A stretch of DNA of 55,536 nucleotides, the filler included, from Bipalium vagum (lineage: Eukaryota): assembly GCA_037834085.1 (NCBI GenBank). It is 3 parts of 3 records of this genome, joined end to end, with 100 filler letters (N's around TTAATTAATTAA, not from the genome) between each part and the next. Parts side by side here need not be neighbours in the genome. Positions count along the whole stretch, not along the records: positions 1 to 17,716 come from JBBMKC010054340.1; 2 more parts are not named here. One strand, given 5' to 3'. How positions within the stretch are numbered: position 1 is the first letter of the stretch; every line of letters begins with the position of its first letter. Below are positions 1 to 55,536 of the stretch, in pieces. The notes under the pieces were generated by a model, which made no database searches, was not told the origin of the DNA, and was given only the letters and a program-made list of their open reading frames with translations. Both the position numbers and the translations under genes were made by a program.

Positions 1-1130
1 TTATCAATCGATGTTGGTTGATCCGCCTGGTTTTGGGTTGATATTGGCTAATCCTGTTGAAGTTGATTTTGCTGTAAAATTTGGGCGTAGTCTCCACAAT
101 AATATTAATACTTTAAATATCAATAGATGTTTCACTAATATTTCAATAATTCCAGCCAAAACGGCGTTAGCTATTATAATAAACTCAAATACTTCAGTAG
201 ATATTAAAATTATCGTGAGTGCTGATAAATTTTCTATTCTATCATCAGACGTATATCCTGAGTTGCAAGTATTTATTTTAAAAGATCTAAACAAATCCCT
301 AAAAAATATAGTGACCATTACCATCTACGAATGCAATACTTTTCATCAGTGCAAAATACAAAAGAAGATTCAGATTAAAAGAATTACGATCCCTATGAGA
401 ATATCTCATGGTGAACGATCCTGGTTCTATCAGACGAATCAATCAGAAAGAATCATTTGTATACTCTACTGTCCTAATAAGTATAGAGGAATTTTTTGTG
501 GCATTTTAGATAAAAAAAAAGAGTATTATTCTTACAGACTTTGTATCAGGTAATTATACCGTAGAGTGGAGAAAACAAATTCTGGTGAAAAACCAGTGGG
601 AGTTAATCGATTCGGTATCAACATCCTTTATTATTTATAAAAACGAATCAACCCGAAAAATGTCAATTGACCGATTAAATAAAATTTTGGATACTCATAA
701 AGATCCACCTGTAAAACGATTCAAAAATCTTATCTTTGTTGAACAAATAAATAGAAAATTTCAAAATAACAATGAAATTATGAAAAATCTGATCCTTGAT
801 TTGATTCCCCGGTCAAATCGCTCCTTCCTTGCTCTTATTATCATTAAAACCTTTATGTCTTTTACTGTTATTACATTTTTTCCTTTTATTTAATAAAATA
901 TATTATTAAAAGAAAATGTAAAAACCCTTGTAGAGGAAGTGAAATATCCTCAATGGTTGCATCAGTTGTATACGAATCAACTGATTTATAGCAATTACAG
1001 TATGAAACAGGTATCTTATTAAAGTTACCATGTTTCTATATTATATATTTTAAAATAATTGCTAACACACAGCTATACGATTTCGAATATAGACTGGTGT
1101 TACGACAAAATATTTTTATTTTTTTATAGA

Positions 1131-2651
1131 AATGAACCAAGTTCCTGACCCAAAAAATTCAGTACAGAGACGAGGACAGGCTACAAAATCATCCAAAATA
1201 CTGTCACAACCAAATGCAACAATGCCAATCAACCAAGTGTCTCAGCACCAACCCGACAAGTTACACAAGACCATATTACCAAGAATTTAAAAATAAATTT
1301 AAGCCACTACCTACCCAATAGTGATGAAAAAACCATATTACACATCTTTAAGTACCAAAAACCCCCTTATCAAGAATGCATCAAACTAATCAACAACTAC
1401 GATGATCTATTTTTTCCAAACAACATAAGATTAGAAGTAGCATCTATGCAAAATCAATGTAAATTCCTCAGTATATCAAAACCCGTCATGTGCATCTATA
1501 ACATTAGAAATCCAGGCATTAAATATCTTAAGGATATCATTCCCCATATCAAAGAAACAACATACAAACACTAAAATTTTCACATTCATGTATGTAATCA
1601 GACAATCACCCTTAGAGTAGGCGGTAAACCTTACCAAACTTTAGTAGAAAAATACCACTCTATCCAAGCGATTGGTCTATCCGGCAGGGCCAGATCATTA
1701 TGCTTTGAGACCACCAAGTGCGAAACCGTAATTGTAGTGGAAGATTTATATGGCCTAGAGTTTTCAACCAACACCATTTTAAATTACAATGAAACTGATA
1801 TGGTATACCAAGCTATATTGACAAAAACGCATATTATCTACCCAGAGCGGAATTTGAGTACATACAAAATAATGCTGTATGAGTAGAGGTGACTACTTTC
1901 AGAGCGAGTTCCGATATCGAAACGCACGCTCTATTAGCAGTTCACATTATGGATCATCGGTAGTACGATACTTATTGAGATAGTCGCACCCAGGAGGTTT
2001 GTTAAACTAAATGTAGCCATGACAGGCATCGAAGACCACTCGTTTCAAAAAGGCCGCGATGAACCAAAAACATGGAAGGCAATACAAGAAGTGGTAAAAA
2101 ACAAAATCGTCATATGCCAGCAAATTGAATATCTATTTACCATTTGCGGCATTCATACAGGATCTGTGGCCTTTATTGATATATATATATATTGATATAT
2201 TGATATATATATATATATTGATATACCTCAGCTACAGCATCTTAAACAGTTATTGAATATAATTCCGCAAGACACTGTGCGTTTGCAACAGGCAGCCAAG
2301 AAATTAGATATTCCAGATATCGCCATGAACACTCGACAAGCGCAAGAATGGACTAAAGTGCAGTGTGTAAAAGTTACACATATGCTAAGGGAATTATGGT
2401 TCAAAGTGGAACTGCGAATATTAAATGAATTAAAAGCAGTAACAACAAGTATCAAATATAAAAAAGCCAACGAGGAAATATTGAATCCAACACCAGCCAT
2501 TCCTTTTAAAATATCCACACCAGAACCCAAGATTCGTGGACATAAAATACTTAAGTCCATATTCGAAAGAGAAAAAGCAGTTTCATATTTAAACCAAGTG
2601 AAGAAGCTAAAAAATATAATTGAGAAAACACTAATTTTCCCTTTTGTGTAA
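1131..2651 (+). pseudogene. Decayed ~500-codon ORF with a C-terminal DEDD (REX4/ISG20-like) exonuclease-fold region (copy 1)
   Basis: Long frames broken by few lesions: TAA at 1572, a shift near 1810, TGA at 1880, a +1 shift near 1958 and an in-frame 42-nt TTGAT(AT)n expansion at 2178-2219. Reconstructed: YIDKNAYYLP...NNAV*VEVTTF...ALLAVHIMDH/GSTILIEIVAPRRFVKLNVAMTGIEDHSFQKGRDEPKTWKAIQEVVKNKIVICQQIEYLFTICGIHTGSVAFIDIPQLQHLKQLL...VRLQQAAKKLDI. Confidence 0.6.
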
Positions 2652-3126
2652 AACTAATTTGGTTTGTTTTTTATATCCATCTGCATCATAAAATCCTAGG
2701 GAAAACCAATATCTTATATTAAAAGAATTATATTATATTAAAAAATATAATCATGTATAAATCTATTTATTTTATCTGTTGTGTAAAAATGAGTTGAAAA
2801 ATATTCTGCAACATTTTAGGATTTTTAATAATTATATAACTTATTTCCTTCTTATTAGTTAATATTTGTGTATAAAATTTATATGATAATTTTCCTTCTT
2901 TTTTTATTATAAAAGAATTAATATACTTACATTGTATTAATATTTTTATTTAAATTTATCTTTAGTATAATTAAGATATTTACTTATTATTCATGTTAAT
3001 TCGTCTTTTTAGGTCATTTTGAATACAAGACTAAAACGTCAATAAAATATCTTTTATTTACATTTCAAATGATCAAACACATAATAATAAAATGTCAACC
3101 TTATGAACAATCGCGATACTCGAATT

Positions 3127-3904
3127 CAGTATCTTGTACTCATGCCTTTTTTTAATGACCTCTTGCATCATTCTTGGAATGCATTCAAATAGAATTTTAA
3201 ATTCAGATGTTGGAATCCTCCCAATTCCTTTACAGTACCTCAATATTTGTCGGCCTACAGCTATGAACTCTGGCTTTTAGGTCAGCCCAAAACGGCTCAA
3301 TTATATTCAAATCTGGTGATTGAGTCGGCCAAACACTGAGTACGCAGATTTTTTTCATGTCCAAAAAAGAAGACACCAATTTTGATTTGTGGCATTGAGC
3401 TCCGTCTTGTTGAAATATATTCTCTGCATGATATATTTGGAGCAATCCTCTCTTCAATACATCCTTGTAGGCATCAGAATTCATCCGATCCGGACACCCT
3501 ACTAGAGTTCATTTGAAATTTTCCTATGGGACAAACCTTTCAATTTCCTAATCACCAGTTTCCGAATATCTATGGATATCTTAGCCATATTTAAAAAAAG
3601 AATTTCTAAAATTAAAAAAATATATTACTTAAGCATTAGCAAAATGTTGTACACATATAGATTTTACTTAAAAATTTAATTTATCCTTAAAATAGTTTAT
3701 ATATTTAAATGACATCAAAATTTTAAAAACGCCTTAACATAACAAATATATTTTAATAATTATACAATAATTTTTTAAAATAACTTTTTAGTTAGTTTTA
3801 AAGTTAACATTAACATAGTTCAAATCATAAAACTTTTAATATAATTCGTAATCTACTATTATTTCGATATTTACGAAGTGGTCGAAAACATATGGACGGC
3901 ATTG
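3127..3904 (-). mobile_element. Tc1-family (DD34E) transposon remnant
   Basis: FQQDGAQCH...WPTQSPDLNIIEPFWADLK (ORF 3230..3484), C-terminal IPRMMQEVIK, and a probable TIR end GGACGGCATTG followed by TA at 3905. Confidence 0.88.
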
Positions 3905-5231
3905 TATTTATTTTTTAGAGTAGTAGTAGGGAAATTACTAAAATAAATAGAGATCCAAGCTTTAAAATATAAAAAACATTATTTTTGTCCCAATATATGA
4001 GGATGAGAATATGTATTTTTACTTGTTTTTTAAAACTTCGGTGTTGGTTTATTTTAATAATTTCCATACTACTGATCGCGATTCTTTTTATAATTTTCCA
4101 ACATACTTTTCTTCGTTATGTAAATAAACTTTTGTGTAAAAAAACCCTTGACTTTCTTTGAAATCAGACTCCTGACTCTATCGAATACTAAGAAAGTTGT
4201 AGTCTATGGTGTTAATACAGTTGGAATACGACTATATTCAAGTTCTGAATCAATCCAAAATATATAATACATAGGATAAATGTAAATCATTTACAAACTT
4301 GGTTGATTCAGTCACATTAAAGATGACAGCCAGTGAAAGAAGGTGCACAAATGCCTCTTATTCTGAATCTAGACATTTTTCTAATGATAACAGAAATTTT
4401 TGACAAACAGTGTCAACAGTATCTTTGTCATCTTTCTTACTGTTTCATCCACATTATACATCATATTATGTTTTGAAATTGAATTCCATGGTCACTAATT
4501 ATATTTTTATTCTTAATGTAATTAAGAATTACGTGATAAGGCTAAACAGTACTTAGACGCTACCAGAAATAAGGAAGATAACTGAAGAAAATTTTTATCA
4601 ACAACACGGTTAAATATTTAGTACATCAAATGTAAACTTAATTCTAACTCTTAGGTGGTACCAAATAACAACAATTTTTTTAAAATAAATCATATATTAA
4701 AGTTTAAAAGCAACAATGAGAATATAAAAAATCGCAAACATCCAATTTTTCACCAACATTTTAGTGAGAAAACCATTATGAGTTCATTTTACATATCGAA
4801 AAAGAATTTCCTTGTCTATTGATAGTATTGATTTGTTTTATTAACCTTCTTTCTGATGGGATCCACAAATAATTCTTGCTCCACAGCCCAAGCTATTTAG
4901 ACTAACATTTTACTGATCCTTTAAAAACATTGAACATTTAATTGATCTTATCTTTTTGTTTGTTATTTTTATTGATCTTACTCTTTAGATTTTCATTATC
5001 CTGTAGTCTCAAATTGATTCAGAAATTATGTATAATTAAAAATATTATGAATAATAAATGTTAATATATAATGTATAAATCAATGTCACACTATTTACTC
5101 TTCTTTTTAAATTAAAATAATATACGGTCCGCAAACTAGCAAGAACATATTTAGTTTTAAAATTAGTTTGTCCGTGAAAGAATTTTCAATTTAAAATAAA
5201 TAAATATTAAAAATATTAAATATGATTAATA

Positions 5232-6360
5232 TGTGGAGACTCCAGGCAAACCAAACAAATCAAAGAAGTCAAAGTCAACCAATTCCGTTCCCAATAATTC
5301 AAGACGACCAAGTCAAAGCCAATCCAAGCCAAAAAACTAGTTAACATTATTAATCCTGTGTATATAATCTTTACCCTGTGTGATTATTACTTTAAAAAAA
5401 ATTTAATTTTGATGTGATTAATCTTTATCATGTGACCATTACTTCAAACAAAATTGTATATTTGATTATTTTTTTTATTTTTGATCTGATTCATCTTTAT
5501 CTTGTGTGATCATTTTTTCAAACAAAACTTTAATTGTGTATTTGATATCCTCCTTATTATAAAAAAATTATAATATTATATATATTAAATATTAATTATT
5601 AAGTTATAAGTGTTTATAATAAGAGTTATAATAAGTTATAAATTATTATAGTTATATTATTATCAACAGTTGTATTATTTATTATTTATTTATAAAATAA
5701 AGAAAATGTATAATAAAGTTAGATAAAGTTACTAATAATAAAAAATAGGTGAAAAATTTATAGTAAAAAATTAAATGGGTAATAAAAATAGAAATAAGGT
5801 TAAACAGTAGAGTAAAAATTAAAAAAGAAAGGTACTATTTATAAAAAAGAGAATAAAAGGAATAGTATAAAAAGGAATGAAAAAGCATAAAGACGGACAA
5901 AAAAGCAAAAAATAAAAAGGAAAAGAAAGCAAAATACGACTACAAACGAGAATAAGACTACGTCAAACAGAAATTAAACAGACAAGTGCCTACAACCAAA
6001 AAGCCGATTGAATAATTGTACCACAAGTCAGAACACGAAGTTCATACCGCGTTCTATTCTAAATAAACCAAACAAGTTTATACTATAACCAACTACGACA
6101 AACAGAATATCAGGCCTACTGAAATAGATAATTCATACGGTACTCAAGCCTAAGACATTGTACTACAACCAACGCTTATAGCCCGAACAGTTCACGAACC
6201 AAACCAATTCGTCTACAAGAAGACAACTATATAGAGATCATCAAACTAGAGCGAGGAAGCAAATAAAAGAAATATAAAAATAAAGATATTCAATCTATGC
6301 TCTTTTGATTTGTTTTTAAAAGTAATTTTTATTTTTAGTCTATATTATCTACTTGTTACA
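5232..6360. repeat. LTR-like or other interspersed repeat with TG...CA ends and three internal imperfect tandem units
   Basis: Starts TGTGGAGAC and ends TGTTACA. Units TCTTTA(C/T)..TGTG...TT(C/T)AAA(C/A)AAAA near 5368, 5422 and 5494. CTATATAGAG and AATAAA near 6230-6285. No TSD found. Confidence 0.35.
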
Positions 6361-8099
6361 TTCGTGTAACAAAGTTCTTTTGTGTATCCAATACTAAAAA
6401 TTAAAATAATAATAACGATACTATTTATTCATATATTCAATTTCGTCATTTGATAAAATATTATTTAATCCTCTTTATTTGCAACTTGTTACTTCCAAGT
6501 AATAAAGTCTATTATAAAAAAAATTAATAAAATATTATAAAAAATATAATAAATACTAGCTTGGAACTAAGGTTCGCAAGACTAGCATCGACTGTCAATA
6601 ATAAAGTAAAATCTCTAATTGATATTTTATTTTTATTTAATTAAGCAGGCGTGTCTTGTCAGACAAGGCACAGTTTGTCTATAATTAGTAAATAAATACT
6701 CAGGCCAGGACTGAGAATTATAACTTTTTTAATTCCCAATACTATAACATTTTTTTTATTGTTTATATTTCACACGCTAAGTAGGGCAGTGAGATATATT
6801 TTTCTGAGCCTAAGTGCGAGAGGATTTTTCTTAAATAATAAATATAATTAATAAAATCTATTCAAGTCAATCAAGGTCGATATCCCATATTTGTAAACTT
6901 AACCTTTATTTGAATCAAAATAAAAGTATTAAAGTTAATTCGTTCTCTCAGTTATTTTAAACGATTATAACCGAACACCAGAGTAAAAAACCATCACTCG
7001 TTAAGAACTAAATATATTAAGCTCCACCTTTACCATCTACCCATCTTTTAGGATCTTAACAAATATATAAATATGATTAAATGTTGTTAAATTTAATTTT
7101 AAAAGAAATAAGCCAAATACTTTAATAATAATACTTACTGAAAATAAATAATTATTACTTAGAATAAATGAAAAGTATTTAAAATAAATTTAAATTACTA
7201 AAATTACTAAATTATATAGTCGTATATATAACGATTAATAATTCTACATTTTCAAAATCAGATCATGAAGTATTGCCCATCGGGCAAGAAACCAGTAATA
7301 ATTTCTATTTCCTCATTCGTGATTCAAGAAAAACAGAAGATTAACTATTTACTAAGGAAAATAGACCTGAATAAGCCAATAATCCTTGGGAAGAAAACAC
7401 CAGGGATCTTTTCAGGAAAGAAATTGTAAAAAAAATTATAAAAGAAATCTAAAATTTTATTAAAAATAATTATTTAAATAGTTTAAAAATATTTGTTTAA
7501 ATAATCAATTTTGTTCCATGGATTATAATAATCTAGATAATTTATTTGAAAACTTTTTTGGCCCAGGTATTTTAAATCAAATTGCCACAATATTGTCAGA
7601 TTTTAATTAAGTCCAAGTGAAATTAAACGAAATTTTATTTATATAAATTTATATTTATAATTTAGTGATAGATCAAAAAAATTTCTGATCGAGAACAAAT
7701 ATATAATCAAACTAATCTTCAAAATTGTTAAATAACAACGAATGAGTATATATTTTTATCTATATAAATTTAATCATATCATTTTTATTATATATTTTTA
7801 ATATATAGAGCAATAATTAAATTCCGTACCCTTCTTTCATTTCCAGGGAAGAAAAGAAAATCAGTTATTAAAGAACAATAGGAATATGAATAAACCCTTG
7901 ACCTTACCTAAGAAAAGTTGTTTAGCAAAACTAAGAGATTATCAAGATATGATTCAGGCAGAATAAGGGAACTTTTAAGTCTCTTAAAAAGTGGAGCGAG
8001 CTAAGAGCCTAACGGTTAGGTGTTTAGAAGCGTGTTTTACCTATGGTTTTTAATCGACTAAAATAGCAAATTGTTTTTATAAATTTTATTAATACTAAA

Positions 8100-8292
8100 T
8101 AACAAAGAATGGGGACCAGCTAGGAAAAAACAGGCAGAATGTGATCCTATTCCAGAGGAAGATTGGCTAGCAAGAAGACCTTATGTCGACAGAACCTGGT
8201 TGAAACATCCAGATACTCAACAGATTGTCAGGTTGGACGTCAAGTATGGCATGCCAATGTTAATGACAATTAAACTTTTATTAGATTCATAA
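8100..8292 (+). pseudogene. DEDD exonuclease-like family, N-terminal fragment (copy 3), truncated next to a Merlin insertion
   Basis: KEWGPARKKQAECDPIPEEDWLARRPYVDRTWLKHPDTQQIVRLDVKYGMPMLMT aligns without gaps over its core with copy 2 (DWIKKYPCADSNWLSKPDINQIVILDVKVDFPMFMS). Confidence 0.6.
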
Positions 8293-8745
8293 GATTGTTC
8301 CAATCATCATTGAAAACATTATCCTTCCGAATAAATTCTTTCAAATAGAAACCGATTTTATCACCTGCAATTCCAAGTACCCAGATTTTGCACGGCCTCG
8401 ATGATATTTAGGTTTATGTCTAAATAACCTTTAATCAACCTGGTATATAATTCCTTGATCACCTAATTTACAAGGATTTACTGTGTAATAATTATCACAT
8501 TTTCTTAAGTCATCATAGAAGTCAATCAAAGCTTTTTTATCAACATCGATTCTTTCTTTATGCCAGTTTTTTTTCATATATTGTCCATTTTCATAGCAAC
8601 TTCAAAAATCAGCACATATATGAAATCGATATCTCTCGAAAATAGAACCTGTCCATATACTAATATATTTCTTATCATATTTCTTGTATATGGCTTGCGT
8701 TGCATTGGTTTGGCACCATTTTATCCTCCCAATAAAAATATCTTC
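8293..8745 (-). mobile_element. Merlin (IS1595/ISXO2-like) DNA transposon remnant
   Basis: Minus strand NPCKLGDQGIIYQVD*RLFRHKPKYHRGRA..IWVLGIA and ISIWTGSIFE match the Merlin pattern KLGGxGxxxQIDESxFxxKxKYHRGR...WVFG. Confidence 0.8.
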
Positions 8746-8749
8746 CTTC

Positions 8750-9335
8750 CTCGTGGGGAAAAACAGGTGAAAGATCCGATTTATTTAATCCCAAGCCGGC
8801 CTACCACTACTGAAATAACCAGCTTCAAGAAGAAAGAATGAAGCCCAACAAGAAAGGAGACTTTAGTCCACCAAAGGATTGGATAAAGAAGTATCCATGT
8901 GCAGATAGCAATTGGTTATCAAAGCCAGATATAAACCAAATAGTGATATTGGACGTCAAAGTAGACTTTCCAATGTTTATGAGCAGAATGATTCCATTAG
9001 GTGCATTATCAGATAGTCGAGGAAATTTTTACTATCCCTCTATATAAACTCCTCGCGCATATGTAGCAGTTTACAGAGCAATCAACAATGGAATAACCCA
9101 GGAAATAGCAGAAGGACAAATGGACGAATTGACTGTTAAGTTAGACTTAAGTAAGCTACTAGAGGGGAAGATAGTAATAGGATATGAAGTCAAGAAGACT
9201 CTAGAAGAAAATAGAATTGATAGGAGATGGATCATAGGATATTGGGATCCAGCAACCTTACCTATATTAAAGAAGGATAGTTTGATAGCTCTAAGGCATA
9301 CAATAATACGGGAACAACAGGAACGCACGCAAGAG
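8750..9335 (+). pseudogene. DEDD exonuclease-like family (copy 2)
   Basis: ORFs 8838..9047 and 9120..9434 are one frame separated by a single TAA (9045-9047): QIVILDVKVDFPMFMSRMIPLGALSDSRGNFYYPSI*TPRAYVAVYRAINNGITQEIAEGQMDELTVKLDLSKLLEGKIVIGYEVKKTLEENRIDRRWIIGYWDPATLPILKK. The upstream KE*SPTRK matches KEWGPARK of copy 3. Confidence 0.65.
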
Positions 9336-9339
9336 AAAT

Positions 9340-9740
9340 TAGATTCGATGCGCAGTGTTCATTACTACACAAAATCCATTTTCATTGTCATATTTATTTC
9401 CTTTTCTTTCTTTTCAGTCAAAACTATGACCTAACACTTTACTTGTTCTACTTTTTTGGGAATGCTCACTAATTCGCGTTTTGAGGTGCGTCTATGTCTT
9501 CCCTATGTATAAATAACCACATCCATGACATTGAAATATATACAAAATATTAGCTTGCATTGGTTTTGGAGTTACTGTTTTGATTTTTAAAAATTCTGTC
9601 TTTGAAGTTACAGATATTACCCTTAATCCGTCTTCATTTATGATCTGCGATATTTTACTTTCAAAATTTTTTAATCCATATGAATAGGGAATTTTAATAA
9701 TTTTCTTATATTCACTTTTCTCTATTTTTTTATTTCTTGA
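9340..9740 (-). mobile_element. Penelope-like retroelement fragment (GIY-YIG endonuclease region)
   Basis: Minus strand IPYSYGLKNFESKISQII...TPKPMQANILYIFQCHGCGYLYIGKT*THLKTRISEHSQKSRTS, i.e. the Penelope GIY-YIG signature YxFxCxxCxxxYIGKTxRHLxTRIxEH. Confidence 0.85.
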
Positions 9741-9991
9741 TTATTATTATGAGATAATAAATAATAAATTAAGACAATAAATCGAAGTAAACAAGATAAC
9801 ATGATTTTCAAGATTTTTTTAAATAAAGTTAGTTATTATTAAATATCCACAATTTTGATTAGTGTTTTACGAGACAGTACTCGGAGCATGTGTAAAGAAG
9901 ATGATAGAACATCCTTCGGTATCTACTCTCAAGGGTTCCAGTTAAAAATTTGATTCTCCATCATACTTGATGTGCAGAACACAAAAAGATA

Positions 9992-10502
9992 CCGTAGATA
10001 CTCGAATATAAGTCGAGGTTTTTTTCTATAAAATTTGATGAAAAAATGGGGTCTACTTATATAAGAGTCATAACAGTTTTAACCAATGGTGGACTAAAAC
10101 TGCCTGGGAGAAGATAGACTCATCTCATACAGCTTCAAGAAGACCGGGGTATCAAACAAGATGGACGGAGCTGAAGCCGACATACTCTGGGATAGATGAC
10201 ACCACAGCTACCGAAGATTATGACGAATCGGATGATGACGACTTCTATTCAGACCATATGACTAATGAGCAGGCATTACAACTTCTTCAATCGGACTCGG
10301 ATTCCAAATTTTGTGGTTTTGAATAAATAAAGTATCAAAAGATTGAAATTTTTTCCTTGTTATTTTGTTATTTTCCAAATGTACGAAAGAGGAAACTACC
10401 CAGACATATATTTTTACTTCGACTTATATAAGAGTCATACGGTTTTTCACAGAATTTCTTATGACTTATACACGAGGTCGACTTATATTGGAGTATCTAC
10501 GG
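9992..10502 (+). mobile_element. Internally deleted pogo/Tc2-type DNA transposon, both ends intact
   Basis: TIRs CCGTAGATACTCGAATATAAGTCGA / TCGACTTATATTGGAGTATCTACGG with TA on both sides. Retains the transposase C-terminus KTAWEKID..SFKKTGVSNKMDGAEADILWD...SDSDSKFCGFE*. Confidence 0.9.
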
Positions 10503-10855
10503 TACCAAGAAAACAAATAAAAAAGTTCATTTCATTCATTGAAGACATTTTGGATTCTGATTCAACCTTAAATAATTATTTTTATTAATTACTGATTAAG
10601 AACTTATAATCCGCAACTTGATTTTACTATTTTTAATATATTTTTAGATTTCACATAATTTTTTAATCTTATTATATTTTTAGAAACTTAATTTTTAAAT
10701 AATAACTATAAAGTAACTTTATGTTACTAATTTATTTTTACAGTATTTTTATACATAAATTAATTTTTGAAATACATAATTTTAAATTAATTAATAATTA
10801 TATTTTTATTTAAGAAATCAAGTTCTGTCCTTGAAAATACAATTTTAAAATGTTT

Positions 10856-11834
10856 TGTTTGGTTTGCCAAAGGCACAAAACCCGAAGGTGTTGAGTGAAA
10901 AAAATAATAGTAATAACGTTAATAATTAAAAACTTTTCTAATATTAAAAAAATATTACCAAAAAGTATTATATTAAAATCTCCCCATCGAGATTGTGATA
11001 TACATGTATGATGGTAATACGGGTTTAACTTAGGAATTATGTCTCGTTGTGAGGACAATACATCTTTTTTAATTAATCTCTCTGCGTGTAGATTAAGGTA
11101 GAATTAATGAGCTATTGAAGGAAATAATCGTCTCAAAGCGTAGAGATTGTTGATCGCTGACCAAACTCTAAGACTACATAAAGAGACGGCTATTCCCAGA
11201 AAACTGCCCAGAAAGCACAAGATTATTTTGAAGACAATTTCGTTTGAAAGAGCAGATTATTTCGTCATTCTTTCAATTCCAAAAGAAGATTTTAATTGAT
11301 TCAGTAAATTTTCAAATATTTTCAGTTATGATGACGATGCAAGATTTATCAAGGGGACCCTTTGAGAATCCTTAGGTGACCTGAAGAGGACCTAGAGGAC
11401 GACCCGGTGCCCACTTATCGCTCCTGGTTTGATTGTTATTGATTAACTTTTATTTTTTTTGTGATTTGTGATTATTTGTTTTTAAATTCTCATAAATCGT
11501 TTCATTATTATGTTATATTTTTTGTGATCATTTGATATTAAGGAAGTTGACTTATTGTTATATTTTTATTGACATTGGATCAGTGGGTTATGTGATTTAT
11601 AGAACCTTGATTATTTGACAGTTTTGGATTTTTATGTGCTTTGTTTTGTGCGTGTCAATAAATTTTACTGTGATTGTGTTGATTCAATTTAGGTACGGAT
11701 AAGGTTTTACTGTTGGGTTTTGATTCAATTGTGTTTAAATTTCCGTAGCTACAATAGTAAGACTAGCACAAGATTATAAAGTGAGGAGTTATCGATTTTC
11801 GAGCGAAAGTTACTTTTAAGATATAATAGTAACA
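10856..11834 (+). mobile_element. Solo LTR, family A (copy A, 979 bp), probably Gypsy-type
   Basis: Termini TGTTTGG...AATAGTAACA with an exact 4-bp TSD GTTT (10852-10855 and 11835-11838). TATA-like CTACATAAAG at ~11174. Homologous to the copies at 40.4-43.3 kb. Confidence 0.85.
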
Positions 11835-12173
11835 GTTTTCATTAAAATAAATTTTTATAATACATACACAATAAGTGAAAATAGATGTTCAAGGATAATA
11901 ATGGTTTTGCCAAATTTTATTTTTAATTGTCATCTTATGACTCTCGATCTTGGTAGTTAAATCATAATCGTAGTATTTAAAAATCATAATTACCTAAACA
12001 ACAACCAGTTAATCTGAAAAAGTGAATTATTTTTTTCGTGATCCATTCAATTATTCACGTTTATAATTTCTATTGATTTCAAGGTACTTTAAGATATTAT
12101 GTTTATTATATCTGATTATTTATATTCAATGGATGTCTACCTACATGTATATAAAAAACATTTGAAAAAAATT

Positions 12174-12760
12174 TGTTGGGCTTGCTCAAAAGCATAACAC
12201 GAAGTGACTTTAAGGATCACAAGAGTCAGAAGAACCCGTAGAATAATAATAATAAATGATTTATATTACTAATATTAATTCTGACATTTCTCAACAAATT
12301 AACGTATTCTCCCATGATTTCTTTAGGAAAATTAAACCATTGAAAAATACTTAAAAAGTTGATAAATTTGAAGATGTAATTGCTCAAAAATATTGTCTAA
12401 TTCCATTTAGGATTTCGAGAGGAATAACAAACAAATAGAATTTAGTATACAAGAAGAAGGCTTGGTTAAACCAAACCACCCGCAGAAAATTCTAAGAGAT
12501 TTAATTTTGATTACGTTACGTTAAAAGAATTGAATTTTTAACTAATATACATGTATGTATACATAACGTTTTCGTGTTATATCTACGTGGAAGATTAAAT
12601 TTCGAGAATTAAACATTAAATTGAAATACCATCATTGCATATTTTACGTCCAAGTTTCTCAACAAGAGGCTATTTCTGAGTGAACCAAAGGGATCAATTA
12701 ATAGTGAGGAATCTGAAGTTTACACGTTTATTGATGAGCAATAATATTATGGTTTTTAAT
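12174..12760 (+). mobile_element. Diverged or partial LTR related to family A
   Basis: Start TGTTGGGCTTGCTCAAAAGCATAACAC resembles the family-A 5' end, and a subterminal TAGTGAGGA motif lies near 12702. The 3' end is unclear. Confidence 0.4.
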
Positions 12761-13114
12761 AAACTTTTTTCTAGTATCTTTGGTATAATATTTATTCATT
12801 TATTAATTTTTGGTAAACAGACAATTACGGTGTGAATATTTTTAAAATCTATTTCACCGTTACTTGTGGCCGTAGGTTCGGGTAGTTCACCGAGGGGTCT
12901 GAGTTGAAGTCAGCAAAAGTAAAATTGTTTTATAAATAACTATAATAGATTGTTAATAATTAATTTTATTTTATCTTTTTTTTTTTTATTTTTCAGACAT
13001 TCTTATTTTAATAATTTTGGGGCTAAGATTTTATGAGTTGTCTCGAAAACATTTCTGTGAAATTATGATATTTTGCATATGTTTTTGAAAATAACAGTTT
13101 TGAAGATTACACCC

Positions 13115-14012
13115 TGTTAAAAGTTGAGAAAATAATTAAGATAATAAGGATAATAATAATAAATTTCACTTTGCAGCAATAATTGCAGAGTAATTACTTT
13201 CCTTCTGTCTGAATGGTAGAAAGGGAAATTACTTTTTTTAAATAATTAACCCCTATTAAGGGATTTTATCAGACCTGGTGAAATAATCAGTGACAAAGAA
13301 AAATATTTCATTTGACAAATTTGGCCCTAAATATTAGTTTGACAAGAAGTTTGCAGATGTGGTATATGGAGTCAATTATTTTCGCAGATCACAATGGATT
13401 CAGAGACTTACATCAACGAATGCATGAATAAGATTCTGATACTCGAAGACTGCTTTGTTTTGGCCTCGATAAGTTATAGAAAGAGTTCGCAAAAACTCGA
13501 CAGAGACAACATTTTAAGAAGCCATTCCGAAACGAAAATCTTAAACGATCAAATTATTCAACGAAAAATTTGATGAGGTATAATTTGCTATGGTTTTCCT
13601 GTCAGTATGACTGCGTTGAGCTTGAGTAACCACTACAGAGAGCTCGTGGTATGTCAAGGATCCAAATCCAATTCCATTTAGTTTTTTTTAATGTTTAATT
13701 GTTTAACTCTAAATTAATTTTATTAGACGTCATTTTTAAATTATCATTATCTTAAGTTAAACGAAATTTTATGGAAATCGTTTTAAAAAATTTACATAAT
13801 TGTCATATTTCGATAGAGTTCTGAGAGACGAGGTTAAAGATATTGACAGAATAAGTGGGACATTATATTTGTGGATTCGGTTCGGGAAGGTGTTCATTAG
13901 TTGTTCTGAAAAATATTCTCCATTAAACTAACCTATCATCATTTGAACCTAACCGTAATTAAAGATTTGTATGTAAGGCTGAGTGTGTTTAGTTAATATT
14001 AAAACAGTAACA
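13115..14012 (+). mobile_element. LTR-like repeat, second subfamily
   Basis: Ends GTAAGGCT...AAAACAGTAACA, like 39055-39090. GAATGGTA...GGGA.AT.A.TTTTT is shared with ~38333. Boundaries are tentative. Confidence 0.35.
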
Positions 14013-14229
14013 TGTATAGAATTTTGTTTGAAAAATGATTAAATGGATTTTTTATTAAATTAAGTATTTAAAATCAGTAACAAGAAACATTTTAACCAAA
14101 CAATCTATCAGATTGTCGAATATGAAATGTGTAAAATGAAATACTTTGTGTATTGATAAATTCAAAATACACGGAATTATGTTTTTCATCAAAAGATACA
14201 ACTATACTAGTATTATCTACACATTTTTT

Positions 14230-15295
14230 CATTTAAGTAACGGTTTGTTCAGATCTGTCATATAAAACCATGACGGGTGGGTGTCTATGAATTACAGGAA
14301 GGCCAGTTTTACATAATTATCGAAATTGAATTGTTTTTCTAATAAAATTTTGTCCATTTTTTAAAGAATTGTAAATATATCTGATAAATATGAAAGGTGA
14401 TTAAGAATTTTTTAATTTCTATTCATGCAGTTTTTCCAAAGCTACTTGTGCAGTGTGCGCTCTAGCGTTATCATGCAATAAGATAGCTATTGATCTATTG
14501 AGTAATATGGGATTTTTTTCTTTAAGTTTTGTTGATTAAGTCTAGCTGGTTACAGTATATATTTTTTCTGTGGTCGATAAGCCCTGCTTTCATGAATTTA
14601 TAATGAATCACACCTAAGCTACACCTCCAAACACTCACCAAGAGCATCTTTTGATGAATATTACTCTTCAGAATTTGTTTTGGTGATTCTTCTTTTTTCA
14701 CTGTTTTAAACGTTTTATATGGTCAAATCTGATTCATTTTTCGTCACAAGAGAAAATTCTGTTTAAAAATGATTTGTGGCTAGAAAATAAAATGAAGAAA
14801 GGTTTCAAAAAATGTTATTTCTATTTTTTCATGGAGTTCGTGTGGAACCCAATTAAGCAATTTTTTCATTATTCTTATTTGAGGTAAATGATTTAAGATT
14901 GTTTGCTTGCTGAAAGAAAACGTCACCGAAAATTAATAGGCAATCTTAGATGGATAAGATTCAAAATTAATCTTTGATTCTAGGCGACCACATAGCTTAT
15001 TTGAGAGGTCAAAATTATTGTACTAAATTTCTTGACCAATTTGATATTGTCTGCTGTATAGTAGCGCTACAGCCAAACACAATATTAATGTTTCAGGCGG
15101 ATTAAGAAACCATCTTGCCGAGGAAATATTCATACTTAACTGATTTCAAATATATTAATTTTAATTAAAATTGATTAATCAACAGATCTCGCGAAGATTG
15201 GTTTAAACATGGGAAATATGTAGATTATCAGCACAAAAACTAAATGGTGAAATTTCGAATATTATTAAATACAAATATCATGTTTGATAACCCAA
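14230..15295 (-). mobile_element. Mariner (DD34D) remnant
   Basis: Minus strand NWVPHEL, RIFSCDEK and ILLHDNARAHTA; TIR TTGGGTTATCAAACA with TA at 15296. Confidence 0.85.
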
Positions 15296-15973
15296 TAATT
15301 ATATTTCATTACTATGAGGATTATAAAATATCAATTTAAAATTATTTTTATTTTTCGTTACATAATAAAGCGGTTTTCAGTCAGCATTTTTTTAATAACC
15401 TTTTGAATCGTTACTAATTGTTATAATGTCAGAGATCGAGAGTGAAAACAGAGTAGCTAACAATTACTATGGCAAACATTTTTGATAAGTTAAATTAGTC
15501 CAAAATGAATGATGAGTGTACCATCATTTGGATCTATCATGTCGAATACCCATAACAAATTTTGAGAAAAGTAATTTAATATCTAACTAATTATATTATA
15601 AGTAGTTAGTAAATAAATTCATTTATCTTTTTTGTAAACCCCCAATTTCTATTCTTAACAATTTAAATGTTCAATATACAAAATAAATAAATTTTTTATA
15701 AGATACCGAAACTTCGAAATATCCCAAAAATCAGAAAAAACAATTGATTTATGTGATTATTACAATTAACTTGTGTTTATTTTGATTTTTATTAATTTTA
15801 TTTTATTATTATTACTTAGTTTTTTTAAATAATTATTCATAATGTAAAAGGAAATTCTGGCTAAAAAATATAAATATTTACTAAAAATTATCATTCTTTC
15901 TTCATTTATTATCATTACTTTTTAGAAAAAATAGTAAAAACAAAGATACGAATGTTCTAACAAAATTTCTCGC

Positions 15974-16034
15974 AGTCATTCCCAAGCAGTCGTCAGAAGC
16001 CACACTCCCTTTTGACGACTGCTTGGGATTGATT
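15974..16034. other. Near-perfect GC-rich hairpin (20-bp core stem, 9-nt loop)
   Basis: TCCCAAGCAGTCGTCAGAAG-CCACACTCC-CTTTTGACGACTGCTTGGGA with one G:U pair, extended by AGTCA/TGATT after a T:T mismatch. Confidence 0.85.
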
Positions 16035-16079
16035 CCAAAAAACTGGTGATGAAAATGAAAGTCTGAATAAAAGTACAAA

Positions 16080-16400
16080 TGAGTTATACTCCGATGACAA
16101 AAGAACAGCTGCTCACTTGCATGCTAAATGACTATCAATGTGAATTAAAAGCCATTGAATCATTCGAAAGGATGAAAAAGGTTTTGGCAGTGAAGCTCCA
16201 TCTTTTTCGACTGTGGCTAAGTGGTTTTTCGCAGTTCAAGGGAAGAATTTATTTCTGCTGTAAATGAGGAGCTCAAAAAGATTGAAAAAGAAGATTTTGT
16301 CCGATACTTCGATTGCTAGATTTATCGACTTGAAAAGTGTGTCAGAATTCATGGAGAATATATCGAGCAGAGCTGATTTTATTGAATAAATATGTTATGA
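16080..16400 (+). mobile_element. Internally deleted mariner remnant
   Basis: HTH-like STVAKWF..FK segment joined to a C-terminal KCVRIHGEYIEQ. Confidence 0.55.
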
Positions 16401-17595
16401 TATTTTAATTTTTACTCCGAGAACTAATAATATTTTAGCAAAAATATATTTATATAAAATTATTTTAAGGAATTCGTTAGAAACATAATATTGTTACCAA
16501 ATAATGTGTTGAAAATGCAATTCAAAAACAGTAAAATACCTATATATACCAATATTTATGAAAATATTAGTGGTTGAACATTATTTAAGTTATCTAAATG
16601 TGATCTAATTTTTATGGGATATTAAAGCTGTGTTTTACAGTCTGTCACAAAGTGATGAGTTCATTTTTTAAGAAAATATTGACTATTGTGATTTTTTACT
16701 ATTTTTTGTTTCAAAATTTAAAAATTTATATTTTTAAAATAGTTGACATTGAAAATTAAAGTCCTGTCTTCAAAGTTTGATTTGTCTTACCTATTATAAT
16801 ATATTATTATAATAGTAATTTAAATTGCTTGTTTTATTACAGTATCAATTTATTATTATAAACCATCGATTTCATGAAACTCATTCATTATGAAATATCG
16901 GACGACTTAGTTCTCTAAAATCAATCAATTTTTTGTTTTTGTTCTTAATTCACCTTAAGTCCGGTGATGAGACAAATTTTTGAATGAATGTGGTATAAAG
17001 CAGCTGAAATAATATGGAAATATTTCCAGATTGTAAAAAAGTATTTCATGTCGGAAATTATTTTTGAAAAAATTGAGTTTAAGACAACTCGTATCGAACA
17101 AAGAAATGTTAAACATTTTTCTAATAATTGCGTTTGAACAATTAAGAATACTAGTACTGATAACCAAGTTGTTGAAAAAACGAAAATGATATAATTTTCC
17201 ATCATGAAAAGGCTGAGTCTCTAAACAAATTTGAGACATCTGTGAAAACCATATCAGTAATGAACATTCGGAGAAAATTATAATACTTGATATATCCATA
17301 AATAAATAGTTTTATTGTAAATTTACTTTACTATATGAAAATTGTTATACTTTATGATTAATATATCTTTTCACAAAATAAATGACTTATGAAATATATA
17401 CTAATATGCATAATTTTTGGCAATTTGCATTTAATGTTAATGTAAAGTATTTTAAAACAAATCAAATTTTGGTTTTAGCTAAAATATTACATAGCAAATG
17501 TATTTTCATATAATAGCTTAAAATTTTCATTTGTTTAAATATATTACTTTAATATTAATCAATTTAATATTTATTATTATTACAGGGTTATGCAT

Positions 17596-17700
17596 AAATA
17601 TATAGAAGAATATTCAAATTATATATATAATTCTATGCAAAAATATATAGAAAATTATTCAAAATATATAGAAAATTATTCAGAAATATATAGAAAAAAT
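17596..17700. repeat. 21-bp tandem repeat (AAATATATAGAAAATTATTCA)n next to the gap
   Basis: Three to four imperfect units; the source of spurious ORF 17590..17772. Confidence 0.75.
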
Positions 17701-17716
17701 ATTCGATTGTTTCTGT

Positions 17717-17816
17717 NNNNNNNNNNNNNNNNNNNNNNNNNNNNNNNNNNNNNNNNNNNNTTAATTAATTAANNNNNNNNNNNNNNNNNNNNNNNNNNNN
17801 NNNNNNNNNNNNNNNN
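17717..17816. other. Assembly gap with artificial TTAATTAATTAA linker
   Basis: N-run, then TTAATTAATTAA (stops in all six frames), then N-run; about 100 nt in total. Confidence 0.95.
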
Positions 17817-18519
17817 TATATATATTTATAATATTTAGTTATTTATTTAAACATTAAATTAATTTCCTTCTTTTTTATGCAAATTTTTGTTTAAGTAATT
17901 GTTTCTTGATTTTTACTTCTTCTAAATAGACAATAAAATTTTCTATTTTATAGAAAAGATAAATATTTTGTGCTCATAATCATATAAAATAGTCCTTTTA
18001 TGAGCTAGATTTATTTTCATAACAGAAATTGTTTATTAATCAAAAATATTATTAAAATAAGAAAAATTAATTTTATCTATTGCATTAAAATTAGATTTTC
18101 TGAATTTCTGAATTAAAAATTCAATTGAATTTTCAATAATACACAATCCATATATTTATATATTTCCCAATTGAATATTTCATTAAAAATAATATTAATA
18201 ATATAAAATTGATTTTATTTTAAAATATAATATTTCAAAAAATTAACGACCTACATACGTTTTTGATAAATAAAACCATTTATCATTATTTATTATTTAT
18301 ATCTATTTAATAAATATTAAATTTCACAAAATAAATTAATATTTTATAGGACTCAAATTAATAATTATATTTATATAATATAATAATAATATTTTTTTAT
18401 TTTGGCTTTCCATTAACTATAAAAAATAAATAATATTAAAATAATATCAATTCTAGAACATATCACTGTTAATCTAAAAATAGTTCAAATTAGTTCAATA
18501 ATATGAATGGAATAATTTA

Positions 18520-18954
18520 GAACCAGCTAAGTGGGAAATAAGAGGCTTGATAATATGGGATAGTTCTAGTACCAATAGATCGTTAAAAATGAAAAAGTAC
18601 ATTACATTACGGAAAATAGATCAAATCATCCTTTCTGTTGACAAAACAGCTTATCTTCAACCTCTTAACACGACAATTAATAATCCATTTAAAGGATATT
18701 TAAGAGAATAAATAAATAATTTTATTGAATTTAGGCAAGAAAGAAATGCAAGAGGAAATCTTGTAAAACCAAAAGTGGAAGAAATAATGGATTGGGTAAG
18801 GCGATTATCGAATCGAACGTATTTAGGCATAATTAATAATGCTTTAACTTCTGGATATTTGTTCCCTCGTGGTCTACAAGCATTTTCTATATTAGAAGTT
18901 AGGGTGGCTTCTATTTCTTCCATCACTTGGTACAAACCAAGGCTTTAATTACGG
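18520..18954 (+). mobile_element. pogo-family transposase (DDE_1) 3' remnant
   Basis: RGLIIWDSSSTNRS...AYLQPLNTTINNPFKGYLRE*INNFIE...RGNLVKPKVEEIMDWV; ends TTAATTACGG followed by TA. Confidence 0.8.
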
Positions 18955-19699
18955 TATTATTAAAAGACGGTACACAAAAAATCTTATGTTGTTGATTATA
19001 TTAGGTATGTAAGAATAAGTTTCCAGATTCGGAATAAAGACGCCACAATTGAAATGTGTGGTAAGAAATTAATGATATATACATTATTTGAAACTTTCAA
19101 TAAAAAATTATTAATTTCAGTATAAATTATTTTGACATTAAAACAATTGAATGTATCGAAGGTTACTAAATCAAAAGCTGACTGTATTAAGGTTTTCGAA
19201 GAAAATATAGTGATTTTATTTATTTATTTCCTGAATTATGAAGGCAAAACTTTACTTATAACTTTAAATATTCCATGGTTAAATAAATTTCTCTTAGAAT
19301 AAATAAATTACAAATCCGATATTTAAATTTCATTAAGCAGATTAAAACAAATAAACTAAAAAATTAATCAGATCTGATTATAAAATGTTTATTTATTTTA
19401 ATTAACTGAATAAACTAATAAAAAGTAAAATTCATAAAAAATATAATGAGTCTAAATCAAATGAATTTTTCGCCAATTTCTGTTGTATCAAGGTTCTATT
19501 CGTGGTGAGGAATTTAGTTTTACTTGGTCTTATCAAAGAAAATAAAATGGATCTTTTGACCCCAGTGAAGTGGAAATAATCTCTTAATGTTTTGCTGCCT
19601 TCTCGATCCACTGTGGTTTTGGGTTGATAAAGTTAGGGATAATTTTTATTTCGTGCAAATTTTTTAAAATGTTTATTAAGTCAGAATAAATTTCACAGT

Positions 19700-20109
19700 A
19701 AAAAATTTTTTTAGCTTCCCACGTCCCATACAGATGGCAAAGAAATTGCATTATTGCAAGAAAATTTTCCATCTCGTTTAATCTCTCATTTCAGTGATTT
19801 TCATTGGCCTCTCACATCTCCAGATTTCACGGCTTCTAACTATTTCTTTTGAATATATATCTTAAATATAAATCTGATGCAAATCACCCAACAACTATTA
19901 CACAACTTCAATAATATTTCTGCACAAATCTAACAGGCTTATGAGAAAATGTCGTGCAAAATGTCATTAAAATAACCCAAAGTTGTAAGGTTGCTATAGA
20001 CAGTCATTTGAATGACCTCATATTTAAATTGCAATTTTAGTAATGTCATTATTTACATTTATTGGAGCAAGAACCAATGAAAGTAGTACAGCTTCTTTGA
20101 GACACCCTG
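19700..20109 (+). mobile_element. rosa/DD41D-like Tc1-mariner 3' remnant
   Basis: LLQENFPSRLISHFSDFHWPLTSPDFTASNYFF (WPPRSPDLTPxDFF-like); TIR TTTGAGACACCCTG followed by TA. Confidence 0.75.
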
Positions 20110-21222
20110 TAGTTCGAATATTTCTGTGGCTAACATTTGAAATTTTGTTTTATTGTAATTAAATTTTTATTTTTGATTAATAAAGAAAATATGGGTATTG
20201 TGAAGCAAATTATTAAAAGGTACCAGCTAAAATAAATAATTTCCTGGGAAATGTTCCTGAAAACCATTACAATTTTATTTTATTTCTCGAAAATATCATT
20301 CAAAGCCAAAATGTTATTTTATTTTGAGAGCCAAAAAATTACGGAAACCAAAATTAGTAAATAGCGTAGCCTGAATATAATTATTTCAGAAAGCCTTTTT
20401 ACAATTAATTAAAACAAAAAAATATATATATTAAGAAAATATCTAAAAAATCTGAACAAAATAGTTGGGAATTTAAGTGATATTTTAAATGAATAAAAGA
20501 TTAATTATATTTAATTATTAAATAATATAATTATCAAAAATTAAAAAAAACAAGAATACTTAGAGATAACAAAAATGATTGGACAAAAATAAAAAAATTT
20601 ATTATTTTTATCAGATTTATTATTTGAAGTTTTTAGGAAAAAACACAATGAAAATCGAAACTGAAAATTAAAATTAATATTTTATCAAAAATAATAATGA
20701 TCCCTGTGAAATTCAAAATAATTGTTGAGGATACTATAGGCAAATTTTAATTACTTTCTTAATTAATTAATAATTCATAAGTAATTATTCTTTGTGTAGA
20801 GATTTTGAGACATCTTGTGACAGACAAATTCTGTTATTTTTCAAAGCTGAAAATATATAAAATGCTTCAGTTTTATTTTATAATTATTTTATTTTTATTT
20901 CAATAATTCAGCACCATAGCAGAAACTATTTCCTGTTTTAAACTATCATTGGAAATTTGGGAAATTAAAATATTTGAATCGAAAAACACTAAAAATGACT
21001 AATTAAATAAATAGTGAATAAAGTGATAATATTTGATCGAATCAAAATATTGTACATAAATTGTAATAACAAGATGAAAAAACAATTAAAGATTTTACAA
21101 GGTGTACTTAAAAGCATTTTTGGTAACAATTATATCAGAATATATGTGGTGCCCCCAATAAGCCCGTGAAATATGTTGGAAGGAAATATAATTTTGTCAT
21201 CCAATGAAATTTTTATTTTGTA

Positions 21223-21719
21223 TTAGGCTGTCATAAGAAGTATCCGGTTTCAACAGTTAATTTTTGCAAATTTTTTACAATAAATTACATTGCATTTTGA
21301 AGTCTTCGTAGAAAAATATGGTACTTTTATATTTGTTCAAGTGATCCAATAAATTCTTAAAAATATCAGGAATGGCGCAGAAACTCAGAAATTTTCCCAA
21401 ATTACGTATACGAATGGAAATTATGATGCACATCTTCGGAAGCTGAACATTAATTTGACATTCGGCAAAGATAAGGCTAACGAACGTACCATAAAGGAGT
21501 GGTATGCGAAATTTGCAGGTGACAAAAACTGATTAAACACAAAAAAAATGCCGATTTCAAATCAAAACGTGTTGGTTTTTGCTAAAAATTATTACTATTA
21601 CAGCTGCAAGACATTCGAAAGCGTTTGATGAGGTTTAAAAGGCACAGTCATGGGTTCCTCATTTATTAAACCAATCACTATTTATCATGTGATCGGATAT
21701 GTCATAAGACACGACCTAA
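21223..21719 (+). mobile_element. Internally deleted mariner
   Basis: Ends TA-TTAGGCTGTC and ACGACCTAA. HTH remnant FGKDKANERTIKEWYAKF and WVPH. Confidence 0.7.
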
Positions 21720-24700
21720 TGGTACACATGTAAAGAAAATGTTTAACCACAAAGAATGGATGGTAAAATATGCATTATATATTACTTAAAATTTTGTCAC
21801 TTTCAAAAAAGAAATTTAAGTGGATTCCTACTTCAGGATGACTTAACAAAGTACCAAGTGTTCTACGAAAGTTAATGGTAAATTATAAAGAAAATACAAA
21901 ATTTAAGCGAAAAATAATGAATGTGATTGTATGGGTTTATCCAATGGTCAAACATTTAACATTGACTTAGTGGAAACAACTTCCATTACTTTTCAGATTA
22001 ATTTTCGAATTTAATTTAATTAGTTATGAACTTACCTCAAACCAATAAAATACAATATCAAAATCTAATATAATCATTCATCTTTTAACGTCGATATGTA
22101 CTATTGAATCTCTAGACTAAGGTTTTATGAAGCCAATTTTGCGACTTCTTAAGAATATTAGGCTATAGGTATTTGCGCTCAACTACTTTACCTACTTTCA
22201 GTTAATAATTTTCAAATGTCCCCAGACTCCTCTGGTATATTGATTAATAAATTATGCCCCTTTTGCTGCTCGGTCGTCTTCTTTCATTTAACCTCAATTG
22301 TCAATTAATAATGGCTAATTCACAAATTTCAACGAGACTGTCTTGACTGATGGAACAGGAAGAGTTGCCACAACTTTTGTGATATTGCTCCAAGGCAAGA
22401 TTGAAAAAAAAATTATTAAATTTGCTTTTTTACATTATCAGATTAATGTTTAACGGCTGAAACAAAATTCGTTCTTTTCGTCTTTCAAATATTTCTTTTA
22501 TCATTTTAAAGTATGGTTAAAACAATTTAAAATTAATAATCACTTTTTCGTACTTTAATTATATTATACTACATCTCAGATTTTTTATTTTTGAAAAATA
22601 TAAATGAAAAATATATCTCACTTTTTCGAAATTTTATTTAAAATCCATTATTAAGAACCAAAGTTACAATGTTAGGAATAATATAATTAATAAATAATAT
22701 TATAATTATATTAAAGTCAGATTATTAAATGACATGAATTTCCACTGTCAATTTTGATAGTTTTTGTCTTCTATCAGCTCAATTATTTTTTCTTTGTATC
22801 CTAATTAATCTTCAGTAATATATATTTGACTAATTAATTTTCGCAATATTCATTTTTTATTTTTAACCGAAAAAATATCATTTAGACTCATTATAATTTG
22901 AAACTTTTTTCTTTTTAATAATAATAATAATAATAATCATAATAATATTTTTTTCTTTTTTTATTAATATTAATTATAATAATAATAAAATTGATAATTA
23001 TGATAATAATAATATTTTCTTTTTTTTTAATAATCGCAATAATTTTATTATTTTTTCTTTTTTTATTAGTTTTAAAAAAATAATCATTTTTATTATTATT
23101 AGGTTAAAGCATAAGTTAGTTCGTTTTTTTTAATCATAAATTAGTCAATAATAGAATGTATTTAAGTAAAAATAAAGACATTTATTTTATGATAACCAAA
23201 AAGATCAACCAGTTACGTATTGACCACCATTATTTACACCGTTTTTCATCGTTGTATCAATTTTGTTGATCTCGTTTTGCAAAAATTGTGCTGCTTTGAA
23301 ATCTGTGCATCCTTATCAATAAAGTCCATAGTTCAAATTACAATATCCGCAAAGTAAATATTTTAAATTAGTTTAGTAAAACAAAATTATATACAATGGA
23401 AAATTGGCTTTCAAAACATTCATAATACTTTGCTTGATACATCCAGAATTAGGACTAAAAACTCATTTGAAAAAAAACGAACGAACTTATGCTTCAACCT
23501 AATATTAACAATAATATTATTATTATGTTTCTTTTTTCTTATAATAATATTATTATTGATTTTGTATTCATTGAAATAATAATAATAATAATTTTTATTA
23601 ATAATAATAACATTACTATTGTATCTTTTTATTACTATTATTATTTTTTTTTCTTTCTATTTTTTTATTACATGTTATATGGATTTTTTTTATTATATAA
23701 ATAAAAAAAATATTTAAATTTTTTCATCTTTTTATGTTATTTTTTACTATCATATTTGAATAAATAAAAAAATATTTTAAAACATAAATTGTTCGACATT
23801 AAAAAAATTAAAAATATAACTCATTTTTACGGTAATTTCATCAAAATATTTTTATTTTAAAAATTTATTTATATTTTTATTGAAAAAACCAATCTATGCG
23901 CTTTAATGGAACTGAACATTAATATGAAAATTTTAATAATTTTTCCAAAATTTAAAACGATTAGTAAAACAAAATATTAATAAATAATCGAAGCAATTGA
24001 AAGATATTTTATGGATTTTTATGAAATTTCTTTTTTTTATTGATTTGAATAAATTCTTCATATCCTTACCACTTTTATTAAAACAAAAGCCTTTTCTGAT
24101 GACCATTGATCGAAAATCTTTTGAAAAACGTTGAGCACATTGACCAATATTTTTATCAATTATCTGACAAACAATAAAGACTCTTTCGACTCGTTCAGCG
24201 TTACTACTCCTTCAAATTGGCTTGATTTGATTTAGAATACGGGCAAAAGATAAAGGCAGAAATGTCTACCAAACCTCACCTACAACGTGAGATGAAAAAA
24301 GAAATTAAGATTTTTGTTTCACATTTATTTCGGCTCATGGGTTTTCTGCTCTTTTCCGTAACAGTTGGTGAATTCGACAATCCTTTGGTAAAATCAGTTA
24401 AAAACGTCTCTCAAAGATCTAATTTCGTGATAGCTTTTTATTTACAATTAATTAGATGAAATGATTGCCTGGTGATGGCAGATATAAGGGTGAGGCTGAA
24501 ACTGTCTGCCTACGGTAAATAAATCAGTCGATTGTACAAAATTCAATTTGCACATTTAATTGATGGAAATTAAAAATTCTTCGCCCTGCGAATTGCTTCT
24601 TCAGTCACCGAAGTTAAGGAAAGGAACATTTCCCTCTTTCCTTCGAGACCGGTGCAAGGCGGTAAATTATCACTGAGATCCTGAACATTAAGGAATTAGA

Positions 24701-26204
24701 ACTGGTCTTTGTGAGAATTGACAAAACAAAGTCTTCAGAAAGTTCAGTAATTTTTCGAGATCTTAGGTCAAATCTTGAAAATAATACATAATTTCTATTA
24801 TTATGTACTTTAATAAATGTAGTGAATCGTAACGAATTTTCCCTTTATTGCAAATTAGAGTTTGTTTAGTCACACTAATTTTGTTACTGACAATTAAAAA
24901 TTATTTGAAATCAATTTTTGGCTCTCACCAAACTTCGTTAACTTTTTAAATGTCAATAAATTTTATTTAGATTTTAAGATCACTTAGCGATGCAAAGTGA
25001 ATGAGATAAAACTGTAACATGTCAAACATCGGCTTTTATTCTCTTAAACTAAGTGTAAAATTGTAGAAATAATCTGGAATATCTGTACCATGCCAGAGAA
25101 GGTTCAAAGGATCTGAATACTTTAAAGGATTTCCTTACCAAATTCGACAATATTGCATTTGACCTTCAATGTACAAATGGCCCATGTCGGCCATTCAAGG
25201 TCAATGCAAACTATTTAATAAAGAATATTTAGCATAAATAAAATAACATTACAAATATTGATTAAATTGCTGTTGTTTTAAAAGTATTTGTTGAGTGTTA
25301 GAATTTGTTTAGGGTTAGCTCAACCTATTACCTAATAAAACAAGACTCCTGTGAAAAAAAGACGAAGGTTGAGGTTTCATAAAATTATGTTTGACTATCA
25401 ATATAATAATGAATAGATTTTTTAAATAAAATGGATTTTTGGTGCCAAAATCTTTATTTTTGGTTATTTATTTCGAAATCTGTTTGATTTAGGCAAGTCT
25501 AAAGAAATGATGAGATAAGACAACAGTTTTCCACCTAAATTTGTTGAGAACGTTGACTGCATACAAGACAAGTGAGAGTTCCACAGATTATATAATCCTC
25601 ATGCGACTGACGGAAAAAGGCATTCGAGTGTTTATTTATCTAATTATGTTACCATAGTAAATTACGGTTAGAATATGAGTTATTATTTTAAAAATTAAAT
25701 AACAAATTTATTTAATAGAACCTTCTAATAAATATAACAACGACGATAAATCTAAATGAACGTCAAGGAAAATACATCTCATTCCAAAATGATCCAATTG
25801 AAGGTATATATTTATTGCAATAATAATTTATTACAGTTTAACATTTATTTACGGTAAATAATGTACTTGCTGTTAATTTTTTAAATTATTCTGTAGAGAG
25901 TTATAATAACAAAATTAAATATTCTATTAAAGATGTCACGATGTAGATAAAAGAGAGGACTTCTTGCAAGAATTTATGTTTATAGATCAATTCCAGAGGT
26001 TAGTATTTGAAAAGATTTAGGAATTGATTTGTATTTGTATTTTTTGTGTTAATTAATTTTTAATCATTTAATGGATTCATTTTTTTAGATCAAAATAAAT
26101 AAAATATTAATAAAATCAAAATAAAAATAATAATTATTTTTTAGAAATATCTATGATTATTTTTTTTATTATTATTACTTTTGAATTAATTTTATTATTA
26201 ATAA

Positions 26205-26229
26205 TATTTATTATTATTATTTATTATTA

Positions 26230-26292
<63 letters not shown>
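26205..26292. repeat. (TTA)n microsatellite
   Basis: Long TTA run; explains the poly-Leu ORF 26153..26434. Confidence 0.95.
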
Positions 26293-27417
26293 TACTAAGA
26301 GTTTTGAAGCTTGTACGTATGAACTTCCAAAAAGTAAAGAGTTGCTACGCTACATATTCAACAATATAAGATCAACAATAAGATCAATCAAGCTACATTG
26401 TTTATCAATGCTTGTATATATTGATGGTTTCTGATTTAATAATTTTCGTTTATTCTTTATTCCCTGTACCTTAATTCTCTGTACTTTTGTAGGGACATTC
26501 TTACCCAATAAAGTCATTTTCAAGGTGGGAACGTCTTTACCTTAAGACCTCCCATATAAAATAATAAAATCATGGACCATTATTTTATAAGTCAATATAT
26601 CTTTCACCAAAAATTCACAGATATATATATATAATTCAATAGCTCAAATGATAATAATATATAAATAAAAATAAAAAACCAAAATATTTAAATAACGATG
26701 TTATTCTTATTTCAAACTGTTGACTTGATAAAATCAAAATATGACGAAAAATTAAAACAAACGACCTTGAAATTAAATCAAAGAAAAAAAATTATTTATT
26801 TTCAGTTCCATTGTCAAAAAAATGTAGGAAAATTTCATCAATCATCGATTTTTATCATAAAATACAAACAGATTTTCCCCCCGATTTTTTACATGTATTT
26901 CAAGCGAAAAAATAATTTTTTTAAATAACTTTGAAAATGTTTGATTAATTTTACAGATAAAGTGTTTCAGTAAATATGTTTTTCAGTTATTGGAGAAATT
27001 ATTGAGTTATTTCCCCTAATAAAATTTGAAGCAGAAATCTTTTGAAAAAAATTTTTGTTTAATTCATCATTTTAGTTTCCCAGACTTAAATAGAAAGGCT
27101 GATACTCATGTATCAATTCCGCAGAAAGAATTTAGTCCAATTTTATTAACTATAAAAATTATTATTTAATATTTCAATATTAACTGTACTTTTAGGGTCA
27201 GACACTTACTTATAAAAGAAACAGCAAAATTAAAACAATGTCAAATAATTTTCATTAATGATATTTTAACTTGACAGAAAAGCTAAACAAAAGGTAAGCT
27301 GAAATCAAAGAAAAATGATGAAAAGAGAAAAGACAAGTCAAAGCTGGAAATCATAAAATCATGAATTATAAAGAAAATTTGATGAAGCTCAAAAATATAA
27401 AATAATTTTATAATGTA

Positions 27418-27483
27418 ATTATTATTATGATTATTATTAGTATAATTATTATTATAATTATTATAATTATAATTATAATAATA

Positions 27484-27540
<57 letters not shown>
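27418..27540. repeat. (TTA)n microsatellite
   Basis: Long TTA/ATA run; explains the poly-Asn ORF 27283..27582. Confidence 0.95.
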
Positions 27541-27923
27541 AGGAGGCTCATCAGACCATAGGATTTTTAATTTTAAAATCATATTTATATTTATAATGTA
27601 TTGATTTTTAAAAATTAATGACTACTTATAAATGTTTTAAAAGTATTTTGAAAGTTAATTTAATGTTCCGATTAATTTATTATATAATTTAATTTAATAA
27701 CTTAAAAGAACAAAATTATTAAATTAATGATTTACAGTATATTTATATATAATTAAAATTTAGTATTTTTAAAAATTGATACATTATTAATATCCCATGT
27801 TTAATGAAATTTTTTAAAATATTGAGCATTTGTTTATCAATTAATAACTTATTGTTATGGATTCCAAACTGATAAATATTAATATGGCGACCACAATATT
27901 TTATAATAATTATAATTTATAAT

Positions 27924-27954
<31 letters not shown>

Positions 27955-29218
27955 TAATTGTACATAGATTTATACAGTTAAGAGCTCCTGAAAAGGTTTT
28001 ATTATCAATATTTTCAGTAGTATCTATCTTCGAAAGTTAAGAAAAATGACCGTGACTTTCAATTAATTTAATTTTTCTTTAGGCAAAATTAAATTAAGAA
28101 TTTAAATTATGCACTAAATTAAAGTAAATCGAATTTTTATTTTCTCTTAATTGAAAAAATATAAAATATTAATTTCGAGAAGGAAATCTCTATTCACTTA
28201 CAGAGTAACGTTAAATAAAATTAATAAAATAAATGAATATTGTAAGAATTCGACATTCATAAATTTTGATGAATTACAAATTTTGTTTAAATTAATTACA
28301 ATAATAGTAATTATTATTTTTCATAAAAATATTAATTAATTATAATATTATTAAATGTAATTCAGAATATGGCCGAGAATGAGAATAATCATTTTATTAG
28401 AATTATTTTTATGGCTTTGGTTTAATATTTTAAATTTAATAAAACATTTTAAAAATTTTTCTCATTACGTTCTATTTTAATTTTATATAATTTTCAAAAA
28501 TTTCCCTTTCACTATCATTTTCTGAAAATGTTTACAAATAAATGTCAAGCGACACACAAGAAATTATCTATTTTTATTTATTTATGGTGAAACGATGACA
28601 GAAAATATAAGAATCAAATTGAATGTGTATCACAGGAATTAATGAAGACAATACTGAGAGATAACGGTCAAAGCTTACTTTGCTGAATGATTTAGTTTTA
28701 GATTGACAAGGATACATGTTCTAACCTATACAGACCCAATATGCCGAATTATGCACATAATGTTTTAAGTCTTATAACACTGTTACTTGAAATAATTTAA
28801 TTTGTCGTTCTTTGTGTGAGAATCGATCAAAATTCAATAAATATGTTTATATGTTTACATACATGTGTTTTAATAATGTTCTTCTTCGTACCAAGAATTA
28901 GCAAAAGGATATTTTTTATCAGTTAACAATAAATCAGGTCTGAATAGATTCAATTAAGATAACTTCTTCGATTTAAAATCATTAAAAATCTTGAAAATAA
29001 ATTATTTTTAATACACAGTGAATGGTACTGTGACGAGGAAGTGTTAAGAAATCTTTAATTAATATTTTCCCCACAAAAGTAAAGACCTTATCTATTGAAC
29101 AGATCCTGTATATGTTTAAACATGAGAATGATAAAAATGTGACTTTAGAATTCTTAATTCATTTTGTAAATTTTTAGCGAAGAAGTAATAATTCTCGAGA
29201 CTGTTTTTTACAATTTCT

Positions 29219-29926
29219 TCAAGAACTAAAACATAGAAACCGATTCTCACTTACTTTGACACCGTCCTTTTGAATGATATTATACAATCTATAGTTGGAC
29301 GAAGTCTCCTTAGACGTTACGGCCCCACGTCGAGTCCGAATACCAGACATCATTGGATACGATGCTTCAATATTCATGAACATATCCTCAAATTCTGAAT
29401 CTTCATAATTTCCCGTTTCTTCATCATTTTCCTCTTCCTCTTTCTTATCAAAACATATCGTCGTTGAGTCTGGCAGTTTGTCCAGCTCTAAAATTTCCTT
29501 GTCATTCATGTCAGCGCACATATTTGATGCTACGAAACTCTCGGGAATTGTTTGTCTTCGACTGCTCTTTTCTGAATTGATCTGTTCATTGTTGCCGGTT
29601 TTCGACCAGGAAAATCGTCTTTTCATTTTGCCAAGGAAATCTGAGCTTCTGTTTATGGAGTAGTTGTTAAACATGGGAATCTCATTAATTTGAGTGCATT
29701 TAAAAAATCGGTTCGTATAATACGTTCCAGGAGAGCTACATCGTCTATATGAAGGTTTACATTCAGTATAGTGTTTAGCCGACAGAGAACCATATTCATC
29801 AATGAAGTCGTTGATGAAAACGGAACATTTTTCATCCTTATCTTCCACATTCGATTCAAAGGTGTCCTTCTTAGTATTTTCAGGCTGGTTGAACATGGCC
29901 TGCGAAACGAATTCAATATTCGTCAT
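29219..29926 (-). CDS. Intronless 235-aa protein of unknown function, probably largely disordered, with an acidic tract and RRxS/T and RRGAV motifs
   Basis: 708-nt uninterrupted ORF with GC above the flanks, start context TCAAAATG, and CCAAT/TATA-like elements directly upstream. No recognisable folded domain or transposon motif. Confidence 0.75.
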   Translation of the reverse strand: MTNIEFVSQAMFNQPENTKKDTFESNVEDKDEKCSVFINDFIDEYGSLSAKHYTECKPSYRRCSSPGTYYTNRFFKCTQINEIPMFNNYSINRSSDFLGKMKRRFSWSKTGNNEQINSEKSSRRQTIPESFVASNMCADMNDKEILELDKLPDSTTICFDKKEEEENDEETGNYEDSEFEDMFMNIEASYPMMSGIRTRRGAVTSKETSSNYRLYNIIQKDGVKVSENRFLCFSS

Positions 29927-29964
29927 TTTGAAAATGATTAAAAATATTTGTTTATTAAAATGTA

Positions 29965-30035
29965 AAAATTATATGCAATATTTCCCAGTAATTTTTCTTA
30001 AATCTTATTGGACAGCTCAGCCAATGATTGGTCAA
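29965..30035 (-). promoter_or_regulatory. Candidate promoter of the 235-aa gene: three CCAAT boxes plus a TATA-like element
   Basis: ATTGG at 30007-30011, CCAAT at 30021-30025 and ATTGG at 30027-30031. CATATAAT on the minus strand near 29970, about 45 nt upstream of the ATG. Confidence 0.5.
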
Positions 30036-30139
30036 TAATTATCAATATATATCAAAGATGATAAATTAATCTCAGCAAATACCTGAAATTATTTCATCTT
30101 TCCTACAAAACTGAAATAAACTATCAAATATATTTTTAA

Positions 30140-30576
30140 AACAATCCGAGCCGTGTAAGGTGAATATCGAAAATATTGAAGTGGTTGTCCTATTATTTTA
30201 TGCTGCTCTAACATACTTTTCATAATTGTATTTAAAATATAAGTCGTTCTCGTGTTTCAAAACCGGTAAAGGAAACGTTGAATGTACTTGGCTGAGAAGT
30301 CTAACCCCACCCATCGTATTTGCCAGACAATGGTCCATCTGATTAATACTTATTTAGATCGATGATATATTGTCTCTCTGAACAGCCCACAATTTCAAGG
30401 ATATCGAAAGTTTAATCGATAAGTTGGTCGTATTAAAACATAAAAGTATTTTTAAAGATATTTACAAATTACCACATGAGTAAGTCAGAGTGTAGATAGC
30501 AATGGAAATTACTTTGAATAAAAAAATTGATTAGTTTTGTTAAAACAAAGTCGTCATTGTCAATCTGTACACCTAA
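30140..30576 (+). mobile_element. Mos1-like mariner 3' remnant
   Basis: PHPSYLPDNGPSD*YLFRSM (YSPDxAPSDYxLFRSM); TIR TCTGTACACCTAA followed by TA. Confidence 0.75.
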
Positions 30577-31099
30577 TATATTGTAGGAAGTGCAAAATTG
30601 CTTAACCTTTAATGTGCAGATATTTTTAATTAAAAAGGCGCTTTTTACCAATTCAAAATATAGTTGAAAAGTTTTATGAAATATTTCGAATTATTTATCG
30701 GATTTTCATTAGTTAAAAATAAATAATAAATATTGTTTAAAATTATTAAAAAATATTTTATTTTTTATTTTAATATTTTTTATTATTATAAAATATTAAA
30801 CAAATTCTTCAATTTTAGACATGTATTTGGACGCTTTGGCTCCTTTTTAATATTTCTGTAAATTATTTATTTTTCAATATAAAAATGTATTTCGTAATAA
30901 AAAGTTTATTCTTTGTACGTAAGTTGGATTGTAATTTAATCGTTAATTTTTTGTTTTTCTTTACGTTTTCTAAGCGGTTTTCGTTATCCTCACTTTTTTA
31001 TGGAAATGTTAACATTTGAACATAATTCTTTTTTATGAATATTGATAATTATTTTTCATTCTCAAAATATTATGGTAAGAAATTTTTACTTTAATTTAT

Positions 31100-31375
31100 A
31101 ACCCCTAGGTAACAGATTCGACAGTGAACTCTCTCCACCAAAAGATCTCTTTAATCATGGAATCGTGATTCATAATAATTATCAAGTTTGTACTTCAAAT
31201 TAGTAAGGCGATCCAGGTCATACTTGAAAGCATTTTGATGTCAAAAACATCGAGCGAGGTTTGTAAAATAAGATCCAAAAGAGATCTACAGATCATTGTT
31301 GAAAAATATGAAAACAAAGCTTTCAGTGATGTACTGAGATTTTTGTTTTAACTGGCAAATTGTCTGAATTACGTG
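31100..31375 (+). mobile_element. Possible Mutator-like transposase C-terminal remnant
   Basis: RDLQIIVEKYENKAFSDVLRFLF*LANCL resembles MULE C-termini. Heavily decayed. Confidence 0.35.
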
Positions 31376-32044
31376 TTTTAATTTTTAATTTATTTAATAA
31401 AAGTTTTCCCATTGAAATTAAAATAAATTAAATAAAAAATAATTTAATTTAATGAAATATATAATATATAAATAAATAATGACTCAACCACGGAAATGAT
31501 AATCTGTACACAGACGAAGATTTTCGGTAGAAATATTAAATCATTAATGTGGTGATGTTAATTATTTCGAAGTAAAACTTCAATATTCATCCGTGGAAAG
31601 TTTTTAGTAAAAGGTCTTGAAAATATTATTTCTGAGATCCCTAATCTCAAGCGTATGCAGATTCGTAATATGATTACGTATATATGATTCTAACCAAAAA
31701 CTTTATATTGTTCATAAAAGGATTAAAACAAAATCAACTTCCATTTGAAATAAAAGATTCATCAAGAATTTTTTATGTTTAAATTTTAAGGGAAACATTA
31801 CATTCAATTTAGAAATTTTAGACATCCATTATTATTACTATTATTATACTTTTAATAATAATTATTTTTATTTATTATTTATTATTAATATTCCTATTAC
31901 TTTTACGATTATTAATTATTATTATCATTGTTTTTATTATTACTATTATTATTAATTATTATAATTATAATAATAATTATCATTATTATTACTATTACTG
32001 TTATTATTATTATTCCTGTTTTCCTAGAGTTGGAGTTTGCACAA

Positions 32045-33490
32045 ATTAACATGGTGACCACACCAGCAGAACTGTTAATGAAGAGACTTCTTGCAAAATG
32101 CTGAATCGTTCGATGATCTGTAAGTATTCATCAATCAATGCCACAGATATTTCGGCGTTTTGAACAAGCCCAAGAAAATGCGCAAAGACATGATTGGGGA
32201 GTATGAAAGAACAGAAAGTTTGACGAATGAATTTGAAACTCGATTACGACTAGCGTTTGCCAAAGAAAATGATATGGTGACAGACGCGGTTCAGAGAGTA
32301 TTCAGACTTTTCACAAAAGTGATTGCTCACCAGCTAACAGAAGATGAATTAGGTGCCAGAATACTTTTACATTGCATAAAAAATGACATTTGCAGAGAAG
32401 CTGAAATGCTTTAAGTGAAGACCATTGAGGAAATTGAAAATTTAATGGTAAAATTTTTAAAAATTTAGAAGAAAAGAAACAGCCATATAAATGCGGTACA
32501 AGGCCAACAGGAACCCACAAGGAGAAGCGAGATGAGCTTGGCAGACTGAGTCAAACAGAATCCGATCAAGATTTACAAAAGATTCGAAAACAGGGAAAGA
32601 TGGAGTCAAAACAGAATTATACAGGACATAAGCCAACAGATAGATTTACATTCAAAAAATAAATTGTTGAAGATGTGGGTAATCTGGTCATATGATTAAG
32701 AATTTTCCAAAAAGAGATGCTCCACGATGTTTTGCCTGTGAAAAGATTGGCCACATTAGCAGATATTGTTCAGAGGCGAAGTGCACAGACAGCGAACATT
32801 ACAGGTGAAATTGTTTTAGAAATTAATATAACAGAATTGGCCATAACTCCAGGGGGAGATTTAGAGAAGAAAGAGTGGACAGAGAAAAATCACGGATGCC
32901 CAGGATAAATGGAATAGAAAAAGGTGACCCAGTGGAAGAGGATGACAATAACAGCTGTTCAAATGCCAGGGTTCCGCTAGATTAGGATATAGTGGGAGCC
33001 ATAAATTAAACACGTTAAGTGAGATATCCCAAGAGCCCGAAAGAAGGAAAATGGTGTCTGGGAAAATATTTCGCTTTCTAAAGAGACAGAGTTTTGATAG
33101 AAAAATTCGAAAACGTGGTGGCAATAAGTGATAAAAGGCAGAACGATATAATAGACTATGATAAGATTCATGGAAGGCCGATCGTTACAATAACATTATA
33201 AAGAAAGACATTGGACATCGGGGCACAAATCAACGTGATGAGCTGTAGAATTACAAGGCAGTTGAGTGGAATGGGATTGGGGAAGTATGAAGACAATTTG
33301 CGTAGCTCAAACGATACCAGATTAGAAACGGTGGGCAAGCTCGAGATAGAAGGGTAAATTAAAAACAGGCCTGCAAAGGTCAAATTTATTGTGGGGAGAT
33401 CGGTGACACCAGACATCATCTGAAGTATGGAGTTACAGAAACAATTCGGTTTTGTTTTCACCAAAGTCAAAGCAGAGAAGTATTGCATCT
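32045..33490 (+). mobile_element. Ty3/Gypsy-type gag-protease remnant with PBS, 3'-truncated by a mariner
   Basis: TTAACA|TGGTGACC (LTR end plus tRNA-Trp-like PBS at 32052). Two zinc knuckles, C*RCG*SGHMIKNF and CFACEKIGHISRYC. Protease region GRPIVTI...LDIGAQINVMS. Many stops. Confidence 0.85.
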
Positions 33491-33494
33491 TGAT

Positions 33495-34456
33495 GAGGAT
33501 TCTGAGCCCAAATCATGTAGCTTTAGCTGTATCATCATTGAAACGCGTGACCGAGCATTGTTATGAAATAGAATTGTACCTTTTCTATTGATCAATGTCG
33601 GGAACATGTGACGAAGTTTTTCGTATATTTCATTTATTTGTAGACAATAAATGTTAGATGTAATTGTTTTACCGGGATTAAGCTCAGTTGTGATGAATCA
33701 AACCGACCTTAAAACACCAAACAGTCACCATTACCTTCTTTTTGTAGATTTTTGGCTCATGGGAGTTTTTAGGAGCCTCATAATGATCCACACATTGCCT
33801 TGAATGTCGGCCGTTGTCATACGGGATCCATTTCTGGTCGCTTGTCACAATCCGATCGAGAAATGGATCGTTATTATTTCGCAGGATGAATTCAGATGTT
33901 ACGTCAAATTGACGAATTTTTGGAGATTCTGTCTTTTCATGCGGAACTCATTTTGAAAGCTTTTCACTTTTCTAATTTTCTTCAAATGTCAGACAACAAT
34001 TGATTTTTCAACCTTCAGTTCTTTAGCGACCTCGAGTACGTTTTCTGGGTGAATTTCGATTATCTTTTTCAATTAGTCTTAGTCAAGTTCCGATGGTTGA
34101 CTGCCGTATTCTTCATCCTCAAGGCTTTGATTATCACAACGAAATGGTACGAACCACCGTTGTACCAAACGTTCTTCATCAATATTATGCCCAAAAGCTT
34201 TTTTAATATTGTGAGCCGCCTCAAGTAATTTTCGAACTAGTCTGAATTCACATAAAAAATTGCTCACAGTTGTTTTTTTTCACCATTTCCAAAATGATAA
34301 AAATATAGCTTTAATAAAGAACCTTCATATCATCTTTATTATAAATATGAGTAGCATATTCTAGGCTTTAAATCGAAAAATATATTGACATAATTGAATT
34401 TAAAATTTGTTAATATTTCAATGACAAATTTAAACAATACTTTTGCATCAACCTAA
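33495..34456 (-). mobile_element. Hsmar1/cecropia-like mariner remnant
   Basis: TIR TTAGGTTGATGCAAAAGT. HTH (ORF 34079..34267), DPFLDRIVTSDQKWIPYDN, KKVMVTVW and ILFHNNARS. Confidence 0.9.
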
Positions 34457-35488
34457 TATTATCAATTATTATTGTTTTTTATTTTCCTATTTTATTATTA
34501 TTTACTTTAGTGATATTAAGAAATAAATTAATAAAACCTCAATGTGAACTCATTTTCTAAAAGAAATTATTAATTTTTAATATATAGTTTATTTTGAATT
34601 AATTGAAATAGTTAATTTCTTAATTTTTCTGCTGCTCTGTCAAGGTTCTCTTCGTCGGTGAACAGTTATTAGACATTTAATCTTTAAAGTCGACTGTGAG
34701 GTGTTTCCTAATGCTACTAAGAAATAAAAATTCATTTTATTTTATAAGAAAAAATCTAAAAAAATATGTCTCTCTTGAAACGAAAGTGAAATTTACAATA
34801 TTATCACAAAGTTTTGTCTGGAAACTGAAAAATGACTATTTCATATCTTTTAGAAATAATGTCTGGAAGCCTCTAATTTTTTGACATCCAAAAATTTTTT
34901 GAGTCCAAAAATTATTTTCACTTGAAATTATTTTAATTATTAAATAAAAATCGACATTGTTTTCATTGTTATTACTTTTTGACACAGTAATGCCCAAATT
35001 ACTCTATCAAAGTAATAAATATTATTATTATTGTCATTATCAGATAATATAAATAAATAAAACATGCAAAAATATATTTAAAAAAAAACAACTTAGTTAA
35101 TTATTAATCCTGAATGTCTGCTGACTTGCATGAAAAACAAATGTACAGTAGGCTCAGTTTAATTCAATAACTCTATTTAGAATCAATTTTTCTTTAATCC
35201 TTCCTAAAATCTGAATAGAATAATTCTGTTTAAAAGCCATTTCCCAGAGATGTTTCATTGCCATCAGAATGTCAACAGTTACAATATCATCCCCTCCGAG
35301 ATTGAATGTATAGTCTTTTCCAGTCTGTGGTAAATAATTGCAATAATTTAATCAATATTTCTGTATATATTTATAAAACGAAAATGATCAGAATTTATTT
35401 ATTTATATTTTGAAACAAGGAAAAATATTTTACAAATTAAATACAAATATAAATTCTATAAGTGATGTATTGCAACATAAATTATATG

Positions 35489-36187
35489 CAGGGTAGATGA
35501 AAAGTTTCCGTACATTTTTAAGAACATAATTTTGTTAAGATAACTTTATCTTTAGGAAATAATGATAGAATAATTGATTTTATCATAAAATTTTGATATA
35601 AAATTTATTATTTGTTTCTTTGTTTGATTATAGGTTCATAAATGAAAATGATTCAAAATAGCAGAAATATAATAAATGAATTGTACAATTTGGAAATGAA
35701 GACAGCTGATATCATTAAAAGGACCGGTATGAAGAAGCAACTAGTCTTCAAAAAATAACGATTCAAAAAGACTGGTGGAATATTGAACCGTTCTCGTATT
35801 GGTCATCCTTCTAGTGCAACAACACCACAGAACATCGACAAGATCGAATTCGCCTCCAATCAATAAATTCAATCCACAAAATGGATAAGGATCTAGGAAT
35901 AAGCAGTGAGCAAGTCCAAAATATTGTTAAAAACAAGCTTGGAATACGCAGTTACCAGACCATTCGTGTTTATTCCTCAATGATGATATGAAACTAAAGC
36001 GACTGCAAAAAATGTCGAACAATGAAACATCCGGTTGCAAGTGGAAATTTAGAAAAAGTCATCTTTACTTATGAGAAGATTTTCACCATTTAACCATTTA
36101 ATTATCGTCAGAATTATCACCAACTCCTAAAGAAAAGACAGAAGAAGACAATAGGTACTAATTTAGTACTTTACTTATTCTATTTAT
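35489..36187 (+). mobile_element. maT/DD37D-like transposon, deleted
   Basis: Start CAGGGTAGATGAAAAGTTTCCG. RFKKTGGILNRSRIGHP and VIFTYEKIFTI..FNYRQNY (FTDEKIFT...NxQNDR-like). Confidence 0.7.
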
Positions 36188-37697
36188 ATGGGAGGGGTCG
36201 CTAATTCGAGTTTTGAAGTGACCTTGTGTCTCCCCTATTTATAGATGACCGCTTCCATGACATTGACAATTTTAAACAATATCAACTTGGATTAATATTG
36301 AACTCACATAAATTATACTAATATCAATTATATCCTGATGTAAAATATCATTTTATAATAAAAATTAGAATTGTTGATGCAAACTTCCCATTAATACATA
36401 ATATATCATATAAACCATGTTTATATATAAATATAAATTATATATAATATAAATATGTGACAGTATTAAAATAGATAAATAATTCTCTACTATAAATTTA
36501 TCTATAAAATACTGAAATATTTTATCATCGCAACGAAAGATATGACTGATTTTCGTTGAAAAGGAAATCGACAACGGAGCTCTAAGTCATAATTGTCATC
36601 GAATTATACTAATAAACGATTTTTAAGGGAATTTCTGAAACTAGAGTTTTTAAGTGGAAATTTACAAGCCAGAAACAAATATTAAATAAATTTGAATTAT
36701 ATTTGTGAAGTAAATGTAAATGTTTATTACTTGAGGAGATTGCGAAAGAGATTTTATTTGTAATGTTCTTTTATTATCGCTGGAGCGAATTTCGAACTAA
36801 GTCACATAAATAAAAAGAAAAATCGAATAAATGTCCTTCGACCTCCTTTGTGAGATCAATTCACACAACAAAACAAACAATTAATTAAATAAAATATCAA
36901 TTTTACTACAGAATAAAATCTGAAGATAAATCGATCCTCTCAGATAAAGTTTATTACCAAAATATGTAAAATTATAAAAATAATGATTTCATCCATTAAT
37001 TTTTTTCAAATCGAATCCTTTGATCGCTCTTCAGTTCTCAGAATTGCATTTTTAAAATCAACTGAGTGTTCTTTTGACCTACTCATTATATTGTTTTTAT
37101 AATGTATGATTATAATTAGTTAATTTTAACATTCATTTTAAATATAAATATAAATATATATATTTATATCAAGGTTGCCGTCTTTTGGATATGTTGTCTT
37201 GGTGTTGTTCCTTCAGAGCTAAGTTAACTGGGAGAACAGAGGCGTCATAGACAGTTGCATTGCAATACAAAACCATTACAATTCTTGCTCTCGCTATTCT
37301 GAGTTAAAGCTCTATATTTCTAAAATAGTCTCCTTACGGTTACAGTCTTGAAGACTTTTTCCATTAAGAAATATATAATACCTTTTAAATATATTTTAGC
37401 GACTGAAAAAATCATCAAAATAAACATTTTATCTTTAATATTTTGTTGACCGTTTTAGCAAAATTAAAAGATGATATTTACTCATTGTCTTATTTAATTT
37501 TTATAACAAACTTAAAAATAGATTGCTATTCGAAAGCTCAAAAAATGAACAAATCACTTTAGATCCTTGAAAATTTTAATGTTTATAATGGGACAGTACA
37601 CAAGTACAACGAGGTTACTCGTTTATAAATGCTACCAGCATTGTTTTATATTTAACACCAATCATTTTTCTCATGAACACAATTTTTGACTTTTATA

Positions 37698-38181
37698 CAA
37701 GGTTCAGTCAATAAATAATGTACAATAATCCAAAATAAATCAAACGATGTAATTTATCAGTTTAATAATAATATTTTCTTATAAACTAATCTATGCTCTT
37801 TCATAATCTATAATAATCTATAATCATAATTAATCCATTTATTTGAATTTTGTAGATATTGCGTCAGATACAGGCATACGACTTAGGCAACGGTCAGTAA
37901 TAGAATTTTTATTTAAGTCTGGTCACGTTTCGGCCACAACCATCCATGTAAAAATAAAAGCTGTGTATAAAGATGAAACCCTGGACAGAAGCACTATTCA
38001 GCGATGGATTCAGCGCTTCGAGGATGGTGATTTTGATATCACAGACAAAGAAAAAGTAGGCAGGCCTTCTTCGGTAAGAACAGAAGAAAATTTGGATCTT
38101 TTGAATAAAATGGTCAGGGATAACAGAACAATGACAACGTATGATTTGATGGAAAAATTTGTTATGGCTAAAGGAACTATC
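37698..38181 (+). mobile_element. Mariner 5' half with open transposase HTH region, cut by the gap
   Basis: TA+CAAGGTTCAGTCAATAAATAATG TIR. RQRSVIEFL...VYKDETLDRSTIQRWIQRFEDGDFDITDKEKVGRPS has no stops. Confidence 0.9.
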
Positions 38182-38281
38182 NNNNNNNNNNNNNNNNNNN
38201 NNNNNNNNNNNNNNNNNNNNNNNNNTTAATTAATTAANNNNNNNNNNNNNNNNNNNNNNNNNNNNNNNNNNNNNNNNNNNN
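38182..38281. other. Assembly gap with artificial TTAATTAATTAA linker
   Basis: Same construct as 17717-17816. Confidence 0.95.
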
Positions 38282-38329
38282 AATAATAAAGAATAAAATA
38301 TTTTAATTTCAATTTGAGACCTTAATTTT

Positions 38330-39090
38330 TTAGAATGGTATACTGGGAGATATTATTTTTCTCTCAATTCCCTTTAGGAAATGACTCTAGTGGTCGGCTG
38401 ACTGAAAAATGTTCATCTTTATGCTGAAGAAGGTATTATGTAATTGTTAGAAGTAGATCGTTTGTCGAAGAAAAATCTTGTTATTATTATTGTCAGAAAG
38501 AAAACCAATTGTCATCAAAGGATTGTGAATAGGTGTAGAAGATTTGAAGCAAGTCAAATAATTACCTTTTCTAGAGAGTTCATTTCGGATATGTTGCCTA
38601 GGTTTCAGGATTTTCAATGGATTTTTTGGTTGTCTCTAAGTAACCCAATTGAGCCTAGCTAACAACGCAATGACTCATTGCATCTCTCATTGGTGAGTGG
38701 CTTAATGACTTTATTTGTTAGATAATAACATTAAATGATTACCCTTTCATGTTACATTAATTTTGATTCGTTTCACTATTAATCGTTAACATTAGTTTGT
38801 CTTGATTATTGATTGATTTGTTGTTATTAATGTGATGCTTAATCGACCTTTTTATGAATTGATTGATAGGCTTATTTGATAACACTTGATTCCGAACTTG
38901 ATTTTCATTATTATTCATTTGTTATTTTGAGATTGGCTGTATGTTAAGAAAGCTGGTGTGTCGTTAAATAGTTTTGAAATTTGATAATTCAATTCGTTGT
39001 ATAAGGGACGCAACAATAATATTAGTGAGGAGTCAGTTTAATCTTTTTAGAAGGGTAAGGCTTATCGGTTTAAAGATAAAAACTTTAACA
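38330..39090 (+). mobile_element. LTR-like repeat (second subfamily), 5' end probably lost in the gap
   Basis: T-rich 3' half, subterminal TAGTGAGGAG and a terminal TTAACA, as in family A. Confidence 0.45.
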
Positions 39091-40438
39091 TAATAAACCA
39101 GTTTTCGTGAAATTTGATAAATGCCCTTTATGTCTTTACAGATAAAATACCAGGCTTTGAAAACATGGAATATTAAATTTTATCAGATTTCCATAGAAAA
39201 TACAACATAATTAACGGTCCCAAAATTATCACTGACCATAAAACCCATGATTTTATCCTCATTTTAAGCTTCCTTTGATCAAGACCTGTGCTGAGTAAAA
39301 AGATCTGGTTTATAAACGGCAATTACGGTGGAGGAATATCAGTATTAGATTTTCACTGTTACTATGTGATTTACGGAAAGGAACACTATTCATAATCTCA
39401 ACGGGTTTTTAAAAGATGTGAGTAATATATCAAAGTAGGCTATCGATGAAATCCGTGAATGTAGAAGTTTTGAAGTAATAATCAAATAATGTTTTAATAA
39501 ACCGAAATGACACGTGACACCCTGAAATTTAAGAATAAAAAAATTTATGATTATATTAACCATATTAACGATATTTACCTGAAAATTGTATGATATAAAC
39601 GAAGTTAATTTTTGAAAAATTGTTGAGATTCGACTCCTCTCGTAATTTTCTTTTAATACCCAAATGTACCTATTGATTGCTCCGGGTGATTTTATTGTTT
39701 TTTGTTTTATTTTCTGTATAGTTTTTAATCATTTTCCTTTCAATTTAATAATTTATTAAAGTGATTTTTGAACTGAATATTTTAATGAACAAAAACGTGA
39801 TACATAAAACTTTGACAATAATATTTTGATTATCGATTCTTTATTTCAATTAATTTTAATTCATATAGTCAATTATTATATTATAGCATTGACGTTGGTC
39901 CAAAGACATTTATTATGATCTTGTGCTTTATTCAGACAGTGATTTAAGGGCATTGAATATTTTTATTAGGATTGTGTTTTGTCGTGAAAATAAAGATCTC
40001 TGTGATTAATTTGATTCATTTATATATAGGGCTTATTTTAGTTATTTTATTTCACGAACACGGTAATAATTAATAAAATGTTCATTAAAATTGCGAACAT
40101 AAAGTTACACACTTTAGTATAAAAACACTTTGATGAAGCATCTTTACATTTTTATATTGGTTTTATTTTGTAGTTTTATAATGGGAATAAAGGTTTTATT
40201 AATGATTTTGTGTTGTAACTGTATATGGGATGTCTACTTCACAAACCCAAAGATGTAATAATAATATTACAATTATAAATAATCAATAATAATTCCTTAT
40301 GAAAATAACAATTAATAATAATAACGAAGACTATCATAAGCAATTAAAATAATAATAAACTAAAATTTTTCAAAATAATAAATAATTGAAGTAGTTATGC
40401 GAAAAAATTAACTCACTAAAATAATCTAAAAAATAAAC

Positions 40439-41406
40439 TGTTACTATTATACTTTAACAAAGTAACCTTCTCTTGTCTATCGAAAACTCCTCACTTTAAT
40501 ATGTTGTGTTAGTTTTTTCGAATTTAAAACCAAGACGAATCAAAGCTCCCATGATAAATCCTTATCCGCACCCTAAAAACTGAATCAAAACTTTCACAAT
40601 AAAACTTTATTCACTCTATCACAACAATTACAAATCAAAATCAATCAATAAAAGTGAATTTACCAATATCTAAAATGAAACGAAATTAAGTCCAATGGCA
40701 ATGTTAATAATAAAGAAAAATATAATCAAATCATTAATTCATAATAATTCATAATAAGAAAACGGAAACAGAATAAAACAAAATAATATAAATGGATCGG
40801 TCTCTTCTGGAGAGACAACAGGTCCTCAGGTCGTCCACTAGGTCATTTTCAGGTCGCCTAGGGAGTTGCGAATTCGACGGAACCCACTGTAAAATCCTCT
40901 TGCGAAGGCATATCCACTTGAAAAAAGACCAAATCAGTACGAACGTCTTGAAGTCGTTGTTGGATCTTCTGTAATCACCTGTTCACTTGTCGTTTTGAAA
41001 ATTGGAAGTCCAAACGTTGTTCGGGAATTTTTCTTTCTTTGGAATTCTTCTTTTTTCCTTTTTCTTTTTTGTGGCCTTTCGAGGAATAGCAGTCTCTTTA
41101 TATTGGCGTGGAGATTGAATACGATCACCAATCTCCATGCCTGAATTACGATTCCGGAGGCTATTACCCGGAATGGTCTTTAATCTCCAATACTGTCTCC
41201 ACACCGAAACAGAACAAAAAATTTCAATGCTCTGACAATGGAGATAAAATGGATATTGAAAATGAAATTTTTATTAATTTTTTTTTCCGTTTTTATTTTA
41301 AAAATATTTTTATTATTATTAAAATTATTATCATTAATTAATTATTATTATTAATTATCAACATTATTACCATTAATTATAAAATTATTATTCCCAGAAC
41401 CCAAGA
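40439..41406 (-). mobile_element. Solo LTR family A, copy D
   Basis: Begins AAAC|TGTTACTATT (reverse complement of the LTR 3' end). Shares CTCCTCACTTTA, GGTCGTCC..TAGGTC...TCAGGTC.CCTA and GTCTCTTTATA with copy A. The far end is degenerate (AACCCAAGA). Confidence 0.8.
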
Positions 41407-41454
41407 AAAGGAAATTTGGAAAAGTTTAAAAAATAACTTATGTTGATATAAAAG

Positions 41455-43321
41455 TGTTGGGTTTGTTAAAGGCACAAACCATAAAGATCGTGAGTGATAA
41501 TAATAATAAATTTAATAATAATATTAATTATTATTATTATAATAATATAATATTACTACTACTACTACTACTAATAATAATAATAATAATAATATTAAAT
41601 AAAAATATAAAATATTATTAAAGTTAATACATCAAATCTCGTCGTCAAGATAGTGATTTATTATTTATAAAGAAAGGAATATGTCGTGCTGTCTGGACAA
41701 TAAATTATTTTTTTATTAATAGTTTACTAACTTTATCTCGGCGTGGAGATAAAGTTAGAAATTATGTTGTATTAAGGGAAATATCCGTCTAAAAGCGTAG
41801 AGATTGGTGATCGCAGACAAATCTCTAAGACTATATAAAGAGATGGCTTTTCCCAGAAAGCACCCAAAAAGAATTTACGAGAGAAAGACAGAATTATAAG
41901 TGTCATTTTGCCGAAAAAATATTTCAGATATTTCAAAATTCCAGTTATTCCCCTTATTTTTCTTATGAAGATGAAAGAGGATTTAATAAAGGGATCCAGC
42001 CAGCTTGGGAATCCCTAGATGATCTGTAAAAGAACCCATTATTTTTTTGATTTTACTTTTGTTCTTAATTCTTAATTTTTCTTTTATATATTTCATTTAA
42101 ATTATTTTTTTTAGACATTTGATGAGTATTGATTTTTTGCTTTATTAGACAATAGATTGTGATTCTGTTTATGATTTGTGTAAACTTTCTGTTTGAATTT
42201 TAATTAAGTTTTACTATGATTACTTTCATTCCATTTGGGGAGCGAATAGAGATAAGCTTTTATTGCGGGAGTTATGATTCACTCAAGTTTAAATTTGTGT
42301 AACTGCAAAAGTAAAACTGTTACTATTACACTTTAACAAAGTAGCCTTAGGTCGTCTGTCAATAAATCCTAACTTTAATAATGTTGTGCTCGTAATTCGA
42401 TTAAAACTCCCACAACAAAACCTTATCAACTCTCTAACTGAATCAAAATTCCCACGATAATACTTTATCCGAACCCCAATTGAATCAATACAAATCACAG
42501 TAAAACTTTATTATAATGCAAAACTGAACTGATTACACAAATTACCAAAAATCACAATCAACTCAAGAATCAATACTACTTAAAAAGTAAAAACTGATCA
42601 ACTGTCTGAAAATCAATTTAACACAAATGAACATTAAAATAACTTATGATTAAGAATAATATATAATGTAAATGAGGTTCAAATGAATGCTAAAAATTAA
42701 GAATACAAAAAATAAAATCAAGAATAACCTCACGCGGAGCGACAAGGGATCCCCGGGTCGTCCAATAGGCCCTTTTTCACCTAGGGATTCCCAAACTCGT
42801 TGGGTCCCCTTGTATAGTCCTTTGGCATCGTCAAAACACAGGACTAAAATTAATGGAATCTTTGATAAATAGTAATCGTCTTCGGCAAAAATCTTCGTCA
42901 GGAAATGAAATCTCCGTCTTCCACAAAATCTTCTTTAGCAAAAATCCTCGGCAAAGCTTATTAGTAAAAAAATTTAACTATCTTTCTTTCAACAAATCCT
43001 GCAAGTTCTTTTCATTTTTATTTCTTATGGGCACTTTATGAAAATGGACGTCTCTTTATATAGTTGAGACAAAGCTAGACAAAAGAAATATTAATGGTAC
43101 CATTACTCCTTACGCCAAGCTTCGATGTAAATAATTAACAACTATTGCAAATTTTGTTACAAATTCTCCCAAATTTATTATTTTAATTATTCGTCCGATT
43201 ATTATTATTGCCATCGGGTTTTGTGCCATTGGCCAACCCAACAAAATGAAACAACATTAGATAGTGAGGAGTTATTGATTTTGAGCAAAAGTTACATATT
43301 TCAGTTTAGGAAAATAGTAAC
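41455..43321 (+). mobile_element. Solo LTR family A, copy B, interrupted near its 3' end by copy C
   Basis: Starts TGTTGGGTTTGTTAAAGGCACAAACC and is colinear with copy A to 42317, then resumes at 43248 (TAGTGAGGAGTTATTG...AATAGTAAC). TATA CTATATAAAG at ~41831. Confidence 0.85.
42318..43243 (-). mobile_element. Solo LTR family A, copy C, nested in copy B
   Basis: TGTTACTATT...GGGTTTTGTGCCATTGGCCAACCCAACA, flanked by AAAC and AAAT (3 of 4 TSD bases match). Confidence 0.85.
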
Positions 43322-43894
43322 TTTTATCTATGTACTTGATACAGGAGTCGTATTATAGGACCAATCAAATTCTACATTTGTCAACCTCGTTAATTATTCT
43401 GATTATTTCTGTAAGCGTTTTTTTCAGTGAAACTTAAGATGTGGAGACTTTAATCTCAATAAACCAGAAGCTCAAAACAATTCAATCAAAACTGTCTAGT
43501 CAAAACTAAATTCGATCAAAATATTTTTTCAGACTTTATAGTGAATCTTGATTTTCTTTTATTAGAAATTCTATTTTATAAAAAATTTAACATTTTAATT
43601 TTGCTATTTAGAGTAAAACCATACCGATAAATATGATTTCATTTTTTCTTCTAAAAAAACTTTATATTAATTTTAATGATAATAAAAATTATCATTATCT
43701 ATACATAAAATGTAATTCAATTATAAGATAAAAATAATTAACCTAATAAAAAACTTTTTATGAAAATCAGATATTTTGTTTTTATGCAACAAATAATATT
43801 TGTCCAAAGGTCACTTTAAGAAATCATTTGAAAAACAAAATTCTAAATGTATTATTTCTCAGAATACCTATTGTTTTTTCGATGATTTTATACA

Positions 43895-44520
43895 ATGATC
43901 TTTATTAGGAAGGTTATTAACTTGTAACTCTCACATGCTGCTTAATTTTCCTAATTAGAATTTTTATTCCAATATCTCTTTTGGATTTTTATTTGATATT
44001 GACGGTGTGTTTCTGAAAGGTCAAAGTATCATCCCGGAAGCAAAACAGGCATTCAATTTGTTACTGGACCGGCACGGCAAATGGAAAGTGCCAGCAGTAT
44101 TTGTCACAAATGCCGGCAACAAATTGCGAAAAGATAAGGCCTGTGACTTATCTGAGAAATTTAAGCTCTTTGTATGAAAAAAAAGTATTTCTCGGACAAT
44201 TTATTTTTTCCGTGTCTCAGATTTCGCCAGATCAGGTTGTCATGTCTCACAGTCCATTGCGAATGTTCACACAGTTTCACTCGAAATACGTCTTGGTTTG
44301 CGGCCAGGGCCCGGTCAAAGAAATCGCAACGAGACTGGGCTTCGAGAAGGTAGTCACCATCGACGAGTTGCGCCACCAGTTTCCCTATTTGGACTTGTGC
44401 GACCACAATCGCAAAAATATGGCGGTAATTTTCAATTCTTCATTGCATTTTGTTTTAATCAATTTTCTTGCATCCTCATTCAGCCATGTGCATTCGAGCG
44501 TTACAACAAAGCCATCGAAG
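43895..44520 (+). CDS. HDHD5: HAD-superfamily class IIA hydrolase, HDHD5/CECR5-like; 5' exons only: 43895-43912 (tentative), 43959-44171, 44221-44424, 44484-44520
   Basis: Spliced translation MIFIRK|NFYSNISFGFLFDIDGVFLKGQSIIPEAKQAFNLLLDRHGKWKVPAVFVTNAGNKLRKDKACDLSEKFKLF|ISPDQVVMSHSPLRMFTQFHSKYVLVCGQGPVKEIATRLGFEKVVTIDELRHQFPYLDLCDHNRKNMA|PCAFERYNKAIE. Contains HAD motif I (FDIDGV), FVTNAG and the CECR5-typical SHSPL and GQGP. GT-AG introns of 46, 49 and 59 nt keep the frame; donor GTACGA at 44521. No later exon recognised in the window. Confidence 0.92.
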
Positions 44521-45967
44521 GTACGAGTTACAAAGTTTTATCTTTCGTTAACAATAATAATTTGAATATTTTGTCTTACAAATTCTTTTTATAAGAATTT
44601 TTTAATAAAAATTTTTATTGATTGGTTTTAAAATTTAATTTTTGTTAAATGTGTTAATTTTACTCGGAAAAATAATTTGAATCGATTTTGAGCTTGTCGA
44701 TAACAGAACATGATACTTTGAGTTTTTTTATTTTTGAGCGTTTTCATTGGCTGTCGTTGAACCATTTAATTTTGTTTCTAAAAATAGATTTTTAAAAATT
44801 GAAACTAATTTCTAACCTTTAATAAATACATTTTTATGTTGATGTTGTTGTCAATGTTGAGGTGAATTGGTTTTCTTATCAAAGCTCTCACACACGGATC
44901 GGTAATTTTTAAAAAAAGATTTTAATCGATTCTTTCAATGATATCAGTCAATTTGGAAAAAAATATCGATTTAGATTTTTTCTTGATCAGTACAAGGATG
45001 AATTTAAATCTAAATTATTTTATGATTTAAATTTAAATATTAATAACTACAAATAATTTTAATTAATTTAGTAATAGTTATTAATAATAATTTTAATAAT
45101 TAACATTAAAATTAAAATAATAATTGTATTATTTATTATTAGTTAAAAATGATTATTCATTAATAAAAAGTATTCAAATATTTTTTAAAATTTTAATGGT
45201 TTTGTAAAATCAATGAAAAATGTAACTGATTTTTTCAAATTATTTGAAGATATTTATGTCATTCAAGCGAGGGTAGTGATATTTTGAAAGAAACTTAGTT
45301 CTTTTTGGCTATAGTGTAGTTTTACTACTCTAAATTATTTAATAAACGAAATTCATTTAATTGATTAAATCCAAAGTAAATATTTATCGTTTATGGATTT
45401 TTATTATTGATTATTATATTGAATTTTTAATTATTTTCAGAAAAATTAAAATATTAAATTCATAGATTAATTATAATAAATACATATAATTGTAAGTAAG
45501 ATCTCTGGAATGTGAAACAATGATCTTGTTGTCCAGAAATGGGTGAGAGTCGCTTAAGAAAATTGGTCGAAGGTGAAAGTAATGAGTTGGGAAAAAATTT
45601 TAAGATTTGAGATTGGGAAAAACAATATCTATTTAATCACAGACCAATTATTGTGTTAAAGAAGTTAAATTTTGCACGAATTTTGCTCAGATGTTCCGAT
45701 TTTAAGACATCATTTTCTGAAAAATTACAATTAAAAATATTATTTGAATTTTATTATTGATACAATTTATTTCCTTCAATTGTTTAAGTAAAATTAGTGT
45801 AACAAAAAAAATTTACAAACAAGAAAAAAAAGATAATTTTTTGAAATTATTAGTAGTGATTCTTTTTGGTAAATGAATTCCTTTTTTATATAGTTTGAAG
45901 CACTGGTGATCGTTTTGAGTCATCAAGTCAATATCAATTTGAAAGATTGATATTTTCATTTGATATA

Positions 45968-46930
45968 CAGGGTTTCCGAAAAGAAACTTTACTACTTTCA
46001 TTCTTTTTTGCACCGAAACAAAAAATTAAAAAGCCAAGTAATTCTATTTATACCTTTATGTAAATACACAAATTAAAAAAGTGAAGAACTTAAAGATTTC
46101 ATTCAAATAACCGCTTTTAACAGTTTTTAGGCTCTTTTTATGACAAGTTGTATAAGATTTTCGCAAAAGTCCGTTGAGCTCAAGGCAATTTGTGTAGAAA
46201 TGTTGTTTTAGTATTGTAAGTGCTTTTGTATAAATTTTATCTTTAAAATGTCTCCATAATAATTATTCCCGAACCGTCAAATCGGGAGATCTTGGAGGCC
46301 AATCAAAATCACAGAATGTGGAGAGATTTAGCGAGATTGAAAATTTTCTTGGAATGATGTAATTGGTTTGCTACTTGTAAGGAATTAAGTCCCATCTTAT
46401 TGAAAGTAAATTTTCTCAACATTAAAATCAATCAGATAGCGCTGCAAGAATGTTTCGATCATATGTTAAGATGGCTCTCCGTTCATCTTAACTATCTTAC
46501 CTGCATCATCTTCAAAAAAGTATGAACCAATTACAACCGATACCCATATTCCACACAAAACAGTTACTTTCAGTAAATTTAATGCTCCCTCCTTCAAAAC
46601 AGATAATTGCTATATATCCTAAATTCTGAAAATTGTGTGTTAATCAGGGTTCCAATGAAGTGAAGGTGAGCTTCATCGATCATAATGATATTTTTCGAAA
46701 AATTAAAATCCTCACCTGATCGTTCAACAACCAATCTCAAAAATTTCGGCAACATTGATGGTCTGTTTCTTAAAGTTGCTTCACTAAGCTAATCCTATAT
46801 ATGCTTTTAAATAACTTGATTCAGAGTGGTACAGCTTCTTTTTGGGTACCTTTGTTTTAGGAGAATTTTCTGAAAATTTTAAGCATTTTTTAGTTGCCAA
46901 ATTAAACATTGGTGATCAAAAATTACAACA
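45968..46930 (-). mobile_element. rosa/DD41D-like transposon remnant
   Basis: TA+CAGGGTTTCCGAAAAG end. Minus strand IMIDEAHLHF, VTVLCGIW, IGSYFFED and DWPPRSPDLT. Confidence 0.85.
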
Positions 46931-48095
46931 GACTCGTATTATGATTTTCATACTTAAAAAGGTAAAAAATTTTAATGTGCCACCGACGAAAAGCCCAAGT
47001 CGAACTTGGATTATAATGAACAAAATCAAGACAATGTGATTTGTTTGATCAGAGAAAGCGGTCAGGTAGTGAAACTGGTGAAACTGACAAAAACTGACCG
47101 TCCACACCCATTTATGTAACGTTGTTATATTTCAAAGGTGAATATTGGGTTCTACTTATTCCAATGATTGATTATTTACACAAAGTAAAGTTTTTACTAG
47201 CCAAAAGGAAGAATAAAGGTCACATATTTAACATTCCGTGTAGATAAATATGCCATTTTGTTGTAAGAAAGCCGAATTAAAATGAGATTTCGAAGTCAAG
47301 CCGTAGGATAAACGATATTTTTCCGATGAGAAGATCACTGTAGTTTCTTTCTTTTCAAATGAGATGAACCGAATTGTTTTTTTTAATAAATTTTTCTTTA
47401 TTTATTAAATGTGAATAAAATGTTATTTCCTTTTTGTAAAGTACACTTACCGAGAGAGTTGCATGTGTAGGCTTTCCGTCCTTTTCCGGCTGTAAAGGAT
47501 TGGACTTGAGTGGAGAAATATATCTATTAATGGACATCATACTCTTACTTATTCTTATTCAATGAACATGAAAATAATCCCTATTAAAAACCAATACTGA
47601 TAATGAGAAAGGAAAACTGAAAATAAACTAACAAGAGATCATTTGGCAAGGGGTCATCTAAACACCAAACAAATTGACCATCAAGGGTGGTGAATGAACG
47701 ATAAACTTCGAAGGTTATAAATATACTTTGAATGGATCGTAGATGAATAAAATTGTGAGAAATAAAGTACAATTTTGAAGTGAAAAAGAAATAAATCTCT
47801 ATTGTCACGAACAAATCCGTTTAAATAGAAATAATAAAATACACGATGATGATGAAGTCGAATATTTGGAATTTTCTTGTCTGAAACAGCAAAAAGAAAT
47901 TCTCAAGAAAAGTTAAATCACACCATGGGATTTCCAATTCTTTAGTTATTATAGTTTATTGATTTAATTCACACTTTCTATTAATAAAAATTATATTGGT
48001 TAACTTCAGTCCTTTATCGACATTTGTTTAAATAATTCAATTAAATTACTTATTAAATTATTTTTTAAATTTCTTAAATATAATAATGAATTATA

Positions 48096-48643
48096 CAGGG
48101 TGACTCAAAAGTAACTTAATGATTTTAAATAATAGTAAAAAGTAAATATTCCAGACAATTATTTATTTTGAATATTATACATAAACAATAATTCACGGAG
48201 ATTTTTTAAACTAGATTTTGAAAATTATGTCCTTCAAATGACAGCATTCTCATTAACATCCTCAAAAAATGTGGGTCCTCTGCATACTCCTTCGTACTCG
48301 TTCAATAACATCTTTATTTCTGCTTTGGCACGGTCTTCCCAATCTTCGCAAATCGTTTACGGAACCCTGGCCTCTGAAACGTTTAATTAATTGCATAATC
48401 ATAAAGGCTGTTGGTGGCTTCTTAACATTGAAATGTTTGCAATATTTACGTTGAGTTCGAATTATTGAATTATTGTTTTGAAAATAAAATTCCATGATTT
48501 TCGTTCGTTCAGACATTGTATATCTTTGTGACATTAATTTCCTGGAATCCATTTTTATATCTACAATCATTTCAAAACAAATAAATATTGATTTTATTTT
48601 TTATGAATTTTTAAATTTATTAATTAACTTTTGCGCCACCATG
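48096..48643 (-). mobile_element. Internally deleted rosa/DD41D-like element with both TIRs
   Basis: TA-CAGGGTGACTCAAAAGTAA ... TAACTTTTGCGCCACCATG-TA. The N-terminal HTH (ORF 48262..48570) is joined to the C-terminal HLKDIIFKI*. Confidence 0.88.
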
Positions 48644-49019
48644 TATATGGACTATGTATTATGATACACGTTGTTTACAAACATTTCTGAACAAACAAAA
48701 TTTTATTTAAAATACATCTTGATAAATGGTTCGATCTATTTATTCAGATTTTCTTCAGTCAATTTTAATATCCTTCTCAATTATCTTTAAGTGATATCAC
48801 TATTATGTGTTTTATAAATTATCTTCATTATTATTTGATTAAAGAAAAAATTTCTTTTCAAAATTAAATTAATTTTATTAAAAAAAATTGCATTTATTTT
48901 CTAAGTATTAATTAAAGAAAACATTAATCATTCATTGATTTCTACTTTCAATATTTTGTGAATTCATTTCTGGTTTCAATTTTTTAATAAATAATGATAC
49001 CTAGATTTTTCTTTCTTCG

Positions 49020-49480
49020 TCATTGTCCAAGTTGCTCATTAGTACACTAAACTCATTTTCATTGGTATTTTTATTTCCTTGTCTTTCTTTGCAACCAACA
49101 ATGTGATCCAATACTTTACTTGTTCTACTTTTTTGGGAATGGTCATTATTTCCAGTCGCGACGTTCTCGAGATGACCAAATCATGACATTGAAGTTTATA
49201 AATGATATTGTTTGCATTGCTTTTGGATTTACTGTTTGACTTTTTAAAAAAAATTTTTATCTTTGCAGTTACAAAGATTATTTTTAGGCCTTTTTCTTTT
49301 ATATTCTGATATATTTTGCTTTCAAAACTTTTGAATCTATTTGAATTTAAAATATTTTTTTATATATTCACCTTTTCTTTTTCTTTCTTTACAGTAAATT
49401 CCTTGCTTTTCATAAACCTATACACATTAACTTCTCTGATTTTTTCGATTTTCCAATCTGGATAAGTATTATGTTTTATC
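49020..49480 (-). mobile_element. Second Penelope-like fragment, same family as 9340-9740
   Basis: Colinear nucleotide similarity to 9350-9730, e.g. TACTTGTTCTACTTTTTTGGGAATG, CATGACATTGAA and TTGCATTG.TTTTGGA.TTACTGTTT. Confidence 0.8.
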
Positions 49481-50335
49481 TTTTTCAATTTCCTTCAATT
49501 CGGTGTCGATTTGCTTATATAAAAATTAATAATTAAATAATATAATTTCTTTATTTTTAGTTTTTTAATTTATTCGATTTATAGATTTATTTATTATGTT
49601 TTAATTTATTGATTTATTTGTTATTTAAGGAATAATTTTCAACTAGAAAATAAATATTTTAATTTTTCAATAATGCACTCTATATATTTTTAAATCTGCG
49701 TTATTCGCACTGATTACCTTTTCTTTCATTTTAAAACGTGTTATGAAATCGATATTCTTTGAGAGTTATCAACATTATAAGAGTTCTTTTAAATTACTTC
49801 GATCCTTTATTATTTGAGAGTTCCCCTTATTTTCATTAATATCATTAATATCTCCTTCTAATAATCGGACAAAACTGTTGCTCAGTTAACTTTCACATTG
49901 AAAAAACAATAAACACATAAATTAATTTAAATTAATAATTTATTTAAATTTAAATATGTTTATTATTGAAATTTGCTTATGAAAATTGTCGAGAAAAAAA
50001 TGGGAAGGCTTAGAAAGTTTTTAATTTGTATTGGAGAACTATTTAGCCTGAGAAATAATCCTTTGAAGAGAAATGTATGAGTAAAACTTTCAATTTTATG
50101 TTTTATTATCAAAAATCAATGAGGATAATTGTTTCACCTACTCGCTTGGGTGGGGATAAATCACAAATAAAAATTTCCATTTTTAGATTGGGGACTTTAC
50201 TTTTATCAATTTTAATTAAAAACATTTAACTTTATTGTACTGTAAAAATGTATCCTTGATATGAATTTTTAATATATTATCATATATAGTTAATTTTAAA
50301 ACTATTATTTTTCATTTTTTTAAAATGATATAGAC

Positions 50336-50918
50336 CAGTAGTTCCCAAGTTATATTCTGTAGAACCTGGCCTAAGATTTGGAAGTGTTCCGTAAAAAGTT
50401 TCAATATAAAAGTAATAAATTAACATTACGTAATTCAGATGATAAATCTTAGATTAGAAGTTCATTTAGTGTTACAGATAAGTCAATAGGATTCAGTAAA
50501 AGTGATTATGAAAATATAATTGATTTAATCACTAATTATAGAATAAAATAAGAAAATAAAATGAACTTGTATTAACTGATTTTTGATATAGATATAAAAT
50601 AGGAATATCAAAATTTGTCTAAACCACCAGTTTACAACTACACAGATATAAGAATTCGGCTTTCTAATATCAAACCTGATATAAAAAACGTAATTCCAAA
50701 CCTCAAATATATCCGAGTCATTCCGTTTATTTAATAAATTATTTTTGATATCTGTACTAATTTTTATTACGTTACAACGAATGAATTTTGTTATAGAAAT
50801 ATACTATTTTTTCTTTAATTACTTTTTTATAATAATATAGGTCTTACATTATAGGTGTTCCACAGAAAGTTTTTGATTAACGAAATGTTCCGTGACTCGA
50901 AAAATTTTGGAACCACTG
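50336..50918 (+). mobile_element. Non-autonomous hAT (Charlie/Buster-type) element
   Basis: TIRs CAGTAGTTCCCAA / TTGGAACCACTG; 8-bp TSD ATATAGAC / ATAAAGAT (6 of 8); residual C-terminus DIRIRLSNIKPDIKNV. Confidence 0.8.
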
Positions 50919-51864
50919 ATAAAGATAATAAAAAAAAGTTAGACTAAAACTAAAAAGAAACACTTTCTCAGAATATATATGTTCTCTCCATTATATTCAT
51001 TATATCTAAAATAAGTAAATCAATAAATCTAAAAAAGAATATAGGTTTCTTATAATTATATCATAATTCATCATAAAACACATTAATGTGACAAATTTGG
51101 AAAAATGGTTTTTCCTAAATAAAAAATGTTTTGAAGTTTTTCATACATTCAAAAAAATTTTCAGAAATATTGATTTTTTTTAAAATTATTTCTTAAAGAT
51201 AGTATTAGAAATAAATAATATTGATTTACTCTCTCATTTTCATCTTATTTATTATTAAAGATTTCTAATTTCACTTCCGATTTGTGATAATTATTATAAT
51301 TATAAATTTTTGTTATTTATGGTCGATTCTGTTAAAAAAAAATTTTATATTAAAAAGTAATTCGACTCTCAAAGAAATTTTCTGATATAAAATATATAGT
51401 AGTAGAAAATTTCCTAAAATTATATTTATTACATTAATATTTATTCTCCTTTTGGCTGATTGAGAAGATATATTTATAAATATTCAACTATTTCCTTCGT
51501 TTATATACTACAGAAAACTCATTAAAACAAATTATTATTATTTACAATTTAATACATTTATCTAATAATAAACCAAAAGGTAGGAAAGATAGAAAGAGAG
51601 AGAGAAAAAGAGAAACAAATATCAATATATATCTTTGTGTAGTTAAAAAGAAAAATTCCAAGAATGATATTAATTGGGAAAATTTAATTATCAATTCAGA
51701 GTTGTGTGAAAGTGGTTGTAAAAGAACGTGTTGTTGGGAGAATAATATATCAATAATTTATTTTCCCATTAATAAGCTAAAATATCAACTGATTTCAAGA
51801 CTTATTCCTGTACTTTAATTTGCTTTATTTTTCACCAAAATTTTGTCCACTTTCAATCTCATAA

Positions 51865-51938
51865 AATAATAATATATTATTAATAATAATATAATATTAA
51901 TAATAAATAAAATAATAATGTTAATAGTACTAATAATA

Positions 51939-51989
<51 letters not shown>

Positions 51990-52030
51990 TAATAATAAAT
52001 AATAATAATTACAGTAATAATAAAATAAAT
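51865..52030. repeat. (AAT)n microsatellite / low-complexity tract
   Basis: Long AAT/AAAT run. Confidence 0.9.
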
Positions 52031-52529
52031 GATAATTTATGAAAATTAACCTTATTAATTAATTAATCTTCTAATAAATAATTTTGTTTAATGTATTGTT
52101 TGTCTGTTGAACACATTGTCTTCTTCATTTTATCAAAATCATGACCATTTTATCTGATTTTTAAAATTTTTTTACTTAATTTTCTTGTAAACAAAGGTTT
52201 TTTATATTTATGGTGCATAAAATGAAACACTTTTTCACAAAAATCGTTTTGGTACTGACGAAGATTTCACCACAGTCAATAATGAATATCAAGTATTAAG
52301 GAAGATATTTCCAATTTTCACTTGATTTAACTTTTAAATATCTCTGAAAATTGATTTTTAAGTTAAACTTTGATATCACTGCAGGTCTTTTATCAAGGTT
52401 ATTTCAATATTTTTTATCTTATACAAATTTTTAGAATCCAAAATGATATTTTTAATTAGTAGAGCATTTTATGGGACCGAAGCGACCTTATTAGTGACCA
52501 CTGTCGTTAAATTTAAATAATATACAGTA

Positions 52530-53400
52530 TAGTTACAGTAGTTAAGCTGAAAATGACTATTACTTGGAGATTGAATTAGTCATTTAAAACAAAACCAAAA
52601 TGCTGCAGCTATAACGAATGAAATCCCATTTTAATTGATATTATTTTAATTTTCAAGGAGAAATATTAAAAATATTTTTGGATAATCAATAGTACAACTG
52701 TATACAATGCTGTAAGATGTCAGATTTTTGCTTGAAGTCAAAAATAATAGTCTATGCACCGCATTTTGACTAGGGACGAATATGGTATACACTTCTATAG
52801 TACTAAGAGAAGAAAATCGATATATGATCCTTGCAAACCGCCCAAATCGACACCAAACCGGAATATTCACTGCAAGACAGTATTGGTCTGTGAAACCAGA
52901 ATAGTTTAGTGTACCACGATTTGCTAAGAGAGAACCAAACTTTACGAACGAAAATTGATAAATTTAAACAAGGAATTGAAAAATAAGTTTCTAGAATATG
53001 TTAGGAAACATGACAAATCCAGCACTAAACACTCGACCAAATGTTGCAAAAATAAGGGAGGCTTCTTTGGAAGATGTTTTCCCTCACTTGCCTTATTCGT
53101 CGGACATTGGTCCGCGTGACTATCATTTATTTAAATCGATGACACACGTACTTTTGGAGGAGCACTTCAACGGTTTTGAAGAAATTGAAAAATAGATCAA
53201 TGGAATGTGTCATTTTGGAAGACGAGTCATTTTCTCGTCGAGGATTCCAACAGCTACCAGTCAGATTGGAAGAAATATTATCAAATGGAAAATACTTTGA
53301 TTCACATAAGGACAAATGATTTTAAAACGATTGTTAATATCTTAAATCAAATGATACACTCAGCGTACGCAGTTCATTTTAATAATTCTGGTTTTATCAC
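52530..53400 (+). mobile_element. Mos1-like mariner remnant
   Basis: VFPHLPYSSDIGPRDYHLFKSMTHVLLEEHFNGFEEIEK and RGFQQLPVRLEEILSNGKYFD. Confidence 0.85.
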
Positions 53401-54069
53401 TTTGATCTGATTAAGGTACATACTATTGTTGTGATCAAAAGTTATTATTTTCCAAGAGGAAACCCCAAAATAAAAGTTTAATAAACAGAACAAAATATCT
53501 TGTCATTTTCGGCTTTTCTAATGTTTTCTCTAAAATTCATACCTGAAGTGGAAATATTCGTGGTACACTTGTACTTTTCTCGATTGAGAATAAGACGGAG
53601 AGAGAAAGTGTGAGAGAGGACTATCTATGATAATGACACATGTGACCGGAATGCAGACTATGGACGGTAATGGACTTTAAATTGCAAATGCGATCGGTTG
53701 ATCGTACGCTCGTCCATTGTGATTTATTGCTACAAATGTCAAGTATGATATTTTGCAACCATGCGAGACTGACTTAGTTTCCACTTTATTTTTAGATCGT
53801 TTAGTCGTCAGTGTTTAAAATTCAATACTTCTTAATCAGTTTCTCTCGGATCATGTACTTCTTTTTTTTCTTCAACTACTGCTTTTTTTCAGAACGATAA
53901 ACCGAATGATAAGGAGGTCATTTGTGTGATTAGTGACTTCAAAAAGTACTTAAAATTAAAACAGAGGGTATTTTTACAAATTGATTCCAGTTCTGTTAGT
54001 GAATTTTTTAAAAATAATATTTGGTCAAACCAAATAATAATAATAATAGATTTACTCTTATTGTTAATA

Positions 54070-54528
54070 TTATGTCGTCTCCTAAGTCTTTACGGATTTT
54101 CATAGTATTATTTAGTATTGTTTATCAACATTAATTGAAATAATTTATAAGCGCGTTATTTAAAATAATATTATTTAAAGGTGGTTTTATATAAAATTAA
54201 TGTATTCTTACATTATTTATCAAGATTTATTATTCTTGGAATTTACTCAAGAAATGTTAAGGTCTGTCTGCTGCATTTCTTTAAGTGCGGATTAAATGCC
54301 AGACAGTCTTATAACTGTTATTTATGGTATTAATCAAATATATTAGTTTAAGTACATATGAAAAATGGTTTAGGAAGTTTCGGAACAAAGATTTTGACAT
54401 ACAAGACAAGCCAATATCTGGTCGACCTGTACATTATATTGTCGAATAAAATATTGTTGTGTTTTTATAAAATAAATTTTTTTCTATATATATCTTTTCC
54501 TTAAAGACAATATAATGTAACGACCTAA
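54070..54528 (+). mobile_element. Internally deleted mariner, TIRs similar to 21223-21719
   Basis: TA-TTATGTCGTC ... ACGACCTAA-TA; WFRKFRNKDFDIQDKPISGRP. Confidence 0.75.
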
Positions 54529-55415
54529 TATTGATGTATTTTAATAATTATGAAAAAATAAAAATATTTTTATTTAAATTTTGTTCATTTAAGACATTTA
54601 ATTATCTACGTAATAATGATTAAAAACTTTCTACGATTTAAATTTTTTATTCATAAAAATAATCTTAATAAAAAAATTAAAATAATAATTAAAAATTAAA
54701 AATAATAATTAAAACAAATATTTTTTGTAATTAATATATTTTTCAAAAGAGCGTTTTTTTAAATATATAATAGATCAAAAAATTTTATTTTATGCCTTTT
54801 ACTGAAGAATCTTTTGTTTTATATTTTAATAAATTGCGTATTTAACATTTTATTTGATTCAAAATCCTAAAACAGAATATTCTTAATTAAAGTTTAATTA
54901 TTTTAATGTGCACAAATTATTTTTTCAAAGCACTAATAATTTTGAAATAAGTTCCTAATTAAAATGTAATTTATTTATTTATGTATAATCATTTGGAATA
55001 TTATCTTAATTCTTTTCATTGTGAATTTTGTTTAAATTTATGTTGTTATGGTTAAAGTATTTTAGTTTTTATTTTAATGAAAAAATATCTATATAACCAT
55101 ATATATATTTTTTCTGCTTACTATATATATATATATATATATGAAAGTTCTGATGAGGAAATATTTTGACCACTCTAAAAATGTCAACTTTAATAAAATT
55201 ATATAATTATTTGTCGAAAAATGTTAAATATTGATTTTCTACACTTAAATTTATTTTTTATATTTAAATTTTTCATAAAATTATTTTTTTCAGGCGTGCA
55301 TAATTTTTGACCACCTTTCGGAAAAAGAACAGCACTTAACTATTTATTTGGCTACAATGGACTAATTAAAATTAATTTTTAAAATCGATAAGCAATAAAA
55401 ATCAAGTATTAAATA

Positions 55416-55536
55416 CAGTTTAGTCCGGTTATTACGAATCCGGATATTACAAAAAATCTGTTATTACGAAAAATAATTTTGGCAATGGCGCCTAGGTGAA
55501 AAATTACGTGGTTTTATACCGGTTATTCCGAAATCG
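55416..55536 (+). mobile_element. 5' end of a Tigger/pogo-like element or MITE
   Basis: TA+CAGTTTAGTCCGGTTATTACG with subterminal repeats CCGGATATTAC, CTGTTATTACG and CCGGTTATTCCG. Runs off the window. Confidence 0.6.

What the first reader, a model, noticed from the sequence alone, without database searches (positions are those of the whole stretch)
1810..9335. Amplified family of REX4/ISG20-fold proteins that all lack the catalytic motif-I Glu (candidate mobile pseudo-exonuclease)
Seen: three decayed + strand copies within 8 kb are homologous at the protein level. Copy 1 versus copy 2: DHGSTILIEIVAPRRFV / DSRGNFYYPSI*TPRAYV, GIEDHSFQKGRDE / GITQEIAEGQMDE, AIQEVVKNKIVI / DLSKLLEGKIVI, FIDIPQLQHLK / YWDPATLPILK. 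Copy 2 versus copy 3: QIVILDVK / QIVRLDVK. Known: REX4/ISG20 DEDDh nucleases read VA(L/M)DCE...S(I/L)V(D/N)xxGxxL...P...Y.T.VSG(I/V)...LLKGK(I/L)(L/V)VGH...DT, the same order and spacing. Some retroelements, such as bdelloid Vesta LTR elements and Terminons, carry captured DEDD exonuclease ORFs. Inference: motif I is DVK, DVK or EVT instead of DxE, and the GH...D motif II is also altered. The family therefore seems to have diversified as a catalytically dead nucleic-acid-binding domain before these copies decayed. It may be cargo of a large retroelement (possibly a silencing modulator) or a lineage-specific expanded gene family. It also carries family-specific motifs (DW...Y/C-x-D-x-x-W, PRx(F/Y)V, DE).
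Basis: partly seen in the sequence, partly recalled or inferred. Interest (0 to 1): 0.82.

Follow-up and report, generated by a model that had tools for sequence, protein, structure and literature searches.

The report
Dead ISG20-like exonuclease gene of retroelements
The three decayed copies are remains of an extra gene carried by envelope-bearing Ty3/gypsy retrovirus-like elements; it encodes an ISG20/REX4-type exonuclease fold that has lost four of its five catalytic residues in this genome's high-copy lineages, yet stayed under selection.

Summary
Window 1221-2585 (copy 1), 7250-7408 plus 8545-9295 (copy 2) and 7820-8303 (copy 3) are decayed fragments of one protein superfamily with hundreds of copies in this 440-Mb genome.

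Intact relatives encode 420-710-aa proteins. They have a conserved N-terminal domain, an ISG20/REX4-type DEDDh fold and a variable acidic tail.
- Sequence: profile against PDB gives ISG20L2 at E 4.5e-5; the catalytically canonical relatives give 2e-27.
- Structure: the AF2 model matches ISG20 at Z 18.9 and ISG20L2 at TM 0.84.

The gene lies directly downstream of pol in Ty3/gypsy elements with the GAG-ENV-POL layout and a gB-like envelope. It is retroelement cargo, not a host gene family.

The two lineages in the window keep at most the first Asp of the five catalytic residues. Their dN/dS is still 0.12-0.23, so they are selected pseudo-exonucleases.

The claim that all members lack the motif-I Glu fails for the wider family. 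Two single-copy elements in the same genome, and 25 of 36 sampled metagenomic relatives, keep all five residues. The dead state is therefore most likely derived.

What the dead domain does is inferred only; binding of RNA ends without cutting is the most likely role. I found no published description of an ISG20-like gene in such elements. The closest precedent is the DEDDy ORF3 of bdelloid LTR elements.

The parts
11..893 (+). C-terminal part of the membrane-anchored, glycoprotein-like region that follows integrase in these elements. It is split into two ORFs, 11-553 and 585-893, and ends in a hydrophobic anchor. It lies directly upstream of copy 1.
   Evidence: 72-90% aa identity to the ORFs upstream of family-B copies in L054 and L036. 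The same layout, IN then TM region then extra ORF, is seen in C186073, C194782 and L060. No Pfam hit.
1221..2585 (+). Copy 1: a decayed family-B copy of the retroelement accessory ORF ('ORFX'). The N-terminal domain spans about 1221-1870 and the ISG20-like pseudo-exonuclease domain about 1870-2490. Similarity to other copies ends at 2581-2585.
   Evidence: tblastn with the intact family-B protein covers aa 51-492, E 4e-68. It is 67.5% identical to the L053 ORF, with stops and two frameshifts. blastn to 18 other copies ends at 2581.
1883..1900 (+). Motif I of copy 1. It reads VEVTTF in a shifted frame, where catalytic relatives read D-x-E.
   Evidence: Intact family-B members read VDVT, ADVT or IEIT at this place.
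2166..2216 (+). TA-rich microsatellite inserted inside the exonuclease-like domain of copy 1.
   Evidence: a 13-codon insertion relative to L053.
7250..7408 (+). N-terminus of a family-A ORFX copy. The ORF at 7265-7429 starts with Met.
   Evidence: tblastn with the 663-aa family-A protein covers aa 1-53 at 62% identity. Eight other copies match the same stretch.
7820..8303 (+). Copy 3: a fragment of a third, A-like ORFX lineage, made of an N-domain piece at 7820-7979 and the motif-I region at 8104-8303. Motif I reads RLDVK at 8221-8244.
   Evidence: 67% aa and 81% nt identity to L034 (C209017), but only 40-49% aa identity to family A.
8545..9295 (+). Copy 2: a family-A ORFX fragment holding the end of the N-domain and the ISG20-like pseudo-exonuclease domain up to aa 336. 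Motif I reads ILDVK at 8937-8960. There is one in-frame TAA at 9045-9047. The copy is truncated at 9295.
   Evidence: tblastn covers aa 125-336 at 68% identity, E 1e-63. blastn to 30 other copies ends at 9295 in all of them.

Best explanation
The three copies are decayed pieces of an accessory gene, here called ORFX. It is carried directly 3' of pol by endogenous env-bearing Ty3/gypsy retrovirus-like elements. Their layout is gag, gB-like env, PR, RT, RNase H, IN, a membrane-anchored region, then ORFX.

ORFX encodes a conserved beta-rich N-terminal domain with an IPNxLK motif, a REX4/ISG20-type DEDDh 3'-5' exonuclease fold, and a variable acidic tail.

Shown:
- The gene is most likely ancestrally catalytic. 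Many related elements, including two single-copy ones in this genome, keep all five DEDDh residues, and most of those scanned against Pfam match RNase_T.
- In the lineages that reached hundreds of copies here, including both lineages in the window, four of the five residues are replaced. The motif-I Glu, the motif-II Asp and the motif-III His and Asp are gone; only the first Asp sometimes survives.
- The fold, the non-catalytic motifs and the reading frame stayed under purifying selection.

Inferred:
- These are pseudo-exonucleases that work without hydrolysis.
- The most likely role is to bind the 3' ends of RNA or single-stranded nucleic acid for the element. That could mean protecting, packaging or exporting its RNA, or occupying the substrates or partners of a host nuclease or small-RNA pathway.

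The copies in the window are themselves dead: truncated, frameshifted and interrupted.
For: Fold and family:
- phmmer of the 663-aa family-A protein against PDB hits ISG20 1wlj at E 9.6e-5.
- The profile of families A and B hits ISG20L2 at 4.5e-5, the PolC exonuclease at 2.6e-3 and ISG20 at 8e-3.
- The profile of catalytic relatives hits ISG20L2 at 2.2e-27, ISG20 at 6.7e-21 and SDN1 at 2.4e-15.
- The AF2 model (pLDDT 82) matches ISG20L2 by Foldseek at E 1.4e-10, TM 0.84, rmsd 2.5 A.
- VIA-align gives ISG20 at Z 18.9 with 164 of 168 residues aligned.
- The ESM Atlas gives ISG20 and REX4 clusters.

Catalytic census of 56 domains: 27 keep all five residues and 29 do not. All family A and B members are degenerate.

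Selection: dN/dS is 0.12-0.23 for every pair with dS below 0.7, in both families.

Copy number: more than 674 and more than 350 first-look candidates for the two families. Each canonical copy is single.

Retroelement context:
- RVT_1, RT_RNaseH_2 and rve lie next to the domain in L007.
- A giant gag-env-pol ORF is followed by ORFX in L059, L060 and L085.
- An integrase ORF, a short 190-aa ORF and then ORFX are seen in L086.
- IN, the TM region and then ORFX are seen in the window's own genome.
- env is collinear with PR-RT in the window's own genome.
- The GAG-ENV-POL layout is described for Platyhelminthes, Nematoda and Bryozoa in PMC13524379.
Against: - No biochemical or expression data. The only sequencing run found holds contigs and is not recorded as RNA.
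- Single sequences of families A and B get no Pfam hit. For them the family call rests on profile and structure evidence.
- The structure was predicted with catalytic relatives in the alignment.
- The dN/dS pairs were chosen among intact ORFs, which biases the ratio towards low values.
- No LTRs were found in the window, and no complete element with ORFX was seen on a single contig of this fragmented assembly.
- The number and direction of catalytic losses rest on a quick tree with weak backbone support.
- Nucleic-acid binding is inferred by analogy only.
Confidence: 0.8

Rival explanations
1. It is a lineage-specific expanded host gene family of ISG20/REX4 paralogues that merely sits among transposons. 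It is not part of a mobile element.
For: No LTR pair or pol was found inside the window itself. The window copies are flanked by unrelated transposon debris.
Against: - In every context examined, the ORF directly follows retroelement coding sequence: pol or its membrane-anchored tail in L059, L060, L073/L042, L078/L061, L085 and L086, and an aspartyl-protease ORF in L087.
- Deletion derivatives fuse gag, env, RT or IN directly to it.
- Copy numbers are in the hundreds, with the stops and truncations typical of TE decay.
Confidence: 0.03
2. The altered domain is neutral wreckage. The exonuclease gene died once and has been carried along without function.
For: Four of the five catalytic residues are gone. 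Most genomic copies carry stops. Retention of the 3' part of the element in deletion derivatives could reflect cis-acting needs such as the PPT and 3' LTR rather than the protein.
Against: - dN/dS is 0.12-0.23 in both lineages.
- Open frames of 600-710 aa persist in lineages that share only 17-20% identity in the domain.
- Non-catalytic motifs are kept across catalytic and dead members: PR, G-I-T/S, D-E, K-I-V-I-G and G-Y/I-x-D.
- The domain is predicted to fold with high confidence.
Confidence: 0.07
3. The domain is still an enzyme. It uses a rebuilt active site, or acts as a nuclease only together with a partner.
For: The first Asp of motif I is often kept. Family B and related clades carry conserved Cys and His near former motifs II and III. 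This could instead form a metal site, as in Maelstrom, which has endonuclease activity without the DEDD residues (from my own knowledge of the Maelstrom literature, not checked here).
Against: The replacement residues differ between lineages: K/T/L/N in family A, T/F/V/H in family B, and others elsewhere. That argues against a common new catalytic constellation. Nothing here tests activity.
Confidence: 0.1

Closest known systems
ISG20 / ISG20L2 / REX4 (REXO4) subfamily of DEDDh 3'-5' exoribonucleases (Pfam RNase_T, PF00929)
   Same: - Same fold and the same order and spacing of motifs.
- Best sequence and structure matches in PDB.
- Catalytic relatives of the ORF match PF00929: P0014 scores 27.4 bits against a cut-off of 24, and 23 of 47 sampled members match at E<=0.01.
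   Different: - The lineages in the window lack the motif-I Glu, the motif-II Asp and the motif-III His and Asp, and they get no Pfam hit.
- The domain sits inside a 420-710-aa retroelement protein with its own N-terminal domain and an acidic tail.
- The gene is mobile and high-copy.
DEDDy (RNase D-like) ORF3 of bdelloid rotifer Juno/Vesta LTR retrotransposons and Athena/Terminon elements (PMC5408684)
   Same: A DEDD-superfamily exonuclease gene carried as an extra ORF downstream of pol in LTR retroelements. Its function is unknown, and small-RNA or RNA-processing roles have been suggested.
   Different: - A different DEDD branch: DEDDh of ISG20/REX4 type rather than DEDDy of RNase D type.
- Those ORF3s keep their invariant residues (motif DEED) and usually stand in place of env.
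- Here the ORF co-exists with a gB-like env, the element layout is GAG-ENV-POL, and the abundant lineages are catalytically dead.
Env-carrying Ty3/gypsy elements with GAG-ENV-POL layout and HSV-gB-type env (PMC13524379)
   Same: The carrier element has RT-RH-IN order and a class III fusion glycoprotein (Pfam Monjiviricetes_fusion) between gag and protease. That layout is reported for Platyhelminthes, Nematoda and Bryozoa. The host's mitochondrial code (AAA=Asn, ATA=Ile) fits a flatworm.
   Different: In the passages I searched, the paper mentions no exonuclease, accessory or fourth ORF. It states that other ORF arrangements were not sought.
Catalytically inactive DEDD/EXO-like domains used as RNA-binding modules (Maelstrom, EXD1, Exuperantia EXO-like domain)
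   Same: A DEDD fold with lost catalytic residues, retained under selection. Exuperantia's EXO-like domain (5l80) appears among the structural matches at Z 10.9. The analogy with Maelstrom and EXD1 is drawn in PMC5408684.
   Different: No specific sequence relationship. No MAEL or other such Pfam hit. These are host genes, not retroelement genes. Binding has not been shown for the present protein.

Membership tests
DEDDh exonucleases, REX4/ISG20 subfamily (Pfam RNase_T PF00929) | DnaQ-like alpha/beta fold that superposes on ISG20 | tested here: met
   Foldseek: 7yw5 at E 1.4e-10, TM 0.84; 1wlj at 5e-10. VIA-align: 1wlj at Z 18.9, rmsd 2.8 A, 164 residues.
DEDDh exonucleases, REX4/ISG20 subfamily (Pfam RNase_T PF00929) | Score over Pfam's gathering threshold for PF00929 | tested here: not met
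   Window pieces and intact family A and B proteins give no hit. Catalytic relatives do match: P0014 scores 27.4 bits against a cut-off of 24, and 23 of 47 members of A2 match at E<=0.01.
DEDDh exonucleases, REX4/ISG20 subfamily (Pfam RNase_T PF00929) | Exo I motif D-x-E | tested here: not met
   Family A reads D-x-K or D-x-S (G-x-K in one copy). Family B reads D-x-T or E-x-T. Window copies read DVK, DVK and EVT.
DEDDh exonucleases, REX4/ISG20 subfamily (Pfam RNase_T PF00929) | Exo II catalytic Asp (G-H-D-L-x-x-D) | tested here: not met
   Replaced by T or A in family A and by F, M or L in family B.
DEDDh exonucleases, REX4/ISG20 subfamily (Pfam RNase_T PF00929) | Exo III H-x4-D | tested here: not met
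   His is replaced by L, F, V or A in every sampled member. Asp is replaced by N, H, Q, I or V in all but one divergent family-A copy (L032), which keeps an Asp in that column.
DEDDh exonucleases, REX4/ISG20 subfamily (Pfam RNase_T PF00929) | Metal-dependent 3'-5' exonuclease activity | not testable with these tools
   Needs a biochemical assay.
Env-carrying Ty3/gypsy LTR retroelement, GAG-ENV-POL type | pol with PR-RT-RNase H-IN order | tested here: met
   - L007 and L078 in the window's own genome.
- L060 and L085 from metagenomes.
- L079-L084 in the window's own genome, collinear from env into RT.
Env-carrying Ty3/gypsy LTR retroelement, GAG-ENV-POL type | Class III (gB-like) fusion glycoprotein between gag and protease | tested here: met
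   PF24664 at 1e-90 at aa 1147-1528 of the L060 polyprotein, between the zf-CCHC knuckle and PR. At least 83 matches and 1562 candidates in the window's own genome, collinear with PR-RT.
Env-carrying Ty3/gypsy LTR retroelement, GAG-ENV-POL type | The extra ORF lies inside the element, directly 3' of pol | tested here: met
   In all seven contexts examined the ORF follows retroelement coding sequence: pol or its tail in six, and a protease-bearing ORF in L087.
Env-carrying Ty3/gypsy LTR retroelement, GAG-ENV-POL type | Flanking long terminal repeats, primer-binding site and polypurine tract | tested here: inconclusive
   No direct repeat of 60 nt or more in the window. The copies there are truncated, and contigs of this assembly are too short to hold a whole element. 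LTRs of other copies were not mapped.
Bdelloid-type DEDDy ORF3 (RNase D-like) | DEDDy signature and closest kinship to RNase D, WRN or Rrp6 | tested here: not met
   The best matches are DEDDh proteins: ISG20L2, ISG20, SDN1, the PolC exonuclease and PAN2. Catalytic relatives carry His in Exo III.
Maelstrom (MAEL) domain | Sequence match to the MAEL family or its ECHC motif | tested here: not met
   No Pfam MAEL hit for any piece or intact protein. The resemblance is functional analogy only.

The most novel reading that the evidence does not exclude
ORFX is an old, so far undescribed accessory gene of a whole lineage of invertebrate endogenous retroviruses: a captured ISG20/REX4-like exoribonuclease. 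Its active form processes or destroys RNA for the element, for example host small RNAs or 3' ends of viral RNA. Its repeatedly evolved dead form acts as an RNA-end-binding decoy or dominant-negative against a host nuclease or small-RNA defence. That switch went with the massive amplification seen in this flatworm-like genome, where the dead forms have hundreds of copies and the catalytic forms have one each.
Probability: 0.2. Interest if true: 0.8.

Novelty: new variant of a known kind. Interest (0 to 1): 0.6.

Why it matters
Accessory genes are what make complex retroviruses complex. In invertebrate env-bearing retroelements almost none are known beyond env.

Here one lineage of such elements, found in this genome and in soil and other metagenomes, consistently carries a fourth gene derived from the exonuclease family that includes the vertebrate antiviral factor ISG20. 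It exists side by side in catalytic and long-dead but selected forms.

This gives a natural series for asking two questions: what an exonuclease does for a retroelement, and what a nuclease fold is kept for after it stops cutting.

It also matters for annotation. These ORFs get no Pfam hit, occur in hundreds of copies, and would otherwise be called as orphan host genes.

Tried and rejected
- Pfam on window pieces and on intact family A and B proteins gave nothing.
- The search for homologous proteins with the full 663-aa protein gave nothing. The exhaustive profile search was needed.
- Direct-repeat search for LTRs in the window found none.
- tblastn of the metagenomic gag-env-pol polyproteins on the window found no pol, gag or env there. 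The retroelement link therefore had to come from other copies.
- The look-up of sequencing runs returned one coded run, held as contigs and not recorded as RNA. Expression could not be tested and read laying was not used.
- Cluster look-up gave no names or taxa for the relatives.
- The host could not be named. Only its mitochondrial code was inferred.
- A GIY-YIG (Penelope-like) reading of window 9495-9740 (-) was considered from the peptide alone, but Pfam gave no hit. It is not claimed.
- The fold of the N-terminal domain was modelled (pLDDT about 70-80), but all structural matches fell on the exonuclease domain. Its fold remains untested on its own.
- The host-gene-family and neutral-wreck readings were considered and rejected (see rivals).
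Broken copies were searched piece by piece.

Full report
**What is in the window**

The window is a 17.7-kb contig of about 28% G+C from a 440-Mb eukaryotic assembly of 272,664 contigs.

tblastn with intact relatives redraws the three copies.
- Copy 1 spans about 1221-2585. It belongs to a lineage I call family B. Compared with an intact relative it has several stops, two frameshifts that put the motif-I region (VEVTTF, 1883-1900) in another frame, and a TA microsatellite inserted at about 2166-2216. Its similarity to 18 other copies stops at 2581.
- Copy 2 belongs to family A. It is in two pieces, the N-terminus at 7250-7408 and 8545-9295, with one TAA at 9045-9047. Its similarity to 30 other copies stops at 9295.
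- Copy 3 (7820-7979 and 8104-8303) is a fragment of a third, A-like lineage. It is 67% identical in protein to L034 but only 40-49% identical to family A.

Families A and B are only about 17-20% identical in the shared domain. The relationship is still above chance: blastp E 4e-5 over 154 residues and reciprocal phmmer hits near 1e-5.

**A high-copy, diverse family with intact members**

Six-frame searches of the window's own genome gave more than 674 first-look candidates for family A and more than 350 for family B. All 150 scored places were significant in each search, and many carry stops. Identities range from about 88% down to about 32%.

Intact open frames exist. There is a 663-aa ORF in L031, 455 aa in L002, and stop-free frames of 711, 614, 605 and 542 aa in L055-L058, some of them cut by contig ends.

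**Fold**

Single sequences of families A and B get no Pfam hit. Other evidence places them clearly.
- phmmer of the 663-aa protein against PDB sequences finds human ISG20 (1wlj, E 9.6e-5).
- A profile of 12 family A and B domains finds ISG20L2 (7yw5, 4.5e-5), the PolC proofreading exonuclease (2.6e-3) and ISG20 (8e-3) as its top three hits.
- An exhaustive profile search of 1.84 billion representatives found at least 150 relatives (the listing cap), 35 of them below 1e-10. Most of the longer ones have the domain at residues about 160-400 of a 420-660-aa protein.
- A profile of the 22 relatives that keep the catalytic residues hits ISG20L2 at 2.2e-27, ISG20 at 6.7e-21, Arabidopsis SDN1 at 2.4e-15, then PolC and PAN2.
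- One relative, P0014, passes Pfam's RNase_T threshold (27.4 against 24 bits). Of 47 sampled domains, 23 match PF00929 at E<=0.01.
- An AlphaFold2 model of the family-A domain (mean pLDDT 82) matches ISG20L2 and ISG20 first in Foldseek (E 1.4e-10 and 5e-10; TM by target 0.84 and 0.80; rmsd about 2.5 A).
- A Foldseek-independent search puts ISG20 first at Z 18.9, with 164 of 168 residues aligned.
- The ESM Atlas returns ISG20 and REX4 clusters.

One caveat: the model was built with catalytic relatives in its alignment.

**Catalytic residues**

I read the five DEDDh positions in an alignment of 56 domains. Twenty-seven keep all of them: D-x-E, G-x-D-L-x-x-[D/E] and H-x4-D. Twenty-nine do not.

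Every family A member reads D(or G)-x-K/S at motif I, T or A at the motif-II Asp, and L or F at the motif-III His. The motif-III Asp is N in four of the five sampled copies, and the divergent copy L032 keeps an Asp there. Every family B member reads D(or E)-x-T, then F, M or L, then V or A, then H, Q, N, I or V at the same four places.

So at most the first Asp survives in nearly all sampled members, L032 being the partial exception. Non-catalytic motifs are shared by dead and catalytic members alike: P-R, G-I-T/S, D-E, K-I-V/L-I/V-G and G-Y/I-x-D.

The claim that all members lack the Glu fails at the level of the whole family. The same genome holds two canonical copies, C194782 and C32663. 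Each is single-copy, and they are 37% identical to each other.

On a quick maximum-likelihood tree the catalytic/dead label needs at least two changes. The backbone is weakly supported, so the number of losses is uncertain. Because the cellular relatives are catalytic, the dead state is most simply derived.

**Selection**

For all pairs of intact domains with unsaturated synonymous divergence (dS 0.19-0.66), dN/dS is 0.12-0.23, in both families. The pairs were chosen among intact frames, which biases the ratio downward. Even so, long open frames and conserved non-catalytic motifs persist across lineages that share under 20% identity. That is not what neutral decay produces.

**The carrier**

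The ORF always sits directly downstream of retroelement coding sequence.
- In metagenomic contigs L059, L060 and L085, a single 2,640-3,264-aa frame precedes it. In L060 the Pfam scan places a zinc-knuckle gag, a class III fusion glycoprotein (Pfam Monjiviricetes_fusion, E 1e-90), aspartic protease, RT, RNase H and integrase in that order. L085 shows the same env-to-integrase order, and for L059 only precomputed Pfam hits were seen. In L060 a membrane-anchored tail follows the integrase.
- In the window's own genome, C186073 shows the integrase C-terminus, a 288-aa ORF and then family-B ORFX.
- C194782 shows integrase, a 539-aa signal- and anchor-bearing ORF and then the canonical ORFX.
- Env is collinear with protease and RT in L079-L084.
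- Window 11-893 is the end of the membrane-anchored region that precedes copy 1.
- Many family A copies are internal-deletion derivatives in which gag, env, RT or IN is joined straight to ORFX: L032, L019, L020, L023, L007 and L016.

The RT-RH-IN order and the env position match the GAG-ENV-POL Ty3/gypsy elements with gB-type env reported for Platyhelminthes, Nematoda and Bryozoa (PMC13524379).

The host's mitochondrial COX1 encodes the conserved Asn residues of the FPR-x-NN and GFGNW motifs with AAA, and reads ATA as Ile. This is genetic code 9, used by flatworms and echinoderms. Together with the low G+C and the element type, this points to a flatworm. That is an inference; no tool named the organism.

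No LTRs, pol, gag or env are present in the window itself. The copies there are truncated fragments among other transposon debris.

**Protein architecture**

ORFX has a conserved N-terminal region of about 120-170 residues with an IPNxLK motif. It is predicted as two helices followed by a beta-rich domain (pLDDT about 70-80). It is followed by the ISG20-like domain and a variable, acidic and basic low-complexity tail. The N-terminal fold was not searched on its own, because all structural matches fell on the exonuclease domain.

**How it most likely works**

Shown:
- homology and fold;
- position in the element;
- loss of catalytic residues in the abundant lineages;
- purifying selection;
- coexistence with catalytic versions.

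Inferred:
- The ancestral ORFX was an active 3'-5' exoribonuclease serving the element.
- In several lineages it became a non-catalytic module that still uses the nucleic-acid-binding cleft.
- Possible roles are holding or shielding RNA 3' ends, helping packaging or export of genomic RNA, or competing with a host nuclease or small-RNA pathway for substrate or partners.

Host proteins with inactive DEDD folds that work as RNA-binding modules (Maelstrom, EXD1, Exuperantia) are the functional precedent (PMC5408684; 5l80 appears). Nothing here discriminates among the specific roles.

**Comparison with what is known**

The closest described case is the DEDDy (RNase D-like) ORF3 of bdelloid Juno/Vesta LTR elements and Athena/Terminons (PMC5408684). 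That is another DEDD branch. Its invariant residues are kept, and it usually stands in place of env.

Three full-text searches found no paper describing an ISG20/REX4-like ORF in LTR retroelements. The paper on env-carrying gypsy elements has no occurrence of 'exonuclease', 'accessory' or 'fourth ORF' and says other ORF arrangements were not sought. The library is incomplete, so this is absence of evidence only.

I file the finding as a new variant of a known kind: a retroelement-borne DEDD exonuclease gene, here of DEDDh type, with selected pseudo-enzyme lineages.

**Verdict**

The fold, the dead motifs in these lineages and the retroelement cargo are right. 'All lack the Glu' and the Penelope/Terminon suggestion are not supported. 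The silencing role is untested.

Broken copies were searched in pieces, and no copy is singled out for revival.

Noticed in passing
window 3233-3508 (-): Fragment of a Tc1/mariner-type DDE transposase (Pfam DDE_3, E 1.4e-10), lying between copy 1 and copy 2.
   Followed up: partly
window 14525-14701 (-): Fragment of a mariner transposase (Pfam Transposase_1, E 3e-7, over the cut-off).
   Followed up: partly
window 9495-9740 (-): An 82-aa open frame directly after the truncation point of copy 2 ends in a string that resembles the start of a GIY-YIG domain, as in Penelope-like elements. Pfam gave no hit, so this is unconfirmed.
   Followed up: partly
window 11-893 (+); L060:389-9931 aa 2830-3181; L078/L061 (C194782) 1047-2663: Besides the gB-like env between gag and protease, these elements encode a second membrane protein-like region after integrase. 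It has a signal-like segment, N-glycosylation-type sites and a C-terminal anchor. It has no Pfam match and its role is unknown.
   Followed up: partly
L060:389-9931, L059:106-9897, L085:3-7922: In the metagenomic relatives, gag, env, protease, RT, RNase H, integrase and the membrane-anchored tail form one uninterrupted frame of 2,640-3,264 aa under the standard code. This would be a single giant polyprotein that includes the envelope protein.
   Followed up: partly
L007, L016, L019, L020, L023, L032 (own genome): Many family-A copies are internal-deletion derivatives. Different points of gag, env, RT or integrase are joined directly to ORFX, sometimes in frame. The 3' gene is kept while the replication genes are lost.
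   Followed up: partly
L074 (G000:C253947:276-1577): The mitochondrial COX1 of the host uses AAA for conserved Asn, ATA for Ile and TGA for Trp (genetic code 9). This points to a flatworm or, less likely, an echinoderm. Several further COX1-like pieces with many stops look like nuclear copies.
   Followed up: partly
L055, L057, L058, L038, L053 (family B); P0002, P0004, P0006, P0008: Dead lineages related to family B share a conserved Cys just after former motif II. Family B itself also has a Cys-x3-5-His pattern at former motif III, and P0002 has an adjacent Cys-His there. This may be a new metal site replacing the active site. Not tested.
   Followed up: no
own genome: The gB-like env family (PF24664) alone gives 1,562 first-look candidates. 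These env-bearing gypsy elements therefore appear to be very abundant in this genome.
   Followed up: no
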